From Promethearchaeota archaeon (GTDB taxonomy: Archaea > Asgardarchaeota > Lokiarchaeia > Sigyniarchaeales > SOKP01): DNA of 14,042 nt. Location: the NCBI GenBank assembly GCA_048938025.1, contig JBHLMP010000064.1, forward strand, positions 2,851 to 16,892, written 5' to 3'. Made by a program: the position numbers and the translations under genes. The stretch's first letter is position 1; each line of letters opens with the position of its first letter. This document shows, piece after piece, positions 1 to 14,042 of the stretch. The notes under the pieces are model-generated. The model made no database searches. It was given only the letters and a program-made list of their open reading frames with translations, and had not been told where the DNA came from.

Positions 1-208
1 CCTCATTTCTACTACCTTCTAAGCGCTCAAAAATTGGTAGAACAAATGCTAAAGTCTTACCACTCCCCGTCTTTGCCTGAGCCATTACATTCTGACCCTT
101 TAGAATTAAAGGAATTGCTTTTTTCTGGACAGGGGTGGGTGAGTTTATATTTAAACTTTTTAGAACGCTAATAGTTTTTTTATTAATACCTAAATCTTCA
201 AATTTCAG
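1..208 (-). CDS. DEAD/DEAH-box RNA helicase, 5' part (runs off the window edge)
   Basis: Manual translation of the minus strand gives (L/M)[68 protein letters not shown]. This contains the Q motif (F...PTPVQ) and motif I/Walker A (AKTGSGKT). An in-frame TGA at 215-217 bounds the ORF, so the start is most likely CTG at 206-208. Not in the ORF track. Confidence 0.93.
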
Positions 209-362
209 TTTATTTCACAATTACATTTATCGTTTTATCACACTTTTTCAATAAAGATAATATTTCTTTAAAGAAAAAGCTTTCTAATAAAATGTTGTTG
301 TTTATTGTATTTTTTTTTAATTTACTATTTTTTTTTATAGTTAGTAACTCTATATACATTTT

Positions 363-2558
363 CTAATGAAAAACAGCAACTTCAGTTAATTGTTCTAATT
401 TCATTAACTTCCGATTAATAAATACTCTAACTTTTTCTGAAGTTATTTTTGGATTATTTACAACAAGGTCTTTAACAAAAGCATGACATTTTTTCCCTAA
501 TTTCGCTAATAACCTATGGTTTTCATTTGTATCATCATAGATAGGGATTGGAAACATAAACGGTCGTTTATGAATATGTCTGGAACTTTTTATTAATTTT
601 ATATATTTTGATAAATTAGGAGCATTTAATATAGCTGATAAATAATAGGCTTCATTTTCAGATTCAGTTGAATAGTAATAATTTTCTGAACCAATGATAA
701 TTCTTTGTTTATTCTTGTTTATAACAGCTGCTTTAATATTGGAACCACTCGCATTGTATATAACAATATAACTTTTACTTTTGACTTGTTTTTTTAATTT
801 ATTCCAGTAATTTAGATTTTCATATAAAGTATTTATGCTACTTGTTTCTTTTTTATGGATTTGATAAAAATTGTTCATCTCCTTATAGAAACTCATAGCT
901 TTAGGATATTTCTGAAGATATTTTTGATCAAAATCAAAACTCTCATTGATAGGAAGAAACGCATTTTTTAATTGTTTTATGCAAAAAGGTACAAGGTCTC
1001 TATTTAAAAAGGTCCTATATCTAAAAATTTTCTCAATTTCTTTATTTTTAAAAGTAAATTTCCATCTACTTTTTGCCCTTGATAAAGTATCTAGGTCTGA
1101 AGATATTACGAGAAAGCCATTGTTTTTTTCATCTATTTGGAAAAAGACTAATGTCCGAGGGACTAAAGTAGCTCCTTGGAGAAACATATTTTTATATTTA
1201 CTATTTGATAGTTCGCTAATAATTTTTAGTTCTTTTTCAGGGAGTAATAATTTTGCGCCATCATTTTCGATTCTTAAGCTTGAATAATAAGTTTCTTTTA
1301 GATTTTCTAATTTATTATTGAAAAGTTTGGTTTTAATAGGATATTTCTCTGAAAGTGAGATATTACTATTCTTACCAATATATCTTGCTTTCAAGCAGAC
1401 ATGATTCACATTAAAGAAATAACTTTTTGGAAAATCCCAAATTTCTAGATTGTTAAAAATTGAAAAACTTCTAAATTTAAAGCAATGGTCTCCATTTAAA
1501 ACACTTTTAGTAATAACAAAAAATATTTTTCCGTTAATTTTTAAGAATTTCAAGGGAATAGCATAGAAGAATATGGCTGCTAGTTCTATATGTGTAATAT
1601 ATTGACTACGGGGTTTAATTCCCAGATTATTTGATAAACTCCTTATTTTATTTTGATAGGTTTTGCTATATATGTCTTTATAAGTTAACCAAGGAGGGTT
1701 GCCAATAATTAGATCAAAAGTATTATATAATTTCTTTATATCTACATTAATTTTTTTTTCATACTGTTCAGGAAATAGAGAATCTAATAAAAATATATTA
1801 ATTTTAAGTAATTTATTATCTTTTAGGTCAAAATATTCTAAAAACAATAAATATAGGTTAATTTTTGCAGTTAATGTTGCTAAAGGGTTTATATCAAAGC
1901 CATAGACTTTATTGATAGCCTCAATTTTTGAGGAATCTGGATTATTTGAATTAATAATACTAATTACAATATCTATCAGAAAACTCCCTGAACCACAGGA
2001 TGGATCCAATATTTTTAGACCAAATTCATAAAAATCATCGACCATTTTCTTAACAAGGTTAGGAAATGTATAGAATTCTCCTATTTTATGCCTTGTTAGC
2101 GTCAAAAAAATTTGTTGATAGAGACTTTGAAACAAATCTTCGCGAGCAAAATTAGTTTTTTCAATTATATAATAGATTTTTTCAAATATTAATCGATCAA
2201 AATTAGTCCAATTGAAATATTCAAACTCAAAAATATTTAAAGAATCTAAGTTATTGGATTTTATGAATTGGTAAATTTGTTCTGTATTCTTATTCTGTAT
2301 GATATATAATTTACTCAATAGTAAAATTTTTAAGATTAGGGCAAAATAGGAATGTTTTATAAATAATTTAGAATCTGTTTCTTCTCCGTAAAAGCTCTTA
2401 CAGAGTGATTCCCATACTTTTAATTTATTTTTGAATTTTTCTTCATTAATTTCTGCTTCTTTTTCAAGGAAATTCAATGAATCTTTAAAAATACTAGAAT
2501 TTAATCCAAAGGCGTTTAAAATATCTTTAGAGTTAATTATTTTTTCTTCCTCTCTCAA
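363..2558 (-). CDS. N6-adenine DNA methyltransferase, gamma class (Eco57I/type IIG-like MTase plus target-recognition region); no obvious nuclease domain
   Basis: 731 aa with a TTG start. Motifs GEFYTFP (motif X), ILDPSCGSGSFL (SAM-binding motif I), YGFDINP and IIGNPPW (catalytic motif IV), followed by a long C-terminal TRD-like region. Confidence 0.88.
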   Translation of the reverse strand: MREEEKIINSKDILNAFGLNSSIFKDSLNFLEKEAEINEEKFKNKLKVWESLCKSFYGEETDSKLFIKHSYFALILKILLLSKLYIIQNKNTEQIYQFIKSNNLDSLNIFEFEYFNWTNFDRLIFEKIYYIIEKTNFAREDLFQSLYQQIFLTLTRHKIGEFYTFPNLVKKMVDDFYEFGLKILDPSCGSGSFLIDIVISIINSNNPDSSKIEAINKVYGFDINPLATLTAKINLYLLFLEYFDLKDNKLLKINIFLLDSLFPEQYEKKINVDIKKLYNTFDLIIGNPPWLTYKDIYSKTYQNKIRSLSNNLGIKPRSQYITHIELAAIFFYAIPLKFLKINGKIFFVITKSVLNGDHCFKFRSFSIFNNLEIWDFPKSYFFNVNHVCLKARYIGKNSNISLSEKYPIKTKLFNNKLENLKETYYSSLRIENDGAKLLLPEKELKIISELSNSKYKNMFLQGATLVPRTLVFFQIDEKNNGFLVISSDLDTLSRAKSRWKFTFKNKEIEKIFRYRTFLNRDLVPFCIKQLKNAFLPINESFDFDQKYLQKYPKAMSFYKEMNNFYQIHKKETSSINTLYENLNYWNKLKKQVKSKSYIVIYNASGSNIKAAVINKNKQRIIIGSENYYYSTESENEAYYLSAILNAPNLSKYIKLIKSSRHIHKRPFMFPIPIYDDTNENHRLLAKLGKKCHAFVKDLVVNNPKITSEKVRVFINRKLMKLEQLTEVAVFH

Positions 2559-2595
2559 AAATTATAAGGAAATAGCATATTAAAAAAACTTAGAA

Positions 2596-3135
2596 TTATT
2601 TACCTCTCATAAATGAAGGGAGCATTAAACTAAAAATTTCAGCAATTTGTCTTAACTTTGATGTCTCCTTTACCATTGTAACAATTAAGATTGATCTTTC
2701 TAGTTCCTCTTTATCCAAAGACCCTCCTGCATAAATAGCTAATTCTGTATTAAATACTAATAAGTATTTCACATTTGGATTATTTATTATGTTTATTCCC
2801 GGTGTAGCTTTAAGCTCATCATAGTATTCATGATACTCTTTTGGAATTCCTCCTCTATCATTAGTTATTATTAATATAGGTATTCCTCTCTGCACAACTT
2901 TCTTTAACTCTGTAGTATAAAATTTTCCAACTTTGGGAGACACAATATTTAATTGTTCTTTTGTTTCCTGAATTAAATTAATTAGTTGATCATTTAATAG
3001 ATTTTTCTTACTTAAACCCCCTGATGTTTCTAAGCTAATCATTCCTACTAATGATAAAACTTTCTCTTCCAAACTTAACACTTGGTCTTTAAGGCGTTTA
3101 TTTTCAACTCGAAGTTCTATTAATCTATCTGACAA
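2596..3135 (-). CDS. Short N-terminal coiled coil plus PLD-like (phospholipase D/nuclease fold) domain lacking the HKD motif
   Basis: 179 aa with a TTG start. The pattern LINLIQETKEQLNIVSP...VQRGIPILIITND...LLVFNTELAIYAGGSL follows PLD-fold/TrmB-like secondary-structure signatures. No HxK motif; the only His is residue 102. Heptad-like N-terminus. Confidence 0.6.
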   Translation of the reverse strand: MSDRLIELRVENKRLKDQVLSLEEKVLSLVGMISLETSGGLSKKNLLNDQLINLIQETKEQLNIVSPKVGKFYTTELKKVVQRGIPILIITNDRGGIPKEYHEYYDELKATPGINIINNPNVKYLLVFNTELAIYAGGSLDKEELERSILIVTMVKETSKLRQIAEIFSLMLPSFMRGK

Positions 3136-3160
3136 TTTTAATCCACTTATTATTATTTAA

Positions 3161-3170
3161 TGTTATAAAT
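3161..3170 (-). promoter_or_regulatory. Putative archaeal TATA box (ATTTATAACA) for the PLD-like gene
   Basis: Lies 26-35 nt upstream of the start codon. The identical 10-mer sits at almost the same distance upstream of the AbrB-ACT gene. Confidence 0.5.
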
Positions 3171-3235
3171 AAATAATCTAAATTAAATTTATATAAATAT
3201 TTGTTAAAAAAACTTCAATTCTCTTAAGTTAAGAT

Positions 3236-5821
3236 TTAAAATACTAATCTTTTCCATGGCTTTCCAAACAAGATATAACTGGATAAAGCTAAGCTACTTT
3301 CTAAATCAATATGTTTACTTCCATCATCTGCGGTCAGATCTTTAAACTGTTGTTCAACAAGTTTCATCATTTTTTCAGAGATACATTGTTGTCGTGCTGT
3401 AAGAAGTGCTATTCCTTGGCTATCCCCTTTAATTAAATAAGTGAAAAAGTTTGCAATAATCTCATTTGCCTCATCATTAAAAATGGGGTAATTACGAGAA
3501 ATAATCCCCGTAATCCTATCATAATCAAATTGAGCGAGAATTTCTCCTAATTTCCTTAAAACATTTGTTAATTTTTTTCCCTCAACACTATAGATTTGAG
3601 CATTAAAAAATAAAAAAGGTTGTAAATTTGCTTTATTTTGGTTTATAAGTTTATTAATTTCATTTATTGTTATTATATTCCCATCATTCGTGATGAAAAA
3701 ACTATCTTTTGGGCTCCATTTAGAATAAAATATGTTTCCAACAAAAATTATGATATGATATGCTCCATCAGACATATGCGAGAGAATTGTTTCCCGAGTT
3801 GAAGCTGCTCCAATTAAATGAGTTATTTGATTTACTTCATCTCTCTCATTAAGAAAACTTATTATAAAGTTTAGCTCATTGGCTCCAGCTGGAAATGGAA
3901 AAATCAGTTCCTTATTTTTAGTATCTTCATTCCAACTTTTTGGACCCATTGAATTTATAGCTTCAATGATTAATACATTATAAATATTTTGAGAGGGTTC
4001 GGATTCTGGCTCTTCTTGACTAATTTGTTCAAAAGCGATGCCACCTAAAGGTGTTTCGCCAATTTTATAACCTGTTGAATATTTTAACAAGAAAAAATTA
4101 TTATCATATATTAAATCAAAAGGAATAGTCATATTATCCAATATAAAGTATATTTGAGGTACTAAATTCAAACTTTCAATTTTGAACGATTTAAAAAAAT
4201 CTCTAACTAATTTAGGTAAAAAAATATAAAACAATTGACCATATTCTGTTAAATTAAAAAAATATTTCTTATGTTCTGATTCAGAAAACAGTTTATTAAA
4301 TATTTCGAGAATTTGAGTATCATTCCAAAATTCGGTAACTATTGATCCCTCAACAATTTGATTATCTAATGATATCATCCGATATGAGATAATACCTTTA
4401 GAGTTTATTCTTATGATTATCTGTTTTATAACAAAACCTTGTAGATATACTGGATTAATTTCATCTTCAAATGAATAGATCTGATTTTTTAAAGGTTCAG
4501 ATTCATTATACAATGTATTTAAATTGGTGATAAGTTTAATAAATTTTTCATCTAAATGAAGGAGAATTTTTTGAGCAAGATTATAATTTTTTTCTTCAAA
4601 TAATGCACGATAGAACATCATTCTCCAGAAATCGCGTTGTTCTAAAGAAAAGAACATTGATTTAAATTTCCAAAGTAGATTACATGTATAGAAATAATGA
4701 AAAATTTGAGCACTTGTTTGAGGCGTCTTTAAATGAATATTCAATTTTTCTAAAGACTGAAGTAAATATCGCTTTTCCTTCATATCAACGAATTTTTTGC
4801 AAGCTTCGACCCAAAGCTCAATTAATATGTTATCATAAGAAAGATCTGTTTGAAATATAAATAAATCTTCCAAAAAATCATATATTTCATAAGCAATTTC
4901 AAACCGATTCCTATTTATTGAAAAATCAATATATTTTCGAATATAAGTGACAGCATCTCCAAATGATTGATATTCCTGAATTTTGTAAAATATATTTCTT
5001 ATAATTATCATGACCCACAGATATTCACCAATATCGTTTAAATAATATATAAGCTCTTCGAGATCAACTAAAATAGTATTAAAGCTTCTTTCATTAATAG
5101 AGATCCTACTTATATTATTAAATTCATTTTTCAAATATCCTGGAAGGCGATTAATCAGTATCTTGTTTATAATCTTAACAAATTCAGCTGAATCCTCCAT
5201 TAGTTGATATTTTAAACAAATGTTTTCTAAAAAGAAATATAAAAATAAAGGTCTTTTTGCTGGTTCTAATTTATATAAGGTACGACCTAAAATTTCCATA
5301 CTTAGATGAAAATATTCCGAAGGGATAACAGATTTTCTTAAAAACATTAATAGAATTTGTAATTCTATTAATTTGAGAGACTCTTCTCTTTCTTTTAGTT
5401 TTATTGAAAAAGAATTAATAAATTTTGTAATTCCTACTTGAGATACATCTTCCAAATTAATAAATGTCTTAAGTAAGTTTGTATAGAAGCTATCAAACAA
5501 GTAAAAATCATTCAGTTTAGATAAAAATGAGAAAAATCTTTTATAAGCGTCAATATATCTTATTAAATCAATATCTACTTGTTCCTCGTCTTTCTTTATA
5601 AGTGAATTTAAGTATATCCACCATGAATTTGATATTACCATTACCAACTGATGCCTTTTTTGAATATCTAACCATTCTGTCTTTTCAATTTCAAAATATA
5701 AATCAGTTAATAAACGATCAGCCCACACATGATTCGCTGATTGAAGTAACCTGCGTCCTTGGATAATATTCTTTTGAAAATTCTCTAAAAATTCTTTTTT
5801 GACAATTAAACTTACAGACAT
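3236..5821 (-). CDS. Large helical (solenoid-like) protein with a C-terminal CHAT/caspase-fold domain, predicted catalytically inactive
   Basis: 861 aa. The C-terminal ~400 aa carry CHAT-like motifs: IPFDLIYD, YHIIIFVGN, FLFFNAQ, GIISRNYPIFNDEA, G.ALLTARQ and SYILFGKP. The N-terminal half looks all-alpha. Confidence 0.72.
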   Translation of the reverse strand: MSVSLIVKKEFLENFQKNIIQGRRLLQSANHVWADRLLTDLYFEIEKTEWLDIQKRHQLVMVISNSWWIYLNSLIKKDEEQVDIDLIRYIDAYKRFFSFLSKLNDFYLFDSFYTNLLKTFINLEDVSQVGITKFINSFSIKLKEREESLKLIELQILLMFLRKSVIPSEYFHLSMEILGRTLYKLEPAKRPLFLYFFLENICLKYQLMEDSAEFVKIINKILINRLPGYLKNEFNNISRISINERSFNTILVDLEELIYYLNDIGEYLWVMIIIRNIFYKIQEYQSFGDAVTYIRKYIDFSINRNRFEIAYEIYDFLEDLFIFQTDLSYDNILIELWVEACKKFVDMKEKRYLLQSLEKLNIHLKTPQTSAQIFHYFYTCNLLWKFKSMFFSLEQRDFWRMMFYRALFEEKNYNLAQKILLHLDEKFIKLITNLNTLYNESEPLKNQIYSFEDEINPVYLQGFVIKQIIIRINSKGIISYRMISLDNQIVEGSIVTEFWNDTQILEIFNKLFSESEHKKYFFNLTEYGQLFYIFLPKLVRDFFKSFKIESLNLVPQIYFILDNMTIPFDLIYDNNFFLLKYSTGYKIGETPLGGIAFEQISQEEPESEPSQNIYNVLIIEAINSMGPKSWNEDTKNKELIFPFPAGANELNFIISFLNERDEVNQITHLIGAASTRETILSHMSDGAYHIIIFVGNIFYSKWSPKDSFFITNDGNIITINEINKLINQNKANLQPFLFFNAQIYSVEGKKLTNVLRKLGEILAQFDYDRITGIISRNYPIFNDEANEIIANFFTYLIKGDSQGIALLTARQQCISEKMMKLVEQQFKDLTADDGSKHIDLESSLALSSYILFGKPWKRLVF

Positions 5822-5846
5822 ATCTATAATTTTCAGCTTTATATTT

Positions 5847-7046
5847 CTAATTTGGATTTTGATTATTCTTTTCTAAATTTTGTCCTTTTAATGTTTTAAA
5901 GGTTGGATTATTCTCCCAACCCTTTTTCAATTTCCCTTGAGAATATAAAATACTCCCCCCGATCCAGCCCATATTTTCTCTACCAGAAACTGCTGTTACT
6001 TTAATCTTGTCTTTTATCTTAGTTGAAAAGTAATTTGAGAGGTCTAATTCTAATCTTTTATCTAATCCTGAAACTAGACTTCCTCCTCCAGAAAGAATGA
6101 TATTTGGTACTAATTCTTCCCAATTCTCTCGATCCCATGTCTTTATGACTTTTGCTATTGTTTCTCCTAAACCATTATAATCTATATGAATTAATGTTGG
6201 ATCAAATATGGGTTCAATAAGCATAAATCTTTCAAAATTGATTTCTAAATTGGAACCATCTGGTAAATTTACACTTCTATTATACATTGTCAACCCTGCT
6301 TTTACTCGTTTCATCTCTTCAATAGGATCAAGAACACATAATGATAATCTTTCTTTGATCTCTTTAGCTGTCATATAATCAAGATAAATAGCTGTTTCAG
6401 AACTCTTTTTAGTTAAAATCATGTTAAGAAGATGATTTGTTAAATCTTTGCCTGAAATTGGAAAAATGTCCCTTGCCATTACATTTGTAAATCCATGAAA
6501 AATTGTTGAAATATATGTATTTGATTCCCCCATATTTAAAACTACCCCACTTGTTTTTTGTAAGGTGGAAAGAATAGCTTGCGTTTCAGATAAAAATAAA
6601 ATAGATGGAAACCCAAAAATATCGAAAAAAGTTTCCTTTAGTTTTTTTTGTGTCAATTCAGGCATAAAAAAGGGAGTAATAATAATAATTGGTTGTTTGA
6701 ATCTGCATTCTTCAGATATTTCTAATTGTTGATAATAATAATAAAAGAATTTCGTAAGTATAGTAAAATTATTTTCTTTCTTAAACTCGTGAATTTTTAA
6801 AATATTTTGATACTTTAAGGCATCATTTCCGAATAAATGATTCTCGATATTTTCCTTATCAATAAAAATGTCTTCTAAACCATCAATAACATCAGATGTA
6901 AATAAATAATCATTAATATCCACATATACACTTGGAACAATAATATCGGGAAAGTCATCACCAGCCCATCCAAGACGAAATGTATTACTTCCAATATCAA
7001 TAATCAATGGACGTAATTGGTCATTGCTCTTAGATGACATATTCAT
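5847..7046 (-). CDS. Actin-related protein (divergent actin-family member, Asgard ARP type)
   Basis: 399 aa. Actin signatures: PLIIDIGSNTFRLGWAGDDFP (phosphate 1), GVVLNMGES (phosphate 2), ISGKDLT, KEIKERL, LPDG, ERF..EPIFDP, NIILSGGGS and WIGGSIL. The start could be Met1 (7046) or Met3 (7040). Confidence 0.93.
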   Translation of the reverse strand: MNMSSKSNDQLRPLIIDIGSNTFRLGWAGDDFPDIIVPSVYVDINDYLFTSDVIDGLEDIFIDKENIENHLFGNDALKYQNILKIHEFKKENNFTILTKFFYYYYQQLEISEECRFKQPIIIITPFFMPELTQKKLKETFFDIFGFPSILFLSETQAILSTLQKTSGVVLNMGESNTYISTIFHGFTNVMARDIFPISGKDLTNHLLNMILTKKSSETAIYLDYMTAKEIKERLSLCVLDPIEEMKRVKAGLTMYNRSVNLPDGSNLEINFERFMLIEPIFDPTLIHIDYNGLGETIAKVIKTWDRENWEELVPNIILSGGGSLVSGLDKRLELDLSNYFSTKIKDKIKVTAVSGRENMGWIGGSILYSQGKLKKGWENNPTFKTLKGQNLEKNNQNPN

Positions 7047-7089
7047 TTTAAATCCTAAAATATTTTATTTTATAAAAGTAACATATTTG

Positions 7090-7833
7090 CTAAATCAGTT
7101 GTTTTTGTTCATGTATGTAGTCATCTACGACCTTCTTTAATTGGTATTCTTTTATTTGCAATTCAAGCATTCCTAAAACTCGTTTAAATTCATTTGACAT
7201 TGATTCAATATCTACTCCCGCTACTTTCTCAACCTCTTTGCGTTTTACTTTGAACTGTTCCAAATTTATCTGAATTTTTTCATACAAATTCTTGATTGAT
7301 TCGACTAGATCTTCTGTATTTTTCTTTGTAATTTTACGCATTTTACGTAGTATGCCTAAAATACCAGATATTGAATTTTCCCAGCGATTATATCTGTCTG
7401 TATATCCATTTAATAAATCCTCGAAAAATTCAGTTAATCGTTCATATATATTTTCCTTTTTAATAAAAGAAGACTCTGCTTTTGTTGATGGTATAGGAGG
7501 TTGAGTTCGTTCATCTTTCATCGTTATTGGAGTTCTTGCACCTGTTTTAAATAATAGTTGTTCAGATATAGGAACATCTTCCAGTACATAAGTTTCAGCT
7601 ATTCTTCTTTTACTCTCATGTGATAACTGCGGTTTAATCCTTTGTGTTTCTTTTTTCGGATATACAAATCCATCTCCTTCAGATACTCCCTTTAATAAAG
7701 TTTGTAAGGTTGTTTCCGTTTTTTTTGCTGATTGTAAAGAATTCCCTAGTGAATAACCTGCATCCTCTATATCTTGTTCGGGTATTTCTTGTATTTTTCC
7801 TTTCTTTTGTGTTTTTTTTTTCTTTTTACCCAT
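7090..7833 (-). CDS. Hypothetical protein: polybasic N-terminus, disordered linker, C-terminal helical/coiled-coil region
   Basis: 247 aa, ATG start with a GAGGT RBS upstream. Begins MGKKKKKTQKKGK; the last ~120 aa are amphipathic heptad-rich helices. Confidence 0.8.
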   Translation of the reverse strand: MGKKKKKTQKKGKIQEIPEQDIEDAGYSLGNSLQSAKKTETTLQTLLKGVSEGDGFVYPKKETQRIKPQLSHESKRRIAETYVLEDVPISEQLLFKTGARTPITMKDERTQPPIPSTKAESSFIKKENIYERLTEFFEDLLNGYTDRYNRWENSISGILGILRKMRKITKKNTEDLVESIKNLYEKIQINLEQFKVKRKEVEKVAGVDIESMSNEFKRVLGMLELQIKEYQLKKVVDDYIHEQKQLI

Positions 7834-7841
7834 TTACACTA

Positions 7842-7846
7842 ACCTC
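7842..7846 (-). promoter_or_regulatory. Shine-Dalgarno-like GAGGT
   Basis: Minus strand reads TTGAGGTTAGTGTAAATG, ending at the start codon at 7833. Confidence 0.65.
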
Positions 7847-7879
7847 AATGTTTTATATTGTCTTTATTATTTTTTTAAT

Positions 7880-8287
7880 TTAATCTAATGGAAGAACTTC
7901 TACATTAAGTGCTTCTCCTTTTTCTATTAACTTCTCTCGTAGTTCCTCCAAAGTAATTCCTTTTGGAGTGGGACTAATCACAGTCCAAATCGCTGTTTTA
8001 TCCTTCTCTACAATTGCAGACTCACCATATATTAAAGAAATCCTCATCTCTCCAAAAGTTGTAGCAATTTTAGCTAAAGCTCCTGGGATATCCTCCATAG
8101 TGATCCTGAATTTTATTGGCTTCTCTTCCTCTGAAATACCTACTGGTGTTATTTTTATCTCTTTAGTTTCTGAATCACTTACCAACATCAGTTGAGTATT
8201 AGTAGTTAATCCCAAGCTTTTACGTGTAACTAAAGGGATGACAATTCTACCACGATTGTCAATAGTAATAATTTTAACGTCTTTCAT
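7880..8287 (-). CDS. AbrB/MazE/SpoVT-family DNA-binding domain fused to an ACT domain (putative ligand-responsive transcription regulator)
   Basis: N-terminal ITIDNRGRIVIP...RKSLGL is the swapped-hairpin signature. C-terminal ITMEDIPGALAKIATTFGEMRISL is the ACT signature (D.PG.LA.I). Confidence 0.88.
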   Translation of the reverse strand: MKDVKIITIDNRGRIVIPLVTRKSLGLTTNTQLMLVSDSETKEIKITPVGISEEEKPIKFRITMEDIPGALAKIATTFGEMRISLIYGESAIVEKDKTAIWTVISPTPKGITLEELREKLIEKGEALNVEVLPLD

Positions 8288-8313
8288 ATCTTTAAGCTTA
8301 CTTATTTAATTAT

Positions 8314-8323
8314 TGTTATAAAT
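8314..8323 (-). promoter_or_regulatory. Putative archaeal TATA box (ATTTATAACA) for the AbrB-ACT gene
   Basis: Lies 27-36 nt upstream of the ATG at 8287 with no RBS in between, consistent with a leaderless or short-leader transcript. Confidence 0.55.
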
Positions 8324-8364
8324 TTAATACAATAAGTTATGGATCTAATTTTGTTATAATAATT

Positions 8365-8391
8365 ATTAAAATTATTATTAATAATTTTAAT
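8365..8391. repeat. Perfect 12-bp inverted repeat ATTAAAATTATT-N3-AATAATTTTAAT
   Basis: Read directly from the sequence. It overlaps a second perfect palindrome, TAATAATTATTA (8357-8368). All A/T, so significance is limited. Confidence 0.55.
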
Positions 8392-8501
8392 GTAATTCTT
8401 ATTCACGAGAAATCAATAAATAAGACGAAAATCAAAATAACTTAAAATATGAATTTTTAACTCTTAGGACACAATTTAGAATTAAAAAAGTCCCTAAAAA
8501 T

Positions 8502-10652
8502 TTATAACTCTCCTTTATGAGCTTTAAGTTTAACTGTTAGATCCCTAGCTCGCTTTGAATACCATATTAACAACTCACCAGCATCTTCAGGTTTGAAATA
8601 TTCACCTCCACATAAAGCAGCAGCTCGACTCATCAATTCATCATCTGGGTTACCCATACCAACAAGATATACAACAATATTTGGGTTGTCTGCCAATTTC
8701 TTAATTTCATTGAAAAAAGCATCGCCATCCGTTGGTACGCCGTCTGTAAGGAAGACTATCATCGTTGGTTGATCTGGACTTAATCTATCAAATTCTGCTA
8801 ATACCTGCTGTGCTGAAAGCATTGCAGGGCCCATATTAGTAGCTTGTCCATAGGCATTACCAATCCTATCAACAATTAACCTTGCAGCCTCTTCAAGAAC
8901 TCCTTTTTTACCACTTGCAGAATCCATATAGAAGGAATTTCCGAAAGGGAGTATTTGTGCTTCATCGGCGAAGCGGATTACAGAGACTTTTTCCCCAAAG
9001 CCTCTTCCAACCTTTTCACTTAAGAAAAGGACTGCTGCAAATGCTGCAGATATCCTACGAGGTATGTAAATACCATCTTTGAAGTGTTTTAAAAATTCTT
9101 GAATTTCTCTAGATTCCATAGCTGCTTTTATCCCCTCAATAGCGGGAGCAATATTGGTAACAAAGACATCGCGTGCCATCATTGACCGGCTGATATCAAT
9201 TATCAAAATAGCGTTAAAGGGGATCAATCCAGTTGGACTTAAACTCAATGCTGTATTTTCTGTTACCTTAGCAAAAATATCTCCAGTTAGATCAGGAACA
9301 GTTTTTAGAATTGAACAAGCAATATTTACTGCAGACCATCTGAGTTTAATACCCTTGAAAATAATATAATTAGAGATCCAGCCTTTTAAGGATGCTACAT
9401 TTTGTCGAGCGGTACTTATAATTTCCCACATATTTTCACCAGAAATCGGGGAAATTCCAAGCGAAATATTTTGTAAAGGGATAATAGCTCTTTGATTCTT
9501 TGAAACTTTAACCTCAAAACTCCCGATACCCGATGCTTCGAGAATTTCGCTATCGATAATAATTGTATTATCTGCCACTGATTCTAAGATTTCAACTTTA
9601 CCAGCTCCGATCGCTCCTGTTAACTCATCTTCAAATGCTAAAATATCATTTTGCATTATTGAAAGTGTATATTGAGTTCTCGGGCTAATTAGCGCATGTC
9701 CCATCAAATTAGGTTGTGATTGAACCTCTAGCATTATTTCTGAAGCTTTTTGTATTGGAGGTTCCGTAGAATAGACAACAATTTGTTGTGAGTGTACATT
9801 TGTATCTTCTTTAGTATCATTACTCATTTTAATTTGAGTATCTAAAATGTTTGCGGCATCTATTCTTGCTGAGCCCATAGCTCGTGTTAACGGATCTTCC
9901 CATGCTATAAGCATTCCTTGTCCTAGACCTAATCGTTGAACAATGGAATGACTTAGTTGTATTCTTCCTCCTTCTATAGAATTATCAATAACTGGCGTTA
10001 AAATTATTCCATTTTTCTGACTTTGTAACATATTTACATCTATTCTATTTGGATATGGTTCTGCTGGAGCTGCGGGTTCTACTGACGGCTGTCCTATAGT
10101 TGGTTGAGTGAATTGATTAGGAGTTGGTTGAGGAGGAGGAGTTGGCAATGGGGATAATGATGGTTGAGGGGTGGGTGTAGGTAGAGGAGTTGGTTTAAAA
10201 TCAGATATTGGTGCTGGTTGTGGAGTTGATATGGGTTGGGGAACAGGAGCAGGTGTAGGTTGAGGGGATGGAGCTACACTAGGTGGTGGCGTAGGTAATG
10301 GAGATAAAGTAGATGGTTGGGAAGGTTGAGGTCTTGGAATTGGTTTTGGTGCTGGAACTTTTGGAATTTTTAACATAGGAGTAAGAGATGCTGCTGCACT
10401 TACTGGGCGAATCGCTAATTCAACTCCGCTAAATTGTAATTCATCAAGTACATTTTTGGCAACTTGCCCTGCAAAATCTAAAACCATATCAGATATCTCT
10501 ATAGTTGCAGTTTTCTTTAAGTTATTATCAGGATTTACAACTTCTATTGACCCCCCATTTTTAACTCCTAATTTATCGGCATTTGATTGACAGACTACAA
10601 CTTTATTTGTAATTTCTTCATTAACATCGACAAAAATTTTAATTTCTGGCAT
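8502..10652 (-). CDS. Multidomain protein: CDC48-N-like double-psi barrel, Pro-rich linker, two more barrel repeats, CDC48 domain-2-like segment, C-terminal VWA domain
   Basis: 716 aa. The VWA domain has an intact MIDAS (LIIDISRSM ... ATNMG ... VFLTDG ... LVGMG). Barrel-like repeats include RIQLSHSIVQRLGLGQG..EDPLT and ALISPRTQYTLSIMQND..EDELT. The segment ILKTVP...KVTENTALSL resembles the end of the CDC48 N-domain. No Walker A motif. Confidence 0.75.
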   Translation of the reverse strand: MPEIKIFVDVNEEITNKVVVCQSNADKLGVKNGGSIEVVNPDNNLKKTATIEISDMVLDFAGQVAKNVLDELQFSGVELAIRPVSAAASLTPMLKIPKVPAPKPIPRPQPSQPSTLSPLPTPPPSVAPSPQPTPAPVPQPISTPQPAPISDFKPTPLPTPTPQPSLSPLPTPPPQPTPNQFTQPTIGQPSVEPAAPAEPYPNRIDVNMLQSQKNGIILTPVIDNSIEGGRIQLSHSIVQRLGLGQGMLIAWEDPLTRAMGSARIDAANILDTQIKMSNDTKEDTNVHSQQIVVYSTEPPIQKASEIMLEVQSQPNLMGHALISPRTQYTLSIMQNDILAFEDELTGAIGAGKVEILESVADNTIIIDSEILEASGIGSFEVKVSKNQRAIIPLQNISLGISPISGENMWEIISTARQNVASLKGWISNYIIFKGIKLRWSAVNIACSILKTVPDLTGDIFAKVTENTALSLSPTGLIPFNAILIIDISRSMMARDVFVTNIAPAIEGIKAAMESREIQEFLKHFKDGIYIPRRISAAFAAVLFLSEKVGRGFGEKVSVIRFADEAQILPFGNSFYMDSASGKKGVLEEAARLIVDRIGNAYGQATNMGPAMLSAQQVLAEFDRLSPDQPTMIVFLTDGVPTDGDAFFNEIKKLADNPNIVVYLVGMGNPDDELMSRAAALCGGEYFKPEDAGELLIWYSKRARDLTVKLKAHKGEL
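10050..10379 (-). repeat. Pro/Thr/Gln/Ser-rich low-complexity coding segment with a duplicated LSPLPTPPP motif (10281-10307 and 10131-10157)
   Basis: Residues ~92-201 of the 716-aa ORF. The two 9-aa copies are 150 nt apart and differ only at synonymous positions. Confidence 0.9.
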
Positions 10653-10842
10653 GATAAAATCTCAAATTTATTTTTACATTATCTATAAATTAATATATTT
10701 ATCTTTTTTAAAATAAGTGTTTTTATAATAACACAATAATGGGGATTTAACTTGAAAATCATAATTAATTCTAAAATTTTAATTCCTAACAGATATTCTA
10801 CTAAAATTTTTTTTAATGATCTTTTTAATAAAGGTTAAAAAA

Positions 10843-11244
10843 TTATGACATTGGATATCGTTTAGCGATCTCTCCTGCATAATACCTGAATACCGTTACA
10901 ACTTTCCCCAAATCGGCAGTTTGTCTTGAAGCACCCATGAGAAAGAATCTTCCGGCAGCTGAGAGAATTATAAATCCATTTTCTCCTCTCAATACTACTT
11001 CAAGCATGTGAGTGTATCCAAGAGAATTAACTGCGTCATAGCCGGATTGCATAACTACAGCACTAAGGCTTGAAAATAAATCAGGATCTATGTTATACCC
11101 CGAAACACATGAAAATGCTAAGCGTAAACCTTCACGAGTCACCAAAGCTAGGGCTTCTAACTCTGTGTATTCAGTTATACTACCTAAAAACTTACTTAAA
11201 CTTTGAGCTTCTTGGGGTGATAAATCGGACAATTTTGGCTGCAA
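10843..11244 (-). CDS. Roadblock/LC7 (MglB-like) domain protein
   Basis: 133 aa. Pattern LEALALVTREGL...DPDLFSSLSAVVM...LG...LEVVLRGENGFIIL...ADLG is typical of Roadblock/LC7. TTG start; an in-frame CTG lies immediately upstream. Confidence 0.9.
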   Translation of the reverse strand: MQPKLSDLSPQEAQSLSKFLGSITEYTELEALALVTREGLRLAFSCVSGYNIDPDLFSSLSAVVMQSGYDAVNSLGYTHMLEVVLRGENGFIILSAAGRFFLMGASRQTADLGKVVTVFRYYAGEIAKRYPMS

Positions 11245-11282
11245 CAGTTATTTTTAATTCAATTAATAAATATAAAGTGTTT

Positions 11283-11319
11283 TAGGTTTAAAAATTTATA
11301 TCTCAAATTTTAAATCCTA
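11283..11319. repeat. Imperfect inverted repeat TAGGTTTAAAAATTT-N7-AAATTTTAAATCCTA upstream of the Roadblock gene
   Basis: 13 of 15 arm positions are complementary. It lies just upstream of a TATA-like TTTATATT (11269-11276, minus strand). Confidence 0.5.
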
Positions 11320-11462
11320 GTTATATTTTAAAGTTTAGTTGCGGTTTTCTCAATTTAGTTGAAGTATCAATTAAAAGAAAGTGAGTTTAGGATTTTGCTT
11401 TTTATAATTAGTTATTTTAAAAAGATTTAATAAGAAAATAGAAGCTGGAAAGGATAATGTTT

Positions 11463-12308
11463 CTACTTTCCACCAAGTTGTTCTTTAATTTGTTCTTTTA
11501 AAAGTTCTCTTTTATCCTTTGATTGTACTGGTTTTATTAGTGTGCCAGCGCGTTTTAAAAATTCAATAGCAATTATTTTTCCGTTTTCTGACAAAATGCG
11601 AGGTGAATAGTCCTCAGCAAAAAAGATACCTTCTGGAATAGACCCTACTTTTGATATCTCTTTTGTAACTTCTTTCTTACCTAAAAATTGTTGAACCCTT
11701 TCTACAACTGAATATGCTTGATTTCCAATAATAATAAGTTCTCTTTCAAAACCAGCAGGTATCTGAATTTCTTCTAGTCTTTTCATAACACCTTGAAAAT
11801 CTACTTGGCTTTCATCTCGCATAAGAGCTACCATGGAACCTTCTCCAGTATAGAGAGGTCCTCTATTTATAGCAGCACGCTCTTTGCTTCCTGCTATATT
11901 CATCCCTTCAGCTGGTCTTGGAGTACCAAAAATATTTTTTTCCCTTAAAGGATGCACCACAGGAGCGGATGCTTGCGTGACTGGTTCAGCTTTAATCTCT
12001 TTTGCATGACCTGCTACTGTCTTTCCACCAATCAATCGTATAAATTCTGGTTCTTCTTCACCCTCATCAAGCGGAACTACAGCATAATGTAACCCTACTT
12101 GTCCTCTGATTTCTTGGCTTCGTTTAGCTCCAATGAATTTAGATCTAACGCTACTACTTATTCCTTTCCAGAGATATACTTTTCTTACTTCATCAGCAAC
12201 TATAACATAGCATTCACTAGTTTCTAAAACGTCTTTTATCGGTTCTTCAGAAATAATTTCAGTAGTTGTACCATCGGGTCTGATTAAAAACACTTGAAGT
12301 CCAACCAA
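11463..12308 (-). CDS. Gelsolin-like domain protein (single N-terminal gelsolin domain, linker, unidentified C-terminal domain)
   Basis: Residues ~1-95 contain ECYVIV...KVYLWKG..SS...KFIGA...LDEGEEEPEFIRLIG, matching the gelsolin-repeat consensus (vyvWvG..s....k..a ... v.eG.E..eF). TTG start with a GAGGT RBS. Confidence 0.85.
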   Translation of the reverse strand: MVGLQVFLIRPDGTTTEIISEEPIKDVLETSECYVIVADEVRKVYLWKGISSSVRSKFIGAKRSQEIRGQVGLHYAVVPLDEGEEEPEFIRLIGGKTVAGHAKEIKAEPVTQASAPVVHPLREKNIFGTPRPAEGMNIAGSKERAAINRGPLYTGEGSMVALMRDESQVDFQGVMKRLEEIQIPAGFERELIIIGNQAYSVVERVQQFLGKKEVTKEISKVGSIPEGIFFAEDYSPRILSENGKIIAIEFLKRAGTLIKPVQSKDKRELLKEQIKEQLGGK

Positions 12309-12312
12309 TCTT

Positions 12313-12317
12313 ACCTC
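12313..12317 (-). promoter_or_regulatory. Shine-Dalgarno-like GAGGT
   Basis: Minus strand reads GTTGAGGTAAGATTG, supporting a start at or near the TTG at 12308. Confidence 0.6.
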
Positions 12318-12448
12318 AACTCAAAGATTCATTATGGTTAATTAAATATATAATAATATTAGGATTTAATAAACTTTTATTTTAATAAAAATTCACTTCC
12401 TAACAATCTTATATTTTTTTTAATTATTTTTAATTCTTTTCAAAAATG

Positions 12449-14020
12449 TTAAGAACTGATTATGCTATCGATTGCATCATTAATGTTAGCTATCATATCT
12501 GTTGTTGTAAAGCGATCTCCTAAATTTTTTTTGCAATATTCCCCTATATAACCATTAAGAAATGCTGCTGAACATGCTGATTCAAAAGGATCGTTATTTG
12601 TTGCTAGAAAGGAGGCACATAATCCTGCTAAAACATCGCCAGTTCCTCCAATTGACATTTCAGGGCAACCTGTTTTATTAATTTTTAGTTTTTTATTATT
12701 TGTGATATAATCATATGGACCTTTTACTAAAAAAGTAGTATTAAGCTTTTTTGCCAGAGCAAAAATCATATTTGCTCTTTCTTCTATTTTATCATAAGAT
12801 GGTAAATCCAAATTAGCCATTATTTTTAATTCCCCTTGATGAGGTGTTAAGATAGCTCTCTCACCTTTAATCAAATCAAGATGATTCTTAACTAATTTTA
12901 ATGCATCGGCATCAAGAACATAAGATTTTTGTTTCTCTTTTAAATACCCTAGTAGTTTTACTAATAATTCTTCTGTTTCTTTTTCTATGCCTAAACCTGG
13001 ACCAATTACTATTGTATTAGACCAATCTATTAGCTCTTTTATCTCTTCTAAGGCTTTTATGTTTAACCAATTTCCTGGATTAGTTCTAACAATCATATTT
13101 GGTGAATAACTTCTAATAACATTACCGATAACTTCTGGTACATAGGTTATTACTAAATCACATCCAAAATGAATTGCTGTTAGAGAAGCATAAGCTGGTG
13201 CTCCAGAATAATTTTTTGAACCGCCTATTATTAGGATTTTTCCAAATTGGCCTTTATAAGCATCTATCTTTCTTACTTTTAAGGTAGGGATTAGATCACC
13301 TCTTCCAACAAATAGTTTAGCTTCTTGGGGAATGCCTATTGATTTTTCTAGTATCTCTTTCATATATTCATTAGTTCTAGACATTCCGATTTTAGAACTA
13401 TGGAAGGTTATAACTAAATCTGCCTTTACAGCCTTATCAGTAACTTTTCCGGTACTTGGATCTAAGCCAGAAGGAACATCAATCGAAACAACTTTAAGTC
13501 TTTCCGGATCTTCTTTTTTAAGATCATTAATTAAATCTATTGTAGATGCAATAGGTTCCCTAATTTTTCCCTTAATCCCCGTTCCTAATAATCCATCTAC
13601 TAATAAACTATACTCTTTATCTTTTTTAATAGTATTATAAATTTTGTTTAAATCTTTAGAATCCCTAATAATTTCTATATCTATTGAATACGTAAGATTA
13701 TTAAAAATAATATTCCAATTTATTTGTGCCTCGTTAGTTCTTATATTATCAGGAGCTCCTATTAGAATTACTAAAGATCTATTACCGTAGGAAGATAAAT
13801 GTCTGGCTATACCAAAACCGTCACCTCCATTATTACCAGTTCCGCAAAAAATAGCTGCTTTCGAACTAGATCTTAAATAACCTCTGTTCATGACTTCACT
13901 TGCAAAAGCATAACCTGCACATTCCATTAAATAACTCTTTGGAATGCCTAACCATTCAGAGTTATTATCTAAAATTGCCATCTCTTCAGAAGTGATTTTT
14001 TCAGAATTAAATGGTTTCAT
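12449..14020 (-). CDS. nnr: Bifunctional NAD(P)H-hydrate epimerase / dehydratase (YjeF-N plus carbohydrate-kinase domain)
   Basis: Epimerase motifs LMECAG, CGTGNNGGDG, VDGLLGTG and SIDVPSG. Dehydratase motifs IIGGSKNYSGA, IGPGLG, LDADAL, LTPHQGE, LVKG and GGTGDVLAG. Confidence 0.96.
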   Translation of the reverse strand: MKPFNSEKITSEEMAILDNNSEWLGIPKSYLMECAGYAFASEVMNRGYLRSSSKAAIFCGTGNNGGDGFGIARHLSSYGNRSLVILIGAPDNIRTNEAQINWNIIFNNLTYSIDIEIIRDSKDLNKIYNTIKKDKEYSLLVDGLLGTGIKGKIREPIASTIDLINDLKKEDPERLKVVSIDVPSGLDPSTGKVTDKAVKADLVITFHSSKIGMSRTNEYMKEILEKSIGIPQEAKLFVGRGDLIPTLKVRKIDAYKGQFGKILIIGGSKNYSGAPAYASLTAIHFGCDLVITYVPEVIGNVIRSYSPNMIVRTNPGNWLNIKALEEIKELIDWSNTIVIGPGLGIEKETEELLVKLLGYLKEKQKSYVLDADALKLVKNHLDLIKGERAILTPHQGELKIMANLDLPSYDKIEERANMIFALAKKLNTTFLVKGPYDYITNNKKLKINKTGCPEMSIGGTGDVLAGLCASFLATNNDPFESACSAAFLNGYIGEYCKKNLGDRFTTTDMIANINDAIDSIISS

Positions 14021-14042
14021 AACAATTTAATTTAAGATTTTG

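Follow-up and report, generated by a model that had tools for sequence, protein, structure and literature searches.

Eight consecutive genes in a Promethearchaeota (Lokiarchaeia-type) genome encode a gelsolin-domain protein, a Roadblock/LC7 protein, a VWA protein, an AbrB-ACT regulator, a coiled-coil protein (CC), a divergent actin-related protein (ARP), a TPR-CHAT protein, and a PLD-fold protein. The host group comprises the nearest archaeal kin of eukaryotes. The locus raises the question whether such a run is a single functional system. The window, i.e., the whole 14,042-nt stretch of DNA analyzed, was compared with ~130 related loci.

The Locus and Its Genes

Ten ORFs of 120 aa or more were found in the window, all on the minus strand (Table 1). 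The eight named genes span exactly 2596–12308, and the ORF listing bore out the predicted run of eight consecutive same-strand genes. Close homologs carry Asgard source names, in support of an Asgard origin. Gaps of 150–220 nt had been claimed for the upstream half, where they measured 140, 218, 190, and 214 nt; the gaps in the downstream half were 46, 43, 25, and 100 nt.

Table 1. Genes of the window, from the upstream to the downstream end.
Feature	Position	Strand	Length (aa)	Set	Basis
Nnr, bifunctional NAD(P)H-hydrate repair enzyme	12449..14020	-		Flank, outside module	PF01256 + PF03853
Gelsolin-domain protein	11463..12308	-	281	Block A	PDB phmmer, Atlas matches
Roadblock/LC7 protein	10843..11244	-	133	Block A	PF03259, 27.8 bits (cut-off 23)
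MIDAS-VWA protein with Pro-rich linker	8502..10652	-	716	Block A	PF00092, 33.1 bits (cut-off 23.8); also PF13519
AbrB-like + ACT small regulator	7880..8287	-	135	Block B	ACT, 27.7 bits (cut-off 27)
Lys-rich coiled-coil protein (CC)	7090..7833	-	247	Block B	Alignment of 18 orthologs
Divergent ARP	5847..7046	-	399	Block B	PF00022, 161 bits
TPR-solenoid + caspase-fold (CHAT) predicted pseudo-protease	3236..5821	-	861	Block B	AF2/Foldseek fold
Small coiled-coil + PLD-fold predicted pseudo-enzyme	2596..3135	-	179	Block B	PF13091, 18.5 bits (below 27)
N6-adenine DNA methyltransferase	363..2558	-		Flank	PF02384 + PF07669

In the gelsolin-domain protein, the gelsolin domain is N-terminal, and a conserved linker joins it to a beta-rich C-terminal domain, which is also conserved; the mean column identity was 68% in an alignment of 12 orthologs. 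It found no match in Pfam. Residues 23–94 matched a Lokiarchaeota 2DGel (7whg) in the phmmer search against the PDB (E = 8e-9), and the Atlas feature and structure searches led to gelsolin-family clusters. The AF2 model was unusable (pLDDT 50). The Roadblock/LC7 protein matched Roadblock chains in the PDB (E = 6e-4 and 1e-3), and the Pfam search revealed no GTPase gene in the window.

In the VWA protein, small N-terminal beta domains are followed by the Pro-rich linker (residues ~95–210) and a C-terminal MIDAS-VWA domain. The MIDAS motif DxSxS..T..D was intact in all covering rows of the alignment (24–25 of 26), and the C-terminal ~400 aa were conserved in 252 of the 400 genomes of the phylum. 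The 115-aa linker contains 37% Pro with PPP as its longest proline run; values of 32–40% were found in nearly all full-length rows. It is a PT/PS/PQ-type linker with proline runs of at most 3–5, which leaves its proposed role as a profilin/SH3 recruiter unsupported.

For the AbrB-ACT protein, the AbrB models scored below their cut-offs, as did NF006352 (85.7 bits). In CC, a variable linker separates the Lys-rich N-terminus from a conserved helical domain of ~125 aa at the C-terminal end; no family or PDB match was found for it. The ARP is the lowest-scoring of the genome's four actin-family genes and shares 24–26% identity with the other three proteins. The PDB search showed no preference for any eukaryotic Arp (actin 120–129 bits, Arp1 118 bits).

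Of the two flanking genes, the methyltransferase is similar to type IIG enzymes in their MTase/TRD part and has no nuclease domain (PADLOC REase_MTase_IIG, 126 bits, profile positions 603–1082 of 1100). The PADLOC search of the eight proteins gave no meaningful score, CC matching only weakly (18.6–20.8 bits). A mobile defense island was considered and rejected; in PADLOC, only the flanking methyltransferase matched.

Loss of Catalytic Residues

The AF2 model of the TPR-CHAT protein (pLDDT 84, pTM 0.78) displayed a TPR plus caspase-like fold. Its best Foldseek matches were Csx29/TPR-CHAT (7zoq, E = 1.5e-10) and separase (9hms, E = 1.6e-7); by sequence, no PDB chain matched. The CHAT domain scored 19.1 bits in Pfam, under the cut-off of 24, and an ortholog reached 27.3. 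Canonical CHAT proteins matched the C-terminal domain in the profile search, and the N-terminal domain had no relatives outside the family. The His–Cys dyad was replaced in 9/9 CHAT-family rows examined and retained in 10/10 canonical relatives. Within the family, no conserved His or Cys was found at the dyad positions.

The Pfam match of the PLD protein covers profile positions 1–128 of 132. PF13091 reached 27.5 bits in the f3 ortholog, and the best PDB profile match was NucT (E = 0.009). The N-terminus is a coiled coil, and the C-terminal tail LPSFMR is invariant. None of the His residues was invariant or near-invariant among 14 orthologs, and this missing conserved His is the only backing for the register of the catalytic residues, which was assigned by visual inspection of the alignment. 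Judged from these alignments, CHAT without its His–Cys dyad and PLD without the HKD histidine are confirmed as predicted pseudo-enzymes, catalytically dead, as had been proposed.

Two Separately Conserved Gene Sets

The gene-neighborhood comparison split the run into two separately conserved blocks, A and B (Table 1). Block A occurred as a unit in families f1 and f2 only, always with Nnr upstream, and no gelsolin–Roadblock–VWA trio was found as a unit outside these families. Nnr, an unrelated gene, adjoins the gelsolin gene in both.

If all eight genes formed one cytoskeletal system, the gelsolin, Roadblock, and VWA proteins would regulate or anchor an ARP-based assembly. Actin-related folds occur in both blocks, block A lay directly upstream of block B in 15/16 same-genus loci, and in 54/63 f1 loci the VWA gene was co-oriented and less than 6 kb upstream. 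In G030, a gelsolin-family paralog directly follows PLD (profile E = 1.2e-19). Despite these points, we consider a single system unlikely. In G012, the closest relative (92–95% protein identity), block A is on a different contig, as it is in G060. It lies ~90 kb off on the opposite strand in G046, 8–12 kb away in G069 and G136, and ~320 kb distant in G038 (family f2); in G026, it is also elsewhere than block B. No upstream VWA gene was found in 9/63 f1 loci, the gaps of block A are 140–220 nt, and the Roadblock gene of G030, flanked by the gelsolin and VWA genes, has the opposite orientation. The unrelated Nnr gene stays the partner of block A, and the divergence rates differ: the protein identity between f1 and G038 was 43–57% for block A and 25–41% for block B.

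Since the core of block B is kept across three families and block A lies elsewhere in relatives, the eight-gene reading was only partly supported. The run is two separately conserved gene sets, not one unit. The original prediction, worded as "some or all" of the genes, did not stand for a single eight-gene system and did stand for the downstream five, which behave as a conserved, operon-like module. Block A is a separate set, its genes probably transcribed individually and plausibly with actin-regulating or adaptor roles, and it merely adjoins block B in the window's genus.

Conservation of Block B

Three families of the order share the four-gene core CC–ARP–CHAT–PLD, and its gene order held in f2 and f3 loci at 23–41% identity to the window proteins. 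The full-length CHAT-like family was single-copy in 127/154 genomes of the order; by family, it was found in 118/134 (f1), 7/14 (f2), 1/1 (f3), and 0/4 (f4). Synteny was counted in 80 f1 loci, using for each gene only those with sufficient flank. ARP was upstream of CHAT in 75/75 loci, always adjacent, and CC was upstream of ARP in 72/72. AbrB-ACT preceded CC in 68/69 f1 loci, and also in f3 and in G030 (f2); PLD followed CHAT in 66/68. The methyltransferase gene was downstream of PLD in 60/64 f1 loci and absent from the f2 and f3 loci.

The intergenic gaps of block B are short. ARP and CHAT were the tightest pair, with a median gap of 22 nt (range −8 to 87, n = 26); the same survey gave 58 nt for CC-to-ARP, 105 nt for CHAT-to-PLD, and 238 nt (up to 11.9 kb) for VWA-to-AbrB-ACT. 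In G032, G028, and G025 (genus g2) and G030 (genus g5), CC adjoins PLD, and both ARP and CHAT are absent between them. In these genomes, the ARP matches were only paralog-level (125–130 bits), and no CHAT match was found. The joint absence in the two genera may reflect one single loss event.

Block B could also be an inherited gene order without shared function. The flanking Nnr and methyltransferase genes match the "cytoskeletal" genes in synteny, so within-family synteny alone says little about function; even synteny at the depth seen for block B is no proof, with the Nnr–gelsolin linkage equally tight in f1 and f2. Nevertheless, we regard mere inheritance as improbable: the order persists at low identity with surroundings that change completely between f1, f2, and f3, the ARP and CHAT genes overlap or nearly abut, and these two disappeared together from the CC–PLD interval. 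Block B is the real module, apparently undescribed so far. In f2, it is tightly flanked by Hef and PHP genes and a 10-TM protein, so the true unit there may be larger or different.

Proposed Function of Block B

Our preference, a modest one, is for two neighboring, separable modules, of which block B is operon-like and its products would form a non-enzymatic scaffold complex around the divergent ARP. The ARP and the TPR-pseudo-CHAT protein would be co-produced and act as an obligate pair, added to an older pair of the Lys-rich CC and the coiled-coil pseudo-PLD. AbrB-ACT probably controls the operon by responding to a small ligand. Two inactive sites, the protease cleft and the phosphate pocket of PLD, would serve for binding, and attachment to an anionic surface (membrane or nucleic acid) would most likely be through the PLD fold and the Lys-rich N-terminus. 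The analysis shows the gene content, the missing catalytic residues, the synteny, and the co-loss of the ARP–CHAT pair; from these we infer complex formation, anchoring, and any link to actin filaments, and nothing supports tying the ARP to Lokiactin filaments. If this reading is true, the module may be an undescribed scaffold complex joining two dead enzymes to a divergent actin-like protein in the closest archaeal kin of eukaryotes.

Block B could also be an actin-family machine that acts on DNA in segregation or repair with ParMRC-like logic, in which the AbrB-fold or Lys-rich proteins would be the DNA adaptors. An AbrB-type DNA-binding fold upstream, the Lys-rich N-terminus of CC, a PLD fold common to nucleases, and DNA-enzyme neighbors in both lineages (the methyltransferase in f1; the helicase-nuclease Hef and PHP in f2) agree with such a machine. 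We give it little weight, since these neighbors differ between the families, the window holds just two weak 2-copy tandem repeats and none that is centromere-like, polymerization of the ARP is without support, and the 10-TM membrane protein after PLD in f2 speaks for a membrane rather than DNA.

A degenerate or atypical conflict (defense) system is very improbable: TPR-CHAT, PLD, and a type IIG-like methyltransferase are common defense parts, the large protein is structurally closest to the Craspase subunit Csx29, and the PLD fold is closest to the nuclease NucT, but catalytic residues are missing family-wide from both candidate effectors, the eight proteins gave no meaningful PADLOC score, the methyltransferase is absent from the f2 and f3 loci, the CHAT family is single-copy and near-universal in f1, unlike patchy defense islands, and no actin-family gene is known as a defense part.

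Comparison with Known Systems

The preferred scaffold reading of block B has parallels in eukaryotes. In the Arp2/3, dynactin, and INO80/SWR1 modules, a divergent actin paralog joins dedicated non-actin partners as a subunit and is not the bulk filament protein. Block B apparently uses its ARP in the same way; its partners, however, are not homologous, and the ARP favors no eukaryotic Arp. The TPR-CHAT protein shares the N-terminal helical solenoid and the C-terminal caspase-fold domain with separase and with Csx29 of the type III-E Craspase. It differs from both in that the whole family has other residues in place of the catalytic His and Cys, and the gene it is paired with encodes an ARP and neither a Cas effector nor securin. 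Similarly, the fold-level sequence signal of HKD phospholipase D and NucT extends across the whole PLD domain of block B, which lacks the HKD histidine and adds the coiled coil and the conserved tail.

Among archaeal systems, the crenactin arcade cluster of Thermoproteales (crenactin and arcadins 1–4) encodes partners of an archaeal actin, and arcadin-2 uses a small conserved peptide at its C-terminus for binding, with a variable linker between peptide and core (PMC5173319). It is a precedent for block B: there, too, an archaeal actin homolog is encoded next to partners specific to the lineage, one of them a coiled-coil protein (PMC5173319); the invariant tail of PLD and the conserved C-terminal domain of CC after its variable linker are further likenesses. 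In contrast, block B has no sequence relation to any arcadin (no family matches), its putative partners are a TPR-pseudo-protease and a pseudo-PLD, and its ARP is a divergent extra paralog, not the main filament former.

For block A, the Asgard gelsolins 1DGel, 2DGel, and ProGel, named in another study (PMC7444086), are the closest known counterparts. The gelsolin-domain protein resembles 2DGel in its N-terminal domain and differs in lacking a Pfam gelsolin match and in carrying the long conserved linker and the C-terminal beta-rich domain. The genome has further paralogs with the same layout.

Gene content of the window

Ten open reading frames of at least 120 aa were found in the window, every one on the minus strand (Table). 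The window lies at the end of a 16.9-kb contig belonging to an assembly of 3.5 Mb in 88 contigs, and the close homologs carry the source names 'Promethearchaeota', 'Lokiarchaeota' and 'Promethearchaeia archaeon'. The original prediction was that some or all of eight co-oriented genes (2596..12308) form a functional cytoskeletal or scaffolding system, a candidate actin-associated module. The same-strand run is present according to the ORF and family calls. The single system holds only in part: synteny supports a module of five genes around an actin-related protein (ARP). We refer to the gelsolin-domain, Roadblock and VWA genes as block A, and to the AbrB-ACT, coiled-coil (CC), ARP, CHAT-like and PLD-like genes as block B. 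Intergenic gaps of 140, 218, 190 and 214 nt separate the genes from Nnr to AbrB-ACT, and gaps of 46, 43, 25, 100 and 37 nt those from AbrB-ACT to the methyltransferase.

Rfam and tRNA scans of the window gave neither an RNA family nor a tRNA gene, and a tandem-repeat scan returned just two weak two-copy repeats, nothing notable. The G+C content is 0.36–0.39 at 8500–10500 and 0.25–0.30 elsewhere; this segment lies over the VWA gene, whose Pro-rich linker is rich in CCN.

Table. Genes called in the window, with the match on which each call is based
Product	Position	Strand	Evidence
Nnr, NAD(P)H-hydrate repair enzyme	12449-14020	-	family match
Gelsolin-domain protein	11463-12308	-	PDB 7whg, gelsolin-family Atlas rows
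Roadblock/LC7	10843-11244	-	PF03259, 27.8 bits (cut-off 23)
VWA protein, 716 aa	8502-10652	-	PF00092, 33.1 bits (cut-off 23.8)
AbrB-like + ACT protein	7880-8287	-	ACT, 27.7 bits (cut-off 27); AbrB models below cut-off
CC, 247 aa	7090-7833	-	no family matched
ARP, actin family	5847-7046	-	PF00022, 161 bits
CHAT-like protein, 861 aa	3236-5821	-	CHAT, 19.1 bits (below cut-off 24)
PLD-like protein, 179 aa	2596-3135	-	PLDc_2, 18.5 bits (below cut-off 27)
N6-adenine DNA methyltransferase	363-2558	-	family match

A divergent actin-related protein

The ARP belongs to the actin family. Its PF00022 match (161.4 bits, cut-off 27) covers residues 9–377, and 155 actin or Arp chains of the PDB were matched at E ≤ 1e-3. 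The source genome yielded four actin-family matches (300, 299, 213 and 157 bits). The ARP is the weakest of these and shares 24–26% identity with the other three; it does not fit Lokiactin, the main Asgard actin. The phosphate-2 motif of actin is DSGDG; inspection of the alignment by eye showed that it is changed to NMGES in the ARP, and that the phosphate-1 and adenosine motifs appear to be kept. The PDB search revealed no preference for a eukaryotic Arp class (actins 120–129 bits, Arp1 118 bits). Since actins and Arp1 score alike, the sequence is best read as that of a divergent, lineage-specific actin-related protein.

The remaining actin-family genes of the source genome have unrelated neighbours, none similar to block B. 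One of them, G000:C41:21502-23031 (+), equivalent to L193:4503-6032, encodes 509 aa with an actin-family region at residues 9–323 and a zinc-ribbon region toward the C-terminus. At another compared locus (L068:11700-12800 (-)), the ARP frame offers no start codon (ATG, GTG or TTG) close to the point where its orthologs begin; read from the first one available, the product is 307 aa long.

Asgard archaea have several actin-related proteins in addition to Lokiactin. For Candidatus Lokiarchaeum ossiferum, a passage of PMC9834061 describes three ARPs besides Lokiactin, with a 'complex evolution' and transcript levels below that of Lokiactin, and gives no function for them.

Conservation of the five-gene module

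ARP orthologs were detected in 21 of the 24 sampled genomes of the same genus, with 61–67% identity (92% in genome G012). The whole run from Nnr to the methyltransferase is intact at 15 of 16 same-genus loci, the exception being G012. We then compared the families f1 (that of the window) to f4 of the source order. Three f2 genomes (G039, G038 and G036) keep only CC-ARP-CHAT-PLD, and the f3 locus (G026) keeps AbrB-ACT-CC-ARP-CHAT-PLD. The block B proteins of f2 and f3 are 23–41% identical to those of the window, and the surroundings of the block are quite unlike those in f1.

The CHAT-like profile found one copy per genome in 127 of the 154 genomes of the order (f1, 118/134; f2, 7/14; f3, 1/1; f4, 0/4). 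In a draw of 400 genomes of the phylum, only seven outside the order matched, all through the CHAT domain alone; at the five such loci examined, neither ARP nor CC nor PLD was found beside it. At 80 further f1 loci, which come from named MAGs of the same genome collection and are thus not independent of the earlier loci, ARP was present in 75/75, CC in 72/72, AbrB-ACT in 68/69 and PLD in 66/68 of those with enough flank. In the same set, VWA lay within 6 kb upstream in 54/63. A passage of a 2020 survey (bioRxiv 10.1101/2020.10.19.343400) places most Asgard eukaryotic-signature genes outside conserved neighbourhoods. The five-gene ARP module is the real finding of this analysis.

The methyltransferase gene, 37 nt after the PLD-like gene in the window, follows PLD at 60 of 64 f1 loci, and does not do so in f2 or f3. 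At seven f2 loci (L048–L050, L068, L194, L196 and L203), genes for a Hef-type helicase/ERCC4 nuclease and a PHP protein lie tightly upstream of the module. Downstream, f2 has a 405-aa protein that matched no family and contains about ten hydrophobic segments. It occupies a position equivalent to that of the f1 methyltransferase; the two are unrelated, and their correspondence was rejected.

Pairs within the module

The ARP-to-CHAT gap is the shortest in the module, with a median of 22 nt and overlaps of 4–8 nt at some loci (n = 26); these values are approximate because start codons were picked by a simple rule. The PLD profile also detected orthologs in f2 genera with no detected CHAT. In G032, G028 and G025 (genus g2 of f2) and in G030 (genus g5), CC adjoins PLD, ARP and CHAT are both missing between them, and the ARP matches are at paralog level only. 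Thus, ARP and CHAT behave as one unit. CC and PLD behave as a second unit, which is older or more persistent. Judged from the gene content, the absence of ARP and CHAT in g2 and g5 may reflect one loss or two.

PLD-like homologs also occur in the further families f5–f7 (E 1e-19 to 1e-23), near coiled-coil proteins, an Arf-like GTPase or giant surface proteins. This hints that the pair of coiled-coil protein and pseudo-PLD may predate the ARP module. As additional ARP/CHAT loci, these homologs were rejected: neither ARP nor CHAT lies nearby, and they are a lead only. Loci L197 (G280), L198 (G282) and L200 (G281) have distant PLD-like homologs beside coiled-coil proteins; at L197, one such neighbour carries a wHTH at its C-terminus, and a gene for an Arf-like GTPase is close by. 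In G030, where ARP and CHAT are absent, a 326-aa gelsolin-family paralog (L195:7982-8959 (-), profile E 1.2e-19) is encoded directly downstream of PLD.

Loss of catalytic residues in the CHAT-like and PLD-like proteins

The AF2 model of the CHAT-like protein, built with 25 orthologs (pLDDT 84, pTM 0.78), shows a helical solenoid at residues 5–447 followed by an alpha/beta domain. A Foldseek search of the PDB with this model returned first the Craspase TPR-CHAT subunit Csx29 (7zoq, E 1.5e-10), next separase (9hms, 1.6e-7), and then the anti-sigma factor DdvA, gingipain, MALT1 and caspase-9. The Foldseek probability was 1.00 for TPR-CHAT, separase, gingipain, MALT1 and caspase-9. The protein is thus predicted by the model to have a caspase-like fold behind a helical repeat domain. 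The Pfam CHAT score, below cut-off in the window protein, reaches 27.3 bits in the f3 ortholog, and a PDB profile search gave nothing useful. Searching 1.84 billion representatives with the CHAT-like profile yielded 238 proteins at E ≤ 1e-3, about twenty of them full-length. Among the matches listed, the more distant relatives align only to profile positions ~500–855, which correspond to the CHAT domain.

For the catalytic dyad, we aligned nine of the 25 family rows with ten of the 150 listed distant relatives. The canonical 'AGH' His and 'SAC/NAC' Cys are present in 10/10 of the relatives examined. In the nine family rows, the His column holds N in eight and I in one, and the Cys column holds Q, K, V, H or R in all nine. 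Neither a His nor a Cys is found among the invariant columns of the C-terminal domain.

One or two in-frame stops occur in the CHAT-like gene at G003:C3:104886-107453 and in G063:C48, G067:C104 and G045:C513, and at L137 the gene reads as three pieces. These could be signs of decay or assembly errors.

PLDc_2 scores 27.5 bits in the f3 ortholog of the PLD-like protein. NucT was the top match both in NCBIfam (E 0.0011) and in the PDB profile search (E 0.009). Across 14 orthologs, no invariant or near-invariant His was found, and the HxK(x)4D motif is absent. The HKD region reads NVKYLLVF, its first position being N in 12 and R in 2 of the 14 rows (register set by eye). In the PLD-like protein, a heptad segment lies at the N-terminus, and the C-terminal LPSFMR is invariant. 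The designation of both proteins as pseudo-enzymes was therefore borne out: the CHAT-like protein is without the His-Cys dyad, and the PLD-like protein without a conserved His. With this module, the caspase/CHAT fold and a probable PLD fold join the enzyme folds that have been put to non-catalytic use.

For the other two block B proteins, the PDB profile search with CC gave nothing useful, and the AbrB-ACT protein stays below the cut-offs of TIGR01439 (23.6 vs 28.3 bits), MazE_antitoxin (17 vs 24.7) and NF006352 (85.7 vs 140).

Separation of the gelsolin, Roadblock and VWA genes

The 11463–12308 product contains a gelsolin/cofilin-fold domain. It matched the PDB entry 7whg, 'Lokiarchaeota gelsolin (2DGel)', at E 8e-9, and 7c2g, 7c2h and 7c2f at ~1e-4. 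In the Atlas structure search, a scinderin row meets the bar for PF00626; Pfam gave no match, and the AF2 model has a pLDDT of 50. The Roadblock protein matched PDB Roadblock chains at E 6e-4, and no GTPase gene lies near its gene. According to a passage of PMC12962969, Roadblock domains are common in prokaryotes. In the VWA protein, the MIDAS elements DISRS, T and D are retained in each covering row (24–25 of 26), indicating an intact metal site. Its Pro-rich tract is an 80–130-aa linker of the PT/PS/PQ type with proline runs of at most 3–5. The gelsolin fold and the intact MIDAS site suggest that block A is plausibly an actin-regulating or adaptor set.

Of the VWA protein, the C-terminal ~400 residues are widely conserved (252 of 400 genomes of the phylum). 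They consist of one small beta domain and the MIDAS-VWA, and share 32–41% identity with proteins of many other Asgard classes (e.g., loci L092–L099). The short form in those classes has 440–510 aa, and its gene adjoins neither a gelsolin nor a Roadblock gene.

At loci without VWA upstream of AbrB-ACT, the Nnr-gelsolin-Roadblock-VWA set remains intact elsewhere: on another contig in G012 and G060, ~90 kb off on the opposite strand in G046, and at distances of 8 kb in G069, 12 kb in G136 and ~320 kb in G038. The trio occurs as a unit only in f1 and f2, with Roadblock inverted in G030. In f3 and f4, as well as in the remaining families of the class and in other classes, the VWA gene occurs without the other two members. 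Between the source genome and G038, block A proteins are 43–57% identical and block B proteins 25–41%. The original prediction left room for one system of both blocks; the block B module stands, but its unity with block A does not, given that the trio is placed elsewhere in several genomes.

A joint absence of the blocks across MAGs was considered as a sign of a functional link. A hand tally gave 13 f1 genomes lacking both the CHAT and the VWA match, against ~2.6 expected. However, a contig end next to the Nnr or gelsolin gene cuts off the locus in G092 and G123, and Nnr is missing as well from G018, G008 and G113. The tally was therefore rejected as evidence, since it looks as if the region had been lost in assembly or binning.

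Nnr lies directly upstream of the gelsolin gene in f1 and f2 (12449–14020 (-) in the window; L087, L088, L089 and L110), even with block B far away. Synteny at such depth therefore need not mean shared function. Within f1, synteny is just as strong for Nnr and the methyltransferase as for the genes of the two blocks.

Possible role of the module

Block B is a conserved, tightly spaced gene set whose catalytic residues are lost and whose members are co-inherited in pairs. Its products would most likely assemble into a non-catalytic complex, with the ARP bound to the TPR-pseudo-CHAT scaffold. CC and the pseudo-PLD may link this complex to an anionic surface, and the AbrB-ACT protein would set the expression of the block. 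Our most specific proposal, which we regard as tentative and rather doubtful, is a hitherto unrecognised Promethearchaeia-specific ARP complex: an actin paralog would be a structural subunit, firmly attached to a pseudo-protease scaffold of separase/Csx29-like type and tethered through the Lys-rich CC and the pseudo-PLD to membrane or DNA. A complex prediction for the ARP, CHAT residues 380–861 and CC residues 130–247, each with an alignment, gave a score of 0.00, which speaks neither for nor against it.

The crenactin arcade cluster is the nearest working analogy to block B. As a passage of PMC5173319 describes, arcadin-2 binds the actin groove via a small conserved peptide at its C-terminus, which a variable linker precedes. 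By this analogy, the PLD tail and the C-terminal domain of CC are candidate contacts resembling the arcadin-2 peptide.

The alternative that block B is a defence system is weakened. Its flanking methyltransferase matches the PADLOC type IIG-like profile at 126 bits, but the active sites of the block are dead, its pattern is vertical and single-copy, and PADLOC gave no match for seven of the eight proteins, with weak coiled-coil matches only for CC. The methyltransferase aligns to the type IIG restriction-modification profile over the MTase/TRD part only (positions 603–1082 of 1100), without the nuclease domain.

Full-text searches of the literature on Asgard CHAT, caspase, actin-related and PLD clusters gave no description of the gene set, and one paper that came up concerns archaeal extrachromosomal elements; supplementary tables may list the families as unnamed clusters. 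Nor is the set mentioned in passages of PMC9834061, bioRxiv 10.1101/2020.10.19.343400, PMC12962969 and PMC13247210. A conserved operon-like set tying one ARP to three or four specific partner proteins provides concrete candidate interactors for that ARP. If the proposed Promethearchaeia-specific ARP complex were true, archaea would provide an instance of a practice known from eukaryotes, in which ARPs are incorporated into dedicated multi-protein machines. The hypothetical protein NEF87_003931 of Ca. L. ossiferum is identical to the CHAT-like protein of the f2 locus L068, and the module is therefore open to study in a cultured organism. The question of what Asgard ARPs do can thus be put to experiment, through co-purification and localisation in an organism that grows in culture.

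Follow-up and report, generated by a model that had tools for sequence, protein, structure and literature searches.

A conserved four-gene module around a divergent actin-related protein and a CHAT-like pseudo-protease: a candidate ARP complex restricted to one archaeal order

A divergent actin-related protein (ARP399) and an 861-aa protein with a dead CHAT-like domain (CHAT861) are encoded side by side in a conserved module of four genes, which is completed by a basic helical protein (CC247) upstream and a dead PLD-fold protein (PLD179) downstream. Genomic context strongly supports a functional link between ARP399 and the 861-aa protein. Judging from the residues at their active sites, none of the three members with an enzyme fold (ARP399, CHAT861, PLD179) appears to keep its chemistry intact. 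A published description of an ARP-CHAT module was not found in the literature, and we regard the module as a real, apparently undescribed and order-restricted candidate ARP complex. Gene neighbourhood alone is often a poor predictor of binding. The heterocomplex is what we infer from gene context, and assembly of all four products into one ARP-containing complex is the most likely reading, to which we assign a little less than an even chance. The coordinates of all features are collected in Table 1.

Table 1. Features of the module and its surroundings (positions within the window).
Feature	Positions	Strand	Basis
PLD179, PLD-fold protein, 179 aa	2596..3135	-	PLDc_2 in orthologues, AlphaFold2 + Foldseek
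CHAT861, C-terminal two-lobed caspase/CHAT-like domain (predicted), residues 464-861	3239..4432	-	VIA-align, hhalign
CHAT861, N-terminal all-helical solenoid, TPR-like (predicted), residues 5-447	4481..5809	-	AlphaFold2 model, whole-chain fold matches
ARP-CHAT spacer	5822..5846	-	25 nt between ARP stop TAG and ATG of the 861-aa gene; without T-run
ARP399, divergent actin-family protein	5847..7046	-	Pfam Actin 161.4 bits, own clade
CC247, basic helical protein	7090..7833	-	ORF, 16-orthologue alignment
ACT135, AbrB-like + ACT-domain protein	7880..8287	-	Pfam ACT E 2.3e-6, NCBIfam AbrB-family domain

All ten large ORFs of the window, i.e., of the whole 14-kb stretch of DNA analysed here, lie on the minus strand. 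Both the ARP ORF (399 aa) and the 861-aa ORF (3236-5821) start with ATG. Their coordinates bear out the sequence-only reading, which had named the 25 nt between them as the smallest gap in the window and had given 43 nt for the gap between the ARP gene and the upstream coiled-coil gene, CC247. The latter gap is 49 nt if translation of the ARP begins, as in its orthologues, at the Met in codon 3. The remaining gaps, as called, measure 37, 46, 100, 140, 190, 214, and 218 nt; the TTG starts of four of the ten ORFs are less certain. Tight spacing of ARP and CHAT genes is not peculiar to the window's genome. In related loci where both ORFs could be called, the gap ranges from -4 nt (an overlap, in loci L025 and L028) to 87 nt (L064), and in locus L027 the two genes are separate, a TTG start coming 3 nt after the TAA. 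The comparison covers four families sampled within one order, denoted f1 to f4; in f2 and f3 the module genes overlap or are spaced by 1-5 nt. Co-transcription of the module is probable.

Adjacency was counted on tblastn matches in the 61 genomes whose CHAT861 locus was fetched. The ARP lies upstream of CHAT861 on the same strand in 59 of these, with at most 147 nt between the two matches in 58 of the 59; the two misses have an upstream flank of only 270 and 562 nt. On the same strand as well, PLD179 follows CHAT861 in 58/61 genomes and CC247 precedes the ARP in 57/61. The flank is lacking in three of the four genomes without CC247; the fourth, G215, has 279 nt upstream of the ARP, in which CC247 was not matched. 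The upstream coiled-coil gene, earlier proposed as a possible third subunit, does behave as a third member of the module; a role of its product as a subunit is plausible.

A survey of 400 genomes of the phylum located full-length CHAT861 solely in f1 (117/134), f2 (7/14), and f3 (1/1); in f4 the count is 0/4. ARP-profile scores are bimodal: full-length orthologues, which are confined to f1, f2, and f3, reach 342-632 bits, their fragments at contig ends 256-373 bits, and the best match outside the order 224 bits. A cross-tabulation of the 134 f1 genomes by hand revealed 113 with both genes, 15 with neither, four with CHAT only, and two with ARP only, where all six discordant genomes show contig-end fragments or internal stops. 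Completeness is at least 92% in seven of the 15 genomes that lack both genes, and in four same-genus genomes without CHAT861 (92-98% complete) the identity of ARP matches does not exceed 27%. The distribution of the 861-aa family coincides with that of the ARP orthologues, and the two appear to have been lost together. Co-occurrence and adjacency of this ARP clade and this CHAT family, proposed earlier as a check across Asgard genomes, are thus clearly positive (59/61 adjacency, shared distribution, joint absence), and their range is three of the four sampled families of one order rather than Asgard-wide. Since it is missing from about 10% of f1 genomes and from half of the f2 genomes, the module is dispensable. 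Its arrangement can also be broken, as seen from a 3.8-kb insertion between ARP and CHAT861 in G232 and from a truncated CHAT861 with PLD179 missing in G006.

The adjacency might be inherited gene order without functional meaning, as most of the genomes belong to f1, where the wider neighbourhood (vWA, Roadblock, gelsolin, methyltransferase) is conserved, too. The comparison between families makes this improbable, and we already disfavour it: the flanks are replaced, whereas the four-gene core keeps order and orientation, and ARP and CHAT861 are jointly absent from 15 f1 and seven f2 genomes. The f2 and f3 proteins share 23-27% (CHAT861) and 28-33% (ARP) identity with those of the window. Of the genes that flank the module in the window, only the one for AbrB-ACT was recovered at f2/f3 loci, namely in f3. 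The neighbours in f2 are Hef, a PHP protein, and a membrane protein, and a conserved polytopic membrane protein follows PLD179 there. The four genes constitute a conserved, vertically inherited module.

The assignment of ARP399 to the actin family is solid (Pfam PF00022, E 3.5e-47, 161.4 bits against a cut-off of 27), and the match spans profile positions 2-391 of 410. Of the four actin-family matches in the genome (300, 299, 213, and 157 bits), ARP399 is the lowest and the most divergent. The cluster ARPs form one clade (100/98 support) apart from Lokiactin and two other paralogue groups. ARP399 itself was rejected as a Lokiactin, given its separate clade and 25-27% identity to Lokiactins. 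Terminal branches of 0.10-0.93 in the cluster ARPs, against 0.017-0.042 in Lokiactin, indicate that the clade evolves 5 to 40 times faster. 'Ca. Lokiarchaeum ossiferum' encodes, besides one Lokiactin, three actin homologues that group with ARPs and are all expressed at a lower level than Lokiactin; the same set, i.e., Lokiactin, two paralogue groups, and the cluster ARP, is seen in the genomes compared here, and the part of that report available to us gives neither partners nor gene context for the ARPs (PMC9834061). When PDB was searched with the ARP profile, conventional actins scored best (183-199 bits) and no eukaryotic ARP was among the 60 best sequences; Arp1 was matched only in a single-sequence search, at about 118 bits versus 120-131 for actins.

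For the nucleotide site we relied on the phosphate-1, phosphate-2, and adenosine motifs and the catalytic Gln/His positions of actin. In f1 ARPs, DIGDGVSH is changed to N-M-G-E-S-N-T-Y (D154N, D157E, G158S, and H161Y at actin-equivalent positions), while D17, G19, S20, and GGGS are kept and most members also retain the Q of QA(I/V)LS. The losses are greater in f2, where several phosphate-loop and adenine-site residues are altered (D-V-G-A-F-E-S-L in the first phosphate loop; D-I-G-Y-Y-S-T-R; G-N-G-G). Because much of the nucleotide site survives in the f1 ARPs, ARP399 could be a filament-forming actin-like ATPase with its three neighbours as adaptors or regulators. Bacterial actin-like operons pair a polymer gene with an adaptor gene (ParM/ParR, AlfA/AlfB, MamK/MamJ). 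The operon-like layout with small adaptor-type proteins fits such a scheme, as does the complete actin fold, and the basic tail of CC247 could bind DNA or membrane cargo. However, the f2 loci have kept the module despite their altered sites, and the fast evolution of the clade would be unusual under the constraint of filament contacts. We consider a filament-forming ATPase rather unlikely.

The CHAT assignment is weak by sequence for the window protein (PF12770, E 0.001, 19.1 bits, below the cut-off of 24) and is carried by its family and its predicted fold. Half of the family members (10/20) match PF12770 at E<=0.01, the best at 4.9e-7, and 20 of the 120 homologues listed have a precomputed match. 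No PDB chain was matched by CHAT861 at the sequence level. The AlphaFold2 model (mean pLDDT 84.3, pTM 0.74) places helices from H5-27 to H434-447 in front of a C-terminal domain with a predicted clan CD caspase-like alpha/beta fold. VIA-align matched the latter to SAVED-CHAT (8tl0_C, Z 16.5, rmsd 3.2 A), gingipain R (1cvr, Z 15.8), metacaspase 4 (Z 13.1), and caspase-7 (Z about 12.7), and hhalign to an active Asgard CHAT paralogue (probability 99.2%, E 2.3e-19). In the hhalign alignment, N696 (codon 3734-3736) lies beneath the catalytic His and Q742 (codon 3596-3598) beneath the Cys. The dyad is missing in 20/20 aligned family members, with N/S/Y in the His column and Q/R in the Cys column. 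This confirms the earlier call of a CHAT pseudo-protease; an active CHAT, separase, or caspase protease is rejected.

Two known proteins resemble CHAT861 over more than a single domain. Csx29/TPR-CHAT, known from the type III-E CRISPR Craspase, likewise combines a TPR-like solenoid with a subsequent CHAT domain and is the top whole-chain match (Foldseek 7zoq_A, E 1.6e-10). VIA-align superimposed 362 residues on 8eex_B at Z 20.0, but with an rmsd of 16.6 A. Unlike Csx29, CHAT861 has no His-Cys dyad, and its partner gene encodes an actin-fold protein. No Cas family is present among the ten ORFs of the window, and identity as a type III-E Craspase is rejected. Separase, which combines a pseudo-protease lobe with a caspase-like lobe, shares the order of a helical N-terminal region and a two-lobed C-terminal unit. 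Residues 464-861 fit the separase protease domain 5fc2_B with Z 18.3 and an rmsd of 3.9 A over 286 residues, followed by 5fby_A (Z 18.0) and the C. elegans protein 5mz6 (Z 17.0). In contrast to separase, CHAT861 has lost the catalytic residues and has 861 aa rather than more than 1,000; sequence homology was not detectable, nor is there a link to cohesin or securin. The phyletic range of CHAT861 is one archaeal order, and thus nothing argues for an ancestry of separase.

PLD179 lies outside the interval treated by the sequence-only reading. It consists of a long N-terminal helix (residues 2-29), a PLD-fold domain, and a C-terminal tail LPSFMR. PLDc_2 is matched by 12/17 orthologues (best E 3.2e-6), and the AlphaFold2 model (pLDDT 83.9) predicts a PLD fold, with Foldseek matches to NucT (6ehi, E 6e-8, TM 0.61/0.68), Nuc (1byr, TMt 0.72), Zucchini, TrmBL2 (5bpd, E 2.4e-6), TrmB, and FAM83 DUF1669 (5qhm, E 6.7e-6; 5lzk). 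DUF1669 is a catalytically inactive PLD fold which serves as a protein anchor. As in TrmB proteins, a long helix precedes the PLD-like domain, but the winged-helix DNA-binding domain is absent and the model begins directly with the helix. In the motif NPNVK, P120 is invariant and N119 and N121 nearly so; N121 replaces the His of HxK(x)4D, for which all 17 orthologues have Asn, where the motif was placed by eye as the HMMER alignment to NucT is offset in that stretch. An active HKD enzyme is rejected on these grounds. The tail, invariant at L172, P173, F175, M176, and R177, is PLD179's own in comparison with FAM83 DUF1669 and TrmB/TrmBL2.

CC247 starts with a polybasic N-terminus (MGKKKKKTQKKGK), continues with a poorly conserved, partly proline-rich middle part, and ends in a conserved helical domain of about 115 aa (roughly residues 130-247). 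F136, Y148, W151, N172, T173, F194, K197, E202, Q226, and E229 are invariant among 16 orthologues. Neither a Pfam family above cut-off nor a PDB sequence match was found for CC247. Where f1 genomes have 4.3 kb or more of upstream flank, ACT135 precedes CC247 in 20 and is missing from one, G190; the single f3 genome has it, too, but none of four f2 genomes with a flank of 6 kb or more. ACT135 could be the regulator or the first gene of the unit, although it is not certain to belong there.

CHAT proteases, PLD nucleases, and type IIG-like methyltransferases are typical parts of defence systems, and the downstream MTase731 matches the PADLOC model REase_MTase_IIG (E 2.9e-37). As the closest folds are Csx29 and SAVED-CHAT, and PLD179 resembles the nucleases NucT and Nuc, the module could be taken for a decayed or unconventional defence island. 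This appears very improbable and is already disfavoured, since the methyltransferase is missing from the f2 and f3 loci, no PADLOC model is matched by ARP, CHAT861, or PLD179 (nor by ACT135, while CC247 gave only weak coiled-coil-type matches), catalytic residues seem to be missing in all members, and the module is single-copy. Moreover, trees and identities track family structure, and the distribution is lineage-wide, not patchy.

The same context evidence, co-occurrence and adjacency, would also be explained by genes that are functionally linked and probably co-expressed, with products that form no stable complex. CHAT861 could then be, for example, a transient peptide-binding regulator or chaperone for the ARP or other targets. 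Dead proteases commonly serve as binders or regulators, and the upstream AbrB-ACT protein suggests regulated expression. Strict joint presence or absence and the overlapping or 1-5-nt-spaced genes of f2 and f3 are, however, more typical of subunits made in fixed proportion, and we judge an arrangement of this kind to be unlikely.

For the preferred reading, an ARP-containing complex, we propose the following tentative picture. The ARP would be a slow or non-hydrolysing actin-fold subunit without filaments of its own, held by CHAT861 as a separase/Csx29-like scaffold, whose solenoid and dead active-site cleft would offer protein- and peptide-binding surfaces. PLD179, with its dead PLD fold and long helix, and CC247, with its basic tail and helical domain, would act as adaptors tethering the assembly to an acidic surface, most likely a membrane. 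The assembly would show an actin-like face to Lokiactin filaments and cap, nucleate, or anchor them. That Lokiactin filaments are capped, nucleated, or anchored to a membrane by such a lineage-specific complex, composed of a non-polymerising ARP in the clamp of a separase-like pseudo-protease, a pseudo-PLD, and a basic helical adaptor, is well short of probable. Along this line, the invariant LPSFMR tail of PLD179 may occupy the dead Arg-specific-type pocket of CHAT861 in the manner of a cleavage product.

To our knowledge, every eukaryotic ARP functions together with dedicated non-actin partners, often helical scaffolds, in a complex. Like the ARP complexes Arp2/3, dynactin, and INO80/SWR1, the module joins a divergent, fast-evolving actin paralogue to scaffold-like proteins, here by strict genomic linkage; unlike them, it has no partner homologous to a known ARP-complex subunit, and the complex is a candidate. 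We know of no Asgard ARP with a known partner or function, and the module names three candidate partners for one Asgard ARP clade, the first candidates for an archaeal ARP. Two of them, the separase/Csx29-like protease and the PLD, would be enzyme folds turned into non-catalytic scaffolds. Given its restriction to one order and its lack of eukaryotic orthologues, the module informs on how actin paralogues recruit partners rather than on the ancestry of a particular eukaryotic complex. If the proposed complex exists, the eukaryote-style use of ARPs inside dedicated multi-subunit machines would have been invented independently in this lineage.

All ten large ORFs of the window (25-39% G+C) lie on the minus strand; they are listed below in the direction of transcription. 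Four of them, encoding the basic helical protein CC247, the divergent actin-family protein ARP399, the helical CHAT/caspase-like protein CHAT861, and the PLD-fold protein PLD179, are referred to as the module. In the public names attached to homologues, the organisms are Promethearchaeota or Lokiarchaeota archaea.

Coordinates of the ORFs of the window and of the flanking genes of an f2 locus
Feature	Position	Strand	Remark
NAD(P)HX repair fusion	12449-14020	-	first in transcription direction
Gelsolin-like protein	11463-12308	-	N-terminal domain vs 'Lokiarchaeota gelsolin 2DGel' 7whg_G, E 8e-9
Roadblock/LC7 protein	10843-11244	-	
vWA protein	8502-10652	-	
ACT135, AbrB-plus-ACT protein	7880-8287	-	
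CC247, 247-aa protein	7090-7833	-	
ARP399, actin-family protein	5847-7046	-	
CHAT861, 861-aa protein	3236-5821	-	
PLD179, 179-aa protein	2596-3135	-	
N6-adenine methyltransferase, 731 aa	363-2558	-	last in transcription direction
f2 flanks, in locus L027	1821-5141 and 10165-11382		

For the ORFs as called, the spacing given by the sequence-only reading is exact: 25 nt separate ARP399 from CHAT861 (5822-5846), the smallest gap of the window, and 43 nt separate CC247 from ARP399. The ARP399 ORF (start 7038-7046) is two codons (Met-Asn) longer than its orthologues, which start at the Met of its third codon. The second ATG may be the real start, in which case the latter gap would be 49 nt. A scan for oligo-T found T7 runs in the gaps between CHAT861 and PLD179 (3206-3212) and between PLD179 and the methyltransferase gene (2582-2588), and no such run in the CC247-ARP399 or ARP399-CHAT861 gaps. 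As archaeal terminator signals these runs are uninformative here, because ten T6-T7 runs also occur within coding sequences of this stretch of 27% GC.

We compared gene order across the families f1 to f4 sampled in the order of the window, whose proteins served as the reference. CHAT861 loci were fetched from 61 genomes (53 f1, seven f2, and one f3), and the proteins of the window were mapped onto them by tblastn. An ARP gene lies upstream of CHAT861 on the same strand in 59 of the 61 genomes, the sequence available upstream being limited to 270 and 562 nt in the two misses, G035 and G170, and in 58 of these 59 the two matches are at most 147 nt apart. PLD179 lies downstream of CHAT861 on the same strand in 58/61 genomes; it was missed in G019, with just 168 nt of flank, G006, and G170. 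CC247 is encoded upstream of the ARP gene in 57/61, and three of the four misses lack flank; in G215, tblastn gave no CC247 match in the 279 nt available upstream of the ARP gene.

Two loci depart from this arrangement. The CHAT861 match of G006 (L033) ends at approximately residue 782, neither PLD179 nor the methyltransferase occurs in the 7 kb downstream, and the locus is suggestive of a breakpoint within the CHAT861 gene, from a deletion or a rearrangement. In G232 (L080:4785-8634; L041:1-1500), a 3.8-kb insertion with opposite-strand ORFs, one of them leucine-rich-repeat-like by eye, separates ARP and CHAT861, the rest of the module being intact.

The flanks follow family boundaries. Of the f1 genomes whose upstream flank extends to 4.3 kb or more, 20 carry ACT135, an uncertain extra member of the module, and one (G190) lacks it; ACT135 is also found with the module in f3 and is absent from f2 (0/4). 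Among the fetched loci, vWA, Roadblock, gelsolin, and methyltransferase genes are confined to f1. The vWA, Roadblock/LC7, and gelsolin-like genes (8502-12308) form a block upstream of the module that the f1 loci retain and for which the f2 and f3 loci gave no match. The methyltransferase matches a type IIG restriction-methyltransferase model (E 2.9e-37) over model positions 603-1082 of 1100 only, i.e., the methyltransferase and C-terminal part; its homologues lie 3' of PLD179 in most f1 genomes, on the opposite strand in five, and in none of the f2 and f3 loci. Loci from three f2 genera (L027, L028, and L071) contain upstream of the module a Hef-type helicase-nuclease gene (helicase-ERCC4-HhH) and a PHP-domain gene, and downstream of PLD179 a gene for a highly hydrophobic, conserved protein (381-411 aa) without a Pfam family. 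The latter protein, which is 40-51% identical among the three genera and starts 27 nt past PLD179 in L027, was not found in the window's genome by a search with the f2 query.

Beyond the module, the neighbouring genes differ from family to family. The order of the module genes, which overlap or are closely spaced, stays fixed even where sequence identity is very low and other genes have taken the place of the flanks. A defence island as the explanation of the cluster is very improbable, and mere synteny, i.e., genes that stay neighbours and nothing beyond, has little to recommend it.

Whether the ARP and CHAT families co-occur and remain adjacent had been proposed as a check by the sequence-only reading, and within one order they do both. 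Among 400 genomes of the phylum, full-length CHAT861 is restricted to the order of the window (f1 117/134, f2 7/14, f3 1/1, f4 0/4), while profile matches outside the order reach at most 86 bits and cover the C-terminal part only, the matched proteins being of different length. Across the same 400 genomes the scores of the ARP-clade profile are bimodal: full-length orthologues (342-632 bits) occur in f1, f2, and f3 only, contig-end fragments of orthologues score 256-373 bits, a single ambiguous f2 match scores 241 bits, and matches outside the order at most 224 bits, the dividing line having been chosen after the distribution was seen. Manual cross-tabulation of both profile results for the 134 f1 genomes gave 113 with both genes and 15 with neither; the completeness of the latter is 61-99%, with seven at 92% or above. 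Four f1 genomes (G173, G174, G176, and G185) have a CHAT861 match without an ARP, all of them partial (128-727 aa) and either located at a contig end or interrupted by stops, and two (G199 and G204) have an ARP match, starting at contig base 2 or 6, without CHAT861. The 14 f2 genomes comprise five that clearly contain both, two fragmentary or ambiguous cases (G035 and G170), and seven with neither. Both genes are lacking in 4/4 f4 genomes and in 246/246 genomes outside the order. A direct search of four CHAT861-less genomes of the same genus (92-98% complete) yielded no ARP match above 27% identity, and the best matches were Lokiactins, the conserved Asgard actins. These counts represent related genomes rather than independent events; the absences are nevertheless spread over at least five genera of f1 and several of f2. 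ARP and CHAT861 are thus present and absent jointly. A functional linkage of the genes without a stable complex would be one reading of this pattern, albeit an unlikely one.

The CHAT861 family itself is narrow. A HMMER scan of 1.84 billion representative proteins returned only 64 family matches at E<=0.001, with full-length representatives of 833-911 aa, and the window's genome has one copy of the gene. No ARP-CHAT861 fusion occurs among these 64 representatives, of which even the longest (911 aa) is too short. Two candidate fusions were discarded. The 1217-aa frame of L027 was a script artefact, since a TAA lies between the genes. In G265 (C28:217167-218327; L068), ARP and CHAT861 share a reading frame of 1256 aa with one internal stop, a TAG between them, which was taken as an ordinary stop.

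At the sequence level, CHAT861 is marginally recognized by the Pfam CHAT model (E 0.001, 19.1 bits vs a cut-off of 24); ten of 20 diverse family members match at E<=0.01 (best 4.9e-7), and a PDB sequence search with the family profile gave nothing meaningful, only two chance-level matches (E 0.016 and 0.1). In a confident AlphaFold2 model computed from a 20-sequence alignment (mean pLDDT 84.3, pTM 0.74), residues 5-447 form an all-helical solenoid and residues 465-494 a small beta unit, and the C-terminal part is alpha/beta. Foldseek placed Csx29/TPR-CHAT on top (7zoq_A, E 1.6e-10), followed by separases (9hms_C, 5.1e-8; 5u1s_A), DdvA, which is an anti-sigma factor with a CHAT domain, SAVED-CHAT, and gingipain R. 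With VIA-align, the cleanest domain match of residues 464-861 is the separase protease domain 5fc2_B (Z 18.3, rmsd 3.9 A, 286 residues), with a second one, 5fby_A, at Z 18.0 and gingipain R (1cvr) at Z 15.8 (rmsd 4.3 A, 278 residues). Residues 612-861 match SAVED-CHAT (Z 16.5, rmsd 3.2 A), metacaspase and caspases score Z 12-13, and the whole chain aligns to Csx29 with Z up to 20 but an rmsd of 14-18 A. From these structure matches, the predicted architecture of CHAT861 is a solenoid followed by a two-lobed caspase-like unit, the same as in Csx29 and separase.

Evidence on catalysis came from a bona fide CHAT protein of 1012 aa (L074:1533-4571, genome G164; Pfam E 3.4e-22) in another family of the same class, with intact His and Cys in its motifs '...IHYAGHTVF...' and '...VYLNSCDAS...'. 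The CHAT861 family profile aligns with it by hhalign over residues 131-825 (probability 99.2%, E 2.3e-19), placing N696 opposite the His and Q742 opposite the Cys, positions which we take to be the catalytic dyad of CHAT and caspase-like proteases. In the family alignment the His column contains N, S, or Y and the Cys column Q or R; the dyad is absent from 20/20 sequences, and the earlier designation as a pseudo-protease is therefore right. Since the alignment spans most of the helical region as well, it suggests an origin of the CHAT861 family from active helical-CHAT proteins in these archaea. The L074 protein is a candidate active relative of the family; no ARP gene lies within its 10-kb locus.

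A second module protein shows a similar loss. The Pfam PLDc_2 model matches 12/17 PLD179 orthologues (best E 3.2e-6), and their profile matches NucT with E 0.0015. The PLD179 model (pLDDT 83.9), a 28-residue helix followed by a PLD fold, resembles NucT (E 6e-8), Zucchini, Nuc, PLD1/2, archaeal TrmBL2/TrmB, and the human FAM83 DUF1669 domain. In 17/17 orthologues, Asn replaces the His of HKD enzymes (N-P-N-V-K), and a C-terminal L-P-S-F-M-R is invariant, with at most two residues after it. CC247 consists of a polybasic N-terminus, a variable middle (proline-rich in f2), and a conserved C-terminal helical domain of approximately 115 residues without detectable relatives; it gave no PDB match by profile and no usable protein-atlas match. 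Its earlier label as a coiled-coil protein rests only on weak matches to coiled-coil families. Two short motifs of CC247, neither conserved in f2, were dismissed: the C-terminal 'QLKKV' as a WH2 LKKV motif, with no WH2 match, and 'WENSIS' as a forkhead helix, where weak Forkhead matches in 5/16 members (best E 4e-5) stay below a useful level.

The window's genome has four actin-family matches (300, 299, 213, and 157 bits with Pfam Actin), ARP399 being the weakest. Five related genomes show the same set, namely Lokiactin (413-445 bits), a 373-385-aa paralogue, a 500-560-aa paralogue, and the cluster ARP, while the one module-less f2 genome considered has the first three and no cluster ARP. A maximum likelihood tree of 36 rows combined 17 cluster ARPs (f1, f2, and f3), six Lokiactins, five and six members of the other two groups, and two extra paralogues of G038; a fragment from a contig end in G000 and two fragments from G026 were excluded. 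In this unrooted tree without outgroup, the cluster ARPs form one clade (support 100/98), with terminal branches of 0.10-0.93 vs 0.017-0.042 for Lokiactin. Against the PDB, the ARP-clade profile scores best with conventional actins (183-199 bits), and no eukaryotic ARP is among its best 60 matches; 'ARP' is used here for an actin paralogue that is divergent and implies no orthology with a eukaryotic ARP.

At the nucleotide site, f1 ARPs read D-I-G-S-N-T-F-R and N-M-G-E-S-N-T-Y where Lokiactin has D-N-G-T-G-I-S-K and D-I-G-D-G-V-S-H, respectively, and f2 ARPs read D-V-G-A-F-E-S-L, D-I-G-Y-Y-S-T-R, and G-N-G-G. In actin, the corresponding positions serve phosphate binding and promote hydrolysis. 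Judged from these motifs, the ATPase activity of the cluster ARPs is probably weak or absent, most clearly in f2. That the ARP polymerizes by itself, with its neighbours as adaptors, we regard as doubtful.

Next to the cluster-ARP clade, the tree places two very divergent actin-family paralogues of G038 (L098:1360-3328 and L104:579-2580). Each overlaps an upstream gene of approximately 290 aa by a few bases; the products of these two upstream genes share 34% identity and have no relation to CC247. This arrangement may represent a second kind of ARP-plus-partner pair.

In the module, three enzyme folds have lost or altered catalytic or nucleotide-site residues. We infer that the four proteins are made together and assemble, and their forming an ARP-containing complex is the reading we favour, tentatively and at somewhat less than an even chance. 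Securin occupies separase, and Csx29 docks on Cas7-11. By analogy with both, CHAT861 would be the scaffold of such a complex, offering its solenoid and former substrate cleft as binding surfaces, with the ARP as a non-filament actin-fold subunit and PLD179 and CC247 as adaptors. CC247 has a basic tail, and in f2 a membrane protein accompanies the module; both hint at a membrane location. A cytoskeletal setting would be consistent with the gelsolin and Roadblock genes near the module in f1, although outside f1 these flanks are not kept. Clan CD proteases are specific for the residue on the N-terminal side of the scissile bond, which is often Arg; speculatively, the invariant ...FMR end of PLD179 could sit in the dead CHAT861 pocket like a bound product.

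Asgard ARPs are already known as a class. In 'Ca. L. ossiferum', three ARP-like homologues exist beside a single Lokiactin and are expressed at lower levels than it; the parts consulted of that report do not mention ARP partners (PMC9834061). The full-text literature searched holds no mention of an archaeal ARP linked to a CHAT or separase-like protein, and other papers or supplements might hold one; passages of PMC13716822 and bioRxiv 10.64898/2026.10.28.762692 do not mention such a pair. What appears to be new is an actin paralogue with dedicated candidate partners; a new archaeal ARP complex would be the bolder reading. Tempered by its restriction to one order, the module is a well-supported, testable lead on how actin paralogues acquire candidate partners.
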